Source: Vermamoeba vermiformis (taxonomy: Eukaryota). From it: 64,000 nt of DNA. Below the pieces are notes generated by a model. That model searched no databases. It was not told where the DNA came from and saw only the letters and a program-made list of their open reading frames with translations. The stretch spans positions 62,001-126,000 of the forward strand of contig JBEWZL010000270.1 of NCBI GenBank assembly GCA_045837725.1, read 5' to 3'. Numbering within the stretch: position 1 is the first letter of the stretch; every line of letters begins with the position of its first letter. Position numbers and translations under genes: made by a program. This document shows, piece by piece, positions 1 through 64,000 of this stretch.

Positions 1-857
1 CAAATTCGAATAGTGTAAATCTATGCTTACTCAGGGAATAACGGCATATCAGCTGTGCTTGCGTTCACAACAAATGAGTCATTTCGTCCGTGCTTTGGAG
101 TTAGATTTGACTGAGCGATCTCAAGATTCGTTGGGGACTAAATAAAACGCCATTAATATAAGCCCTTATATTTGAATAGGTCATTATAATAATATGAAGA
201 TCTTGATTAAACTCCAAGGTCTGAAATGCGAAGTTTGTGTGATCAGTAAACATTAGAAATATCGCTTTGGACTCGCTTTAAAATTTAAATATGTTATATT
301 AATATTAGCTTTTTGTCATGCCTCAATATTACATAAAATCTACGATATTAAAGAATTAAAATTGAAGCAAATTTCGAAACGTTAATTAACTAAAAATATT
401 AATCCGCTGTAATACTTACTAAAGCTAAGAAAGAGTCCATACGCTTTGCAGTTAGATGTAACGATGATGGTGAAGTCGTAGAAGGTGCTAAAATTGAATT
501 TGTATTTGAGATTGGTTGATCAGCGTGACCATTCATGTGGCCGTTAATGGGCTCCTTCGTCATCTCCACTTCATCGCTATTTAATGATCCTTCGAGCTCT
601 TCCAAACTCTCATCATCACTGCTGCTTCCTTCCTCAGATTCAGATTCGGGTTCTTCGTCCTTGATCTCGAAGAAGCTTGCAGTGTTAGCGGGCTGCTTCT
701 CATTAGTGCCTAAGAACGAGTCTACTGAATGCAATATATGCGTAGAAACTCTTTTAAGCAAGCTGGGAGCTTTTGAGGGTTTTTCAGGGCTTTCATCTCC
801 AGCTGGAGCTTGATAAGCCGAGTAGGGATTTCCGCCGCCCGCTTGCCAATTGCTCAT
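1..857 (-). CDS. 5' part of an uncharacterised protein with an acidic/Ser-rich N-terminus; runs off the window edge
   Basis: ATG at 857 (MSNWQAGGG...), open frame to a GTAAGT donor near 420, further exon about 137-33 ending at a GTAAGC donor. Confidence 0.6.
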
Positions 858-1161
858 TCTCTTCGACACTTATTAATCTCTTGTCGATGAGACGTGGTCG
901 TGCGTTGGTTTGGGACGTAAAATTAAATTTAGAAAATTATCCAACGGAATTATTTCCGATAATTCACATTAGTGCTGAGCAATTACGCTCCATATAAACT
1001 TCATACCGATTTAGAAGACTTTATTTCTTCTGTTGTTTATAAGATGCCCCTATCTAACGTGCAATAGTTTTATTTACATTCGAAAAATAAATAGTGGAGG
1101 CGTGGATGGAAGGTATTTACAAATAAATAGTCCTATCTGCTATGTGTACTATAATATATTA

Positions 1162-3864
1162 TTAGGACTTATCAATAAAAGTCCAAATTTCAATCACAGA
1201 GATCGAGAAGTGTTCTTTGGATGCAAGAGGTCGATTCAAGAACGTGTCTGTGAGCTCTGATGTGCCTTTATGGAGTTCCTTGTCGACGTATAATCCATAT
1301 TTACTAAGCAAATGAATAACCGTTAGAAAACACAGCCAAAACTACGGATGTGGATCGCGATCACGTACCCAGCTTTTCCGCCACCAAATGCGAAGAACTC
1401 GTCATTAGAAATATGGAAAAAATCGTTTTGCTTCGTCCAATAATAAACATGCGCCGTTGGCTCGAGACTGAACAAGAAGTTTTCGCCTAATCCGTAGAAC
1501 GAATCTGACTTCTTCCATTCTTCAGTAATGTAAGCTCCGAAAACCTATTATATGGTATTAATGCATATAATGTGCGATCACAATAACATATGGACGATCT
1601 GTGTCGTGGATGTGGATCCTGTACTACTTACGTAACCACCAGTGTCTCTAATTAACAATACAGTTGGACTTTTTCCTTCGACTTTTCTATAAAAAGTCGC
1701 AAGACTTGCGCCATGAACTGCATCGCTGTACACTAACGACCAATCTTTGATCTTCAACCTGAACGGCAAATAGCGCCAGATCTGCGCGATGAATGCAATT
1801 AGTACCATATTTTAATATATTATTACACTACACTTACTTGGCTGAGATTATTAGGGCTCAATATCTTGGAGTCTCCGTGGAGCTTTGGCTTCAACTCTTC
1901 GTACGGCAATCGACCTGCCTCACTCTCGCTATGATTAATGTGTTAGTAATTATTGTACAACGTTAATAGCACCACACTATTACTATCAATGGTTTGCTCT
2001 AATACTCATTCGAACATCGCTCGATTTCGTTACAAAAATAAAATTGATAAAAAAGGCAAGCACGTTGTACTGCGTGACAAGCACTTGAATATTGAACCAG
2101 CAATAACAAATACATCATTATTGACTATTGAGGTGGTAAAGATTTAGGGGCGGTTATGATTTAGCTTACCTGTTCGAGTCACGCAATATGTTAAATCCAG
2201 TACGCGACAATGAACTCGGCGATTGCATGTCTCCAGGACTAGCCATTGTGTCCACCATTAACGATGATTTCATCCGTTCTTGCACGTACTTCTCGTTCAA
2301 TTCGCGTAAGCGGAGTAAGATCTTTTTAAACCTGATCCCAAAATCAAACGTTAGATCTCCACTTAGTCATCGAGATTAATGACATCTGTATGATAATATA
2401 GTCTATTGATCTACCAAAATGTAGCAATACGTACTTTTTGGTCTTTTTCTTAAACACAAAGTGGAGCACTTTGCCGTGGTGTTCATGATGCGGCTTGTTG
2501 CTAGTAAAATGAATTTGAAGGATGATTTCTTTGCCTATATCAATATATTAGTATTATTATATAAGTTAGGGCTTAATGTTAGCATTAAGGTGCGTAAGAA
2601 CATTGAAACAGAAATTGTCGTTTGGATCTCAACTTTAAAGAGGCGGAGCGGAAAATAAGCGCCAAAAGGGCTATATATATTTAATATTTAAACGTACCGA
2701 GCTTCTTTTCCTTCTTCTCTTTCTCTTTCTTTTCCTTTTTGTCTCCGATGCTCTTTCTGGATCTGTTGCTGTCGAGTGACTCTCTGCGGCTAGAAATGCT
2801 TCCTGACCGTTCTCTTTCTTCACTTTTACGTTCCATCTCCTTGCTGCAATCAAAATAAATTATTTATCAAATTAACTAAATAAAAAATAAATGGCGAGAG
2901 AGATCAAACAGCAAATGGATGGAATAAGTTCCCGAACTACTTAAATTTCTCGAATTATAACATTGGACTAATAATCAATGAGATATTAAACAATCTACGG
3001 AAGAAATTTGAATTGATTTGTGATCCGTCGTATCATTTGCAATTAAGGGTCATCTGTTTCACGAAATATAATATATTTACGCACCTTGATCGCCTGGAAG
3101 ATGATCGAGAAGAGTTCTTCGATTTCGGGCTGGATTTGCGATCTTCATCAATGCTGCTTCGCGTAGAACTCGTTTCGCGCTTGTTTGCATTCCTTATTTC
3201 AACATCATCCGATCTATATGTAATATGACCATCCTCGCCTTCATTATCAGCGGTCACTTCTTGGATCAAGCTCAGTTTTTTCAGCCGCTTTTCTTCTTTT
3301 AGCCGTTCCTTTTCGCGCTTAGCCTTTTCTTTATCTTCCTTTGCCGAGTCAATAACGCTATATCCAGATATCTTGCGTAAACTGAAGCAAATTCGGAAGT
3401 GTTGTGGCGATCCGAGTTTTAGCACATTTTCATCGCGTCGATCGGGTTCAAATAAAAGTTGCTTGAGTTTTAACTCCAAAGTTCCTTTTACCTATATAAA
3501 TAATAACAAGCTTAATTCGTCTGAAGGTAATTATTGAAGGATAGTTTTCAGTTTTTCCAACCAGTTTTCAGATCAATTTCATTAACAGGCCAGATCAAGA
3601 TTTTGCGAGTGAAATTATTTAAATTCGAACAAGAAATATTAAATTTTTAGCCAAGGTCGGGTTTTGAACGCGCCAATAATTTGATCAGATCACAAATTAA
3701 AAAATTAAATTTTCGTAATAAGCATAATTAAGTTAAACCTTTATCTAAATACTTACCACTGTGGTTAAATTATATGCATAATATGCACGTTCGGAAATTG
3801 TCGCGCCCTTGTCCAAATCTAAAACGTCGAGCTGACGTGACCGATCCGACTCTGCGCCTGACAT
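1162..3864 (-). CDS. TLDc-domain protein (OXR1/NCOA7-like), multi-exon
   Basis: Spliced peptides WRYLPFRLKIKDWSLVYSDAVHGASLATFYRKVEGKSPTVLLIRDTGGY, FGAYITEEWKK..FYGLGENFLF, FAFGGG, YGLYVDKEL..G.S..TDTFLNRPL..EIWTF; first exon MSGAESD.. at 3864. Confidence 0.85.
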
Positions 3865-4275
3865 TCGCTATTGAGAACACGAGAATGATTAGGCTAAACT
3901 ACGTTATGTTGTTTCTAAGCGACAGAACAAGAATAAATGTCGCCACGCGCTCAGTAATGAAATCACGCTCTGAAACTTTCTATAAAAGGAAATACGCTCC
4001 ACAACTTGTTTTTCATTTTTGCGCAATGCAAGTGACAGTAGGACCTACATGAACCAAATCACATGTTGGAATTCTAGTTCGTTAGAAAGTTGCAGGCGAG
4101 ACGAGGTTAGAAATTCCCTAATCATACACTGATCAGCCACAATTCGAGCAAAAAGATTCAAGATGTCTCTAACTATTATTTATTTTATAAATTACACTTG
4201 GAAGGCTATGTACTACAGATCCAAACGAACGAGTACTAGTAGCATCGGTTAGTCATCGCGATCTGATCGTACCGT

Positions 4276-6420
4276 TTAGAACAATGCTGAAGCTGCGACA
4301 ATGAGCAAGGCAGCCAAAGTTACGTGAATAGTGAGGATGGCTTCGCTAGTGGCAGCACCTGGTGTAGTGACTGGACCTACGCTGATCGGACGGGTACCGG
4401 ATGGAGCAGAGCCTGAGGGCGCTGTCGGAGGAGGAACGGCTATAATAACGTGTTAATATAAATGCCGCTCAGAACCATAATAGTATTTCAGAATAGTGGG
4501 ATCAACTTGACTGATGTAATGGAGATTGAATGTATCAGACAAGTCAATACGTACCGCATCCGTTGTTATTGTCAGGCGTCAATCCAGCAGGACAAGTGCA
4601 ATCAGCATTGCAGCTAGCTCCACCATCGCACTCTTCAGCACCTTCCGCGAAGTTATCACCGCAGTACGTGCCGTAGATCTGAGGACATAAAATTTTAGTT
4701 CCAAATAAGGCGACAACAGTTTCATTTGGTAATGGAAATTTACTCGTAGCATAGCGAACCACGCAACTTACCTTGGTAACGATAGAGAAGGCTCCAGTAA
4801 CTGCCGAAACCTCGGTCCAAACAGCAGCGCTACCAGTGCTCCAAGTAGTAGTGGCAGTGCGCAGGTCTTTGTAAGCATCGAAATTAGTCTCATTGGCCGT
4901 AACAGCATGCAACAAGTCGAATTGATTGGTGTCCAATTCAAACACCGTATCGTTCTTCAATTGAATGGGATAAAGGACGTAGCTTGGATCCGTGGCAGTA
5001 GTCAATATAAGTACTCCTCCTAGCACATCAAAATATGAATATAAATGCTAAAAACCAAGGAATTTGGTACTTACCTTGTTGATAAAGAGAAACTGAAGAA
5101 GTCAATGCAAGATCCGTGTAACTGACAAAAGTTTGAGCAATTGACGAATTCTCGCGGTTGAATCTGGTACCGAGAATGCCAGTCACCACTGATAATCATT
5201 CGAATTAATCGTTGCTATTACAATATGATAATTCTTGCTTACATGAGGCGTTGCTAGTAATTCCAGCCACTGTAATAACCACAAACGAATTTTCATTCAA
5301 TGGATCAGCCAGAACTTGGTGAGCCACAGTTGATGCTCCCTCAAAAGGATTAAATGCTATTGAAGTAGTTAGTATACTAACTCCTTTTAGACTATCTGAG
5401 CACGTACTTGTGGCGTTATTTAAATCGTTAATATTAGCGACGAAGACTTGAAGATCCGCTGTACTAGTTTGTGCGTTGACCACCGCCACTGAAACAGCTA
5501 CACTGTTGCCATTGACAGCGATAGTAGGATTAACATTTAGAGCAGTAGTTTCTGAAAAAATAAAGAAATTGTTAAAACTTGGTTCTAAAAGTTTCATAGT
5601 AATAAATCAGTATTATACTTACGAAAAACTGCAAAATCTACGCTACCGCCCGTTGCGTTAATACGCTGGACGAGGAGGTAGTTCGTGGAAGCTTCAAGAG
5701 TACCAACGAGGAAAATATCGCCGCTGCTCTCGTGAAATACTGCGTTAGTGAAAATACAAAGGCTTGTTATGTCAACAGGTACAGGGGCGGACAGCGGTTG
5801 GCCTGAAAAAAAGTTGGTCAGATTTGAGATCAATAGGCAAGCCAAAATTACCTGACGAGTCAAAACTGCGAATATTGAATGCATTTGCTGCATAAGTGGC
5901 GTAAATGACGGTAAAGCTGCCGTTAGAGTGCGGCATAATATGCGCGGGAGTTCGTAAGGACAAAACGGTGTTCGGTTCGGAGACTGGGAATGTCGTTTTA
6001 ACCTCTCCATTAGTACTAAGAATTGCACCTTGTGCCGTTGCTACGTGTTGAAATTAGATTCGCTGGTAAACTGTGGTGATCCGTAAAGTTTTACGAGATT
6101 AGAAATCCGGTGCAGTAATTTACCTGTTGTTATGGAAGCCCCCACCTCGATCCATACGACAACAATACTATCCGTGCCGGGCAAATGTTGAATAGACACT
6201 CCAGAGGTAACGGTAATGGCATCTTGCAAGGTGGCGATCCTTGTCGGTCCTTTTACGGGTGTAGGTAACGCCAATTGACCTTTGACAACAGCTAACAATA
6301 TAAAATGTAAATACCACGATTGATTATATGAAATCGTTATTATTGTCTATTTAATTCCGCATCTGCCAGTAACTTACCGATCACAGCCAAGATTACAATA
6401 ACACTTCGCAATGCCAACAT
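4276..6420 (-). CDS. Secreted, probably GPI-anchored surface protein with a C-terminal Cys-rich repeat (CGD..EECDGG, Myxococcus Cys-rich-repeat-like)
   Basis: Signal peptide MLALRSVIVILAVI, several introns, CGDNFAEGAEECDGGASCNADCTC, Pro/Ser/Thr linker, hydrophobic tail ..TLAALLIVAASALF*. Confidence 0.75.
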
Positions 6421-7029
6421 CGATTTGGTCTCCAAGTGTGGTTTTGATAATGATAACAATAAATAAGACATAATCGCGTTGTTGGAAAAAAAATCTTCGT
6501 GACGGCTGTCAAAATGAGACACGCACGAGTTACTCGGACCAAATTTAGCCGTAAAATAAATAATATCCAGATACGCTATAGACTACTATTTGATGGTAAA
6601 GTTTACGATGCCTACCACTAAATATTGATTTATAGTGATGCCATTTCGGTTCAGCGGCGAGTAGAATTGAATGTGATTCGTTTTTAAATGCGATTTTCTA
6701 TTAGCATCGTATCTAATCCATCAATTACATCGAATAGAATGATATAATAGTATGAGTAATTTTGGCTATAAACAGTAACCGCTGCTTGCCGCCGATGCAC
6801 AGTATTGGCAAGACTTAAAAAGTTAAAATGAATAAACGGTGCCGATAATTTAATACGATTGATTAGCGAAAATAGTCGTTGAAGATAGATATATATTGCT
6901 AAAAGATTGAAAACGGTGCCTAAAATCGAATATTTCGCAATATTTTAATCGGAATACTAATAAAACAAATTTGAAAAGGGAAATTATGATTTCCTTACTG
7001 TCACAATTACTTGCCACAACCGGTACCGC

Positions 7030-10000
7030 TTAGTTGAATATTTTTGAAGCGTTTAAAACCCATTGAGCAACGAGTTGCACTTCCATCTGATTTCTTTCGA
7101 ACAGATCATCTCCTGACATTAGAATCTCTTGATCATTCGTGTAAAAGATGTTAGGAGTAAGTACCTATTATTAAAATTAGTTAACTTCGTGCCATTACTT
7201 TAAAATATTGAGTTCACATTCCGGATTCCGTCTACCGAAATAGAATCCCTTTTCGCCCTCTAATATTCGCTAACTTACGGTCGATAATGGTACGGCACGC
7301 ATTCGGTTACGTTCTGCATTCTCTACAATCCTAAAATAAAAATTAGTCCTTTGTAACGGCTTTGGATCTCGGTCCAAATCAGTTTGGTCGGGTACCGCTA
7401 GTTTGCCCGTAATATTATTAACTATCACTTACTTTGATAATAGGTGGAATAATCGCGCGCAGGTTGCGTAGTTAACTTTCGGTAGCGATTTGAAGATCTC
7501 TCGGGATTGATTAATGAAATCATCAAGCTCCTTCAGTTCTATTATAGCAGTATTAATAAGCCATTATGATATCAAATGTTTAGTCAAGTTTTCGCTGGAT
7601 CAGCCAAGAAATGTAAATTTCGGCTGTGACTTACGATGAAGAGCATAGAGCTTATTGTACGCTTTGAATGTTAATAAAGGCTCTGGTAGCTCGCGTAGAA
7701 ATGACTTGAGAATAGCTACAACCGTATGCGGATCCAAAATACCAGCGAAGTTAACGTGACCTATCGTAATGTTAAATATCTATTCCGCTATGCTGTTGTG
7801 TGAGGTAATAGTTTCATATTTTTAATAATTCGCATGATTTATTGCGAATTTGAAACAGCCAGACCCAGATCGGTTTTTCGACCCGCATCTCGACAGCATC
7901 AGTAAACAAAAAATTAAATAGTACGCGACACGTCAAAACAAATGATCGTGCGCGATGAAATAAATATGCGTTGTTTTGTACAAATAAATTAAAATAAATG
8001 AAAAAAACTATCTACGAGTAAAATGGATGCAGTGGTTGGAGGTGCGGCCAAATGAATGGAAGCAGGCGAGTGAGGGTGAGGAGGGAGATAATAGGTCGGA
8101 GAGAGGGTGGTACTCGTCACGTAGCAGCCTTTACGACGAAGGATTGCTTGAGCTATCGTCTTTCGTCTCTTTGGGTTTCTCGTCAACGTGCTCGGGAGCA
8201 GAGATTGACACATTGACAGATGTCTCGATGACAGGTGTCACTGGAGCAACTTCAGTCTCTTTCTTGACTTCAGCTTGCTCGGGGATGTCATTGAGCATTG
8301 CCTCGAGGTTTTGCAGCTCAGTGCCGAGCTTCTCGCGACTAGCAGGTGTGTCAGGCTCACGGGGGCTAGTCTCTGCAGGGATGGTTGCGGAGGCACGAGG
8401 ACTGATAGACAAGTCCAACGTGTTCAGTTGATTCTCTAACTCGTCAAGTTTTGAACCAACAGACGACAACACACTTCGTGTTTGTTCCTCGATGTGCGTC
8501 TGGTTCTCGGCACGTGCTTTCTCGGTGGACTCGAGCTTGAGTTTCACCTCAGAGCCTGAGTTGCTCGTGGGAGCTTGGGACTTCTCTGAGGTAGACTCAG
8601 TGAGCTGAGGACGAGGGCTGTTGATTGAGGACTCGAGGTCGTTTGCTGGTTCAACGACCACAGCCTTCTTCTTGCGATTGAGAACCAAATCTCCTGAAGC
8701 TTCATCACGCGGTGAGGTCTTCTCGACTTCTTCTTTCTTGCGTGGAGTTTTGGGCTTCAGTTTTTGCAACCACTTGGGAGATTTCTTGCCCTTCTTCTCT
8801 TTCTCGTCGGATGAGCTCGAAGATTCTTCTTCAGCTCCAGCTTCGGCCTTCTTGTCCTTTTTCTTGGGCTCTTTTTCAGGTTTCTCTTTCTCTTTCTCTT
8901 TCTCTTTTTCAGCAGGCTTTTTCTTGCTTTCTTTCTCAGCCTTCTTGCGCTCTTTTTCTTCGCGCTCTTTCTCCTCTTTCTCTTTCTTCTTGGCCTCTTT
9001 TTCAGCCTTTTTCTTAGCGCTTTCCTCTTTCTCTTTGCGCGCTTTTTCCTCCTTCTCGCGCTTCTTTTTCTCTTTTTCTTTGTCGTCCTCGCCGCTCAAG
9101 GCCAGTGGAGAGACTGTGCCCTGCTTTTCGGCCTTGACCTCCACCTTTGGGCTCGCAACCTCAACCTTGGCCTCGCCTTCTTTAGGTGCTTCGGGTTCCT
9201 TAACGGTGACTTCAGCAACTTCCTTGACTTCGTGAGCAGGCTCGACCTTGGCTTCAACATTAACTTCAGGTTCCTTCTCCGCAGCCTTGACCTCTGCTGT
9301 GGGAACTTCAACAACAGGCTCGTGTGCCTTTTCAGACTTCGATGATGAAGACGAGGAGCTTGAGCGAGATCGATTCTTAGTTTCGACCTCGACTTCAGCC
9401 TCGGGCTTCTTTTCTTCAACGGACTTGGTTTCAGTCTCGACTTTGACTTCCACCTCGACCTTCTTTTCCTCGCCTGACTTGTGCTCAACTTCAGCTGCAG
9501 GGACTGTCGCAACAGCGGCAGCAGCCTCGGGAGTTGAACCGGCCCTACTTTCGAATTAGTCATCTGGTTGTGAAGAAATGGTAAAGTAACTTACGGCAAG
9601 TTGACAGACATGTGCGCGTCAACAGGCTTGTACTCGTACTTGACGACTGACTCCGAGGAGCTAGACTCTTCTTTCTTGTCCTTGTCTTTCGTGGACTTCT
9701 TGAGCTCTTTCTTGTGGTCTTCGCCCGACTTGCTCTCAGGAGGCGTGGACTCGTCTTTCTTTTTCTTGTCCTTCTTCTCGTGCTTCTTGGCTTCTTTTTC
9801 AGCGGCCTCAGCCTCCTTCTTTTTCTTCTTCTCGAGCTCTTTGCGCTCCTTTTCAAGACGCTTTTCTTCGTCTTTCTTCTCTTTCTCGAGCTTCTTCTGC
9901 TCGTGGTCAACTTTCTTCTCTTTGTCTTTCTTCTCGTGCTTCTTGTCGTCTTTTTCAGCCGTACTGCTAGCTTCAGTTTTGTCTTCTTTCTTTTCAACTT

Positions 10001-12245
10001 TGTCTTTCTTTTCAGCACGGAACGACAACTTTTTGATGAAGCTCTTGAAGCGTGGCGAAGTAGCCGCGTGCTTCTTTTTCGCGCCTTCTTCATGCGGCTC
10101 TTCAACGGACTTTTCGGCCTTCTTGCTCGGAGTATCGGGCAAGGGCTGGGTGTTGATAGGGTGATTCGAATCCGCTATGCCGACCGAAATCGTGTGCGCG
10201 CGTTCAAGACGACGTGCTTGGCGCAAATCCTCTTGGCTAGTCTTTTTAACCATCAGACTGCCAGCGCTACGTTGACGAACTGGATCCTTCTTGCCATCTT
10301 TCTCCTTCTCCTCCTTTTTACTCTTCTTCTCCTCCTCACTCGAACTGCTCGATTCATCGGGCTTTTTCTCCGCTACGACCTCTGGCGAGGAAGTAGTTTC
10401 GTCGGCTGTAATATGACGAAGTGTTGCATCAATACCTCGGTAGATACAAGGTGCAATCGTTAAAACAATTAAAACGAAGTAAAAATAAATTTCTAGGAAC
10501 TCATCGAAGAATGAAACGAGCACTTACCGGTCTCCGCGATCTCTCCTTTGAGCTTATCGACCTCTTTCTTGCTCGCTGAAATTCTGAAAATGCCTTCTTC
10601 TTCCAATCCTACACATAATACGCCGTTAGCAAAATTAAAAATAAAATCATTTGTTTCATGGCCAGATGCGCCAAGAAAGATCTTTCTTTCTCAATTAAAT
10701 TAGCGTTACGTGACGTACCTTTGCTTTCAATATACTCGACAGCTTTATCAACAATAGCAGGGACGTCGGATCCATCCTTATTAGCGACTTGTTCAATGTC
10801 CTTGCCGAACGGATCGTTCTCGGGCTTGGCGATGTTGACCTCACTAGCAGGAGTACCTTTGTCGGACTTCTTCTTGTCGCCAATGCCAAAGCTGCTCTTA
10901 ATATTCTTCAGTCTGAGGGTACCAAACTTCTTCTCTGGCGGAGCTGCTGCTGCGGCCGCCTCGATCTGCTTCGCGATCGATGAGCCATGCAATTGCTCTC
11001 GTTGCTAAGAATAAGTGGTATCGTTAGTAAATGCCGTATTATAATATTTTTTAGCCACCGCCTTACCAATTCAATATAGTTCTTGTATTCTTCGATCTCG
11101 GGGATCAAAGTCACCATAAATCTGTTGCTGTTCACAAAGAAGTCTCGATACAGTTCCATATAATGCACCAATGAGCCTAACATCTCAGCTTCACTCAGTG
11201 CAATGGTATCTTGAAGCTTATCGACTGTTTCCATGCCGACTTGAGAGAAGTTCTTTCGCAGCTCTTCGACCTCGAGTTCAACCTGCGCAAATCCAGTTAA
11301 TACACGTGCAAATGGTAGGAGGCTCAAGTGAGTATCACTCATATAAATTTCATTTGGATTGAACCACGTCTAACTTACCTCTTTAATTTTTTCTTCCTTG
11401 GCCTTCTTGCCCAATCCGTTCAACTTCGAAATGCCAGCATCAAGCTCGACTCTAGCCTTCTCGAACTTGCTCTTTTGCATCTATATAATCGAATCAGATC
11501 ATAAATTCTCGTGTGACATATCGGGTAAGGCTCGATCGCGTGATCGGCTCGTGTTCCGTAAATCTGGCTTGAAAAACTTACCTTAGCTTCCTTGACGTCA
11601 ACTTCGATGACATTGTCGAGTGGTTCGTACACTTCCGAGACGATTTGCTTTCCCTATTAAAGTAATTGATTATTTTGTAACGGTCATATTTTTTTGCATG
11701 CGATCGAGAAACTTACCAACTTGGAGCGCAAATCATCGACGTGTCTTTGTACTTCAGCTACTTTATCTAAACTACCAGCTGCCCGAAAAAGAAACGTTAT
11801 TCATTGCAAGAATTAATGATCGGCATTGAGTAAATTTACCAAGCATGTATCGCAGAGGATCCTCGCGAAAACTGACGCCTCCGTCGACCAAAGAATCGCT
11901 GAGTTCGGCACCGGCCTCGAGCAAGGCTAAATAAATAGAGGGAGTGAGTTTCTTGTTATCGATTGAATGATCGGTCGAAATCTTTTTGTGAATTAATTTA
12001 AATATGGTCTCCATTAGATACTTGATTTTTATAAAAACTATGATCCACAACGAATGTAAATACGTACTCGACGTGGTCTTTTCTTGTTTGTGTATCTCCC
12101 TAGTAATTTTCTTGATCTGATTCGTCATAACCTCCAGTTTGGTAGATAATTCAGGCTCTTCAGGATAGGTCGTTACTTGTTCGGCAACGCCGATTTTTTC
12201 CTTCAATTTTTGATTGAAGATTTGAAAAGCTGATTGTTTGGCCAT
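7030..12245 (-). CDS. BAR-domain plus RhoGAP protein (SH3BP1/ARHGAP17-like architecture)
   Basis: Helical BAR-like N-terminus (QKLKEKIGVAEQVTTY..); RhoGAP motifs PFGKDI..VPAIVDKAVEYIESKGLEEEGIFRIS, then after intron 7761-10527 DPHTVVAILKSFLRELPEPLLT, LPKVNYAT, NAERNRM, LTPNIF. Confidence 0.85.
8131..10405 (-). CDS. Two in-frame exons (10405-9595, 9544-8131) encoding about 740 aa of Lys/Glu/Ser-rich low-complexity sequence inside the RhoGAP intron; alternative terminal exons or a nested gene
   Basis: Long stop-free ORFs joined in frame by a canonical 50-bp GTAAGT..TAG intron; CAG acceptor ending at 10406 is phase-compatible with the RhoGAP donor at 10527. Confidence 0.7.
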
Positions 12246-12858
12246 TTTGAAATTATTAAACGTTCAACTTTCTTGATCTTAGTATACTCGTCGTGTTGTC
12301 AATATGACTATCAATAATACATAATATATATACAAGTGCTAGATGACCTGTGGTCGTATTTACAGGAGGATAAATAGAGATAGCCAAAAATCTTTCTGTT
12401 TGCCAATAATCTTTTTTACGCTCGAGCACAAGTCAGGACTATTGATTGCCTATGTTTTGCTACTGTATTTGTTCGTTGAATCATGGCAATTATAAAGGAA
12501 GAGTTGTCAAAAGGTCAATAACGACTCGGAGGTATTATTATTTCGGATTGAAATTTTATTGCTTTTATTCAATAGCCGTTTTAAATTAAACAATAATACA
12601 AGAGTAAATTTTGGCGCGAGGAAATTCAGAGCAAATTGCGTTAATTGAGCTTACCGAAGAATCTGAATCCAACAATTGTGCCTGAAAACCAGGGCTACCG
12701 TTACGATTTTTCAAACGTTATAATATTACTGAGAGAGTTTATCTTACAAAGTTTTTACAATATTTACAATTAACAAGCGACAAAACAAGATGAGGCAGAT
12801 CGCCTCTATTTACAACATCCACAAACACAGCGGCTCTGAGCTGGCATGGGTGGTTCTT

Positions 12859-13275
12859 CTAGTGAAGGTACATGCCTAGAGCTGCCACCGCCAATAAGAA
12901 GAAGCCGCCTAAAAGTGGTACAGTGACCTCAGCGAAGGCTAGCTTGGGAGCGACAGATCGCAACAGTCCTCCAGCCAAGCCAATGTACACGAGCAGATCG
13001 AGCACTTTGGTAAAGGTGTGCCCGAAGACAATGAACTTGGCGTTTGGAACGATGCGGCACACTGCAGCTAAAGCACGTAGGCGCCAGAACAGCTGAGGGT
13101 AATGTAAGGGAAGGCTAATGCTTGACAGATGGGCTCCAATACTCGACAGAACTTTGGCATTGACGCGCAGAACTTCATCAAGGTGCTCACGCTTGCCGAG
13201 CAAATCGATGGTAAGCACATCCGCGGAGATGAGCATAGCGAGCAGCGTAACGGATACAAAAACGTAACGAAGCAT
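12859..13275 (-). CDS. Small intronless multi-pass membrane protein of unknown function
   Basis: ORF of about 138 aa from MLRYVFVSV, with several hydrophobic segments and coding-like GC content. Confidence 0.6.
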   Translation of the reverse strand: MLRYVFVSVTLLAMLISADVLTIDLLGKREHLDEVLRVNAKVLSSIGAHLSSISLPLHYPQLFWRLRALAAVCRIVPNAKFIVFGHTFTKVLDLLVYIGLAGGLLRSVAPKLAFAEVTVPLLGGFFLLAVAALGMYLH

Positions 13276-13466
13276 GGTATTGTCTTGGAAGTAATTTGAA
13301 AAACTACTTAATTGTAAATTTGACAAGTTTAATCAATCCATGGACTTGTTCAGTGTGCTTTGTTTGTTTGTTCGCTTGCTTTGTCTGCGGTTCCTAATTT
13401 TTCGCATCTGACAGACACAACACACGTGTATTTTGGCTACCCTTTTGATACTGTCGTGCTGTTATA

Positions 13467-14588
13467 ATGGATCGTGAATATATTATTTGTTTTGGTGACT
13501 CGCAAACGCATTACGGGATGCAACTCAAAGGATGGACGTCCCTCCTACAAAGTGCCTTGTATTCCATGGACGTATTTACCAGAGGCTTTTCAGGTAATTA
13601 ATTAGAGTCTGCTCGAAGCCCATGAGTTTTAAACTGTCGGACGAGCATTCTTTTTTCAGTGGCTTGCTTCATCTAATTTTTGTTTAAGCAATTACAATTT
13701 TATAATACTATACATAGGATATACAACACGGTTAGCGACTCATTTGTTGCCCACAATTTTTCCTACACGAGATGTCGCGCCAAAACTTGTATGACAGTTT
13801 TTAAACTTAGAAAACCCTCGAGCATCTCCTTATTATTATTTTGTATTAAAAATAGGTTACAGTTTTTTTTGGAACGAATGATGCCTCAGTTCTTGAACAA
13901 GTAAGCAATAATTTTCGAAACCGTTTTGCTAACTTACCCTCAGCACGTTCCCCTCGAGGAGTGCAAGAGCAATTTAAAGCACATTGTTCAACACATTAAG
14001 AAGGTGTACAATAACAAATCGAAAATCGTTGTTATTGCACCTGGCCCGTTCTTCCCGGCAGATGAATCTTCAGCGTTACGCACCACGAATGAGATTCATC
14101 GTCAATATGCCCAAGCTTGCGTAGAAGTAGCTAAAGACGAGGGTTGTGGTAAGCACGAGAGTATATTAATATAATGAAGCGTATAATCGAGTTGCAAGTG
14201 GCACAAGATCCGGATCCAACATCAACTATTTTTCCTTTTTTTATTGCCGTTAAATATCTGTTATCAATAGAGACCGTTGATATCGATAATATGGTGCTAA
14301 TATTTGTATTGTGTAGCTTCGATCAATCTCTGGGAGCTTATGAGCGCGAGTGAAGATCACGGCAGAAAATATTTGGCGGCTGATGGCTTGCATTTGAGTC
14401 TTGCGGGCCACCATTTACTCTTTGAGGAGGTATATAAACATTTTACTAAAGAAGAAATCGAACGCTTGGTACAGCTCCCGTTGTGGCGAACATTCAATTT
14501 GAAAGATCCGTCGAGCAATGTAGCACAGATTCAAACACATCAGGAGAATTTTAAGATGCTTAGAAATTGGACTAATGATTGTAAGTGA
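13467..14588 (+). CDS. IAH1: SGNH/GDSL esterase, IAH1-like
   Basis: ILFGDSQT (block I), RGFSGYNT (block II), FFGTNDA (block III), DGLHLS (block V) across spliced exons. Confidence 0.85.
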
Positions 14589-14868
14589 TCTCATAACTAT
14601 TTTTGTACATTATAAACACGTAAGGCTTTTCTAAAGATCTCGATCCAATTCCGAACAAGCTACAGATCCATAAAAACTGTTTCTTGCATGTGTTGGCGCA
14701 GTACGCATCAATGTTTTGATCGAGCGACTGATGCGAATTATTTTAGGGTTTTGCTGAGATCTCGCCGCTCGATCCGCGAAATTTCTAATTCGCCTTTTCG
14801 CCACCCCGGCGGTGCGGAACGGGCCAATGCAACAAATATTTTGTACATAGCACAACGAAGCAACTAAA

Positions 14869-17585
14869 ATGGCGCCACCAATAATGGCAGTCCCGCCAGA
14901 GATCCTGCAACTCATTTTGGCACATCTAGGGGTTGGAGAAGTAGTATCGTGTACCCAAACCTGCAGCAAATGGAATTCGTTACTACAGGATGATTGGTCG
15001 TTCTTAGAGCAGCTAGATTTATCGCATTATTACAAGGTAAATGAAGATCAGACTAATGTCATTTCAATTCGAATTTAATGCAAACCGTTTGCTCCGTTTT
15101 ACGATCAAATTAACTTTTTATGACCTATTACTTATTATTGCAGCACCTTTAATTATTAATTAGCGGTCTACGAAATTTTCAGACCCACGCGATCTCGCGA
15201 CTTTGTGCGTTGAAGCACAAAACTGTTACTCACGCTTTGAATTTGTATTTAGGCAATTACACCGAAAGTATTCGAGTCGATCGTGAGTAGATTCACTAGG
15301 ACGGGTCATAATCTTCGAGTCTTAAATTTAAAATTGTGCGTAAACTTGGACGAAACCTCGATCCGCCTCGCTATTTCAAGATTCCCCAAGTAAGATCTAT
15401 GCCACCATTTTTAAAATATTACTAATAATATCTTGCACATGATCAATCAAAAAATCTTGGCACGATTCTCGACTAATTTTTTTTGTACATTAGCATTGAA
15501 GAGTTAAATATTAGCTATTGCAAACTAATTACCGTACGTAATGTTTACATTTAATGTATTCTTCATCGTATTCACATCGTTTTATCGCTTAGCACAATGC
15601 GATCGAAGAAGTTTTGAACAACTGCTGCAAACTAAGGAATTTTTATTTCAAAGTTCGATTTACAAATGGATATTCTATGAAGGTATAGTTGAATATTCAT
15701 GCTGAAAATGGTACGCGTTGTTCCTGGACTAAAGTTACTGTATTGCAGAATCTACTGAAAATTGTGGCGAATGCAAAGAATGACCGACTTGAGTGTAAGT
15801 ATTAATATGAAGGATACATTAGATAGAGTTCATATTAACCAAAGACACGTGGATCCATAATAGTACTATTTCCTTTTATGGTAAAGTTCGTTTTAACGTC
15901 TTTTTATTCAGCGCTGGTACTTCCTTATCACGTGTTTCCTATCACCGCTGCTTTGCCAATCTTTGAGCGATATCCTAAATTAGCCGTCGATCCTTATTTC
16001 ATCAAATACGTGATCCGACACGTCGTTGAGAGTGACACAATTTCAATCAAAGGTACGAGATGATATGATATTATAATGACCTATAATATATGCTAATGTT
16101 TGGTAGATGCTGAGTTGTTGTACCGCCGTGCCCTTGCTGTAAATAATCCCGCGGTGGTTCAAGCATTGCTCGTGTTCAATCCGTTCTTGGTACGTCACTT
16201 CGAGACTCATTTTCACTCGTACTTATATTCATTGACTAATGTTCATTATTTCAGTGGAGTGTTAATCCCGAGTATATTTCAAAAATAGTCGAGAAAGCTC
16301 AAGAATTGATGGATCAACATATTTATAGTACGTCAAAGTTGACGCTTGACACGTGTCAAATATATTTTTCTGAAATTAAGCCACAATGCGATGCGTCCAA
16401 TATTGTTCTAATGCTTCTTTTATGATAGTGAAGCGATATTTGCTGAATTTTATGGAAGATAACATTCACTTGCTGAACTACGAACAACGTCAATTGAAAA
16501 ACAGATTGAAAGAAAACGAGGCTGAAATTGATCGACAAACCGAACAGTTTTATACTGATAAGCACTACAATAAGTAAGTACACTCTTTTCCGCTTAGGAC
16601 CTTATACATACCAAGAGTTACTTGCTCATGATGAATTATTAACAGATTAATGGAATATAAAAAGCATCCGCGTGCTTACAAATGTCTCAAAATGGGCGAA
16701 GCGGAAAAATTTGACCGACTAACAAGATCCGGTACGCATTTTCAGAGTATACTCTGTTGATGTTGAAACTCTTTCTCATCATTTATATGATTATTAGGCA
16801 AACTCCAAGAGGCAGAAGATTTTATTCAAAAGACAGTTTACTCGCTGTCCATTACCAAGCGCAAAATGAAAAAATTGAAGCTGTTACGTGCGCTGGCCTA
16901 TCATCGACGGGGCAAATTGGAGATGGCTTTTGATGTATATTTGGAACTACTCAAGTTCGAATGGAAGAGTCAATCTTATTTATATCAATGTAAGTGCTTG
17001 AATCGGATGCGGATCTAGCCGGTAGTTTCGAGTCCGAAATTTTGATATCGATTTGGTTATTAGGCATATGGGCGGCTTATCACGCAGCAAAATTATTAAA
17101 ATATGAAGGTAACGATTGGCGAAAGCAGGCATTTCTTAATAAGGAAATTTATTCTGACGTTGAATTCTCAGAACACGCACAAGCGATCCGAAAGAAGATG
17201 CAAGAAATAGGCCTAACTAATACATTAGTACGTAATATTATGTACGCATTTGACGAGTTAATATTAATTGAACTGTATTTAGAATTCTCAAGAGTTCGCA
17301 CAAGTTGAAAGATCCATCGAGTGCGGACAATGCACAGTAACGCATTTGAGCAATGTACCGTTGAAGACGAATCAATTTTGGTACTTTTGTTCTGACTGCG
17401 CATTGATTGATATGAGTGGTCTTTGCGCTACTTGTTCGCAGACTTGTACGTACTGGCTTTCTTCTGAGAAATTCCAACAAACGTTAATTCTAATGCAATT
17501 GTTTATTATAGGCCATGCTGGTCACAATACGTTCTATTATGACTTTAGGAACGACTGCTACTGCGATTGTAAAAACCACAAGTAA
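14869..17585 (+). CDS. F-box plus LRR protein with a helical/TPR-like middle and a C-terminal UBR-type zinc finger
   Basis: F-box VPPEILQLILAHL..VVSCTQTCSKWNSL; LRR-like LEQLDLSHY, IEELNISYCKLIT; C-terminus CT..QFWYFCSDC..GLCATCSQTCHAGH..DCYCDC. Confidence 0.7.
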
Positions 17586-17654
17586 ATCTGAAATGGATGA
17601 GCAAACCAGAAAGCATGTTAGTGCCCAGAAATAATGTAACATCATACAATAACA

Positions 17655-18245
17655 TTATACAGGGTTTATTGTGCGTTGATCGGATACAATAACGACTTCT
17701 GAGTGCTCAATGGGAGCGTACGGGTTACGTTGTCGGGATCTTTTTATGCAGCGACCCAACGCGGTCAAGCCAAAAATGAGAATGCAGCCTGCTACAATTA
17801 GAGTAATGATACCGATAGGAGCAGAGAAGAAGGGTCCAAGCGCTGTTTGGATGGTAAGTTCGACTTGGACATCCGCATTCATTAAAACATTATTTGTAAA
17901 GAATAAGACGGCTAGCTCCGAAAATACGACCATGCCGGAGCTGTCAAGCTTATGTTGCGTATTGAAGTCGGCTTTTGAAGGTGCCACATAATAATTTAAA
18001 GTTCCTGTCGGATTCGATTTCCAAAACTCATAACTTTGTTGGGTGGCTACGAATACAGTGAACGGAGAGTTGTTAGTGGACCAGCAGTTATAAGAAATAT
18101 CGATTGAACCGGATGGCAGGTGTTCCATAACTACGTAGCCAGCTGCGGGGATGCTGATCTGCTGTTTAATTGTCGTGCTGCCTTGAATTCGACCGAAGTT
18201 TACAGCCAGGCACACTAATGAGAGGAAGAGTGGAATGTTTTGCAT
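17655..18245 (-). CDS. Intronless type I membrane protein of unknown function
   Basis: Signal peptide MQNIPLFLSLVCLAV, beta-rich ectodomain, TM segment IGIITLIVAGCILIFGLTAL followed by basic residues. Confidence 0.7.
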   Translation of the reverse strand: MQNIPLFLSLVCLAVNFGRIQGSTTIKQQISIPAAGYVVMEHLPSGSIDISYNCWSTNNSPFTVFVATQQSYEFWKSNPTGTLNYYVAPSKADFNTQHKLDSSGMVVFSELAVLFFTNNVLMNADVQVELTIQTALGPFFSAPIGIITLIVAGCILIFGLTALGRCIKRSRQRNPYAPIEHSEVVIVSDQRTINPV

Positions 18246-18407
18246 TGTGGTGAGATGTTGCAACAGTTTGAATCGCGAATTGAATTGAATTGAATCTCCG
18301 TTTCGGGGATACAAAAGCCAGAAAGTTTTTCGGACAGAAAAGCTCGCAAAAATCTTTTTAGGATATTATTCTCTTAATCTAATATACAACAACAAGCTTC
18401 TTCAAAT

Positions 18408-18743
18408 ATGATCGGCAAATTTCTAATTCTTTTGGTGGTCTGTTGCTCTTGTGTCATGGGCAAGATATTCCTTAACATATACGGCAATGAATCCTGCAAT
18501 GGCAGACCAATGAAGCTCTATTCATTCACCAACGACCCTTCTCTATGTCAACCAGTCCAGTTACCAATCGGAAAGACGATCTACGTTTCGGGATTCTGCA
18601 GCGACAAGCAACTTAACGCCTATATCTGCGCCGACTCGAGCTGTCTTCAATGCCAATTAGCATCGGTGGTCGGAGAAAGTCAATGCGGCTCCGACTTGTT
18701 TGGAATTGGAGCTAGTGCCAATTACTACTGTTTGTGCGAATAA
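18408..18743 (+). CDS. Small secreted Cys-rich protein
   Basis: 111-aa ORF with a signal peptide and multiple Cys. Confidence 0.7.
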   Translation: MIGKFLILLVVCCSCVMGKIFLNIYGNESCNGRPMKLYSFTNDPSLCQPVQLPIGKTIYVSGFCSDKQLNAYICADSSCLQCQLASVVGESQCGSDLFGIGASANYYCLCE

Positions 18744-19033
18744 ATTCAACGCGGTAAATTCAATTTACTACTTTAGTCCATGAATTTGTGACCTATTTAA
18801 TAGGACGTTACCAATGATCAATTGTACGAGCAGCCTGTCAAGTCGTAAGAGAAATCATGCTTAGTGCCATCTGATCTGTCAATTCGCCCTTTTGCTACGA
18901 AAGAAAGACATAAGTTATAATACAAACTATCGATAAGAATTGGCTGAGCTATAACGAAGAGAAGTTGTATGTCCAAGCCTGTTATAGTAAGATCCTGCTT
19001 GTAGATCACAAACATTATAGCTTTTACGTCGAC

Positions 19034-19615
19034 TTACAATTTATTTTCATCAATTAGCTTTTTAATCAACGGAACATTAAATGGTCGTAGTGGCAGCGGC
19101 AAGGCAGCATGGTTGTCATTCGTCAAATAATCTTTAATCGATTCAACGGGTATCCAATGCATGTCTTGCGCTTCTCTGGACTCGGGTGCCTTTTGTTTCT
19201 CGTCTTGTAATTTTCTCCTTAATATTTCGACGCTTTGAACTTGTTGTGGATTCAGATGCACCACAAAAAGGGTTGTTTCCTTTTTTGAAGGCGTTTTATC
19301 TTTTACCGACAGAGTATTTGAAATTTGGCTAGGAGTTAATATTATGCCCGTTTCTTCTCTGACTTCTCTCAAGGCTGTGTCGAAGAAAGGCGCTGAATCT
19401 AACCTCGGATCGTATTTTCCTCCGGGGAATTCCAGCTCGTGGGCCTTTCTTTTGTTATTTACATATGTTGGATTGCGTTCTAATAATAATACGTTATTAT
19501 TGTGCAGTAAAAGGCATCCTGCGCCATCTGGCAGTAAGATTTCTCTTTTTCGACGCTGGTAGACTATATAGCATCCTATAATTATAAAAACTAGCGACAA
19601 TAAATAAAAGATCAT
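19034..19615 (-). CDS. Nudix hydrolase with an N-terminal membrane anchor
   Basis: Nudix box FPGGK..DTALREVREETGI; hydrophobic N-terminus MIFYLLSLVFIIIGCYIVY. Confidence 0.85.
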   Translation of the reverse strand: MIFYLLSLVFIIIGCYIVYQRRKREILLPDGAGCLLLHNNNVLLLERNPTYVNNKRKAHELEFPGGKYDPRLDSAPFFDTALREVREETGIILTPSQISNTLSVKDKTPSKKETTLFVVHLNPQQVQSVEILRRKLQDEKQKAPESREAQDMHWIPVESIKDYLTNDNHAALPLPLRPFNVPLIKKLIDENKL

Positions 19616-19724
19616 CACTTGTTGCAATTCGATTGCTCTTTGACGCAAAATGAGATTTTTTTGGTTGGATGCAAAGTGGAGAAAAATCGAAGATCTGTCA
19701 AAAGTGTCGTTTCGAATTTAATAA

Positions 19725-21514
19725 CTACTGATCTGCCTTATACAGGTCCCTTTGGATCTGATATTTTTGAGTAAGACCTTTATAGGGCTCGTGATTTTTG
19801 TTCGATTGCAAGATCCACTCGTGTTTCAAAGCCTCTTGTACCGTCATACGATCTGGTTCTTTCGCTAACAATTTTGATATGAAATTTCGTGCCATAGGAG
19901 TCACGTGGCTGTCTTCTTGTTCATGAAAGGAGTAGTTGACCTTCATCACTGCTTCAACTTGATCTCGAGGGCTCTTATTGTAAAATGCGTAGCGTCCAGT
20001 AAGAAAAAAGTATACGAGCCATCCTATTTATAAAGATGAGATATCTATTATTGCCATTAAGACCCGATTCTTCTTTAAATTGAAAAGAACGAAATTTTTG
20101 GATCGGATGTACCACGTTTCAACAAAAATATTAACGCTATCAATGCATATATATACCTGCCGTCCACGCGTATGATTTATCCGTCCATTGTTGCGGCCCT
20201 TCAGGAGGCATGGTAATCAGGCCGAAGGCAGGACGATTACCACTAAAATCAAGCAGTGCTGAGTGGATTTTGATCTCGATCTAAAATGATATTGTTAACG
20301 TATTACTTTCTCATCGGTCAGTACTATTTAATTTAAAAACAAATTATTTTTGTAACGGATCCGTTTTCAAATTTGACCTGTTTTTGGAGTACCTTATCGT
20401 TCGGCAACAGATTCGCTCGGATGTTTTCAGTAAATATATAAGGTGAGCGTATTTGTCTATCAGTTAGCCACGCAAAAGCTGACAAAAGTTGTTCGGCAAT
20501 TTGGCAGATCTGTTTCCTTAATTAGTTAAAATATGCTCGTTAATCCTATCATAATTGTTGTAAAACATAATTTAGCTAGATATATATATATATATATACG
20601 AAATATAATGGGTATTGAGCAGGTCTAGGGAATGAAATTGGATCGAAAAAAAGATCTGGGCTTACATTAGCTTCAGTAACGAGATCGGGTCGTGCCATTA
20701 ATATATTCATAAGATAGTCATCCGTATATTCAAAAAATGCAATTGCTGTATCTCCTAATGACGGAGCTAATAGGAGATTTTGAGTTGCAAGGTTGCGATG
20801 AATTCGTTTTTGTTTGAAGTGCTGTTCGTAAATTCCTGAACGCATTGCCAGTAAATGAGTATTGCTTAGTCCCACGATCATTTTGGGGTTTCCAGGAAAA
20901 GTCTGAGGAGAAAGAAGATCAGATCAAAGGTTAATCGAAACAAATATTCTTAGTTAAGACTTAGCACTTAACATTGCAGCAGTAATTCGTGCTATAATTT
21001 GCTTACTATGGAATTTAAAATAAGTTGATTGTCTCTATTAGGCGTCAGTTTTGAAAACTCAGCAGGCACGGGTCTGAGCGGTTGGCCCTCTAGACGGAGG
21101 TAGTAATTACCATAGTAATCAGTCATCTTTTCAGTGATAAATATAGCCGCGTAACGCTCCAAAAACAAAATGAAGTAGTCTGGAAAAGAAAAAGCTTAGT
21201 TTCTGGCTCGATCCGTTTGCATCAGCTAGCTTACTTGTTTCTTCACTGAAGTATGAATATGACATTCCATATGATAGACATATTGACTTCCATACGATAT
21301 TACTCTTAAATATTTCTCGCCAAGGGCCACTCACCCTTTGACATCTAGAAAAAAGTTGGATTTGGAAATTAGAAAATATTCCTGAATTAATTATCAATAA
21401 ATTTCAATAATAATACTACAATATTAATGTATTGTGGCAAAATTACCTAATTAGATCGAGCGGATGCAGTAAAGTAATAATTTCAATTCGCAACTCCTCT
21501 GGTACGTGTTCCAT
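19725..21514 (-). CDS. F-box plus CAMK-like pseudokinase, multi-exon with an intact frame
   Basis: F-box MEHVPEELRIEIITLLHPLDLIRCQRVSGPWREI; kinase-fold segments HRNLA..FFEY..L, QIAEQLLSAFAWL..SPYIFTENI, IKIHSAL, MPPE, YAWTAGWLVYFFLTGRYAF, ARNFISKLL..PDRMTVQEALKHEWI. Confidence 0.7.
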
Positions 21515-21685
21515 TCATCAATATCCTGCAGTGTTATTTTGTTTCAACGAATGGTTATTGTGTTAGTACGGGACGGGCGGTTCTATAAGTCACCAAATTT
21601 TAAATCTTAAAAATTTTATCGACAAGAAAACTTCGCAATAAGTTTAACAGTACTGTAATAACGTATCAACAATGTATTATTGATT

Positions 21686-24259
21686 TTATTTCTTAGCTTT
21701 GGGCGTAAAAGTCAATTTAGGTTTGCTGCCAGCACTCTTCTTCGAGCCAGCGAGAGGTTTGTGTTTGGGCTGCGCAGTCGTTTGTTGCTTCGGTGTGTCT
21801 TGCGCCTTGGCCGGACTCGGATTTTTCTTCGAATCTGACTGCGGGGCCACTGCTTCGGGCTTTTTCGCGGGTGTTTTGACCGGTGCTGGCGCGGTCATTG
21901 GTGCAAATTCGGATTCGAGTTGAGTCGTTGTTTGTGGCTCTTCTTCGCTCGAGTCATCGTGCTCGATATTCTCAGAATTAATTCCAACTTCTTGTACGGA
22001 GCCACTTTCACCTGCAAATGAAAAAAACATCGTTAGAACAGAACACAAAAAAAATATCTTCGTCCGGTCGTGAAAAAATTTCATTATGACACGTGTCAAA
22101 GTGTCATATGGCTAAAGTCGTAAATAGAAGCAAGCTTCCATAAACAACTACGCAGTAACATTATCGGTGAAAAGTTAGCGCGAAAATAACGGATCTGATG
22201 TTGATATAGTTTTTGTTAGTACGTACTGTTCTCCTGTTCCATGCTGCTGTCGCCATCCTCCATCTCTTCGTCCATTTTGTAAAAGAATTCTTCTGTCGCT
22301 TCAACTGTCTCATTGCGCTTTAATTTGCCGATAATGGCGTCAAACTCTTTTTGGGCTTCTTGATCTGCGTTCAAAATAAAAATCAATCCCTGATATCTAA
22401 CACAACATATACATATAATATAGGCTATATAATTACCTGGAAAAGCGAGTTTGTAAGGGTCATGATTGACATCGAGTGTTGTGGATTTGATCCCGTCGAA
22501 AAATTTTAATTGACCATTAGCGTCTTGTTGAGTGCCGATGCCAGTAGTGACCATAATATTAGATACTTTATTGCTATAATGAATAATCTCGTTAATAGCT
22601 GATTATCGGTACTAGATCCAGATCAGATCGACTTACTTTCTGTCCTTTTTATCAGTTGACAGTGCTTGTTGAATGACTTGTGTAATTTCTAACACTTTAA
22701 CTTGTGCGATACGTGCGATTCTAAGTAAGATAATAAAATTAATAAAATGTCGAATCCAAGTGCGGATCGCATCTGCAGACTCAGATCTACGAAAGAAGCT
22801 CATTATATTTTCACTGAATAGCTTACTGTAATATATCTTCTACGGAAAGGGGCACTCCACCAGCTTTTTGAATAGCGCACAGTTCTCTATGAGCGTTCAA
22901 AGTCATTGAAATTCGACCGCTTTGGATCTTTTCTTCTTTCCATTCTGGATCTACAATAATTGTTTCTCTATAATACGATATTAGAGGGCATATGTTTTTT
23001 ATGTATTAGATTCGTACCCTTCGTTGAAGATGCCGAAGCTAATTGTGATAGGAATATGGTGAATGCTTAGAGGCACTAATTCTCGTTCTGTCGGTGAATG
23101 CTGCAAAAATAATTATTAAAATATTGCTAAATATAGAAAAACGTAGTAGGATTTAAATGTAATAAACTTTCATTGGTCAGAAGAGTTCGTAAAATGCAGA
23201 TCAATTTTCATGTTTCGAAATGAAAAGTCGTATCGAGTACTTACCACTATGACATTGCTACCATCAATAGTGAGATCTGGTCGTCTAAAGTGATGCAAAG
23301 AAGTAATTGCTGCAATGCTGCACGTGTCCATCAAATTGCCGTTGTCGTCCAGGATGTAAATGTCTGTTCGTACTGACCACACCTAATTGTCGCAATACGT
23401 TAATATAAACTCCAAATATACTATCCGGCGGCTATATTGAAAATATAATATAAATATAGAGTTATTTGCTATAGTGTTTGTATAAAAGTTTCGTGGATCA
23501 CGCGGATCGCGAAGTTGAAAAAAAAGGTCAGGTGATTGTGAGGCATTATATAATAAAGTATTAAATATAAATATGTTATTATGGCATAGTGGTACTATAT
23601 TTAATGCAATTTGAGTGTGTCGCTTGTTAGTACCTTTTCACCAGCAATAATACAAAGAGCTTCGGTATCAACTGCTCGTGATTCTCGCAGACCTCGTTCA
23701 ATAACGCGAATTAATTCAATTCCATGTGCTGATACTCTATTAAGAATATTATTAGCCGAATTTAGGAAGTTAAAGCAGATTCATTGCGATCAAGATCCTG
23801 ATCGCGTAATCAAAACGAATATTTTACCTTCCACCTTCGTATTTCTTGCTTGCCATAGGTGAAAATTCGACATTAAATGTGAAAAAGCCTTCTGTCGGTC
23901 GATCGCCGTACGGTTCTGTGATGTGACAAGTTGTTTTGGCAAAAACACTGCAGAATAATTGATAAATATTATTTTGCGACATAAATCAATATAAAAATAT
24001 TATTATCACGATTTTTAAGAGTACAGAGTGGTGAGATATTTTGATGTTAATTTTTGGTGCTAATCTGATAGTTAGCTTACCTAGTGCGTCCTACTTGAAC
24101 ATAAACGGTACCAAATTCTTCTCCGAATGTAATTTTTAACGGGCGAAAATCAAATAAAGCTCTACCATCAACTCTAATACTATTTCTGATCGCTTCTAAA
24201 ATGAAGTTCTTCTCATTGTTTGAGATTACATCGTCTTTGCGTGATTCTTTGGACGACAT
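21686..24259 (-). CDS. EXOSC9: Exosome complex component RRP45
   Basis: ISNNEKNFILEAIRNSIRVDGRALFDFRPL, PYGDRPTEG, AVDTEALCIIAGEKVWSVRTDI..DDNGNLMD, HFRRPD, PLSIHHIPI. Confidence 0.92.
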
Positions 24260-24415
24260 CGTGGTATTGTATATTGCCAATAATAGATAAAAGTTAGGAA
24301 GTTTTCGGTGGCCGAAAAATTGTTCGCAGATCGAGAGGTCGTTTTTTTCGCAGTCAAATATTTAAACGAACGTTGTCAGGTCATAATATTATTTTTGTCA
24401 ATAAGAGTCCCAAAC
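24260..24415. promoter_or_regulatory. Probable bidirectional promoter between EXOSC9 and PPAN
   Basis: Only 156 bp separate two divergent start codons of rRNA-processing genes. Confidence 0.5.
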
Positions 24416-26397
24416 ATGGGTAAAAGAGTAAGTTCTAATTCAGATCTCGTTTGGAAAATCCGATCTGATCACGATCTCAAAACTAAATTCGTTCGTTTGC
24501 ACATACTAACTCATAAATTATTTTCGTAATTATAGAAGAAGAAGCGCACGCATATTAAAGAAGTTGAGGATGACACTCTTACCAAGCAACCAAATACTTT
24601 TATCTTTAGACGAGGAAAAGTTGGTAAAACGGTCAAGGAATTGGTGGACGATATGCGACATGTTATGTTGCCTAACACGGCTATTAATTTGAAGGTAAAT
24701 TTAATTTATTTAATTTTTTCTGTTGATTTGGTTCAAAATCCAAATCTCGATCGCATCTTAGATCACCGCGAACCAATCAACTTCGTTATATTAAATAGCA
24801 AAAAATACGTTGCGAGTGCAGCAAATAGCTGCGAAGTATAGCGGCGTAATAAAAATCGTTTGTCGGTTTTCGCGATCGGCTTGAGCGATCTGAATCTGTT
24901 TCAACATTATCTAACGATGATATTTAGGAATCAAAAAGTAACAACCTTCGCGACTTTATTAACGTCGCCGGACCGTTCGGTGTCACTCACATGATGATTT
25001 TCTCGGCCACGGATCTGGGTACTTACATGCGCATTTTGAAGGTACTATCAACGTTCCCAAGACGACTTTATATTTATATCGTTAGTATGCACCAAGTATA
25101 TTCTAATCTATATGTTTATAGACTCCTCGTGGTCCTACATTGACGTTTAAAGTTAGCGAATACTCGCTCATCGCGGACATTCACAAACTCCAACAGAGAC
25201 CTCACAGCCCTGGTATTGAATACAAAGTGCCCCCAGTGGTAAGTCAACAACACCTATATACTATGGGTAGTATTGTCTAGTCCTAATAACGTGTTCAGTT
25301 GGTGTTGAATAACTTTGGATCCGAAGAAAACCACATGAAACTGATGGCGATCACGTTCCAGAATATGTTCCCTACGATTAATATTAACACAGTACGTCAT
25401 ATACTGCCCGGCTATATTACAACGGTGCCGTTCTGACCTTAATCCTAGATTAACTTGAACGACTGCAAACGTGTCGTGTTGATCAATTACGACAAAGAGA
25501 CGGGCATGATCGAGTTCAGACACTATTTGATTAAAGTTGCCGCCGTTGGTTTGAGCAAGAGCATCAAGCGAGTGTTGCAACAGCGCGTCTCTAGTCTCGA
25601 CAAGTACTCTGATATTTCCGAATACGTCTTGGGGTAAGTACATCCGTAAACCAGATTCGGATCCCATACGAATTATTTTGCTAATGAATTTTACTATAGT
25701 GGTACTGATGCAGCTGAGAGTGATGTTGAAGACGGTCCCGAGTCACACGTCGAAGTTACAAAGAAGACTAAGAAGGGTCAACGTGTTCAACAGAGCGCGA
25801 TCAAGTTGCAAGAACTTGGTCCTCGCATCAAGATGCAGCTCGTTAAGATTGAAGACGGTGTTTGTGACGGCGCAGTATTGCACCACGCTATTGTCAAGAA
25901 ATCTGAAGAGGAGATTGAAGCCTTGAAGGCACGCAAGGACGAAGAAAAGAAACTGAAAGAAGAACGACGACGCGAGCAAGAAGCACGTGTCCTTGCTAAA
26001 GGAGGCAAAATCAAGGTAAGCAATCATAATCTGCGTATTTTTAAGCGTTACAAGTTGTGGTAGATCTAACGAATTTTTTTTCAAGAAACGTAATGACGAT
26101 GTTGACGACGCTGACGACGAAGATGAGCCTTCTTCAGTATATGAACGTCCAGATGATAGCGCTAGCGAAAAAGAAGATGAAGGTATGGCGGATGTGGACG
26201 AAGACGTTGAATGGTACAGGCGTGAAATCGGAGAAGATCCGACCGAAGAGGATTTGAAGGCATTCAAGGCTGCTCGTGCCAAGGACGGTCAAAAGCGAGA
26301 GAAGTTCCATCCTACGACCTTTAAGAAGAGAAAGAGAGGTTCTCAGGGCGGCGACCAAGATGCGAAGCAACAAACCAAGAAACAGAAGACTAAGTAG
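24416..26397 (+). CDS. PPAN: Brix-domain ribosome biogenesis protein Peter Pan/SSF1
   Basis: MGKR/KKKRTH, DMRHVMLPNTAINLKE, VAGPFGVTH, PRGPTLTF, FQNMFPTIN, IEFRHY, IKLQELGPRIKMQLVKIEDG. Confidence 0.92.
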
Positions 26398-26504
26398 TCG
26401 CGTGATACTTGTAAAAATTTAAAGGTTAATTTATCGTAAACAATTCAAAGAAAAACCTCGATATGACAGCTAATCTTTTCTTGTCGGACAAAATCTAGCT
26501 TTAT

Positions 26505-28335
26505 GGGAGGCGTAAAACTCCTGTCGGTTTTCAATTTAAACCTACAGTTTTTTAAAGACCTACAATCCGTCGGTCTGGCGGTTTTCAAAAAATACGCCGG
26601 CGCGGACCTCAAACCGACATGAACCGCCGCTTTGTGTACCACAGAAGGCATGCAGAATAACGTTTGTGTGGGTCATAGGCATATTCCGCCTTATTTCTCA
26701 CCTTTTTGTTAGATAAAACAACGTCAGCGTCATGATCTGTCCTACTGTAAACGAATCTAGTGATGCTATGGTACGTCATTAATTTTAAAATTATTACCTG
26801 AATTTTATTGCTGTTCATAAGCATTAATTTCGTGATCGCTTTTGAAATTGCATTTTTAAAATTTTGTTAGCACGTTGCGGTAGAGCAAATGGACCATCAT
26901 TCTAAAACCAAAAGTACTGTCGGAAAGAAGCGAGGGCACGAAGAATTGAGTGGTATGTACCAATTTTCCCAACTACGCTTGATCTGATCTCGTTCCGTTT
27001 AACAGCGAACCCAAAAGTTCCTGATTTCGCTAAGCTATTTTACAAAGTGCTTGAGAAAATTACGGACAATTGCTGAGAAAGACGACGCCCTCGAAAGACG
27101 GCTCGGCTGGATCGCCAAAGCAAGGGATCGACGATATACGTCTCATTACGGAGCTCACAAGAATACAAGACAGTAGTACTGTGGTGTGTCTTCCTCTTAT
27201 TAATTATGAGTTCTTCGATATTGCTAGCAAAGAGGTTCAGTAAGTTCGAAAACCGGATTCACTTCATGTGACTTACTATGTCGTATAGAGCCTCATATCA
27301 TCACCAAGAGCATCAACAATAAGTAAGTAAATTTTGCAGACTGGTTTTGAGCTCAAAGATATCGCTCTACTTTTATTGAAATCAGATCTTCGCGCGTGCG
27401 CATTTTTGGAAAATACAGCACAAGAAGAGACAATATCAGCAAAATAAGACTGTACTAATTTTGTGTATCAAAGTGAAACTGATTACAGTCTTTATGATGC
27501 TCCTGGGCGAACTACTGCCAAAGAATACCCCGTGCCACATTATGACGAAGTACAAACAATATCTCGCAATCCGTTTGCGACCCGGACAGAGAATAAAGGT
27601 TCGAAAAAAATTTATATAACGCTGGTTTATACTGAAGCGATATCTAACGATATCTCGAGGTTCCAGAAGTGCTCGTTGATAAATTTCAACAACGCGAGAT
27701 CAAGATCGTCACTGGCAAAGCTTCCAAAGAGAGTATTATTATGCTATCAGCCATCAAAAGATCAACACATAGCTATTCATCCGAGAATCGACTTGATCAC
27801 CCCTCAAATAAGATAATTTTGCCCGATCTGTCCACAACGATCTGACCAATGTTCCACCTATTGAAGATGACATCAGCTCTTGTTGGAATCAATTAGCTAC
27901 ACTGAGGAGGAATTAATCGCAAAAATGATTGGCACTAGGCGACGAAGCAAAATACCAGTACCATGGTGCAACAATTGATCTGGATTCGATCGCGGGCAGG
28001 AAAAACGAGTGAGGGAATATGACCAAACGTAAGTTAATTAGCCTGTGCTAGTAATAAACTGGCAGAGATACGCAAGGAGTATTCGTTTGAAATACCTGAC
28101 GCTGATCTGCAGCGATTCTTGGTAGATTCGTTATTGTAACAATAAACTTATTTTATTTCACCCCGCTACTACTTTGTGGCTCAATTCCATGCCCTAGAGC
28201 TTCGATAAGCGAACAAAACCGACACCAACCGACGGAATTAAAACCGACGGAAGAAAACCGGCAGACAGACGGACTGTAGGTCTTCAAAAAAACTGTCGGT
28301 TTAAACTGAAAACCGACGGGAGTTTTACGCCTCCC
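26505..28335. mobile_element. Non-autonomous DNA transposon, about 80-bp imperfect TIRs beginning GGGAGGCGTAAAACTCC, 8-bp TSD AGCTTTAT
   Basis: Left GGGAGGCGTAAAACTCCTGTCGGTTTTCA.. matches the reverse complement of right ..TGAAAACCGACGGGAGTTTTACGCCTCCC; AGCTTTAT at 26497-26504 and 28336-28343; subterminal AACCGAC repeats. Confidence 0.9.
26889..28130 (+). pseudogene. Degenerate spliced gene carried inside the TIR element; end approximate
   Basis: ATG exon MDHHSKTKSTVGKKRGHEELS, GT-AG introns (e.g. ending 27005 and 27288), frameshifts and stops; no transposase motif recognised. Confidence 0.45.
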
Positions 28336-28983
28336 AGCTTTATTTTTGATTTAGAACGGCCGGGCTTGAAGTGGTGAGCTCACTTGAAGATGAAACCTTG
28401 CCAAAACATTTCTGGATTAATTTCAGCCCTATTTTACGTAAGGCACCACAGTACCACGAATAACGGAACAGCCAAAGCAAAATGTTGCGGGTGGTAAAGA
28501 GAGTGATACCGCGAAGAGCTTGGCAGACTGCAAATAACAAATCAGCTCCAAATATTTTACATGGAGCGTCCATTTATTCATCTCGGGAATTGGTAGTGCG
28601 TAAGTCGACTGCTTAAATAATTTAAATTTCAGAAAATTAATTTGGATTTACATTTTGTGTACGGCTTCAATACCGCAAGCAATAATTTATAAATAGTTCT
28701 CGAATATTAATTTTATGATTATTTGAATTAATATTCAAAATTCATCCCGCGTAAATTGCAAATATTGGATAAGGAGGCTTATTTTTTGCCATAACCGGTT
28801 ACGTGATGTTAACACGTACAGAACTGGTTTGGTTCGATTACTCTTAGCTGAACTCTCTGCTACATCGCTGCCTGGTAAAACGTTAAGAGCGTTCGAGTCA
28901 TTCATCGGATCTGTGCGTTCAATAACAAGCTCGAACCCGTGATTTGAAGCTTACAACAATAAAATTACTAATTATAATTAATT

Positions 28984-31900
28984 ATGACAGGACTGCCTTC
29001 GTCTACAAGGTAGTTATCATGTTTAAGATATTTACTAAGCTTCAATAATCTAACTTTGTTTAGATTTCGAACGCGACATCTGCACACGGCCAAGTCCTTG
29101 TTTTCTCCATCCAAAAAGAGTTCAATTGGAAGTGTAGAACCGATTGTGAATAGAGCAAGCACCGATACAAATATCCAATTACACAAAGACAATACACCAG
29201 CACCCACCCTACTCGATATCTCTATTCCTCTTCAGGAACGGCTTTCACAAATTGTTCGCAATGTACTCCGTGATGAAGTGAAGGTTGATTTTGCCGCTGA
29301 GCAACAAAAACTTGAAGAAATGCAGAGGCAACAATTTGGAAAATTCCTCAAAAAGCCATTCGTTTTCAATCCAACACCTCCTATGGGACGACAATTTGAC
29401 TTACGCTTCATGCCAAAGCATTTTAACGACCAAGTCTATGAGCAATTTGAACAGTGGGCAGTTGACCCTGTTTACCGTATTCATGCTTTGCGAGCAATTC
29501 CTGGTGCTGGAAAGACAGGTAAGTAACTTGATGTAGTGTACCTTAACTAATTGTAATCTAGCTGTCATGTTGAATGCTGTGGGAAGGAATACTTATCTTA
29601 TTTATGTGATGTGTGATCAGCATGAAATAGTATCTACTGATTATGTAAGTAATTTACCTTATTATAAACCTCATTAAATACTAATACTTCTTCAGAGAGA
29701 CTCCAGCTTTGTTGCATTTTTAACTTCTGGAGCAATGCAGGGAGCTATTGCAGAGAGTGATATTAAAAAGAGTACTGAAAGAATTATAGAGCTTTTACAA
29801 CTATTTTGGCTTGCTCGTCTCATGACATTGGATTATGTAAAACAAACATTTAACTATACTCCAGTTGAATGGCTTTACTGGTCTAACAATGCTGGCCAAG
29901 AAAAAATTGCTAGAATTCAAGAACAATTTTTATCATTAAAGTAAGATAGCACTGAAAATTTCTTTATGTACTAATTTGCAGCCTGCACAGAGGGTACCCA
30001 GGTGTAAACTCAGGGAGAGCTTTAACTTCCTGGGCGGAACGTTGAGCGGGGGTGTTGAGCGGGGACAATAATTTCTCCGTTTTTTTTGGCAGCCTCGCAA
30101 TAAATCGTCCCGCAATATTACTTTTAAATAATGAATAAAAATCAACACACAATGGCATATATTTTAATTATATGCTCGGTTGTGTTAGTTGATTCGCGCG
30201 CGCTTTTCGATTAAAATTCAAAACCGTTTTTTTGGTCATTGAATCGTTTTTCTCCATCAACGCACCACAAATGGCTGACCCAGAACCGGCGAAAGCATTG
30301 TCTGTAAGTGTTCGCACATTTTTAATCGGAGACTTTTTGTAACAATGGTCTTTATTCTTATAAAATACCAATTTTTCGTTTTTTCGAATCCGAATCTAAC
30401 ATGTTCTAAAAAAGGAAGGAAATAACGCTACCAGGAAGCGGAAACGAGGACGGAAAGAAACCAAAGGCCAGAAGAGGCGTCGTATTGTGTAAGTTGAATA
30501 TCAAAAGTGAAATTAAACCAGTTCTAATATTTAAAACAGTCAGGGTCAAACGGAGGAGGCTAAAAAAGACGGATGGGCTCTTTTAGAGCCCTTTCCTCTC
30601 CGCTATCGACAAACTGTGGTGCCCTCAATGTTGGCCTTTGCCCCAAATCAGCCTTTGTCTGCATTGGATTGCTTTAAGAAGCTCTGGACGCCTAAGTTTC
30701 ATGACGAATGGATGGAGGCTGTCAGCCAACACGTGACACTTCCTCATTCTGGATTTTCCGCTTCAAAGCGAGCAGTTAGTGGGTGGAATTACCTTGGCTT
30801 TCATCTACAATGCAAGACCAACCCCTTGGCTAACCTGAAAGCCTACTGGAAAGCAGACTTGGACCTACCAAGCCAAGATTTGGTTCTTCAGATCCATTCT
30901 GAACGAGACGCCTTAGATCAGTTTTATATGGCCAGCCTATTAAGCAACAACTACTGTGATGCTGTCACTGCAGGCTCTCACATCACTATTGATGAAATTG
31001 TGGCCCCTTCCTCCTTGGACTGTCCAGCTGTTACAACAATCATTCGAAAGCCTCATCCACACGGTGTTCTCATCTGGGCCTCAGGGGTCAAACTTGAGGG
31101 TATAACCCCATATGTGTTAAGGCTAGTGCCCAAAACTGCAGATATACACTCTTGGAGCACTGGTGCCATTGTCAAGGAGCTGATAGAGCCAATGAATAGC
31201 AACTTGAAGCGGAATTATACGATGGATGCTTGGTTTGACAGTGAGGCAGTGCGTGCATACATCACAAGAGCCGGCCAGTTCTTCACCTTAGGAGCTCATA
31301 CAGGCCATAACAAAAGCTTTTGGGATCAAGCTAAGGACGGCATCACCCCTTCCACATGGAAGCAATATGAAAATGCCTCTTCTAGCCTGCTGGCATCAGT
31401 GTTTTACGACAAAGGTGTGCATTGTTGCATTAGCTCAGCCTACCGAAAAGTCAACAAAATTAACCAAAAGCTTCAGCGGTGCCCGTTATCTGATATGTAT
31501 AAGAAGCACTTCAATGTGATTGACTTATTTAATCGGAACTTTTATCAGAATATGATTAAGCATCGACAAATGACTGTCGGTAAGGTTGTCTTTGATGCCT
31601 TGCTTCAGATAACCATCTTGAATGCAAGGGTGTTATACAACCATACTCACAATCAAAAGCCCATATCTGCCTTTGATTATATGTGCCAACTAAAGAAGGA
31701 GCTATTGGAAGTGAAGTGATACTTGTATTGTATCATTATATAATAAAATTCGACATTCTTTCAAAACCGGCTCAAGGGACCGGCTCAACATTCCGCCCAG
31801 GAAGTTAATTGATCAACTGATAAACAAGCACAAAGTTTGGATTGCAGTTGATGAAGCTCAAGTTGCTGGAGCACTATACAGTAACAAGATTATACAAAGA

Positions 31901-33773
31901 GCACATATGTATGATACACCTCTGGCTGAATGCAAATACAGGTAATCACAACAGTGCCAATTTGATGTATCTAACTGTTTGTACAAAAAAGTAACCTGTT
32001 GCATGCAATGGTTTTTTATGCTTTGCCAGCTGGGTCATACCATATAATTGGTGGAACAGGTTTGGAAAGTTTTGACACCATAGGGACAAGTGGAGCTCTC
32101 AAAGGAACAGTCCTGTATGAGCTTGCAACAGCTGATAACTTAGAATTTCCTTATGTCAGTGGGGATGAAGTCCTTGCTGTTATCGGCCAATATCTCAATT
32201 TAGACTTTCTCAGTGAAGCAACCAAAGCAAAAGCAAAACAACAACTGGAAGGCCGACTGCGATACTCTCTTCGTATTCTTGGAATCTTAATGCAAGAAAT
32301 TGCAAACAGAAAACCATTGCAAACAACTGAAGACATAGAGGAGTTCTTTACAAACGCTCTAGAGAAGCATGCGCAGGAGATCCTTGATGAAATCATTAAG
32401 GGACGGATTAAAAGAGTTGGTGATCAACTATCAATGGGGCAAAGAAGATTGTGTAAGTTCACTCATTAGTGACATTATGTGTTAATGTTTCTTTGGTAGT
32501 CTATTCTCATCTTGGCAGCCTGTGTTATAAGGCAATAGTGGGGAACCAAAAATTCTACCCTGCTCGCCTCTTTACGCAGCTCTTTGGAGTTGCACCAGAA
32601 GAAACAGGAGTTCTTTTCTTTGAAAAGCATCAAATTGAAGGTGTGCCTTTTAAGAAATGATCAATTCTAATATGTTGCTTCAGTTAATGACCCAGAGATT
32701 GGGGCATACTCCTATTGGTACACTATCAAGGAAAAGTTTATTGCTGAGTTGCTGTTATCAAATAAGGATATTCATCATGCTTACCACCTCAATGAGTTGC
32801 ATGACAGCATGATGCAAAATAGACTTGCCTCATCGTTTGGATTGGAATTTCAAGAGTATTTTGCTTTCAGTCTGGTATGATTTTTGTTATTGGGTTAACT
32901 GTTCTAACTGTTGTCTAGCAAAGAAATTTGCCTGCAATTCTTAAGCAGGTTGGCTGGCATAAGCTGCCAAAATGGTGTGAACAACTTGATTGCTCTGGCT
33001 GGACATCTTTTTTAACAAGCAAACAAATGCAAGAGATTGAATCAGCTAGCAAGGCATTGAAAGGAAAGGTTCCATTGAATTGCTTGAAAAAGATGGAGAG
33101 TGCTCTGAAATCCAATGACAAACACTTGTTTGCTGAGATTACTTCAAAGCTGCAGGACTACTGGCAACAAAATGAGGATGGGTTAAGTTGGACTCAAACT
33201 TTGCAACAACTTGAATATGCTAATGTTGAAGATGCATCGAAGACAATTGGAACACTGATCAGGCTACACAAAAACAAGTCTGCTGGTCGTGGAGATGCTC
33301 TCTTTTTGCTGTCTCAGTCTGATGAATACTTATTAAGCCCATCTCCTTCATTTGGCCCAGATATCCTTGGGTTTGCAAGCAAGTAGCTTAGACTATCAAT
33401 ACGATCACTAACACATTAAACAGCATTACCAAATCGAGAAAAAGTCTTGATTGGAGTTTCAATGTCCATTCGACAGCAGCTCACTGATAAAAAATGGGTC
33501 AGCAACATTATCAAACTGAACCCAGCACACTTCTTTCAGTGGGAGAAAAACAAAAAAGAATCGGCACTACACAATATTGTGCTCGATTTATTACCAAAGA
33601 AGATGCTGATGATCAATTATACAGCTCATCTGGATGACATAGGAGTTAAAGCATCAGAAGATTATATCCTGATTCATCTAACTGATGATATGCTTGCCAA
33701 GGCAGATAGTTTATTAGCTAAGAGTATCGACCTGATTACTAAGAGCCCTGTAACTAATCCAAAAAGTAACTAG
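28984..33773 (+). CDS. Crinkler/RHS-type P-loop NTPase plus restriction-endonuclease-like protein, disrupted by a piggyBac insertion
   Basis: Walker A AIPGAGKT, Walker B WIAVDEAQ, IIGGTGL, GRLR, C-terminal SPSPSFGPDILGF..IGVSMS; the frame is continuous once the transposon and one TTAA are removed. Confidence 0.65.
30026..31804 (+). mobile_element. piggyBac-superfamily transposon (1779 bp) with TTAA TSD and 22-bp TIRs
   Basis: TTAA at 30022-30025 and 31805-31808; left TIR CTTCCTGGGCGGAACGTTGAGC and right GCTCAACATTCCGCCCAGGAAG differ by 1 mismatch. Confidence 0.93.
30271..31719 (+). CDS. piggyBac DDD transposase, 3 exons (30271-30303, 30415-30488, 30540-31719), about 428 aa
   Basis: ITIDE, IIRKPHPHG, YTMDAWFDS, YKKHFNVIDLFNR, NARVLY; the two introns join in frame; basic NLS-like RKRKRGRK..KRRR. 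Confidence 0.85.
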
Positions 33774-33970
33774 ACAACAATGGACTGAAGGCAGCTTTAA
33801 TCTTATTGAGTTTTTTGTCAAGTTTATCAATTACAATTGGATGATTCAAGACTTCTGGTTGGATGTTTGCATACTTTATAAACTAATATTCTCATCTCTG
33901 AAGTTGAAAATGATATGATGGCTCAGGTGACAGGTCACTGCTCTTTCTGATAATTAATTTATTTTGGCAG

Positions 33971-35431
33971 TTATTGAGCTTTAGTCGCTTCAGAATTCTC
34001 AGAATTATTTTCAGTGGTTTTAACTTGTTGTAATTTTTCTTGTTGTTGTTTAGCGTGTTGTGCCTTTAGATCGCTTACGATTTTGAACAACGAATCCATT
34101 TCATAATCTTTCGCCATACCAACTGCGCGCCAATGAATGTTCGAGTGCTGGTCCACCACGAATACGTAGCCTAAGAAACTGTTTTCCATGTCTACACCGC
34201 CGAGAGCTTGCGGACTCATGTCGATCCACGCCTCTTTGATTTGCAACACATTGGGCCAATCCTCCTATAAATATATTAAATAAGCAACCCTTTCGATAAT
34301 AAAAATATAATAAAAATAAAGCATTTTTGAGCCCGAATTGAAAAAATCACTCGATCGTGGATCTGGAGGATTATAATTAAGGCTGAATATTCGTGCTTAC
34401 CTTCTTGTTTGTCCTCTTTAAAATGCTCTTCAATAAGGGATTGGCGATACGATATGATAACGGCACTGAAATCAACTACAAAAAAATAAAAGTTTTAGAT
34501 CAGATTCGAACACTGCATAGTTAACTATATAACTGTAATAACTATAATAATATTAAATTGCAGAATATGTTTCGTACCTCAGCGCAATTAATTTCGGGGA
34601 ATTTCTCTTGAAAAGGTTTCTTCCAGGACTGAATAATCTTCGACGCAAATTCGCGCTTTTGAGAACAGATGATAAATGTGACGCCGTGCGGTGCTGAAGC
34701 GAAATATTGCTTTAATTTCACCATTTGACCGTTCAGATCGTATATTCGGCGAATTTCGAACAACGGGAATTGCACTGGTTGTTCTGAATAAAAACAAAGT
34801 CAGATCCACGTCAAATTCAGTACGCCAATAAATATAATATATTTTCGCCAGTATATAAATATATAAATAATTATATAATAATGTAAAAGACTTACTAAGT
34901 GTTTGAGCGGGAAATACTTTGCCGTCAGGATATTTTTTGAGTTGATGATACTCCCACATATTACCGCGTGTTAATTCGTCTTTGGAGACCATCATAGTCT
35001 TGGCACTAGTATAGCAATATTATTGTTAGCTCAAACTGATTGCAAAGAGCAGATTCGGTGAGTGCCTCAATCCAGTTCTCGAAGTTAGAAATTCGTAATA
35101 ATTTAAAACTATCAATTATGAGCTCATTAATAATAATTATGCTTATTTATATGTAGGATAAGGATTAAAATATTTCTCTAACGGAGCTTAGGGTTGATCG
35201 GTTATTTGAGTTCACTTACAAAATTCGTCTGAATCGTTGCCAGGCACTATCTGGTGCTTGAGGTTGTTGTGTAGTATTTGTAGATGGTTTATTATTGTTT
35301 TTATTCGCATTTGATCTGGATGTGTGGATTTGGTTCGTTTTGATCGCGAAAACGGACTTGGTCGCGTTAGATACGGAGCAACTTCGGGCTATAGTAGTTG
35401 CCCTAATTAATGACTTGAGTGTGGTATTCAT
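33971..35431 (-). CDS. ATP10: Mitochondrial ATPase assembly factor ATP10
   Basis: Mitochondrial-targeting-like N-terminus; GKVFPA, FPLFE, IIQSWKKPF, MENSFLGYVFVVDQHSNIHWRAVGMA. Confidence 0.8.
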
Positions 35432-35570
35432 GATGAGATATTTTGCAGGACACAAACAGAAAAATCAAACGAAAATTTTATTGTTTATTTTGTTTATCGA
35501 GATGCGGAGCAAAAGCAGCAACTAATTAAAACCGCGATAGACTTGTATATTATTAATTGTATATAGAAAA

Positions 35571-38500
35571 ATGTTGAAGATATCTGAGCCTCTGATTAAC
35601 ATCCAACGGGATGTGTATCTGCAGATCCCTCCAGAACAACGAAAAAATCCATTCTTTCCCGAAGAATTATCAGAAAAAGATTGCGATATTAAAATAGTCG
35701 GTCAGGAGAGTGAAGGCTTGTTCCTGATCTCGCGAGTCGGATTTGACTTGGTATGAAAACCCGAAAATTAATTTCAATTACATTATTACGATTTACAGCA
35801 ATTATTTTCGGTGTAATATTATAGCATACATTTATTTTTGCTCTATTAAATAATATGCCGGTTCAGAAGTGCTTCTACTTCTGTTGATCGGCGTGTTTAG
35901 GATCCAAATTGGCACAATGTAATAATTATTTATTAATAATATTATTTTATTATAGACCGGCAAAAAAGTGACGTACATTGACATGTACGATTTATTCGGC
36001 AGCAATAACAACAAAGAGGCTAAAAAATCTCATCAACGAAGCAAATCAGAAACTTCAAAAATACCGCCGTTAAAATTATCATTTAGCAATAACGGTCCAT
36101 CAGCGTCAAAAGGACTATTAACCAACGTATATAAGCACGCTAATTCAACGATGAATTGTGTCGGCGCGACAATTAACAACGAGAGAAATTTGTTGATTTT
36201 TACGATTAAATTCACCGATCAATTTGGCACCGTGGACCATGTCAAACATCCCAAAGACATTCTCATGGAAATGCCGCTCACGCAGGATCGCGTCGTTGGT
36301 ACGTTGTTTCATAGTTACAATTTCGTTATCTTCGAGTAAACAAAATTTTGCTTTAATGTAATCAGCCGTTAACGGCAAAATTTAATTTAAATTTTCTTGT
36401 AATTTTTCGCTGCATTTATTGGCCAAAATATTTTTTATGTTAAAAATATCGAACTGACAATCGACCTGAAAGTCTAATTGTTAACGGAAAATCCTCTGCC
36501 ATATTATAAATTGTATTAGCTAGTCATATAGATATTATTATAATTTTCTAATTTGGTTTTATTTTTCGCTCAGACATGTACGAGTCATTTATTTGCGGTT
36601 CTGGTGGCAATCGATACACCATGTCTACGGTCACTTTGTTGCCTCAAACTCTAAAGGTAACATTTAAAAATATTAAAAGGGTCATATTCTCAATTTAAAC
36701 GATCTCTTTGTTCATACTTTGTACGCGGATATCCGAACGAAAATTTCTAACTTTTTTATTTTGTTAGTTTATGCCAAAACCAACAGGATTTAGCAGAGCG
36801 AAACAATCAACAGATGTATTCGTATTTGCATATAATAGGAAGATCAAAGTATTCGAGATATTCAAACGATCAAAGAACGGAATTATAGATCTGACGGCAC
36901 ATCCACAACTTCGTCATTTAATTTGCGACAGTGCGTTATGGCACGATTGGAATCCAGAAATAGGACGGTTATATGTCTTATTTAAGTCTAAAGAGAAAGA
37001 GACATTGAACACCATATTTTTGGCCGTTTACGAATTTCCAGATCGAAAACCAACTTTGTTGTTACGAAGAGCTATTAACATTACGTTAAGTAAGTAGATT
37101 AGTACCGATAGTATATACATTTTTACTAAAATATATTATTATAGATATTAGAGACGGTCGAGTTTTGGATACGATCAAAGTCGTGCAAATGAATTCTTCA
37201 ACAGTAAGCAACAAAAGTTTAAAATTTAATTTTAAACCTTAAAATCCATATTTTTTATATAACTTTAGAGCTCTAATACAACTCTATCCTTTTCGCCTTT
37301 AAAATTTTTTTTGGATCCGATCGAGAAGTGCAAATAGGCTAAAATTTTTTTTATATAGATTGAAGCACTGTGCCTATGCCAAGTTAAATATCACTCGCTT
37401 GAAGACAACAGAATGAACGAACAAGTCGGCGTGCCAGTATCAATTTATTTCTTGCACTACAGTTCCGTGCTCAACTTTAAAATTCCGATCAGCGGTTACA
37501 ACAATAGTCCAAATTTGAATATGACCGCGAATGCTAATAATAGCAACAACAACGAAGATTCGAATTCGCGATTGACAATATTCAACAGATACAATGTCAT
37601 GTTCGATCTCGTGGCTAACATGTTGATGGTCTATATTCCCGGCTATTTCATTCAGTGGATTGATTGTGGACTTATGCACGATTCGCATCCGTTGCCTTCG
37701 TTTGCCTTATTTGGTAAGTACAATGACGTCCTCTAACAATTTCATCGAACATAAATTTTGGTACTTTTTTGACATGAAAAATATTTTCGTGACACGTGTC
37801 AAACTCAATTTTAAATACGGCACCAAATCGTCATCGAAAAATTATGACACGTGTCACGGGTTCATGTGACAATTTTATAAGGAATAATTATTACGAGCTT
37901 TTGATTTGACACGTGTCATCAATTTTTTTTCACGTCATTGTTTACTTGTGAGTAATTTTTTAACGATAATGATTTTTAGGCCCTAAATATGCACCAATAC
38001 TACCAAGCTTCACCAAAGCAATTCCGCCCAACATTGTGCCGTTTGAAGTGACAGGCCTAGCACTCAACGAGCGCGGCTTTATCGACTACAATACGCTTAC
38101 TGTGCACGAGTATTCCATCGCTCGATCGGGCATTGCAGAAGTGATTCAAACTTGGCCCGTGCAAGTGCTCAATGAAGAAGATTTGCAGCACGATAACAAC
38201 ATTAACAAATTTGAACGGTTTAATTTCAACACGGAACTCGCGAAGAAATTGAACGCTGAAAAGATTCGCATGGGAATTCACATGGCCCTGCTGCACTTGA
38301 GCGATCAAGAACTGGCCAATCAGGTGCGTCCATTGAATTCAATTTAGGTATCATTCCTAACTTTTTTTTTTGTAGATTATTATTCACGCTTGTACAAATT
38401 GTCCATATAACGTTACCGCAGCTGTATTTAAAGAATTTTTAATCGGTAAGAACGAAGAGTTATTTCGTTCGCTACTAGATCTAATTTTTATTTCCTTTTT

Positions 38501-40922
38501 AGGAAGTACCTATTTGGCGTTCTTAGTGAAACATCAGCCGTTGCTAACGAGCACCCAACAAAAAGACGCTAACGGCCAAAAGACCATGTTTGCGGTGTTG
38601 GATTACTTGCCCATGACTGACTTGCAATCTGTCGCTGTCAAAGAAGCTATTTTGGTACGGCTTTTGTCTATAAAACTCAATCCTAATGACGCGTACTAAC
38701 TCCAAATTTAGTTCTTGAGCGGATATTTGGACGAAGTTAGTTACAGACCTGCTGGAATTACTACGCAAAAAACGGTTGGATTTACAAACGTAAGTAATTT
38801 TTAAATATTAATAGAAGCATGTCTAACACAACAGCGACGTCGAATTTGAATGCAATAATAATATTTATAATGATATTAGTTTTTTGGATCTTTTTGGATT
38901 CAGCAGATCCGTTACATACTGAGCTACAATGACTAATGAGTATAATCTTTAGATCAATACGAGACTAGAAAGGATCAAATTAGAACAACTCATTAACTTG
39001 CTGACGACCACTGAGCGCAAGACATTGAAGACTAAAGCAGTGGAAGGTGAACAATTGACCTCGAGCAATGACAGCACCGGCAACGGACCATTATCGGGCT
39101 CAAAAGAGAACTTATCGCTATCTAGTAGCAGTGCGGGACTAGGCTTGCACAAGACTAAATCATCGCCGGGCACGAAACGATTGTCCGTTGAAGACTTTAA
39201 CCACGCGATGTTGACTCAGTCAACGCCGGTCAAAGTCGATCCGAACACCCCGCCTATGACCCCGAGTCCTAGTCAAGGTCTATCGAGGTCATTGACTACA
39301 CCTGACGCTAGGAACCTCATTAATATCATCAACATCTCGCCGCGCATCAGATCTTCGTTGAACATGTCGCAGATCAGCCCTGCTCCGAGCGGCTTAACAT
39401 CACCAAATACAGAGTTTAGTATCCAGAAGGAAAAGCCTACTGAAAGCCCCTCCGTAAGAGTAATAGCATGGCTTAATTAGGAAAAAATTTATTGACGAAT
39501 TTCTCAGAAACGATTTTTCGATGGCTTCAAACAACTGTTTGGCTTGCATCAAAGCCAGAATAATGTTGAACCATCAACTAGTGTTTCGAACAAATCGCCG
39601 GTGACTTCACCAGCATACCCTGTCTTCACTTCAATAGATCTCGATCGCGCGTTATTCGTCGCTGCCATGGCAAAAGCTTTGCAAAAATTAAGCGGACAAG
39701 GAGTGACGAGTAAATTAGCGCAATCGATAGCTGCACAGTATAGAGACCTTCAAGTACGTACCTCAATTTTAACAAATATTTCTTTTTTTCGGATCCGAAC
39801 ATCATTTTCCATAAAAGGAAAATGCAGTACAAAATACATCGGTATCTCATGATGTGATTTTAATTCTATTCTTATCATATTAGGTCCAACAAGCTAATGC
39901 GCTCTATTACTACATTCTATCGAGTGTTAAAGACGCATTGACGAGCGGTCAAATCGACGAAACTGAAGCCCAAAAGATTGAATTCCAAATGCTACAAAGT
40001 TTCCACGACGCGGCACAAGAACTGTTCTTCCCTGTGCCGCAAGAGTTCAATTCGAGATTCGCGTCATTTGCTTTCAGATGCTTGCCTCCTGAGTAAGTAA
40101 CCTCACCCAATTTTTCATAGTCTTAGTCTCATAATGCTTTTATATAATATAATAATGATACTCCAATGCTCCAAAGATATTGCGGCATTATTAATTTGAA
40201 GCGGATGTAGCTTAAAAAAGATTGAACGAACCGAACTTGAAATAACAAATAATAATTGCACTACATTAAGAAATTTTTAATTGGTGCTAATTTCGGTTTT
40301 AATATATAGGATTGCTAAGCAATACGTAACTCGAGGAGTGATCGATCCGAATCCAGAAGTCGCGTTAGAGTTCTTACGCAGCTATCAAGCAGATCATCCC
40401 GATGAAGACCCTGCACAACTCATTCACTTTTTCATGAACCATTTCGACACGTTAGAAGCACTCGACGTGATTGAATACTGCGAGAAGTTGAATCTGACGT
40501 ACTTGGCTGAATGGCTGATCGCGTCGTACGAATCAAATGCGATTGGAAAAGACACGTGGGTTGATATGGAAGGAATAGTAGACTCGGATTTCTTGCCGCT
40601 AGATGTTTATTTAACTTCACTACGGATCAAAGCGGATGTGCCTAGCGATAATTTTAAATTTATCGACGACGAGATTAAGAAGGGTGCATTGGCTATATTC
40701 GATTTAGAACGATATAATAATCCTAATAATAGTAATAATAACGATAGTACTAATAATAGCGCGGACAGCAATGTCGAAAATAACGGATCTGTTGCAGAAG
40801 ATAGTAATTACGAGAGCGGAGTTAATACGAATGAAAGTAGTAATAATAATAGCGCGAATAGATTGGACGCGATTAAAGAAGAGTCGACGGAAGATCGGGT
40901 TGAAGAACCAACAATGTTCTGA
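35571..40922 (+). CDS. GSAP: Gamma-secretase-activating protein (GSAP/pigeon)-like, multi-exon
   Basis: N-terminal IKIVGQESEG, CVGATINNERNLLIFT, MLMVYIPGYFIQWIDC, C-terminal FPVPQEFN..F..LAFRCLP, QYVTRGV and DFLPL. Confidence 0.6.
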
Positions 40923-41343
40923 AATCAACAACCATTAATGTGAATAAAAATCAATGATTAGGAACTCATGTAAATAGATAACTATTACATACAATTGCAC
41001 CGTCCTACTAAGTCCGGATCCAGGCTGAAAAGTACTGGAGGCACCGCAAAAAAACTTGTTCTTTTTGAAACAATATCTGTCTACCACAACTGAAGACTCT
41101 CATGCGCAAAGCCGCCAAAAATTAAGTGATGAATAAATGGCAACTAAACAACTGCATTCAGGGTGCTGACAAAGGATCCAAGATGCGATCGAGGTATTTA
41201 TTCCAAATTTAATCCAAAAAATTAATCTATGCCGTAATTAATTACATAATATTAACCATTACAATATGTAAAATTAATACACTGCAATCTGTAAAACAGA
41301 TAATTTATTTCGCTAATAGTCTCCAAAACTCTCATTAACTAAA

Positions 41344-42564
41344 TTAACCCCAGCCGTAGAAAGTTTGATTGTTACCCAACAAGTGTGCGTGGCAATCTCT
41401 CGCAGCTCTGTCGCAGTTAGTCATCCACTGGTGCATGATCGTAGCGTTCCAACCGTTCCACCAATCAGCGTGATAGGAATAACCGCCGACTTCGCTCTCG
41501 CTGTACATATCCGACGACAATCGCCAGTACAATGGTGCGTCCTTCTCCTTGACGGGCCAGTTGATGTTGATCGTGATGACCGGGATCGCGACTGGATGCG
41601 TTGGCGGACATCTGCCGTAGTAAGGCCAGGCCATGTGACTCTTGTGATCAGGGCTGTCGAGATTGACACCGTCCCAGCACTGCGGGAAATCAATGCCAGC
41701 GTGAAGATAGTCGCCCACATCGCAATTGATCACGTGATTTGTTCGACCGTAAGTGGTACCATCAGCGCGTTGACATTCAAAAAGGCCTTCAGCTTGGTCC
41801 ACTGACATGGCCTTAGCGTTGCCAGAGATCATGCGAAGTCCGTGCGGCGGATCTTGCACCCATTGTGGCGCAATGCCGAGGTAACCAGTCTTGTAGTAGA
41901 AGATCGATGTTTTCGCCATCAGCGGAGTTCCATCACGCGTGTCGACCAGCGGAGCGACCCAATAGCCACTTCTATTCATGATACCACCAGGGCACGTCGA
42001 GTCACCGCTAGTAGTTAATGATTCGGTATTAGAATTGGCGTTGGTTCCTTTGTTGCCGAAAAACATGTGCAGATGCGATGCGCCAGGCTGACCAGGGAAC
42101 ACCACAGGATCGTCGAAGAGCATGTGGCTATAGTCGCATGAAATTCTGAAGGAGCCAATGTTGTCATCCGGAACTGCAGGCTCCTCATCCGTCGCGCGAA
42201 TGCGAAGATCAGAAAAACCGACATTGCCAGGAGGAATCTTAGTGACGTCAATAAGCGGTCCTCCGTTCTGGGGCTTAGTAGGAACAGTTGAAGTGTTCTT
42301 CGGGGTGAATAATTGGCATTCAGTCACTTTGAACGGGCCGTACCATCCGAAGTAGTCCCAGCTGCAGGTTCCGTAAGCAGTGTCTTGGAAATTTCGCCAG
42401 TTAGTGCCATCGCCATATCTAATTATTCTAAAGCCAGGCAACGGAAGCGTATATTGTTCGCCTTCTCCTGCGATCTTCGTCCAGGTGCCTTCAGGTAGTG
42501 TAAAAACACAAAACGCGCTTGAAACAAGCAACGCCAATGCAAATAATACTAAATTTACTTTCAT
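41344..42564 (-). CDS. Secreted DUF1996-domain protein, copy 1, intronless
   Basis: Signal peptide; FRISC..SHMLFDDPVVFPGQPGASHLHMFFGN, NRSGYW, FPQCWDGVNLDSPDHKSHM, CPPTHPVAIP, HADWWNGW. Confidence 0.88.
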   Translation of the reverse strand: MKVNLVLFALALLVSSAFCVFTLPEGTWTKIAGEGEQYTLPLPGFRIIRYGDGTNWRNFQDTAYGTCSWDYFGWYGPFKVTECQLFTPKNTSTVPTKPQNGGPLIDVTKIPPGNVGFSDLRIRATDEEPAVPDDNIGSFRISCDYSHMLFDDPVVFPGQPGASHLHMFFGNKGTNANSNTESLTTSGDSTCPGGIMNRSGYWVAPLVDTRDGTPLMAKTSIFYYKTGYLGIAPQWVQDPPHGLRMISGNAKAMSVDQAEGLFECQRADGTTYGRTNHVINCDVGDYLHAGIDFPQCWDGVNLDSPDHKSHMAWPYYGRCPPTHPVAIPVITININWPVKEKDAPLYWRLSSDMYSESEVGGYSYHADWWNGWNATIMHQWMTNCDRAARDCHAHLLGNNQTFYGWG

Positions 42565-43074
42565 GGCTTGTTTAAAGTTACTGAAAAATAATTACACTAC
42601 CGATTTTAGCTTTTATTTTAGTTTACGAGATTTTTGTGATCCAAAAGACTCGTCACATCCAAAACAAATGTGATCAAAATGTCACGTATAATGTACAAGA
42701 TAGATAGTAATCTAGCTATCTAACTCGCATATAATCAATCGCTGACTTACTATTATTTGACACTAACCAATGATTCAAATTCGTAGCCCGAGCTGAATTT
42801 TCATTGGATCCGTTAAAATCCAGGCAGCGCACATTGAACCGATAAACTAGGCGCTTAATACAGCGAGTCAGATCGAACGTATTGCTTTGCCTAGTCATTG
42901 AGTAAGTTTCAGAAGTTGTCCCATTGTACACATCCAGCAGTATTAGTGAATTCGGATGTGACGACTGAGTTGTCACAATTGACCAATAAGATTTGACGAG
43001 TGGACGAAAAGCAAATTTAAATTATTTTGGTTAATTGAATCATTGTTAAGATATCAAATCGTAATCAAGCCACG

Positions 43075-43743
43075 ATGCGCTCGACTATTATATTTATTGC
43101 TGTTGTATTAACGTTAGCCAGCGCTGCTACGAAGACTTGCCAACCCACATCCGGCATCGCGAACTCACTTTGCGGCAACGAAACTCACAACGCTTACGTA
43201 ATTCCTGCTAAAGTCTGCGCATATGGTCCTGTTGATGTATCAGCTACTTCATGCGTGGCACAAGTGTTCAATACCTGGCAGTTGGTCTGTCCGAAAAGAA
43301 ACAAAGATCTGACGAGCTTTTGTCAAGGCTGGGGTGGTTTTGAAAATATTGATTATTCTTCACCTTGTTGGGTACTTCAAGAGTGCACCAGCGACGCTGA
43401 CTGTGCTGCAGTTGATCCTCCGTTCGGTCCTAGTCAAACTAAGAAGTGCTACGAGTGCTGCGAGTTGTGCTACGACGACTGCGCATCCAGAGTTGGTGAC
43501 TGGTACGCCGCTCAGGGCGATACAGACTGCACGCCTTGCCCATACACAGCTACTCCTCACACTTTGCCGCCAATTTCTCCGGTCGCACATACCTCTCCCG
43601 TAAGCGACAACTCCCCATCCAGTACTAATACTCCATCAAAGTCTTCAAGTCCTAGTGGTAGCAGCAGCAACATTTCTTCGGGATGGACCGTTCAACCCTT
43701 CGTCTTTGCCGCTCTAGTTTTGCCGATGATCGCTGCTTTCTAA
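43075..43743 (+). CDS. Cys-rich secreted, probably GPI-anchored protein, copy 1
   Basis: Signal peptide, Cys-rich domain, Ser/Pro/Thr stalk, hydrophobic C-terminus. Confidence 0.8.
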   Translation: MRSTIIFIAVVLTLASAATKTCQPTSGIANSLCGNETHNAYVIPAKVCAYGPVDVSATSCVAQVFNTWQLVCPKRNKDLTSFCQGWGGFENIDYSSPCWVLQECTSDADCAAVDPPFGPSQTKKCYECCELCYDDCASRVGDWYAAQGDTDCTPCPYTATPHTLPPISPVAHTSPVSDNSPSSTNTPSKSSSPSGSSSNISSGWTVQPFVFAALVLPMIAAF

Positions 43744-43983
43744 TTGCGATAAATTTAGCTCATAATTTCATTGTATGTATAGATTGGTTGGAATAATAAA
43801 GATTCTCATTAAATTCAAATTGCATCTGGATCCTATCGTAAGATTTTCTTGCAGAATAGCGAAAGATTTTAGTCTGCAACTTGAGTCCCGAATTAGTACT
43901 AATAATTATTCGTCTACGCTGTTAAGGCTATTTACTAATATTACAAGTGAAGCAGGTCCAGTGATTGCGATGAACCGTACTCG

Positions 43984-45174
43984 TTAATAGAACATCTGAT
44001 TGTTGCCCAACAAGTGCGCGTGACAATCAGCCGGAGCTCTGTCGCAGTTCTCCATCCACTGGTGCATAATTGTCGCGTTCCAACCGTTCCACCAATCAGC
44101 GTGGAAAGAATAACCGCCCGGCTGACTTTCATCGTACATATCTGATGACAATCTCCAGTGCAATGGCGCGTCTTGTTCTTTCACCGCCCAGTTGATGTTG
44201 ATCGTGATGACTGGTATCGCGACTGGATGTGTTGGCGGACATTTGCCGTTGACAGGGAACGACATGTGGCTCTTGTGATCAGGGCTGTCGAGATTGACGC
44301 CGTCCCAGCACTGCGGAAAATCAATGCTCGCGTGCAATCGTTGCCCGACCGCGCAATTGATCACGCGATTGGTCCTGTTGTACCCGCCCGCATCGTCTTG
44401 ACACTCCCAAGTACCCAAGCCGTCAGTCGATGCCATGGCCTTAGCATTGCCAGAGATCATGCGGAGTCCGTGTGGCGGATCTTGCACCCATTTCGCGGAA
44501 ATTCCGTAGTAGCCCGTCTTGTAGTAGAAGATCGAGGACTGCGACATTAAAGGCGTTCCATCGCGTGTATCAATAATAGGTGCGACCCAATAGCCACTTC
44601 TATTCATGATACCGCCAGGGCACGACGAGTCGCCACTAGTAGTTAATGATTCGGTATTCGAGTTGGCATCTGTTCCGGTATTGCCAAAGAACATGTGCAG
44701 ATGCGACTCGCCAGGCTGACCAGGGAAGACAATAGGGTCATCGAAGAGCATATGGCTATATCCACATGAAATTCTAAATGCTCCAACACCATCTCCTGAA
44801 GGTGCAGGTTGCTCATCGGTATGCTGGATGCGAAGATCAGAATAGCCGCCATTGCCAGGAGGAATCTTAGTGACGTCAATAAGTGGTCCTCCATTTTTAG
44901 GCTTAGTGGGGACGGACGTGTCCGTTGGGGTGAACATCTGGCATTCATTTGGCGCAGGTGAACTATACCATACAAAATACGTTCTGCTGCACGTTCCATA
45001 CGCTGAATCTTGCAAGTATCGCCAGTTGGTGCCATCACCAAATCTAATTACTCTAAAGCCAGGCAATGGAAGCGTATAGTTTTCATTTTCGCTCGCGATC
45101 TTCGTCCACGTACCAGCGGGCAAACTATAGGCGCTAGAAACAAGCAATAAAAATACAATTATTAAATTGTTCAT
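43984..45174 (-). CDS. Secreted DUF1996-domain protein, copy 2, intronless
   Basis: Paralog of 41344-42564 with the same motifs; start MNNLIIVFLLL. Confidence 0.88.
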   Translation of the reverse strand: MNNLIIVFLLLVSSAYSLPAGTWTKIASENENYTLPLPGFRVIRFGDGTNWRYLQDSAYGTCSRTYFVWYSSPAPNECQMFTPTDTSVPTKPKNGGPLIDVTKIPPGNGGYSDLRIQHTDEQPAPSGDGVGAFRISCGYSHMLFDDPIVFPGQPGESHLHMFFGNTGTDANSNTESLTTSGDSSCPGGIMNRSGYWVAPIIDTRDGTPLMSQSSIFYYKTGYYGISAKWVQDPPHGLRMISGNAKAMASTDGLGTWECQDDAGGYNRTNRVINCAVGQRLHASIDFPQCWDGVNLDSPDHKSHMSFPVNGKCPPTHPVAIPVITININWAVKEQDAPLHWRLSSDMYDESQPGGYSFHADWWNGWNATIMHQWMENCDRAPADCHAHLLGNNQMFY

Positions 45175-45682
45175 TTGTTGTCGCCGTGTGTTGAACGGAA
45201 ATAAATAAAATTGCAATAAAAATCTCTCAGTAGATTTTCTGACCCTGGAAAAGCTATGTAATGCAGGACAAATAGCGAATCTCGTTGCAATACTCGAAAT
45301 AATGCGTAGGTACTACGAAAGATGACGATTTTGATCACCTTTCTCTTTAGAAAGGTTGATTCAGTTAAGTAAGGCTAAGCTTGATTTTCTCCGCTCTGCC
45401 TCGTGCTTTTAGTCTGAAACTAATAGAATATGCGTCATACATAGTAATCTACCGGAAGGCATTCAAAATGCGCTTAAAAGAAGCGTTTAAACGATACTTA
45501 CAGACTTTACCGCTCCGTACAAGCATAACGAAATGTTCTCATGGAAAGAAGAGGTTATACTGCGTCTAGTCAAGTTATATGGACCCTATTTAAGAAGGAG
45601 AATCAGTCTCGGTCGACGTGACTTTAAAGTTTGATTCTGGCCAAATTTAGTATTATTCTACTTCAACTTGAAAGCGAACACC

Positions 45683-46288
45683 ATGCGAGCTATATTATTA
45701 TTTTTGATATTTGTATTTGTTACCTTCGCTTATGCAGCGACAAAGACTTGCCAACCCACATCTGGCGTAGCGAACTCACTTTGCGGCAACGAAACTCACA
45801 ACGCTTACGTAATCCCTGCTAAAGTCTGTGCATATGGTCCTGTTGATGTATCAGCTACTTCATGCGTGGCACAAGTGTTCAATACCTGGCAGTTGGTCTG
45901 TCCGAAACGAAACAAAGATCTGACGAGCTTTTGTCAAGGCTGGGGTGGTTTTGAAAATATTGATTATTCCTCACCTTGTTGGGTACTTCAAGAGTGCACC
46001 AGCGACGACGACTGCAATGTAGTCACTCCTCCAGCGGCCGCATCGGCATCTAAAAAATGCTACGAGTGCTGCGAGTTGTGCTATGACGACTGTGCATCCA
46101 GAGTTGGCGATGAATATGCAGCACAAGGTGATACTAATTGCACACCTTGTCCGTACACAGCGACTCCTCACACTTTGCCGCCAATCCCGACCACAACTCC
46201 TGGTGGAACGAAGTTATCAACTGGATGGAGTATTTTACCATTGGCTATTACTTTCTTAATTATGGTGATGGTTGCTGTATTTATATAA
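45683..46288 (+). CDS. Cys-rich secreted, probably GPI-anchored protein, copy 2
   Basis: Paralog of 43075-43743 with a near-identical core; start MRAILLF. Confidence 0.8.
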   Translation: MRAILLFLIFVFVTFAYAATKTCQPTSGVANSLCGNETHNAYVIPAKVCAYGPVDVSATSCVAQVFNTWQLVCPKRNKDLTSFCQGWGGFENIDYSSPCWVLQECTSDDDCNVVTPPAAASASKKCYECCELCYDDCASRVGDEYAAQGDTNCTPCPYTATPHTLPPIPTTTPGGTKLSTGWSILPLAITFLIMVMVAVFI

Positions 46289-46532
46289 ATTAGTTTGTTG
46301 GAGAACCAAATCGAATCTGATTTTGTTGGTTTCAAAAATAGCTAAAAAAAAGGCTTTGCTGCCCACGATAATGAAGAATTCGGTGCACTAAACGTATTCT
46401 TTACTATCCTGGCTTTTTTCTTGTGGTATTTTGTTTGGGTGCAAAATCGGGACTAAACGCCTAAATTGGAAATTTCTTAATGACACATTTTAGCAAGCTC
46501 CGTAATAACAATCAACATTTGAATCAGCTATC

Positions 46533-49131
46533 ATGGAGAACACTAAGGTCCCTATACAAAAGCTGCACGTTCGAAATATTTTTCAATTATTCGTCCCGAT
46601 CAGCTCGAATATTAAATACGACGTTGCTTTAACGACAACACCAAGTTTTGGATTTACATTGACGCAACAAAATGCACCAGAATTTTGTTACCATTATCAA
46701 ATACAATTATTTGCAAATGACAAAAATATGAAAGGCGAGATTGTGGAAACGGAAGCGGTGGATTGTTTCAGTTGGGCCAAAAGAAATCCATTTATTATTC
46801 AACCGAACCACGAGGAAGCTGGCATTACATTACGAATGAAAATAGACCACGGAACATTTGATTTTCGCAAGATCAAAAAGCGTCCGATCAAGATCTACGT
46901 AACCTGCTTCAGCGCTGGCGTCTTCTTGCAACGAGGCTCCACCAAAATATGCAAATTATTACCGAAGAAGCGCCATGCAGAGTATTCTAACGTAGATTCT
47001 GAAGGTAAAGCAACAACAGTAAACGTCAGAATCAATCCGGAAACATTTCAATTTACGCGGTCAAACATATGAATTGTCTCGCCATATAATTCAATAGCCT
47101 TATTAAACCTATTTTACGGAATTAATCCTCGTTTAAATCAACTCTAACGAAAACTTTTTTTTAGTGTTGATCCCGGTGTCTTGGAATAACACCAATCTCG
47201 CTCTAGTTCATCCTACTAAAATAGAACCTGCACATGACAGTTCATATTCTGACCGCAGAACGTCCGAAGACAATTCTTCGCCGGATGTAGGCGATAACGA
47301 CGCGGAGTCAAATTCCATGCAGATCATGAACAGCTACGACGTCGATATGTCGCCGAGTTACGAGCAAGAACAACACCCTATTCACCCGCCAGTAGTCTTC
47401 AATAGCCACCTTCAAATGCACATGCGGTAAGTGATTTGTGGATTCGGAGCCGCAGTACGGATTTCGGTCTTAAACTTCATAAGCTTTTCCGTAATTGAAT
47501 AAGTTACTCATTAGTCATATTACTATATTATAGCGATTTCGAAAATGAGCCTTACATGCTATTGGTCAATGGCAACGCGGAAGTCGTCGGAAATTTTCGA
47601 GCGCTCAACTTTTACAAGGCTTCAGATATCAATATAAAAGAAGATATTAGGCTCTTATGCGAAGGTAATCATTTTGCGAATTTAGTCTCGCGGTAGTACA
47701 TTTCGGAACGTTATGTCGAAGTTGCAATCATTGACATTTTTTTTGACACTTTGACACTTTTAGATCGAGATCCGAGAGAAGCACTGCTGAAGATTGACGG
47801 AGTCGAGTACAAGTTCAGGAGTGGTGTAGGACATACTACGAACAAACGCTTCGTCGGTTACATCGCCCAACAGATTGAAAGTATTGTGCCTGAAGCCGTT
47901 CAATTGATTGACGGTAAGTTTTTTTTTTACCTAATTCAATTGAAGAAAGTACTTTCTTACGGAAATATTTATTTGTTGCGCAATTTAAGTAATTCAATTA
48001 ATTAATTATAATTTAGGGATTTTGCACGTTGATTACGAGTCGCTGATCCCGTACTTGAGCGAATCTGTCAAACAGAATTTTAACGATATTAAGAACGTTA
48101 AATCCGAAACCGAACGAATTCAAAAAATCGTCGATTTATTATACGCAGAATTTTTGAAGAAAAGCAAGATTGAAGAGAAGATCAATGGATCAACATCCAA
48201 AACACCATCAGTTACCGAGAAGATGCCATTTTTTGGCAAGAAGTCATTGTTATACTCCATAATCGCCGTAACATTGGTTATCGGAGCCGCAATTGGCATA
48301 TTTTTGGCGATAACGTTCAGTACATCCGGAGACCCATCCGATGATAAGCCGACAGCTACCGTTCCGTTGTATCAGTTCGGAGGTCTAGACCCTAGCAATG
48401 ATATTCCTGAAGAGCGACAAGCGTTAATTGATTTATTTATGGCGACTAATGGCTCGAATTGGAAATTGAAAGCAGGCTGGCTCAAAAATACCTCGTACTG
48501 CTCGTGGTACGGAGTCTATTGCGGCGATGATCGAAAAGTGATTTCGCTGCGATTTGATAACAACAATTTAGAAGGCACCATTCCCGAGTCAATCGTTGCT
48601 CTAGATTCGCTCATCACTTTCGAAATCCGAAACAATTCGAAATTGACTGGAACACTTCCAAAGGCTATTTCTGAATGGAGAAAGCTCGGCACATTCGATG
48701 TATCCAACAATCAACTGAGCGGACAGCTGCCGAGGATGAATAGCGAAGAATTAATGGATTTTGTTGTCAGCAACAACAGATTTGACGGAACCATTCCGCT
48801 GATCAAAGCAATTAATTTCAATACTATCGCACTGGACAACAATCAACTCACTGGAAGTATTTACAATCTGAAGGACCTCAACTTCGTCGCGAAATTTCTG
48901 ATCAACAACAACAAACTGACCGGCGATCTAATGTTATCGAAGAACTTTTTGCTCTCAGTAGATACATTCGACGTCTCTAACAATCAGTTCACCTCGACTG
49001 TTGAAATTGCTAGGCTCCCTGCCCCACAAACGGCGATCAATTTCAAAAGATGCAACGTATCTAGCAATATTTGGGATTGCCCTATTCCTTCGTGGATGCG
49101 AGAATTCTGCGACGGAAATTGTACAGTATAA
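46533..49131 (+). CDS. MYRF-like membrane protein: beta-rich N-domain, peptidase S74/ICA autocleavage domain, coiled coil, TM helix, C-terminal LRR ectodomain; 5 exons
   Basis: Exons 46533-47004, 47165-47426, 47534-47664, 47764-47912, 48017-49131 join in frame; VNGNAEVVG..YKASDINIKEDI, GYIAQQIESIVPEAV, LHVDYESLIPYL; TM LLYSIIAVTLVIGAAIGIFLAI; LRR cap ERQALIDLF..W..W..CSWYGVYC and N.L.G.IP repeats. Confidence 0.82.
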
Positions 49132-49675
49132 TTATATCATATCATTATTTTAGCAATTTTATTCTAAATAAAGGCGTTGTACATTAGTTTGACATTATTT
49201 TTTGTCAACTCGATCAGCAACAGTTTTCACACACAAAACATTTGCAAACACGCACAATAGTGTTATTCATGTTACCAACCGATAGATGGAACGCTTAGAT
49301 ACGGTAATTTCAATTTAGATTGTGCACAATCGCTAGATTCGCACCACGCGACATGAAACTGATTTTCTTCTGCATTTTTTATGTCCAAAAAATTAACAAC
49401 ACAGTATCTTGACCTATTTTAAGCACTATAAATTAGCTATGACATCAATGATCTGTGCAATCACAATTAAAAACCAAAATAATATCAAATATCTGTTAAA
49501 TTCCATTAAGTCGCGCAACTTGCACAGCGGCATGAAAAGTTTACGTCGTTTCAGTTTGATTTTATTCATTCTTTCAATATTGCAATAAAATCTGCAACAT
49601 AGCCGTTAGATTCAAATCCAAAATTTTTCATTAGCTTGTTAAAGCCCTATTTCCTTTAAATTATATTACAACACT

Positions 49676-52364
49676 ATGTTCTTAGCCGCAGTGCAAATCC
49701 CCAAAGCACTTTACTCCCCAGGTAAGCAAGCTTTCAACACAAAACTTACTAATTTTCTTGATCTACTCGTAACCAAAGGCGTTAGCTACCTTAACAATAA
49801 CGATAGCTTAGTAATACGCTATACATATAAAAGTTATATTTATGAAACTCGTTATCGAGTCAATTAAAGATGTTACAAGAGTTTTAGATGTGACTACTTC
49901 GTACAAAGTATTAATTTATCGATTATAGGAGGTCATTACACGCACGAGGTATCTCCTACTGATACTTTAGCTGGTGTCGCTCTTGTAAGTGTTTTTAGAC
50001 CAGATCTGGCTTTAGTACGAAACAAACTCTAACTCCGATCTTATTTCGATAGGCTTATAATATGCGGGTGGACGAGTTAAAAAGACTTAATAGGCTCTAT
50101 GGGTCTACAGCGATATTTCCAGGCCAGGTAAACCTTTCTCTGCGAAATTATCAATCGAACTTTTTCACTGCCATCGTGATGCTAATTTTCCTTTTTTTGT
50201 TTTTTTCAGCGGCTTAGAGTGCGCGCAAAAACCAATTCGAAACAATGTATTGATGGCATGAACACATCTACATCCAAATCAAGTAAATTATCAAGTAGAG
50301 ATAAGTTCCGAAAGGAAATGAATGAAGATCCGGATCTGAAACCCTCTGCCGGCTCAAAAAAGAAGAAGAGCATTAAAAATAGGCACGATGATATGTTAGC
50401 ACCAGTGGATATTATTCAAGCTTCGGATCATGTCGCCGGGCCCGAAACTGAGACAGATTCGAAGTTCGGAACGGATGCCAATCCCACCAACAAACCAGCG
50501 GGAATAAAAGGTGACGATATTACTAAGAAGTAAGTATATTACTATTGTATATTACTATTTTATTTTAAATTTAAATTCCACCGCCAAGATCTTCAATTTT
50601 CCGAACATTATCTTAATTAAATTCGCCACCCCGATTTTATTCTTTAATAAATACTAATACCTTAAACATAAATAGATTAAGCAAAAAATACAAGTTATTC
50701 AAGAAAAGGTGAGTCTGGAAGCTGGATCCACATCCGAAGCAATCGCGATATTTTTAGAAATATCTTTGATATTTCATTGAAATCAAATTAATTTGTCGTC
50801 AATCGCCACTGGAGTTGCCGCTAGTGCACTAGTCCACAAGTAACTAACTCTTAACCTCGATCAGGCTCAACATAAAGAAAAATGTAGCAACGACTAAAGT
50901 TCTTGAAGACGGAGCTCCAAGCCCTGCTCTTGATATGAAACGCAGCTCGGATAAGAAGTCCAAGAATAAGAGCAAGAAATCGAAGGCGAAGGATAAAAGT
51001 GAAATCAAATCCAACGAAATAGCGAATCTGACGATAACACAAAAAGAAGTTTTCAAAACAAGAGCACAACTAGTATACCACACTAACGAAGTATACGTCT
51101 CTGGCGACATCACCATCGCCATGGGCAATGTCAGCTTTGAACCAGATCTCGATAACTGCTACGTTCAAAAATTCGGATGTGCCATGCTGACCGTTAGCTT
51201 TGCGCTCGAAGATGTTATTAAATGCGATGAAATCATCGATGATATGCGCATGGATTATGATAAGGGTACGTGCTAACCTCTAATATCCGAGATCTCAATC
51301 CTAAACAAATCTGCTTTTAGAGAAGGAACGATTGTTGTGTATCGAGTTGAAGCCTTTAGAAGGTCAATTAATGATGCAAACTAGAACATCTTTAGAGTTC
51401 TTAATACCTACTGATAAGTACGTAACGAATTTAAACGGTTTTACCATCAGATCTAATTTCAGTACTTTTAGATTCACTGAATGTTTGACTCTATTACGAG
51501 GATCTGTTAATACTAATGCACAGCAGCAAAATAACAATAATGATGGCCTCGCACACTCAGCTGAGTCATTAACAGTAAGTTTTAAAAACTCCATCCGACT
51601 TTTCGGATCCGTTACTAACCTTTAAATGCTTTTCTAGCGGTCATTTATGTCACCTACGGCACTTCCTATCCTTAAACAAGAGTCCCTATTGATAAGTTTA
51701 GAATGCGCACGAAAGGTAATGAAATTGAATTTATCCTCGTAGATCTCGAATTCTGATTATTTGTTGTTTTTATAGCTTGCGCGATTTTTCCCTAATAGAC
51801 ATCGATGCGACGATTGGGTGCAGCTATATACGAGCACTAAACACGGGTTCAGTTGGCGCACTTTGTACTCCAAGATCAGGAAAGCAGTTCCGACAATTTT
51901 AATATTCAAAGATCGCAACGGATACGTAAGTCCATATAATAGTGTTACTAGTGTTATATGCATTATATATAGTGTATTAACAGCTACTTTTTAGACGTTT
52001 GGAGCCTTCGTAGCGCATCAGTGGCAAAAAGGCCCGAACTTTTATGGCAATGGCGAGACGTTCTTATTCTCGCTGGTGCCTAATTTCGGAGTCTATAAAT
52101 GGACTGAAAAGAATTCATTTTTCGTTACTTCGTCGGATTCGCACTTCGCTTTTGGCGGATGGTAAGTTGGATTTGCAACCTTGATCTCACCTAGGAAGCC
52201 TTGATTTTGATTCTCATATTTATAGCGAGTTTGGTCTATATTTAGACGATGAACTTTGCAGTGGCAGCTCATACAGATCTGATACGTACTTTAATCGGTG
52301 TTTGGCATCCGAAGAAGAGTTTCAATGTGTCGCTGTTGAAGCTTGGACGCTGCAATCTAAATAA
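49676..52364 (+). CDS. LysM plus TLDc protein (OXR1/NCOA7-like)
   Basis: LysM YTHEVSPTDTLAGVALAYNMRVDELKRLNRL..IFPGQRL; TLDc WVQLYTSTKHGFSWRTLY, FGAF, FYGNGETFLF, FGLYLDDEL..G.S..SDTYFNRCL..EAW. Confidence 0.85.
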
Positions 52365-52546
52365 TAACCGACAAATACTATTTAATATTGTACATAGATG
52401 TAAATAAACAATCAATTCTCCGTAGTACGAGCAATATTTTTATCAAATTTAAAAATTGCCAAATAAAGGCACTCGCGATGGGTATTGATCCACGACCTGA
52501 CTCCATTGCAGCACCACAAACCATATATTAATTATTCAAGCAAATT

Positions 52547-55090
52547 ATGGCTACTAATATTGCAGGAACTGTAGCTGATCTGCGTCGAGCTTTCAATACC
52601 GGCAAAACTAAAGATCTCGCGTGGAGAAAGCAACAATTACGCCAATTAATCAAACTTATTGAAGAGAACGAGAAAGAGGTAAATTAAATATTAATTGAAC
52701 TTTACTGCCGATAACGAGCCGACTAAAGCGGATCCCGTATTTATTTCCGCCTCCGTTTGCCCAAACGCCACAATTTATTAATTTTAATGTATCATGTTAA
52801 TATTAATCAAAATATTTGCTCGGTTTGAAAACATAATTTCGGGCCGAGTGTCGTGTTAATAATTTTTCCGTCATTTAGCTCGTGGATGCGTTGCACAAGG
52901 ATTTATCTACCCCTCGCATTCAAATATCAATCGTTGATGCTAGTGCCGTCATTTCTGACGCTGAAGAAGTCATCGAAAATATCGATCGTTGGAACAAACC
53001 CAAATCTGTCTCATTGCCACTCACTAGTCAGGTAAAATACAGTAAATTCGAAGAAAAATCACGCTAATTTAAATCTTTTCTTAGCCTGCAAAGGGTTATT
53101 TTGTCAGGTAAGGCACATCTGAAAAAATACCGTTGAGAATTTTATTTTCTAATCTCTTCCATATTAGAGAGCCATTTGGTGTGTCTTTAATTATAGGCGC
53201 ATGGAATTTCCCTATTCAACTCCTCGGCGTGCCTCTCGTCGGTAATTAAAATAATAATTCTTAATTTAGATTTCGGATTACGAACACGAACACAAATAAC
53301 CATAGATTTCGTACGCAGGCGCTATTGCTGGTGGAAATTGCGTTCTTTTGAAGCCTTCTGAAGTCGCTGTTAATGCTAGCGCCTTTTGGGCCAAATACGT
53401 TCCAAAGTAAGTCTCGAAAAACTTCAGTGTAGATCCACCGTCAAAAATGATGTGTGGATTCGCTTATAATGAAATATTAATACTATAACATAATTGATTT
53501 ATATGATTTGAATCTTAAACGTATTCCGCCTTAAAGAGAGTAAGTGTTAATCTATAGTATGCTTTAGGTACATGGACAACGAGTGCATCAAAGTGATAGA
53601 AGGTGGTGTCACTGAAACAACTGAAATTTTAAAGCAAAAGTTCGATATCATTCTCTACACGGGCAACTCGATGGTCGGCAAGATTGTTCAAAGAGCTGCT
53701 TCCGAACACTTGACTCCAGGTAACTTTTTTGAAGTACTATAATGATCTTTACCACTACTTATTATAGAAATATAACTGGCCCGGGACCTAATATTATAAT
53801 ACAAAATATGACATATTTTGATAAATTACGTACCGAAAGCAAGTGTCAAAAAGTGACACGCGTCACCGACAAAATTTATTCGCTTACTAAATCAATCTCG
53901 TCAATAGTTATTCTCGAGCTTGGTGGCAAGAACCCGTGCATCGTTAGTGAAGACTGTACTGCACTCGAAGTTGCTGCCTCTCGTATCTGTTGGTAAGTCC
54001 TCCAACCCTCGCGAACCACCACTTTTCACCGAAAATTTCTTGATGTGGTTCTTTCTAAAAGATCTCGGAGTAATAACAATTTCTTAGGGGCAAGTTCTTG
54101 AACGTCGGACAAATTTGCTTGTCGCCGGATTCAATCTACATTCATGAACGACATTACGACAAGCTGATCGAGCTGTTCAAGAAGAAAATTCACGAGTTCT
54201 TCGGCGACGATCCTGCGACGAGCATCGATTACTCTCGTATTATTAATGAACGACATGTCGATAGAGTTGCAAAGCTCTTGGAAGGTCAAAAAATCATTCA
54301 CGGTGGCAAAGTAGACAAACAAAACAGATACGTAAGTACACCAATATTACCATAAAAGGAAATATCAAACTTATTCTATATATAGATCGAGCCTACAATC
54401 GTTGAAAGTGCTCCGAAAGATAGTGCCATTTGCCAAGAAGAAATTTTCGGTCCTGTGATGAACTTGATCAAGTACTCGAACCTCGATGACGTGCTTAAAG
54501 AGATTCAAACGAAGCCCAAACCACTCGCATTCTATTTGTTCTCGAACAACCAAAAGACTATCAACAAGGTCGTCCGAGAGACTACTTCGGGTGGCTTTTG
54601 CGTTAACGACGTCGTGCGTAGCAAAATATGACACTTTGACACTTCAAAAATTTTCATCGCAATTGAAAATTTTGTACTTTATCGAGTAATGATGTAACTA
54701 ATGATACATTTTCTCTATTAGTTGCTGCAAGGTCAAGTCGCAGTTCCTCTCGGCGGTGTGGGTGAATCAGGCATGGGCAGCTATCACGGCAAATACTCGT
54801 TCAAAGCCTTCACGCACAGAAAGACAGTCGTTGAACGAAGCACATCAATGGACCCTGCCGTTCGTTATCGTAAGTAATTTTTGTGACATTTTGACACTTT
54901 TGACACCTGTCACTAACTCACGCTTGCAGCTCCGTACAACGATACCAAGTTCAAGCTGTTTTCATTCTTTACGTTCAAAGCCCACAAGATCGCTAAGAAA
55001 GTGGCGCAGTTGAAGTACGTGGTGCTCATTGTGGGCTTGTCGTATTTGACCAACTACCTCCTGAACAACTACACGATTAATCACAAATAA
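52547..55090 (+). CDS. Fatty aldehyde dehydrogenase, ALDH3 family
   Basis: [79 protein letters not shown], hydrophobic C-terminal tail. Confidence 0.92.
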
Positions 55091-55454
55091 GAATAGAATC
55101 ATTTGATATGATCTTTTGTTTATAAAATTACCCTTCTACTACTTGTCAACAAGCACCGAGTCATCGTGCACGGATACTTTCATTCGTACTTAGCAAGGAA
55201 AGAGCTGATGTTGACTAGCTTTTTTTTCTAAAAATCAATGGGACTTCCTAACCAGCAAAGATCCGTGTGCACAGGAGGGGCAACTATGTTTTTACCATTT
55301 GGCTACGTATTGTTTAAAATAAAGCCACAAATCTTACGAAAAAATTGGAACGAAAATAATCGAACAATTGGATCTAAAACCATTATCAACCAATTAAAGG
55401 CATTTGAAACACAATAGATATTAATCTATAGAATTGTAAAGATTCGACATCGTT

Positions 55455-57898
55455 ATGGAGCACATACCGTTGGATGTATCTTTAAACATTTTCTCCAGAT
55501 TAGAGTTTTCAGATCGGATGAATCTTCTCAAGTAAATTGGCAAAAATAATCGTAATAATTTTCTTAGGATTTAAATAGAGTTTCAAAGCAAGTGAATGAA
55601 ATTGTGAGAGATGTGGTTTCAGTTGGCAACAGAAATTCATTAGATGGAATTATAATTGGACTTCCGAAAGCAGGTAATATACCGTCGTGAATATTCAATT
55701 TTATTTAATTAATAATTACTAATTAGTAATTTATTTTTTTCAGGATCTACAACCGTTTTTTGGCAGTTAGTAAATCAGAAAAAAGATCAATTCGACAATA
55801 GGCTCAATAAAAGCGTTAATATCTCCAATACTCCCGATATTGATACAACGAAGCAAGGTACCATTCAAAGATTTATGAGTTAAAAATATCTTTACAATTT
55901 CCTTTTAGGCTTACATTATCTGCGCCGCATTTCACTCAGTAATGAAGGACGAACAGCGATATTATTTCATGGCTCGTCTAAAAGTCCTACGAACAAGAAT
56001 ATGTATCCCTACTACGGTTTGGTAAGACCTCACAGATCCGAAAACTATATTAGTATCAATTATACTGATTTTTATTATCATTTTTAGGCCCAAGCTATTG
56101 TTATTGTTATTCCCGCGCAAATTGGCTCCGATTTCGCCGCGTTTAAAAAAAGTTTGAAACAGCTGCTGATGCCCGTCTTCGCGCTATGCGGACACATGAA
56201 CTGGATATTTGCGATCAACAAAATGGACTTGATTGAGTATAGCGAGGCAGGTACGTATAATTTTCATTAATGCCAAGCTCTAAATTATTGACTGTAACGA
56301 TTTTCGTTGATCCAAAGTGTTAGGGTCAAAAAAAACAAAATGACACGTGTCAACATTTATTTTTCACCAGTTGCCCATTTCAATATTGTGAACCATAGTT
56401 ATACAGTTCCAATAGTAGAATGCCTTGATAGTTTAAGACGACACGTGTCACTTATTCGATCTGGATCTAACTCGTGAGCATTTTAGCGTTCAATGAAGTT
56501 GTCACTATTGTCACTCAAGTCTGCCAGCAATTGAGTCAAAATATCGTGGACAAAGTCAGTTTTATTCCGATCTCTGCCACTCATTCGCAAAATCTATTCG
56601 AGAATATTTCCAAAAATGGAAATAACGACGTCCTGGCATGGTACAAAGGCCCTTCAGTGCTGCAAAAATTGACCGAAATTTCGTACACGGTGCAAATGCC
56701 GGCGTCTAAATTTGACAACGCGAATTCCAGCGTGGTAATTTTACGTTACAAATCGCTCGAAAATACAAAAAATATAGTGATACTTGCAAAAACTCAAAGT
56801 TATTTGGTCTATGGATACATTACTCGTACGTCAAACACTTTGAAAAATGCTTATTCAAAATTCTCAGAATTAATTTAATTCTCAGAGGGCGCCATTGCCG
56901 TTGGCGACACGTTGTATTTGAAACCAAATTACTACAAGATGGTAACTTGCAAAAGAGCCGCGCCGAATAGCTATCCAATTCCCGTTAAAGTGCTATCAAT
57001 TAAGTACTTCGATAAGGAACGTAAAGAGGCATTAGTAGGGTAAATATTATTGCACTCATTTCGGTTGATAAAATTCAGTTGGATCGGATCTTCGCTTAAT
57101 TTTTTTATTATTAATTTAATATTTAACCTCATATTGTATGCTATGCAAAACAATTAATTTATTGTTGGTAGGACCTTTGTAGGCCTTCACATCCAGTTCG
57201 AATGTGAAAAGTACATCAAACAGTTTACTCGTTTGAATTATTATCAATATTTAGGCCTGCTAGACCACTTTATGATGCCGGTACGCCTTTACATCTCCAA
57301 TTATTACGTACTTATTTTTTTCAATCAGATCTACCATAGTTTATCAACCACCAAATTGGAAAAGAGTCCTATTCGTATTGCCACCGATCTCATCGTTGTA
57401 GCTTCAAAATCCGGTCATTGGGATGGAAAATTAAAGATCGTAAGCGACCTACCTACCTTAATTTTAATATATATTAAATTAACTCTGTTACTTTCATAGG
57501 GAACGACAGCAGGATTTTATTCGTACATTGCACGAGCTCACTGTAAAATTACTGAAATCGAATCCAGCACTGACGCCAAGGGCGAAAATTTCGTAGAAAA
57601 ACCTTCTTTCATTACAAAAGGTACAATTTTCATACTGCTCATTCGAGAAATAATATTAAGTGTCCTTAAATATTCTAACTGATTATTATTGTTAGGACAA
57701 CGAGCTCGAGTCGTACTGTCATTTTCAACGCCTTGCAAAGTTCGCGTGCATAAAAAAGACGGCACTGGTGAAGGCAGACTGTTGCTCGTGATGCACAACA
57801 AAGTGGTGGCTATTGGCGTCATAACGCGCATTGACCGATATGGAATTGACTCTGATGATTATTGGGCTAATCATAATGTGCTCCATATAGCCGTCTAA
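55455..57898 (+). CDS. F-box plus degenerate eEF1A/eRF3/HBS1-family GTPase fold
   Basis: F-box MEHIPLDVSLNIFSRL..LLKVSK; IIIGLPKAGSTT (G1 lacking Lys), HGSS in place of DAPG, KNM, INKMD, FIPISA, WYKGP, domain II YGYITQGAIAVGD, domain III GRLLL..KVVAIGVI. Confidence 0.75.
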
Positions 57899-58096
57899 TA
57901 TAGTCTCTGCATTATTAATATGTACCCTAGACATTATTATTTAACGCATGATATTTCATTGAAACTAAAATATTCGCCAAGTTCAATCGGGATCCGGATA
58001 TGGCGGCTTAGTAAACAATCTGATAACATCGAAGATTTTAATTTTTTTGCGTCCATTTTACCAGCAAAACGATAAACCCTTATAAACCAATCTAAT

Positions 58097-60584
58097 CTAA
58101 TGCGCTTTGGTCAAGAAAAACTGATCCTTAAACCTGTTGTCCGATGAGGTGTAAAAGCTGCATTCAAGAACAGTGCTATTCCACGCAGTGCATGCATTGT
58201 AGCCTAATAATTATCGTCAATGAAAATTTCAAAGCAGATCTCGTTCTTGTCGCGTACCCCAGTCTGAAATTCTCATGGCAGAATATGAAGGAGGATTTTG
58301 GATGAAATCAGTTGTGCCTTCTCTGTTACCTCCAGCACCATTAACGAGGTAAATAGGAGTCCTATCAGAAAATGATTTAGTGGTCTTGATGCAGATCCGG
58401 ATCAGTTCTTAGCGCTTACTTTGGATAATAGTAGCTATCGCCAACTTGCTTATTCTTATAAACAGGAAGGTTCCTTTCATAGCCTTTGGCAGCAAGGATT
58501 AATATCAGTAATTGTAAGGGGCATAGCCTAAATACATACTATGCTTGTGGGCTGAAAACACCACATCCACGTCGTACTTCATGAACAAATCTTCGAGTTT
58601 ATCGAGCAAATATTGAGCGTATTGGCCGCAGTCTTCGCCAGGATTAGAACAGTAGAAAGGTCTGTGACCGTAGACGACAATCCAGGGTCGATTTTTTCTG
58701 TTCGCAGCAGCCTTTTGGAGGTCTTGTTTCACCCAATCAAGCTGTTTCCTAAAAAGGAAAAACAGGTTAGTAAACTATAGCCGACACCTACTAAAGATTA
58801 AGCTATATTTCGAAACTTACTGAGTTAATAGAGGCACGTTCATGACGCTCTCAGTGTCGAGGGCGATGAAGTGGAACAAACCGTGATCGAAACTATAGAA
58901 GAAATTCGCGTAGAGATTGTCAAGATTGTCTGCAAATACTGAAGACACGCCCATCACACTTTCAAATCGTGAATTTCTGAAGGGGGAGAGGTAACGCTTG
59001 CTGAGGGCAGTTTTTTTGTTAGCCTCAAGTGGCATCAAAAATCTGTGCTCGAAGGTCGAATCATTAAATAACGTTGTTATAGCGACTTCATGGTTGCCAG
59101 GCGTGACCTAAAAATAGAACTTTAGCAAGATTTCCTTTTATAGTAAGTGAGGTACGGCAATCGCAACATACCATGTAAGGCATGTTGGCGGTAATTGTTT
59201 GAATTTGTCTCATGAACAAGTCCATTCGTCTTTGAATACCATCGCTAAAATAAATATCGTTAATATTGCCTATTATGGTAAAGACGAACGTACGCGTAAG
59301 AGATATCACCGTTATGAAGCAAAACAGTCGCTTTCTTCGACAACGCTAAACACCATCGTTAGTACTATAATAACCTTTATATTAATATGCATACCATATT
59401 CTTCGAGAATCTTGATTGTGTTAGGAGCTTCTGGATCTGCACCCATGTCACCAATCATCAAAAATGTTTGAGGCACTTGTGCGTAATCAGTATAATTATC
59501 GCTATACGTAGTGAATGAATATACATCGCTCCATCCTAATGTAATCCAATCAGTATTGAATTGCTTAAGCAGCGGATCCAATCATTTCGCTTACCATGAA
59601 CGGTACCACCCACGCGATAGTAGTAAGTGGTGAAAGGCTTTAAGTTGTTCAATACTGCGTCATGGACCCATCCTTGCCAACCACCATAAGTAAAGGTCTA
59701 AATAAAGCTAATTAAAATTCAAAATAATTTCGATTTTTCGGAGGAAGAATCCTGGTTAGTTTTAATTATAATTAATTTTAATAGTAAACAAGCTTACGTG
59801 GAAGTCACTTTGAACGGAGTTAGTTAATGCGTCTTTGCTCAAGCCATATTGCAAGGAAGAGTCAGCAGTGTCGGATGCGACCCAAGTTACGACCATCTGA
59901 GAGGCATCACCAGTTAAGGCAAGGTGAACTTGCTCGGGCTTAGATGAATCGCAGCACTATAATATTACGATTACTATCAAATGAGGAGAGTTATCGGTGT
60001 AGCGTGGATTTACCTGGTAATGGCATTTGTTGAAAACAGCACAAACGGCGTAAGGAGTATATTCATCCTTTTTCATCCAATATGCAATCATCGGAATAGC
60101 GTTAGCGATTTGACTCGCATAATTGTAGCACTAGAATGCAGAATTTTGATCAGCTAATCCGAAATCCGGTTGAAAAAACGATTTAAATATTACCCTTCCT
60201 TGTAAAGCGCTTGGCAACTTCGAGCAAATAATATCAAGATCCTGTTGCACGATTTTATCCACTCCATTAATACTCAAAAAATCAATAACTGCTGTAGACA
60301 CAAGTTGGCACGTTGAGCATTCATCAAATAGTGCTTCTATAACATTACTCGTTAATTAACACTATACTACAGTTATTAAACAAGCTTAAATCATTTCGTA
60401 ATTGTTTTTTCAAAGTTGCATCCGCTCTCGTGACACGTCAGCGGTTTTATGTATGACCCATTATAATATTAAATGATTTTATTCTAGTTTGTGTATTAAA
60501 TGCTTTACCTTGCGCTGCTTCGCTGGAGAAGGCAGATCCAACAAAGAGACCAAATGCCAACACCACGAATAAAATAAGCCTCAT
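58097..60584 (-). CDS. Secreted purple acid phosphatase with an N-terminal saposin-like domain
   Basis: Signal peptide MRLILFVVLAF; saposin-like CSTCQLV..C..C..P.AVC..C; PEQVHLAL..MVVTW; GDMG, GDISY, GNHE, YGHRP, AHKH motifs. Confidence 0.85.
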
Positions 60585-60812
60585 TTGTAATTGTTGCACT
60601 GGTGGTATTGGCAAGTATAAAATAGTATTGAAAGTGGGCCAGAATTTTTAGTTTTGACAAACCAACAGAACTGAATTGTACGAATCATTTTCCGAACGTT
60701 CTGTGAATCAAATTCTTCGTCATTTCTATGCATCATAATCTCCGTAGTTGTTAATTATCTTTACAACTTGGTTACAAGCTTACATTTACACGTGTCATTA
60801 TTATCCTAAATT

Positions 60813-63013
60813 TTAGTCCTTTTTCTTCAGATCTTTGTTTTCCTTATTATCCTTATCTTTATCGTGGTTCTCAGTATCTTGACTAGCGCTCACCATTAAC
60901 TTGGCATTCGTAAAGTCCAATATCAGAACATCGTTCATGCGGTGTTTAATGCCGTAGCCGCCGAATATGTAGATTTTAGAGCCCACTGTGGACGCTGTGT
61001 GCGCGTGTCTAGGCATGGCTGGCTTGCCTTTAATATGACAGTGGTACCATTTATGCGAATCTGTCGGAGAAAAAGTGTCAGCAAAACCATGAGACACGTG
61101 GATCTGCACTCGATTTTGGCTCGTGACAATGACTTACCCAAGTCTAACAATGTAACATCGTTAAAGTGCTCTTCGCCTTTACCACCAAACACGACTAAAT
61201 ACTCGTGTTCCTCGAGTGTCAACTGAGTTACAGCGTGCATAGTGCGACCTCTTGGCTCGGCACCAGTGGCAAGAATCTCAGGGCCGAACTCCATTGAATC
61301 TATTAATTTTTCGTTAAATAAGCTCTCTTAGATTAGAAATAATCCTATTGAAGGAATAGCAAAGCGAATTATGTGAGATCCGTTTGGTCAGATCCAAATT
61401 CCGAAAATGAAACTCGGTAATTAAGCTACTTATTAAAATTATTATGGTTATAATACGTACCAGCATCAAGCACATAAATGTCATTGAAATGGTGGTTCTC
61501 TTCGTCGCTTTCGCCAGCGAACAAATAGATGCGATTATTGTGGCTATAGCACGTGTGGAAATATCGCTTTAAGAACGGAACTGACGAGAAACTAATTGAA
61601 CTCCATTTGTTCTCTTCAGTATCGAACACAAATCCATCGCCAAACTTCCGCTGCTTATCGGCACCTCCAAAAATAAATAACTTGGTGCCAACCACGCAAG
61701 AGGTGTGGTAAGCACGTGGTGCAGGGGCTGTTCCGTGTACTTCTGGTCGACTCCATTTACGATCCACTATTATAAGAAATAATTAGAATATGAATCATTA
61801 AGAAAAAAGAGATTCAGAAACGTACCGATATCGAATACGTGCAAATCGTTCAAACAATGCGTCTGCGTTGAATCCAGACCACCAAAAATGTACACTTTGT
61901 TGCCTACAGCATCAGCAGAGTGACCTATGAATTTGACGATGAGTTTTCGGTCTAAACCGAAAACGGACTCGAAAAAGTATTCCATGGGAACGCTTTGAAT
62001 GTTTTAAATGTCATACGCACCAAATCGAGGAATAGGAAAATCGGCTTTATGAGAGTGATGCTTCGCTCGTTTCCAAGTCTTACGGCCTAATAAAAATTGA
62101 TTAGCAATGTTTCAGCTAACTTCAACTGGGCTATTACAGCCTCTTATTTACGTATAACGCATTAATTTATGTATTGACTATTAAAATAAACGTGCTCGGT
62201 ATTTGCGGAAGAAGGGAATTGGACTCAGCTTACTTGTATTCAGGACGTGGAAATCACCAAAACACGGTTGTTGCTCGATAGGCTCTGCGTGACCTCCGAA
62301 AATATACACTTTGTGTCCAATGACCGCTGAAGCGTGCGCTGAGCGAGGCTTGGGTACGTGGCCGTTTGGCGCACCTTTGTTCTTCAAATTGAAATGACGA
62401 AAGACTGGATATAGAGAAAATTAGTGTCTAAAATAATGATAAAGCCATACAAAATATTAGAAAAATTCTTTATGCTGTCCCACAGGAGTTCCACTCAGCT
62501 TTTTCGGACTTTTTTTACTGAAATTTCGATCGTTATTTTTGAAACTCTTGGTTTAGTCCTTATTAAGACCAATACACGACAACATGTGCGACATTATTGC
62601 TTAATATGTCTAATCAAGTTGATTTGGATATAAAAAAGCGCACATAATAGGAGGATCCTCCGAAAATTATTTATAAATTTTGATTTACCTGCATTAAATA
62701 CTTCGCTTTGGCCCGCAGTACTACCAGTAGAGGCACCAAGATCTTCTGCTTCGGTCAGTGCTTCTCCTTCAGACTCTGAATCCGAAGAATGCTTCTTGTC
62801 TTTGCTTTTTGTTCTACGTGGTGTAGAAGGACTCTTCGATTTGGGAGAGGTTGATTTGCGTGCTGAGTCTTTTTTATGTAATTTTTTGGGGCTGTCAGGC
62901 TCTTCGTTTGGTTTAACCGTCTGATCCCCGGCAGCAGGAGGCTCATCTGCCTTTCTATTATGTTCTTCGGTCGGAAGCTTTTCTACAACAACGTCTCCTA
63001 AGTTATCGCTCAT
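60813..63013 (-). CDS. Kelch-repeat protein (RABEPK-like repeats) with a charged N-terminus
   Basis: Repeated P.PR..H....G.K..IFGG units in successive exons. Confidence 0.85.
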
Positions 63014-63432
63014 GCTGATTGTTACAAAAAGATACGTAAATAGCTAATCCAAATAGTATAACTGTTTGTCACAACAGTTCAAAATTAACAATGAGACGAT
63101 GTGGTGCTCAAAGTGATCGTTAGGAAAAATGGAACGAAAATCAGAACCGATTAATTTTTGCGCACCCCCAAAAATGTGCTCGTTCTGTGAATAAGAAAAC
63201 AGATTTTTTTCGTTTGAGCGACGAGATCTCCGTAGTTCTTACTGACCAACAACTCCGAAGAGCATTCTCGAAACATTATACGTAATATTAATATTCCTAC
63301 TTCCAGGGAAGCTTCCAGTCAATTTCCGTAGTAACATTACTCCGAGGATCGCGGGTCTGCTTGTTCATTTCTCGTCTTAGCTTAATTACTTTAATATTTA
63401 TTATCGTATTTTACAGTATTTTTTGCCAATTT

Positions 63433-64000
63433 TTAATATCCGAACGAGCTCTTGAGCAAAATGACGTGCACTCTGCCAGGAGTAGCCCAAGGGCCAGCAT
63501 TGCGCAATGCGACTATAAATAACTCATATTAATATATTTCCATGTTATTGACGCGTTATCATCACTTACAGAAATAGTTGATGGCAGATCCAGGAACTCC
63601 GTAAGCTTTTCTGGCACGGGCGGATTCCAAGGGCAAAGCAAACTCATACGAGCGTCTACATACATAGAGTTAATAAAGATGATCTAACTGCACGTGCAAA
63701 AAGATATTTTGATCACTTACGCGACAGCATCCTCGTAGGTTGGGACGATCTTGTTCGATCCAGCTACAACGACAACATTCTTGGCAGAGTAAGCAAAGCC
63801 ACCAACACGAGTACCAGATGCATCAACAACGACCTGCGTAAACAATTCCGCATTAGATTTGATTCACTAAAGTGAGTTTCGCCGTGGATCCGTACCAGAT
63901 CACCCTCTTCACTGATCGCGGGCACACTCGACAAGAAATAATCAGCTGACATGCCCTCTCGTCGCTTATCAGCGGCCTTGATAGGGTCAGTCTCAGCCAA
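63433..64000 (-). CDS. LUD (lactate-utilisation)-domain protein, 3' part; the 5' end lies outside the window
   Basis: ADYFLSSVPAISEEGDLVVVDASGTRVG..AKNVVVVAGSNKIVP..A..R..LESARARKAYG..PGRVHVILL..FGY*, with 3 introns. Confidence 0.75.

What the first reader, a model, noticed from the sequence alone, without database searches (positions are those of the whole stretch)
46533..49131. Candidate one-component receptor/transcription factor: self-cleaving MYRF-type ICA domain fused to an LRR ectodomain
Seen: five exons splice in frame to give a beta-rich N-domain ending in basic KLLPKKR, a disordered linker, an intramolecular chaperone domain with its Ser-Asp-x-x-x-Lys signature intact (A-S-D-I-N-I-K; Ser at 47622-47624, Lys at 47637-47639; G.IAQ..PEAV; VDY), a coiled coil, one TM helix, then a plant-receptor-type LRR cap with N.L.G.IP repeats and a Cys C-cap. 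Established: animal MYRF and Dictyostelium MrfA use this phage-tailspike-related ICA domain to trimerise, self-cleave and release an N-terminal DNA-binding trimer from the membrane; their luminal ends are not LRRs. Inference: ligand binding to the LRR could gate release of a nuclear factor, for example in prey or pathogen sensing. The N-domain is not obviously NDT80-like, so it may be a different DNA-binding fold.
Basis: partly seen in the sequence, partly recalled or inferred. Interest (0 to 1): 0.9.

Follow-up and report, generated by a model that had tools for sequence, protein, structure and literature searches.

The report
Amoebal LRR receptor with self-cleaving tether
An amoeba gene, one of a large undescribed family, joins an outward-facing leucine-rich-repeat sensor to a phage-type self-cutting domain and a new basic domain inside the cell, which suggests a one-protein route from cell surface to nucleus.

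Summary
Window 46533-49131 (+) is one five-exon gene of 709 aa. Spliced contigs of a near-identical organism show all four GT..AG introns, and so does a full-length Vermamoeba vermiformis transcript protein (P0121). Order: a basic all-beta N-domain; an acidic linker; a beta-helix stalk; a Peptidase_S74/ICA domain with Ser275 and Lys280 intact; one TM helix; and a plant-type LRR ectodomain with Cys caps.

The gene belongs to a family. Twenty-nine metagenome loci carry 31 copies, in at least 22 distinct nucleotide versions. Every copy with enough flanking DNA has all three parts. The stalk and cleavage site are almost invariant in protein although third codon positions have diverged. The N-domain and LRR share only about 30-36% identity between paralogs.

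Best reading: a MYRF-like self-cleaving membrane-tethered factor with a new N-domain and a fused LRR sensor. Cleavage, nuclear entry, DNA binding and ligand gating are inferred, not shown. My literature searches found no description of it.

The parts
46533..47004 (+). Exon 1: start codon and the whole N-domain (residues 1-157; conserved core about 9-150)
   Evidence: Model. The family start Met and residues 9-150 are conserved in 46 relatives. AlphaFold model pLDDT 93.3, all-beta. pI 9.54. No Pfam family.
46962..46973 (+). P-K-K-R (residues 144-147), basic NLS-like motif directly after the last strand of the N-domain
   Evidence: Family consensus is LLPKKR. Its role as an NLS is inferred from the recalled K-K/R-x-K/R pattern and was not tested.
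47005..47164 (+). Intron 1 (160 nt, GT..AG)
   Evidence: X1 contig joint 47002>47163, cut +2. P0121 crosses the junction.
47165..47426 (+). Exon 2: acidic, Ser-rich linker (residues about 158-245)
   Evidence: For residues 151-250: pI 4.39, D+E 18 against K+R 4. Identity is 85% to P0121 and 29% to P0172. Disorder and any activation function are inferred.
47427..47533 (+). Intron 2 (107 nt, GT..AG)
   Evidence: X1 joint 47425>47533, cut +1.
47534..47664 (+). Exon 3: beta-helix stalk and cleavage site (YMLLVNGNAEVVGNFRALNFYKA|SDINIKE)
   Evidence: Aligned to the catalytic Ser/Lys region of a T5-type tail fibre (6f45) and MYRF (7dc3). Near-invariant in 30 of 30 family copies.
47622..47639 (+). 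Ser275 (47622-47624) to Lys280 (47637-47639): the Ser-x4-Lys catalytic dyad. The predicted scissile bond is Ala274|Ser275.
   Evidence: The dyad mechanism is from PMC3828593 and PMC8326128 (passages).
47665..47763 (+). Intron 3 (99 nt, GT..AG)
   Evidence: X1 joint 47662>47762, cut +2.
47764..47913 (+). Exon 4: core of the ICA domain (G-Y-I-A-Q-Q-I-E-S-I-V-P-E-A-V)
   Evidence: PF13884 Peptidase_S74, E 3.9e-8, 33.9 bits (cut-off 22), profile positions 17-57 of 58.
47914..48016 (+). Intron 4 (103 nt, GT..AG)
   Evidence: X1 contig plus 7, 11 and 4 raw RNA reads in X18, X19 and X20.
48017..48246 (+).
   Evidence: The alignment to 6f45 runs through this helix. The helix lies in the predicted trimer interface. 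MYRF's C-terminal ICA coiled coil drives trimerisation (PMC8326128 abstract).
48247..48324 (+). Single transmembrane helix (residues 416-441)
   Evidence: Kyte-Doolittle 19-residue peak of 2.67. It is the only stretch above 1.6. K-K precedes it and an acidic stretch follows.
48325..49128 (+). Ectodomain: LRRNT_2 Cys cap (48406-48522), plant-type LRRs, and a four-Cys C-terminal cap (49051-49122)
   Evidence: Pfam LRR_1 and LRRNT_2 pass their cut-offs. For P0121 the best PDB sequence matches are plant LRR receptor kinases: GSO1 4e-61, PEPR1, FLS2. Five of the eight N-x-S/T sequons lie here.
49129..49131 (+). Stop codon TAA
   Evidence: An X1 contig runs 44 nt past it (table 8).

Best explanation
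The gene encodes a type-II single-pass membrane protein that most likely works like MYRF/MrfA.

Three chains assemble through the short beta-helix stalk, the S74/ICA domain and its C-terminal helix. The Ser275-Lys280 dyad then cuts the chain before Ser275. This frees a trimer of the N-terminal 274 residues: a basic Ig-like domain, PKKR, an acidic linker and the stalk. The ICA, TM helix and LRR ectodomain stay in the membrane.

The freed fragment most likely enters the nucleus and binds DNA. The C-terminal plant-type LRR faces the outside or the lumen, and most likely binds a ligand or partner that controls where or when assembly and cutting take place.

Shown here: one transcript; the domain order; the intact dyad; a family-wide fixed architecture; strong purifying selection on the stalk and cleavage site.

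Inferred: cleavage, trimerisation in the cell, nuclear entry, DNA binding, and any ligand control.
For: One mRNA: all four joints appear in spliced contigs, and there are two independent full-length transcript proteins with the same order of parts, P0121 and the 36%-identical paralog P0172.

S74/ICA: Pfam matches are above cut-off. Ser and Lys align with the catalytic residues region of MYRF 7dc3 and tail fibre 6f45.

Family architecture: S-D-x3-K is kept in 30 of 30 copies. Among 31 copies in 29 loci, 25 of 25 with at least 650 nt upstream have the N-domain. Sixteen of 16 with at least 1,700 nt downstream have the LRR ectodomain, and 15 of these reach the Cys cap.

Selection: the 25-aa stalk/cleavage segment occurs in 23 nucleotide versions. 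Amino-acid identity is 0.94, codon positions 1+2 are 0.96 identical, and position 3 is only 0.56 identical. That pattern indicates selection rather than gene conversion.

Trimer: a three-copy model of P0121 176-345 scores ipSAE 0.90 against a best control of 0.00. The mark was reached by 21 of 30 proteins solved as pairs of one chain and 0 of 23 solved as single chains. The runs agree in at least 91% of contacts and pLDDT is at least 81. The interface covers the stalk, the cleavage site and the helix. Like complexes are solved, so the pass may be from memory.

Topology: a single TM helix, no signal peptide, and sequons and Cys caps on the C-terminal side.
Against: No experiment supports any step.

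The language-model lead to P53/CP2 (0.85 and 0.84, below the 0.9 bar) was not repeated with paralog P0147, which gave the ceramidase C-terminal domain at 0.78.

Phmmer E-values of the ICA segment against solved structures are weak (0.012 and 0.023).

MrfA is cleaved constitutively in the ER (PMC3828593), so an ectodomain need not gate anything.

The family loci were fished with patterns that overlap the stalk. Members with a diverged stalk would therefore have been missed.
Confidence: 0.55

Rival explanations
1. The architecture and self-cleavage are the same, but the released N-terminal trimer is not a DNA-binding factor. The Ig-like sandwich binds a protein, lipid or RNA and acts as a cytosolic signalling effector or adaptor.
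For: The N-domain matches no DNA-binding family by sequence. Generic beta-sandwiches (S-layer, transglutaminase N-domain, T6SS effector NTD, ZP-C) score within about 1-2 Z units of EBF1. The p53/CP2 lead did not repeat.
Against: The family-wide basic pI (42 of 44 above 8), the adjacent acidic linker and the conserved PKKR are the usual make-up of a transcription factor. EBF1 DBD is the top match for two models whose sequences are 30% identical. The only characterised eukaryotic proteins with this ICA-then-TM layout that I found are transcription factors (PMC3742443, PMC3828593).
Confidence: 0.22
2. The ICA acts mainly as a folding and trimerisation chaperone for a trimeric LRR surface protein (adhesin or receptor). 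Cleavage is constitutive during biogenesis. The N-terminal piece is a by-product or a cytosolic regulator, and no information passes from LRR to nucleus.
For: In phages the domain is a chaperone that is cut off after assembly, and MrfA cleavage is constitutive (PMC3828593 passages). The ectodomain is the fastest-changing part between close relatives: 66% identity against 94-96% for the cytosolic domains.
Against: The N-domain is present in 25 of 25 copies with enough upstream DNA. It is 96% identical between the window gene and P0121, so it is not a disposable piece. The ICA lies on the opposite side of the membrane from the LRR, so it cannot chaperone the LRR fold directly.
Confidence: 0.15
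3. Gene-model artefact or pseudogene: the N-domain, ICA and LRR parts belong to separate genes or are not expressed.
For: None was found. The only oddity is that the ORF call of P0121 starts at the equivalent of Met65.
Against: Spliced contigs and RNA reads show all four joints between the exons. Two full-length transcript ORFs have the same order of parts. The reading frame is intact. Residues 9-65 are conserved across the family. RNA reads of the relative cover 46508-46715.
Confidence: 0.02

Closest known systems
MYRF (animals) and MrfA (Dictyostelium): membrane-tethered transcription factors released by an S74/ICA domain
   Same: The layout is a cytosolic N-terminal beta-sandwich domain, then a stalk, then an ICA with a Ser-x4-Lys dyad (SDINIK here, SDLRIK in MrfA), then a single TM helix, in type-II topology. 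Like MrfA it has a long flexible linker between the N-domain and the stalk (PMC8326128 figure legend). A C-terminal ICA helix is predicted to sit in the trimer interface.
C. elegans PAN-1 with MYRF
   Same: An LRR ectodomain is functionally coupled to an ICA-cleaved membrane factor. PAN-1, an LRR-TM protein, binds MYRF through the extracellular regions and is needed for MYRF's cell-surface localisation and nuclear release (PMC8099431 abstract).
   Different: There the LRR is a separate protein acting in trans. Here the LRR is fused in cis to the ICA-bearing chain. No sequence relation between the two LRR domains was tested.
NDT80 + 'Chaperone of endosialidase' + TM proteins of four Amoebozoa species, noted in a 2025 preprint (10.64898/2025.12.20.695554)
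   Same: [quoted passage not shown]
   Different: They were found through their NDT80 domain, and no LRR is mentioned. The family here has another N-domain. Their identities may be in a figure or supplement that I could not see.
Phage and giant-virus fibres and tailspikes with a C-terminal S74 chaperone (endoNF, T5-type tail fibre 6f45)
   Same: They share the stalk, the Ser-Lys cleavage site, the G-x-I-A-Q-E-V-x-x-x-L-P motif and the terminal helix (alignment).
   Different: In fibres the domain is C-terminal and is discarded. Here it is internal, membrane-anchored, and is the retained part.
Plant LRR receptor-like proteins and kinases
   Same: They share the LRRNT_2 Cys cap and 24-residue L-x-x-L-x-L-x-x-N-x-L-x-G-x-I-P repeats. 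The best solved sequence matches for P0121 are GSO1, PEPR1 and FLS2.
   Different: There is no kinase and no signal peptide. The LRR lies C-terminal to the TM helix (type II rather than type I). The output module is a self-cleaving tether.
EBF1/COE DNA-binding domain
   Same: It is the best structural match of both N-domain models, covering 124-128 of about 155 residues.

Membership tests
Peptidase_S74 / ICA (CIMCD) domain | Profile match above the curated cut-off | tested here: met
   Exon 4 alone scores 33.9 bits against 22. Spliced relatives P0121 (44.2 bits, profile 1-57 of 58) and P0172 (43.2 bits) also match.
Peptidase_S74 / ICA (CIMCD) domain | Catalytic Ser and Lys five residues apart, aligned with those of characterised members | tested here: met
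   In one search, A-S-D-I-N-L-K of P0121 (A-S-D-I-N-I-K in the window) aligns with S-S-D-R-R-I-K of 6f45 and with the dyad position of MYRF 7dc3. The dyad is kept in 30 of 30 family copies.
Peptidase_S74 / ICA (CIMCD) domain | Homotrimer formed by the stalk, ICA and C-terminal helix | tested here: met
   This is a prediction only. Score 0.90 against a best control of 0.00; runs agree in at least 91% of contacts; pLDDT at least 81. Like complexes are solved, so the pass may be from memory. It was done on P0121, which is 94% identical to the window protein in this region.
Peptidase_S74 / ICA (CIMCD) domain | Autoproteolysis N-terminal to the Ser | not testable with these tools
   This needs tagged expression with Ser275Ala and Lys280Ala controls.
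MYRF/MrfA family | NDT80/PhoG-type DNA-binding domain N-terminal to the ICA (sequence level) | tested here: not met
   There is no NDT80_PhoG hit at E <= 1 for the window N-domain or for any of the 47 family sequences.
MYRF/MrfA family | NDT80-like fold of the N-domain | tested here: inconclusive
MYRF/MrfA family | ICA followed by a single TM helix, with the N-terminus in the cytosol | tested here: met
   A single hydrophobic span lies at 416-441, there is no N-terminal signal, and K-K sits on the N-side. The topology is predicted, not measured.
MYRF/MrfA family | MRF_C1 / MRF_C2 domains | tested here: not met
   Neither appears among the Pfam hits of the exons, P0121 or P0172 at E <= 0.1-1.
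Plant-type LRR ectodomain (LRRNT_2 + LRR) | N-terminal Cys-pair cap and LRR profile matches | tested here: met
   In the window, LRRNT_2 scores 23.6 against 20.7 and LRR_1 scores 27.1 against 20.6. P0172's LRRNT_2 is below cut-off (15.2) and P0121's is not listed. PDB matches are plant LRR-RLK ectodomains.
Plant LRR receptor kinases / receptor-like proteins | Signal peptide, type-I topology, and a cytosolic kinase or short tail | tested here: not met
   There is no N-terminal hydrophobic segment. The LRR is C-terminal to the TM helix. No kinase domain is found.
EBF/COE DNA-binding domain | Profile match, and a zinc knuckle (motif recalled) | tested here: not met
   No COE-type Pfam hit appears in 47 sequences. 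The four Cys are at 52, 78, 125 and 140, without a clustered H/C motif.
EBF/COE DNA-binding domain | Shared fold | tested here: inconclusive

The most novel reading that the evidence does not exclude
Vermamoeba-type amoebae carry a repertoire of at least 20 'receptor-transcription factors'. Each pairs its own LRR sensor with its own DNA-binding N-domain. Ligand-driven trimerisation at the surface triggers ICA self-cleavage and sends the N-trimer to the nucleus. Because the stalk, cleavage site and ICA are almost invariant between paralogs that share only about 30% identity elsewhere, paralogs may also form mixed trimers, which would give combinatorial sensing and output. This would be a one-protein innate recognition pathway for prey, pathogens or giant viruses.
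Probability: 0.15. Interest if true: 0.92.

Novelty: new variant of a known kind. Interest (0 to 1): 0.78.

Why it matters
The ICA-released membrane transcription factors described in the papers I read all carry an NDT80 domain, and what controls their cleavage is a live question (TMEM98 and PAN-1 in animals). Here the same self-cutting tether is joined to a different, uncatalogued basic beta-sandwich and, in one chain, to a plant-type LRR ectodomain, and the whole has expanded into a family.

If the N-fragment is a transcription factor, this is a direct surface-to-nucleus receptor in a protist. It would also be a natural cis-fusion counterpart of the PAN-1/MYRF pair. It would give a tractable system for asking whether ectodomain engagement gates ICA cleavage.

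It also defines a new conserved domain, with 46 relatives and a confident model, that current annotation misses. Vermamoeba feeds on bacteria and hosts intracellular bacteria and giant viruses, so a diversified LRR sensor family there is of ecological interest.

Tried and rejected
- The whole-genome search for paralogs was not possible, because no genome is held for this window.
- The first homolog search, with exon 5, was swamped by generic LRR proteins. None of the 120 listed carried PF13884. That was a wasted search, not evidence of absence.
- The search for related loci with the N-domain alignment A1 failed for lack of a conserved 7-10 column stretch. It was repeated with A2.
- Foldseek against the PDB gave only weak Ig-like matches: best E 1.4e-3, TM 0.2-0.35.
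- ESM Atlas gave P53/CP2 at 0.85 and 0.84 for the window N-domain, but the ceramidase C-terminal domain at 0.78 for paralog P0147. I treat it as an unrepeated lead.
- Four of the 50 hits in the representative search (P0139, P0158, P0165, P0168) are repeat proteins matched in 8-12 short stretches. I dropped them as false after inspecting them.
- A tblastn of P0121 against the whole window found no second copy. There were only weak hits (E 0.037 and 0.18) of the low-complexity linker to the two DUF1996 genes.
- Three family copies with 1,027-1,201 nt downstream of the ICA (L019, L022, L027) gave no ectodomain hit at E <= 1e-4. Too little DNA, introns or a different ectodomain cannot be told apart.
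- Earlier-findings look-ups returned nothing for this genome or this sequence. A word search returned only prokaryotic, phage and giant-virus S74 cases.
- Literature searches found no paper describing an S74/ICA domain fused to LRRs, or this N-domain. The library covers CC-licensed PMC and bioRxiv only.
- Gene conversion as the cause of the invariant stalk was rejected, because third codon positions are only 56% identical.
Full report
THE GENE

The finding's coordinates hold one gene on the + strand. Exons 46533-47004, 47165-47426, 47534-47664, 47764-47913 and 48017-49131 join in frame to give 709 codons and a TAA stop. The four introns are 160, 107, 99 and 103 nt, and all are GT..AG. The window is 39.6% G+C, has short introns, and no whole genome is held for it.

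Three kinds of evidence show that this is a single transcript.

- Contigs of run X1, 95-99% identical to the window, are spliced at exactly these four introns. One 832-nt contig runs from exon 2 through exons 3 and 4 to 48393, past the membrane helix and into the ectodomain. Another runs 44 nt beyond the stop. The run's RNA label is the tool's guess. The spliced contigs are what suggest RNA.
- Three raw RNA-seq runs of an organism with the same species label lay on the gene at 90-95% identity. These reads therefore come from a relative or a sister copy. They show the fourth joint in 7, 11 and 4 reads. Loose ends at 47004 continue into an exon-2-like sequence.
- A Trinity transcript protein that its EukProt accession assigns to Vermamoeba vermiformis (P0121, 644 aa) is collinear with residues 66-709 of the model. 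It shares 513 of 646 identities with 4 gaps and crosses all four junctions.

The window therefore comes from an amoebozoan close to Vermamoeba.

P0121's ORF call begins at the equivalent of Met65. However, residues 9-65 are conserved throughout the family, most family ORFs start with Met two residues before the K-L-H-V-R-N motif, and reads of the relative cover that stretch. I take 46533 as the start.

THE PARTS

Pfam finds Peptidase_S74 on exon 4 alone (33.9 bits, cut-off 22, profile positions 17-57 of 58). It finds LRR_1 and LRRNT_2 on exon 5, both above cut-off. On the spliced relatives the S74 match is full length: P0121 E 2.4e-11, P0172 E 4.8e-11.

In a search of PDB sequences with the corresponding P0121 segment, this Ser-x4-Lys aligns with S-S-D-R-R-I-K of a T5-type tail fibre (6f45). 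It also aligns with the dyad position of MYRF (7dc3). The G-Y-I-A-Q-Q-I-E-S-I-V-P-E-A-V motif aligns as well.

That helix corresponds to the C-terminal coiled coil of the ICA domain. In MYRF this coiled coil is the main driver of trimerisation, and cleavage happens only in the trimer (PMC8326128, abstract and passages).

A three-copy model of P0121 176-345 scored 0.90 against a best control of 0.00. The mark was reached by 21 of 30 proteins solved as pairs of one chain and 0 of 23 solved as single chains. Contact agreement was at least 91% and pLDDT at least 81. The stalk, the cleavage site and the helix lie in the interface. Trimers of this domain are solved, so this pass may be from memory. 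It shows likeness, not that this protein trimerises.

Other features of the chain:

- Residues 416-441 are the only hydrophobic span (Kyte-Doolittle peak 2.67).
- There is no N-terminal signal.
- K-K precedes the span and an acidic stretch follows it.
- Five of the eight N-x-S/T sequons and 7 of the 11 Cys lie C-terminal to it.

The predicted topology is therefore type II, with the LRR outside or in the lumen, as in MYRF.

The ectodomain is of the plant type. It has an LRRNT_2 cap and repeats of the N-x-L-x-G-x-I-P kind. For P0121 the best solved sequence matches are GSO1 (4e-61), PEPR1 and FLS2. It ends in a four-Cys cap that is conserved in P0121 and P0172.

THE N-DOMAIN

Exon 1 has no Pfam match. 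A HMMER search of 1.84 billion cluster representatives gave 50 hits at E <= 1e-3, of which 38 were at <= 1e-10. Four are repeat proteins hit in 8-12 short stretches, and I dropped them.

The other 46 are mostly 130-325-aa ORFs that cover residues 9-150. Many end shortly after a D-S-E-G or similar stretch, where exon 1 ends here. They look like exon-1 ORFs called on unannotated eukaryotic contigs. F-D-F-R is nearly invariant, and W-A-K-R-x-P and L-L-P-K-K-R are consensus motifs. None of the 47 sequences hits any DNA-binding Pfam family.

With this alignment AlphaFold gave a confident all-beta model: pLDDT 93.3, pTM 0.84. A second model, of the 30%-identical member P0147, gave pLDDT 91.7.

Foldseek found nothing at E <= 1e-3. 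The exhaustive VIA search gave the same order of matches for both models:

| Match | Window model | P0147 model |
|---|---|---|

Below these came a mix in which Ig-fold transcription factors recur: CP2c 5.7, RBPJ 5.4-5.7, VosA/VeA 5.1-5.9, CEP-1/p53 5.2-5.8, Ndt80 5.0-5.4, MYRF DBD 5.2-5.7.

The ESM Atlas lead to P53 and CP2 (0.85 and 0.84) was below the bar, and it was not repeated with P0147.

Composition points the same way as the architecture. The N-domain has pI 9.54, the family median is 9.69, and 42 of 44 members are above 8. The following 100 residues have pI 4.39 and are Ser-rich. That is the usual pairing of a DNA-binding domain with an acidic region.

THE FAMILY

A profile search for longer proteins found a second full-length Vermamoeba transcript protein, P0172 (765 aa). 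It has the same order of parts: N-domain, linker, S74, TM helix, LRR and C-cap. Its identity to the window protein, and that of P0121, by region:

| Region | P0172 | P0121 |
|---|---|---|
| N-domain | 36% | 96% |
| Linker | 29% | 85% |
| Stalk, ICA and helix | 73% | 94% |
| Ectodomain | 33% | 66% |

Between near relatives the sensor side changes fastest.

A scan of metagenome contigs with two stalk patterns returned 29 loci, from 190 pattern matches. They hold 31 ICA copies, with two loci carrying tandem genes.

- All 25 copies with at least 650 nt upstream have the N-domain. The 6 without it have at most 455 nt before the contig end.
- All 16 copies with at least 1,700 nt downstream have the LRR ectodomain, and 15 of them reach the Cys cap.
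- Three copies with about 1.0-1.2 kb downstream gave no ectodomain hit, and these remain open.
- S-D-x3-K is kept in 30 of 30 aligned copies.

The 25-residue stalk/cleavage segment exists in 23 nucleotide versions, counting the window. Over 253 pairs, mean amino-acid identity is 0.94, codon positions 1+2 are 0.96 identical, and position 3 is 0.56 identical. The invariance therefore reflects purifying selection rather than recent copying.

The scan patterns overlap the first half of this segment, so that half is partly circular. The A-L-N-F-Y-K-A-S-D-x-x-x-K-E half is not.

There is a check that is independent of those patterns. P0150 was found only through its N-domain. It ends in a string that equals the +1-frame reading of this same segment, with an 11-residue exact match to four loci.

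Some loci are the same gene from different assemblies. The 22 nucleotide versions in the loci are my count of distinct genes.

HOW IT MOST LIKELY WORKS

By analogy with MYRF and MrfA, the chain inserts with its N-terminus in the cytosol. Three chains assemble through the ICA, its helix and the stalk, and the Ser-Lys dyad cuts before Ser275. A trimer of residues 1-274 is freed, while the ICA-TM-LRR part stays in the membrane.

In MrfA and MYRF this mechanism, the need for the Ser and the Lys, and nuclear entry of the N-fragment are experimentally established (PMC3828593, PMC3742443 and PMC8326128, passages). Here only the sequence prerequisites are shown.

That the freed fragment binds DNA is my preferred reading, at about 55% for the whole chain of inference. 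The main rival is a non-DNA effector role.

Whether the LRR gates release is open. MrfA is cut constitutively. In C. elegans, however, the separate LRR-TM protein PAN-1 binds MYRF's extracellular region and is required for its surface localisation and nuclear release (PMC8099431 abstract). The family here has that coupling built into one chain. Because cleavage needs a trimer, ligand-driven clustering of ectodomains is a plausible trigger. This is inference.

The near-invariance of the assembly module across paralogs that differ in both end domains is unexplained by function within one homotrimer alone. Mixed trimers or a shared regulator are possibilities.

COMPARISON AND NOVELTY

The protein is a member of the S74/ICA domain family. 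It is not a member of the MYRF family: it has no NDT80 domain by sequence and no MRF_C1 or MRF_C2 domain. It works like MYRF as far as sequence can tell.

A 2025 preprint lists amoebozoan NDT80 + S74 + TM proteins but no LRR and no other N-domain (passages; its figure and supplement were not seen). My four literature searches found no description of an ICA-LRR fusion or of this N-domain. The only full-length database proteins found are two unnamed transcriptome ORFs.

I rate it a new variant of a known kind. It is well supported as an architecture and a family, with its function inferred.

Noticed in passing
window 41347-42591 (-) and 43987-45312 (-): Two long ORFs, 415 and 442 aa, each with a full DUF1996 domain (E about 1e-43). 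They lie 1.4 kb apart on the minus strand just upstream of the gene and look like a tandem pair of paralogs. Their low-complexity N-terminal parts gave weak tblastn hits to the linker of P0121 (E 0.037 and 0.18).
   Followed up: partly
window 30538-31719 (+): A 393-aa ORF with a weak match to the C-terminal end of the piggyBac-type transposase family DDE_Tnp_1_7 (26.5 bits against 22.4). It may be a transposon remnant or a domesticated copy.
   Followed up: no
window 8001-10523: A composition outlier: G+C 0.50 against about 0.38-0.40 elsewhere, and AT skew -0.39. It carries long overlapping ORFs on both strands (for example 8131-9555 and 9591-10523 on the minus strand) that have no Pfam match. 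It looks like simple or repeated sequence, or an unusual gene.
   Followed up: no
window 45635-46288 (+): The immediate upstream neighbour encodes a small protein with a hydrophobic N-terminus, many Cys, a Thr/Pro stretch and a hydrophobic C-terminus. It looks like a surface-anchored Cys-rich protein. It has no Pfam match.
   Followed up: partly
L011 4497-8053 and L010 456-3424: Two metagenome contigs carry two family genes head to tail, so the family expands at least partly by tandem duplication.
   Followed up: partly
P0121 (transcript protein) against window 46533-46727: The relative's ORF call starts at the equivalent of Met65 and lacks the first third of the N-domain, although RNA reads of the relative cover that stretch. 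This may be an assembly or ORF-calling artefact, or an alternative start.
   Followed up: partly
window 47534-47664 and L001-L029: The intron right after R-L-L-x-E (the exon 3/4 boundary) and the one after D-S-E (the exon 1/2 boundary) appear to sit at the same places in many paralogs, judged from read-through translations.
   Followed up: no

Follow-up and report, generated by a model that had tools for sequence, protein, structure and literature searches.

A single gene of 11 exons lies on the + strand at positions 55455-57898 of the window, the whole 64-kb stretch of Vermamoeba vermiformis DNA analyzed here. Its spliced open reading frame of 1599 nt encodes 532 aa plus a stop codon, starting from the first ATG downstream of an in-frame stop, and all ten introns (47, 70, 51, 66, 236, 60, 132, 48, 60 and 75 nt long) have GT..AG borders. 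The protein comprises, in this order, an F-box and three EF1A domains, as the first-pass annotation had proposed from motifs of an F-box and a three-domain translation factor in the spliced frames. Two related proteins, P0035 and P0034, are uninterrupted open reading frames of 547 and 552 aa that are 56% identical to the window protein and carry the F-box and the EF1A domains, with motifs that are degenerate in the same way; a tblastn search with P0035 against the 64-kb window finds this locus only. The exons are as follows.

Exon 1, 55455..55531, + strand: start codon and N-terminal half of the F-box (MEHIPLDVSLNIFSRLEFSDRMNLL, then 2 bases of a Lys codon); aligns with the P0035 F-box
Exon 2, 55579..55673, + strand: remaining half of the F-box (VSKQVNEIVRDVV), linker, and first residues of a degenerate P-loop, GLPKA, at 55658-55672; from the gene model
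Exon 3, 55744..55857, + strand: rest of the P-loop remnant (the split G, then STT) at 55744-55754; shortened helix A*-A' and switch-I region
Exon 4, 55909..56021, + strand: G-domain beta strands and the G3 remnant HGSS at 55968-55979, replacing DxPG
Exon 5, 56088..56250, + strand: G-domain core with intact G4 NKMD at 56217-56228; from the alignment to P0035
Exon 6, 56487..56825, + strand: end of the G domain (G5-like FIPISA at 56561-56578, WYKGP at 56639-56653) and start of domain 2
Exon 7, 56886..57039, + strand: domain 2 beta barrel; from the gene model and P0035 alignment
Exon 8, 57172..57280, + strand: end of domain 2 and linker; from the gene model and P0035 alignment
Exon 9, 57329..57439, + strand: start of domain 3; from the gene model and P0035 alignment
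Exon 10, 57500..57620, + strand: domain 3; from the gene model and P0035 alignment
Exon 11, 57696..57898, + strand: end of domain 3, short unique tail and TAA stop; from the gene model and P0035 alignment

The window protein and P0035 align collinearly, with 286/511 aligned positions identical, and identity is highest in the F-box (68%) and the degenerate G domain (65%), followed by domain 3 (48%) and domain 2 (44%). The collinearity extends across the junction of exons 1 and 2, where LLK and VSK meet opposite LLRVSR in P0035. The long form of exon 6 is backed both by this alignment and by record 2 of RNA run X5, which is unbroken from 56488 to 56823 and then jumps to 56886; an alternative splice form without 56735-56887 is also in frame but is contradicted by the P0035 alignment and by the X5 contig through 56488-56823. 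Genomic open reading frame fragments from the species of P0034 and P0035 (P0036 and its cluster members) end after GYVT, which is the site of intron 6 in the window, and P0034 and P0035 are therefore spliced forms. We note that P0035 carries an insertion of ~27 residues at the level of exon 9.

The gene is real, intact, conserved and under purifying selection. At ~95% identity to the window, contigs from X5 lack introns 3, 4, 6, 8 and 9, with 51 nt skipped at intron 3, 66 nt at intron 4 and 60 nt at intron 9 (57439 to 57500), each with GT..AG borders, and a joint at intron 8 that runs from 57275 to 57328 with 4 replaced letters. Intron 7 is also removed, as X5 loose ends at 57040 and 57173 carry sequence of the neighboring exons. 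These contigs leave out exons 1, 2 and 11. Of the exon joining proposed earlier for checking by RNA-seq, X5 gives the joints at introns 3, 4, 6, 8 and 9 and, through loose ends, the removal of intron 7; for exons 1 and 2, only the 56% relatives P0034 and P0035, not the window's own species, show the two spliced together. Among the listed differences from X5, 34 codons are changed, 20 synonymously and 14 non-synonymously, and the dN/dS ratio, another suggested check, is not neutral, at ~0.18 over 321 codons (0.24 if 6 unlisted differences are all non-synonymous). Together, the X5 splicing and this ratio show that a sister organism expresses the gene and keeps it under constraint. Runs X11-X13, which carry the window's species label, yield 1, 3 and 0 partly fitting reads over 3.2 kb (at 90-99% likeness, with 46-48% of each run read); they also have zero reads on an exon of the neighboring gene, which X5 covers, and such sparse reads may reflect either no expression or no test of it.

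The F-box is recognizable from exon 1 alone, a half domain of 25 aa, which scores 20.3 bits (E 5e-4) over positions 2-24 of 43 in the Pfam profile, 0.2 bits below the cut-off of 20.5; the whole F-box of P0035, in which 27/40 positions are identical to the window (68%), scores 30.1 bits. Taken together, the two scores identify an F-box (Pfam PF00646 or PF12937), and the profile check that had been suggested for it thus comes out above the cut-off in P0035 and just under it in the isolated exon. A separate C-terminal module follows, consisting of the three-domain EF1A-fold body.

Ten of the 11 exons were scanned singly, and the nine pieces other than exon 1 match no EF-Tu family at E<=10; because of this, the EF1A assignment rests on the P0035 profiles, the collinear alignment and the fold of P0035. 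The four Pfam domains occur in P0035 in the right order, with GTP-eEF1A_C (30.8 bits, cut-off 27) and D3 (27.2, cut-off 27) above the curated cut-offs and D2 (21.6, cut-off 30.3) and the G-domain family GTP_EFTU (15.5, cut-off 26.5) below them, and the NCBIfam EF-1alpha model matches at E 1.4e-17 with 63 bits against a family cut-off of 502 bits. An AlphaFold2 model of P0035 (pLDDT 76.3, pTM 0.77) matches aEF1A and eEF1A in Foldseek with E 1e-31 and target TM-scores of ~0.8. The three-domain EF1A fold is thus found in this 56% relative, with which the window protein is collinear. Target TM-scores are ~0.8 against GTP-form aEF1A with Pelota, ribosome-bound eEF1A and Hbs1l, versus 0.40-0.46 against GDP forms. 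The closed shape of the model may merely reflect a habit of AlphaFold for the EF1A family.

Within the translational GTPases, the body is on sequence comparison EF1A-type, and not HBS1, eRF3 or CysN. The best sequence matches of P0035 in the PDB are eEF1A2 (E 3e-9), aEF1A (7.5e-8) and yeast eEF1A (2.8e-7); HBS1 chains follow only at E 3.5e-4 to 5e-3, and no eRF3 chain appears at E<=0.01. No HBS1_N domain, which is present in 5/89 library hits, was found in P0035. In two trees the pair formed by the window protein and P0035 falls outside the HBS1 clade (support 98* and 99*) and outside the CysN clade, in a set of rows that does not include the host's own eEF1A, EFL, eRF3 and HBS1 and with a warning from the tool that long rows may be wrongly shut out. 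An HBS1, eRF3 or CysN origin is rejected, as the PDB sequence ranks and both trees put the body with EF1A-type sequences, so that of the eEF1A/eRF3/HBS1-like body proposed at first pass the EF1A part stands and the other two fall away.

Canonical members of the library mostly keep the G1, switch-I and G3 motifs, as judged by regular expressions, and the window protein lacks all three: an intact G1 (GxxxxGK[ST]), the switch-I Thr, and a G3 of DxxG followed by His. Its G1 reads GLPKAGSTT across the exon 2/3 junction (55658-55673, 55744-55754), with Ser replacing the catalytic Lys, and in alignment A1 HGSS stands under the DxPG of canonical EF1A (FHGSSK under IDTPGH), with LFHGSSKS shared unchanged by the window and P0035. 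The alignment puts His in place of the switch-I Thr (GLHY under GITI), and the stretch from G1 to switch I is ~17-19 residues shorter than in canonical EF1A (alignment A1) and is modelled with pLDDT <50. The guanine-specificity motifs G4 (NKxD) and G5 (SAx) are present as NKMD and as the ISA within FIPISA; P0035 has both NKMD and FIPISA unaltered, and NKMD recurs in the fragments P0039 and P0041. The replaced P-loop Lys, the substitution of HGSS for DxxG and the retention of NKMD, FIPISA and WYKGP (all in exons 5-6) are as described at first pass, and the degenerate motifs are common to P0035. With the fold kept, the catalytic motifs lost and dN/dS at 0.18, we infer that the body is a pseudo-GTPase, probably no longer able to hydrolyze GTP, the loss of activity being read from sequence; with NKMD and ISA kept, guanine nucleotide binding may persist.

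A more distant relative, the EukProt transcript P0057 (24-25% identity), has the same arrangement of an F-box (25.1 bits) followed by an EF1A-like G domain (GTP_EFTU, 48.7 bits) and D3; the distance between its F-box and P-loop is also the same, and the odd G.PQ.G P-loop is shared. Its P-loop is intact, and it keeps G1 GK[ST] and DTPG, but NKxD is gone (INFM) and Asn takes the place of the catalytic His (DTPGN); the losses in the window lineage fall on the opposite set of motifs. In the tree P0057 groups with the window pair at an SH-aLRT of 84, a join that carries the tool's long-branch warning. Because P0057 has the same architecture with an intact P-loop, the fusion of F-box and EF1A is older than the motif loss. 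The family thus offers a natural experiment in the passage from translational GTPase to pseudo-enzyme, in which two lineages with one fusion have lost complementary sets of G motifs. A word-index search with profile A2 returned P0057 and two ordinary EF1A/CysN-type proteins only; scans that depend on a few exact peptide patterns found no relatives in metagenome contigs with P0001 and P0127, nor in viral contigs with A2, P0057 and P0035. An Atlas feature search gave EF1A-like clusters, many from Nucleocytoviricota, at a score of 0.84, and three viral scans gave this no support.

Through an F-box a protein attaches to an SCF ubiquitin ligase, and the identity of an F-box protein lies in what its C-terminal module binds. 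We consider it probable, to a modest degree, that this is a functional gene for an F-box protein in which a three-domain EF1A-fold pseudo-GTPase serves as the C-terminal recognition module in an SCF role. Like canonical F-box proteins (FBXW, FBXL, FBXO), it begins with an F-box of ~40 residues at the N-terminus and has a protein-binding module at the C-terminus, but that module is of an unlike kind, an EF1A-fold pseudo-GTPase. A role as SCF substrate receptor is plausible and the natural expectation from the F-box, which would bind Skp1. The EF1A-like body, in a fixed, closed, factor-like shape and without GTP cycling, would bind a partner that normally recognizes EF1A-family factors, with an eRF1/Pelota-type protein, the exchange factor eEF1B and the factor-binding site of the ribosome as candidates, and the bound partner would thereby be presented for ubiquitination. 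Such a module would point SCF-type ubiquitination at translation-factor partners or at the ribosome itself, and the fusion suggests that ubiquitination and the translation machinery are connected. A precedent for this reading is the F-box joined to another ribosome-factor fold, VLRF-1, reported in Naegleria and some ciliates (PMC6514570).

Several other readings of the same features can be weighed against this one. A decaying or non-functional EF1A duplicate lying behind an F-box exon by chance would fit the loss of the G1, G2 and G3 motifs and the lack of usable reads in X11-X13; the frame nevertheless stays open through all 11 exons under the selection described above, the relative at 56% identity retains these degenerate motifs, and spliced transcripts occur both in X5, with in-frame 6-nt insertion variants, and as P0034/P0035. 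The open frame, the X5 splicing and the dN/dS ratio rule out a pseudogene for the family, and this reading is the least credible of all. Hardly more credible is a role as decoy or guard against pathogen effectors aimed at eEF1A, which has only the general EF1A fold in its favor and for which the first-pass annotation had named the Legionella Lgt glucosyltransferases. Passages of PMC3245282 place the Lgt acceptor at Ser-53 in the helix A*-A' loop, within the decapeptide 50-59 of eEF1A, and give the ternary complex with GTP and aa-tRNA as the preferred substrate. In the window protein, the stretch from G1 to switch I is shortened, unrelated, devoid of the acceptor motif and modelled as disordered, and with both the G1 Lys and the G3 Asp gone, formation of a ternary complex is unlikely; nor does the dN/dS ratio give any sign of an arms race. 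With the acceptor loop missing, the Lgt proposal is not sustained.

Two further readings accept a functional gene and seem doubtful rather than far-fetched. The protein might be a non-canonical nucleotide switch, a sensor rather than an empty pseudo-GTPase, which binds guanine nucleotide through NKMD, ISA and the glycine-rich loop and captures its substrate in a ligand-dependent manner. The identity of NKMD and FIPISA between the window and P0035, the recurrence of NKMD in the two fragments and the rank of the G domain as the best conserved part after the F-box all point this way; against it, other residues occupy the positions of the P-loop Lys, of the DxxG Asp that binds Mg and, according to the alignment, of the switch-I Thr, and P0057 keeps G1 and DxxG yet has lost NKxD and the catalytic His. 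Since P0057 and the window lineage have lost opposite motifs, no single nucleotide-binding set is conserved across the family. Similarly unlikely is an F-box that does not serve substrate ubiquitination, acting instead in rapid SCF-dependent turnover of the protein itself or in a cullin-free Skp1 complex, with the body as a mimic that competes with EF1A-family factors for their partners. Yeast has F-box proteins that act outside SCF, and the architecture in P0035 and P0057 speaks for this role as it does for an SCF receptor, but nothing specific in the sequence favors it, and the conservation of the F-box would fit any Skp1-dependent function.

The SCF-receptor reading can be set beside known systems. 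With eEF1A and aEF1A the window gene shares the order of the G domain, D2 and D3 as well as NKMD, an SA-type G5 and WYKGP; it differs in its N-terminal F-box, its short A*-A' insert, the replacements of the G1 Lys by Ser, DxPG by HGSS and, by alignment, the switch-I Thr by His, and an identity of 17-19% in structural alignments. Ski7 serves as an adaptor rather than as a normal GTPase, and Ski7 and HBS1 offer a likeness in manner of working, in that their EF1A-fold body serves for binding instead of tRNA delivery, but neither has an F-box, HBS1_N is not found in P0035, and the window pair lies outside the HBS1 clade. The combination of an F-box with a dead EF1A appears to be undescribed, as no published description of an F-box paired with an EF1A-fold pseudo-GTPase was found in literature searches, and the word F-box is absent from the full text of a survey of translational GTPases (PMC4342817).

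A more speculative and rather improbable extension of the SCF-receptor reading is that these proteins represent an old, sparsely sampled and undescribed F-box family, in which the EF1A-fold mimic, kept in a closed shape competent for the ribosome, would dock in the manner of an A-site factor on ribosomes that are stalled or vacant, or on a partner of the eRF1, Pelota or VLRF-1 type, and bring the SCF ligase there. Ribosome-associated quality control would then have an arm based on SCF, a counterpart of the fusions of an F-box to VLRF-1, a Vms1-like release factor, that PMC6514570 reports in Naegleria and some ciliates. The partner domain in those fusions belongs to the eRF1 superfamily and not to the EF1A-type GTPase fold, and has no sequence relationship to the body described here; the likeness is that an F-box is joined to a fold that docks in a ribosomal factor or A site, which provides a precedent for the coupling of SCF to translation quality control.

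The gene at 55455-57898 (+) encodes an F-box protein under constraint whose EF1A-fold body is catalytically disabled, and it is expressed in a closely related sister organism, the source of sequencing run X5. It lies in eukaryotic DNA of ~38% G+C with short introns, and consists of 11 exons whose joined frame of 1599 nt (532 codons plus TAA) starts at the first ATG downstream of an in-frame stop; all ten introns (47-236 nt) are bounded by GT..AG. The motifs that the first-pass annotation had listed were all found where expected:

exon 2/3 junction, +, GLPKAGSTT, the G1 remnant, split between GLPKAG and STT
55968-55979, +, HGSS, the G3 remnant
56217-56228, +, NKMD, G4
56561-56578, +, FIPISA, G5
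56639-56653, +, WYKGP

Querying with exon 6 returned a single protein, P0001 (55% identical, E 1.5e-28), whose 90% cluster has seven members, including the full-length relatives P0034 (552 aa) and P0035 (547 aa), which come from assemblies of sequencing runs, on contigs of 3.4 kb. P0035 aligns with the window protein end to end, with identity at 286 of 511 aligned positions; of the ten exon junctions, nine are gap-free and the tenth is collinear, with one additional P0035 residue after exon 9. This collinearity bears out the gene model and its long exon 6.

Because the HMM scans covered window exons singly rather than the spliced protein, the domain assignment rests on these relatives. Among the ten of 11 exons scanned, exon 1 alone, which holds half an F-box, scored 20.3 bits with the Pfam F-box model (E 5e-4), 0.2 bits below the cut-off, and the other nine exon pieces gave no EF-Tu-family match. 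In P0035 the domains follow in the expected order, and the Pfam scores exceed the cut-off for F-box (30.1 bits, cut-off 20.5), GTP-eEF1A_C (30.8, cut-off 27) and GTP_EFTU_D3 (27.2, cut-off 27) and stay below it for GTP_EFTU_D2 (21.6, cut-off 30.3) and GTP_EFTU (15.5, cut-off 26.5); NCBIfam EF-1alpha matched with 63 bits (E 1.4e-17), far below its cut-off of 502.

Alignment A1, of the window protein and its relatives with canonical EF1A, confirms the loss of the P-loop lysine and of DxxG in the window protein and likewise in P0035.

GTPase motifs in alignment A1 (canonical; window protein; P0035)
G1: GHVDSGKST; GLPKAGSTT; GLPQAGSTT
Switch I (aligned less surely than the other motifs): GITI; GLHY; GMHF
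G3: IDTPGH; FHGSSK; FHGSSK
G4: NKMD; kept; kept
G5: SA-type; kept (FIPISA); kept

In P-loop GTPases, loss of the P-loop lysine and the Mg-binding aspartate abolishes normal GTP binding and hydrolysis, and on its motifs the window protein is predicted to have lost both. The sequence LFHGSSKS, which stands in place of switch II, is the same in the window protein and P0035, and the two are 65% identical in the dead G domain, compared with 68% in the F-box, 44% in domain 2 and 48% in domain 3; the degenerate pocket is thus conserved rather than decaying. Selection is purifying: between the window and X5, 38 of 40 listed differences are coding and fall in 34 codons (20 synonymous, 14 not), giving a dN/dS of 0.18 over 321 covered codons (Nei-Gojobori site counts), or 0.24 if six unlisted differences are all non-synonymous.

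The joining of the F-box to the body is seen in the relatives. In the P0035 species, the genomic ORF fragment P0036 and the other members of its cluster, some on 505- and 590-kb contigs, diverge from P0035 directly after GYVT, the exact position of window intron 6, and in P0038, which belongs to a third lineage, the open frame continues through an in-frame intron there. This marks P0034 and P0035 as spliced sequences of cDNA type, in both of which the F-box runs on into the EF1A-like body. X5 contig pieces, which differ from the window at ~1-9% of positions, skip introns 3, 4 and 9 at GT..AG sites and introns 6 and 8 with two and four replaced letters at the joint, respectively, and their loose ends match the exons flanking intron 7; exons 1, 2 and 11 lie outside this coverage. 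Runs X11-X13, RNA-seq under the window's species label, yielded 1, 3 and 0 reads with a partial fit across 3.2 kb (46-48% of each run read), and none on a neighbouring gene's exon that X5 covers, so that these counts are no evidence of a silent gene. Splicing of exon 1 to downstream exons is thus seen in P0034 and P0035 only. X5 transcripts also carry an in-frame 6-nt insertion behind 56627 in two variants (ACAGCA and ACGGCA), which suggests that the sister organism expresses two alleles or copies.

The first-pass description of the body as eEF1A/eRF3/HBS1-like can be narrowed. The best PDB sequence matches of P0035 are eEF1A2 (3e-9), aEF1A (7.5e-8) and yeast eEF1A (2.8e-7), whereas HBS1 chains stay at 3.5e-4 to 5e-3 and eRF3 chains give no match at E<=0.01. 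In 44-row and 34-row trees, whose rows are long and whose backbone is unresolved, the window protein and P0035 fall among divergent EF1A-type sequences, outside the HBS1 clade (98 and 99, both starred), the CysN clade (99, starred) and the aEF1A clade of hits P0002-P0009 (95, starred in the 34-row tree only); PDB ranks also class the tree neighbours P0055 and P0086 as EF1A-type. An origin from HBS1 is thus supported by neither ranks nor trees, one from eRF3 not by the ranks, and one from CysN not by the trees. Given the state of the tree backbone and the long rows, we claim no more than that the body is of EF1A type and not HBS1, eRF3 or CysN. An AlphaFold2 model of P0035 (51-row alignment; pLDDT 76.3, pTM 0.77), of low confidence in the F-box and switch-I region, fits GTP-form aEF1A with Pelota, ribosome-bound eEF1A and Hbs1l (target TM-scores ~0.8) far better than GDP forms (0.40-0.46), and is thus drawn closed, although the predictor may habitually draw this shape.

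A HMMER search of 1.84 billion representatives found 89 proteins at E<=1e-3, of which three at E<=1e-10 are exon-size fragments (P0036, P0037 and P0038); P0039 and P0041 are weaker fragments, and scans of viral and metagenome contigs yielded no relatives. Only one of the 89 has a Pfam F-box: P0057, a 504-aa ORF from a EukProt transcriptome (F-box 25.1 bits, GTP_EFTU 48.7 bits, D3/eEF1A_C). It shares with the window protein the F-box-to-P-loop spacing and the unusual G.PQ.G P-loop form, but A1 shows that it retains GK[ST] and DTPG, has asparagine for the catalytic histidine, and is without NKxD. It groups with the window pair at SH-aLRT 84, a value to which the tool's long-branch warning applies. 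We read these sequences as probably reflecting one old F-box/EF1A fusion from which each lineage lost different motifs, although the two lineages may instead have gained their F-boxes independently. Ten full-size EF1A-like proteins among the 89 (P0049, P0055, P0059, P0070, P0071, P0073, P0089, P0097, P0108 and P0115) keep GK[ST] and have no DxxG[HNQ] in a simple pattern check, so that divergent EF1A-like proteins whose switch II has degenerated may be more common than the window family alone suggests.

The proposal of an SCF pseudo-GTPase stands as to the fusion, the motif loss and the constraint; the receptor role is read from the F-box, which would bind Skp1, with the EF1A-like body presumably serving as the substrate-recognition module. 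Partners of EF1A-family bodies are eRF1/Pelota-type proteins, the exchange factor eEF1B, aminoacyl-tRNA and the ribosomal factor site, and the likeliest target class would therefore be one protein partner: an eRF1/Pelota-type protein, eEF1B or the ribosomal factor site. Since fusions of an F-box to VLRF-1, another ribosome-factor fold, are reported from Naegleria and some ciliates (PMC6514570), a ribosome-directed SCF adaptor is a reasonable, if bold, reading. The suggested decoy for Legionella glucosyltransferases (Lgt) fails on sequence: the acceptor on eEF1A is the Ser-53 loop (PMC3245282), and this loop is shortened and unrelated in the window protein (A1; P0035 model). No description of the F-box and EF-Tu/EF1A pairing was found in open-access literature and bioRxiv, and the word 'F-box' is absent from the full text of a trGTPase survey (PMC4342817); each of the two kinds that the protein combines, F-box receptor and EF1A-family pseudo-GTPase, is known.

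Elsewhere in the window, the 12-base palindrome TGACACGTGTCA occurs at seven sites (16347, 22087, 37790, 37845, 37907, 56341 and 56440), one matching a single strand only, for 13 strand matches compared with 0.07 expected. Intron 5 of the F-box gene holds two of the sites, 88 nt apart, and three near 37.8 kb are spaced by 55-62 nt. Because the site flanks are unrelated to each other, TGACACGTGTCA looks less like a mobile element than like a putative binding site whose core is CACGTG. A block of two genes, one intron-less and encoding a DUF1996 protein that has a signal peptide, the other encoding a Cys-rich secreted protein, is tandemly duplicated (41344-42591 and 43984-45312, both -; 43039-43743 and 45635-46288, both +); bacteria account for most of the Atlas clusters nearest to the DUF1996 gene (score 0.90), and the block is a candidate horizontal acquisition. 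Long Lys/Glu/Ser-rich low-complexity reading frames occupy 8131-10523 (-), a stretch set apart from the rest of the window by its 50% G+C and its AT skew of -0.39. A 394-aa open frame at 30535-31719 (+) matches the C-terminal part of the DDE_Tnp_1_7 (piggyBac-type) transposase domain (E 4.9e-6), and a single-exon protein at 47989-49131 (+) combines LRRs with a plant-type LRRNT_2 cap and weakly matches the ComC-type LRR domain.
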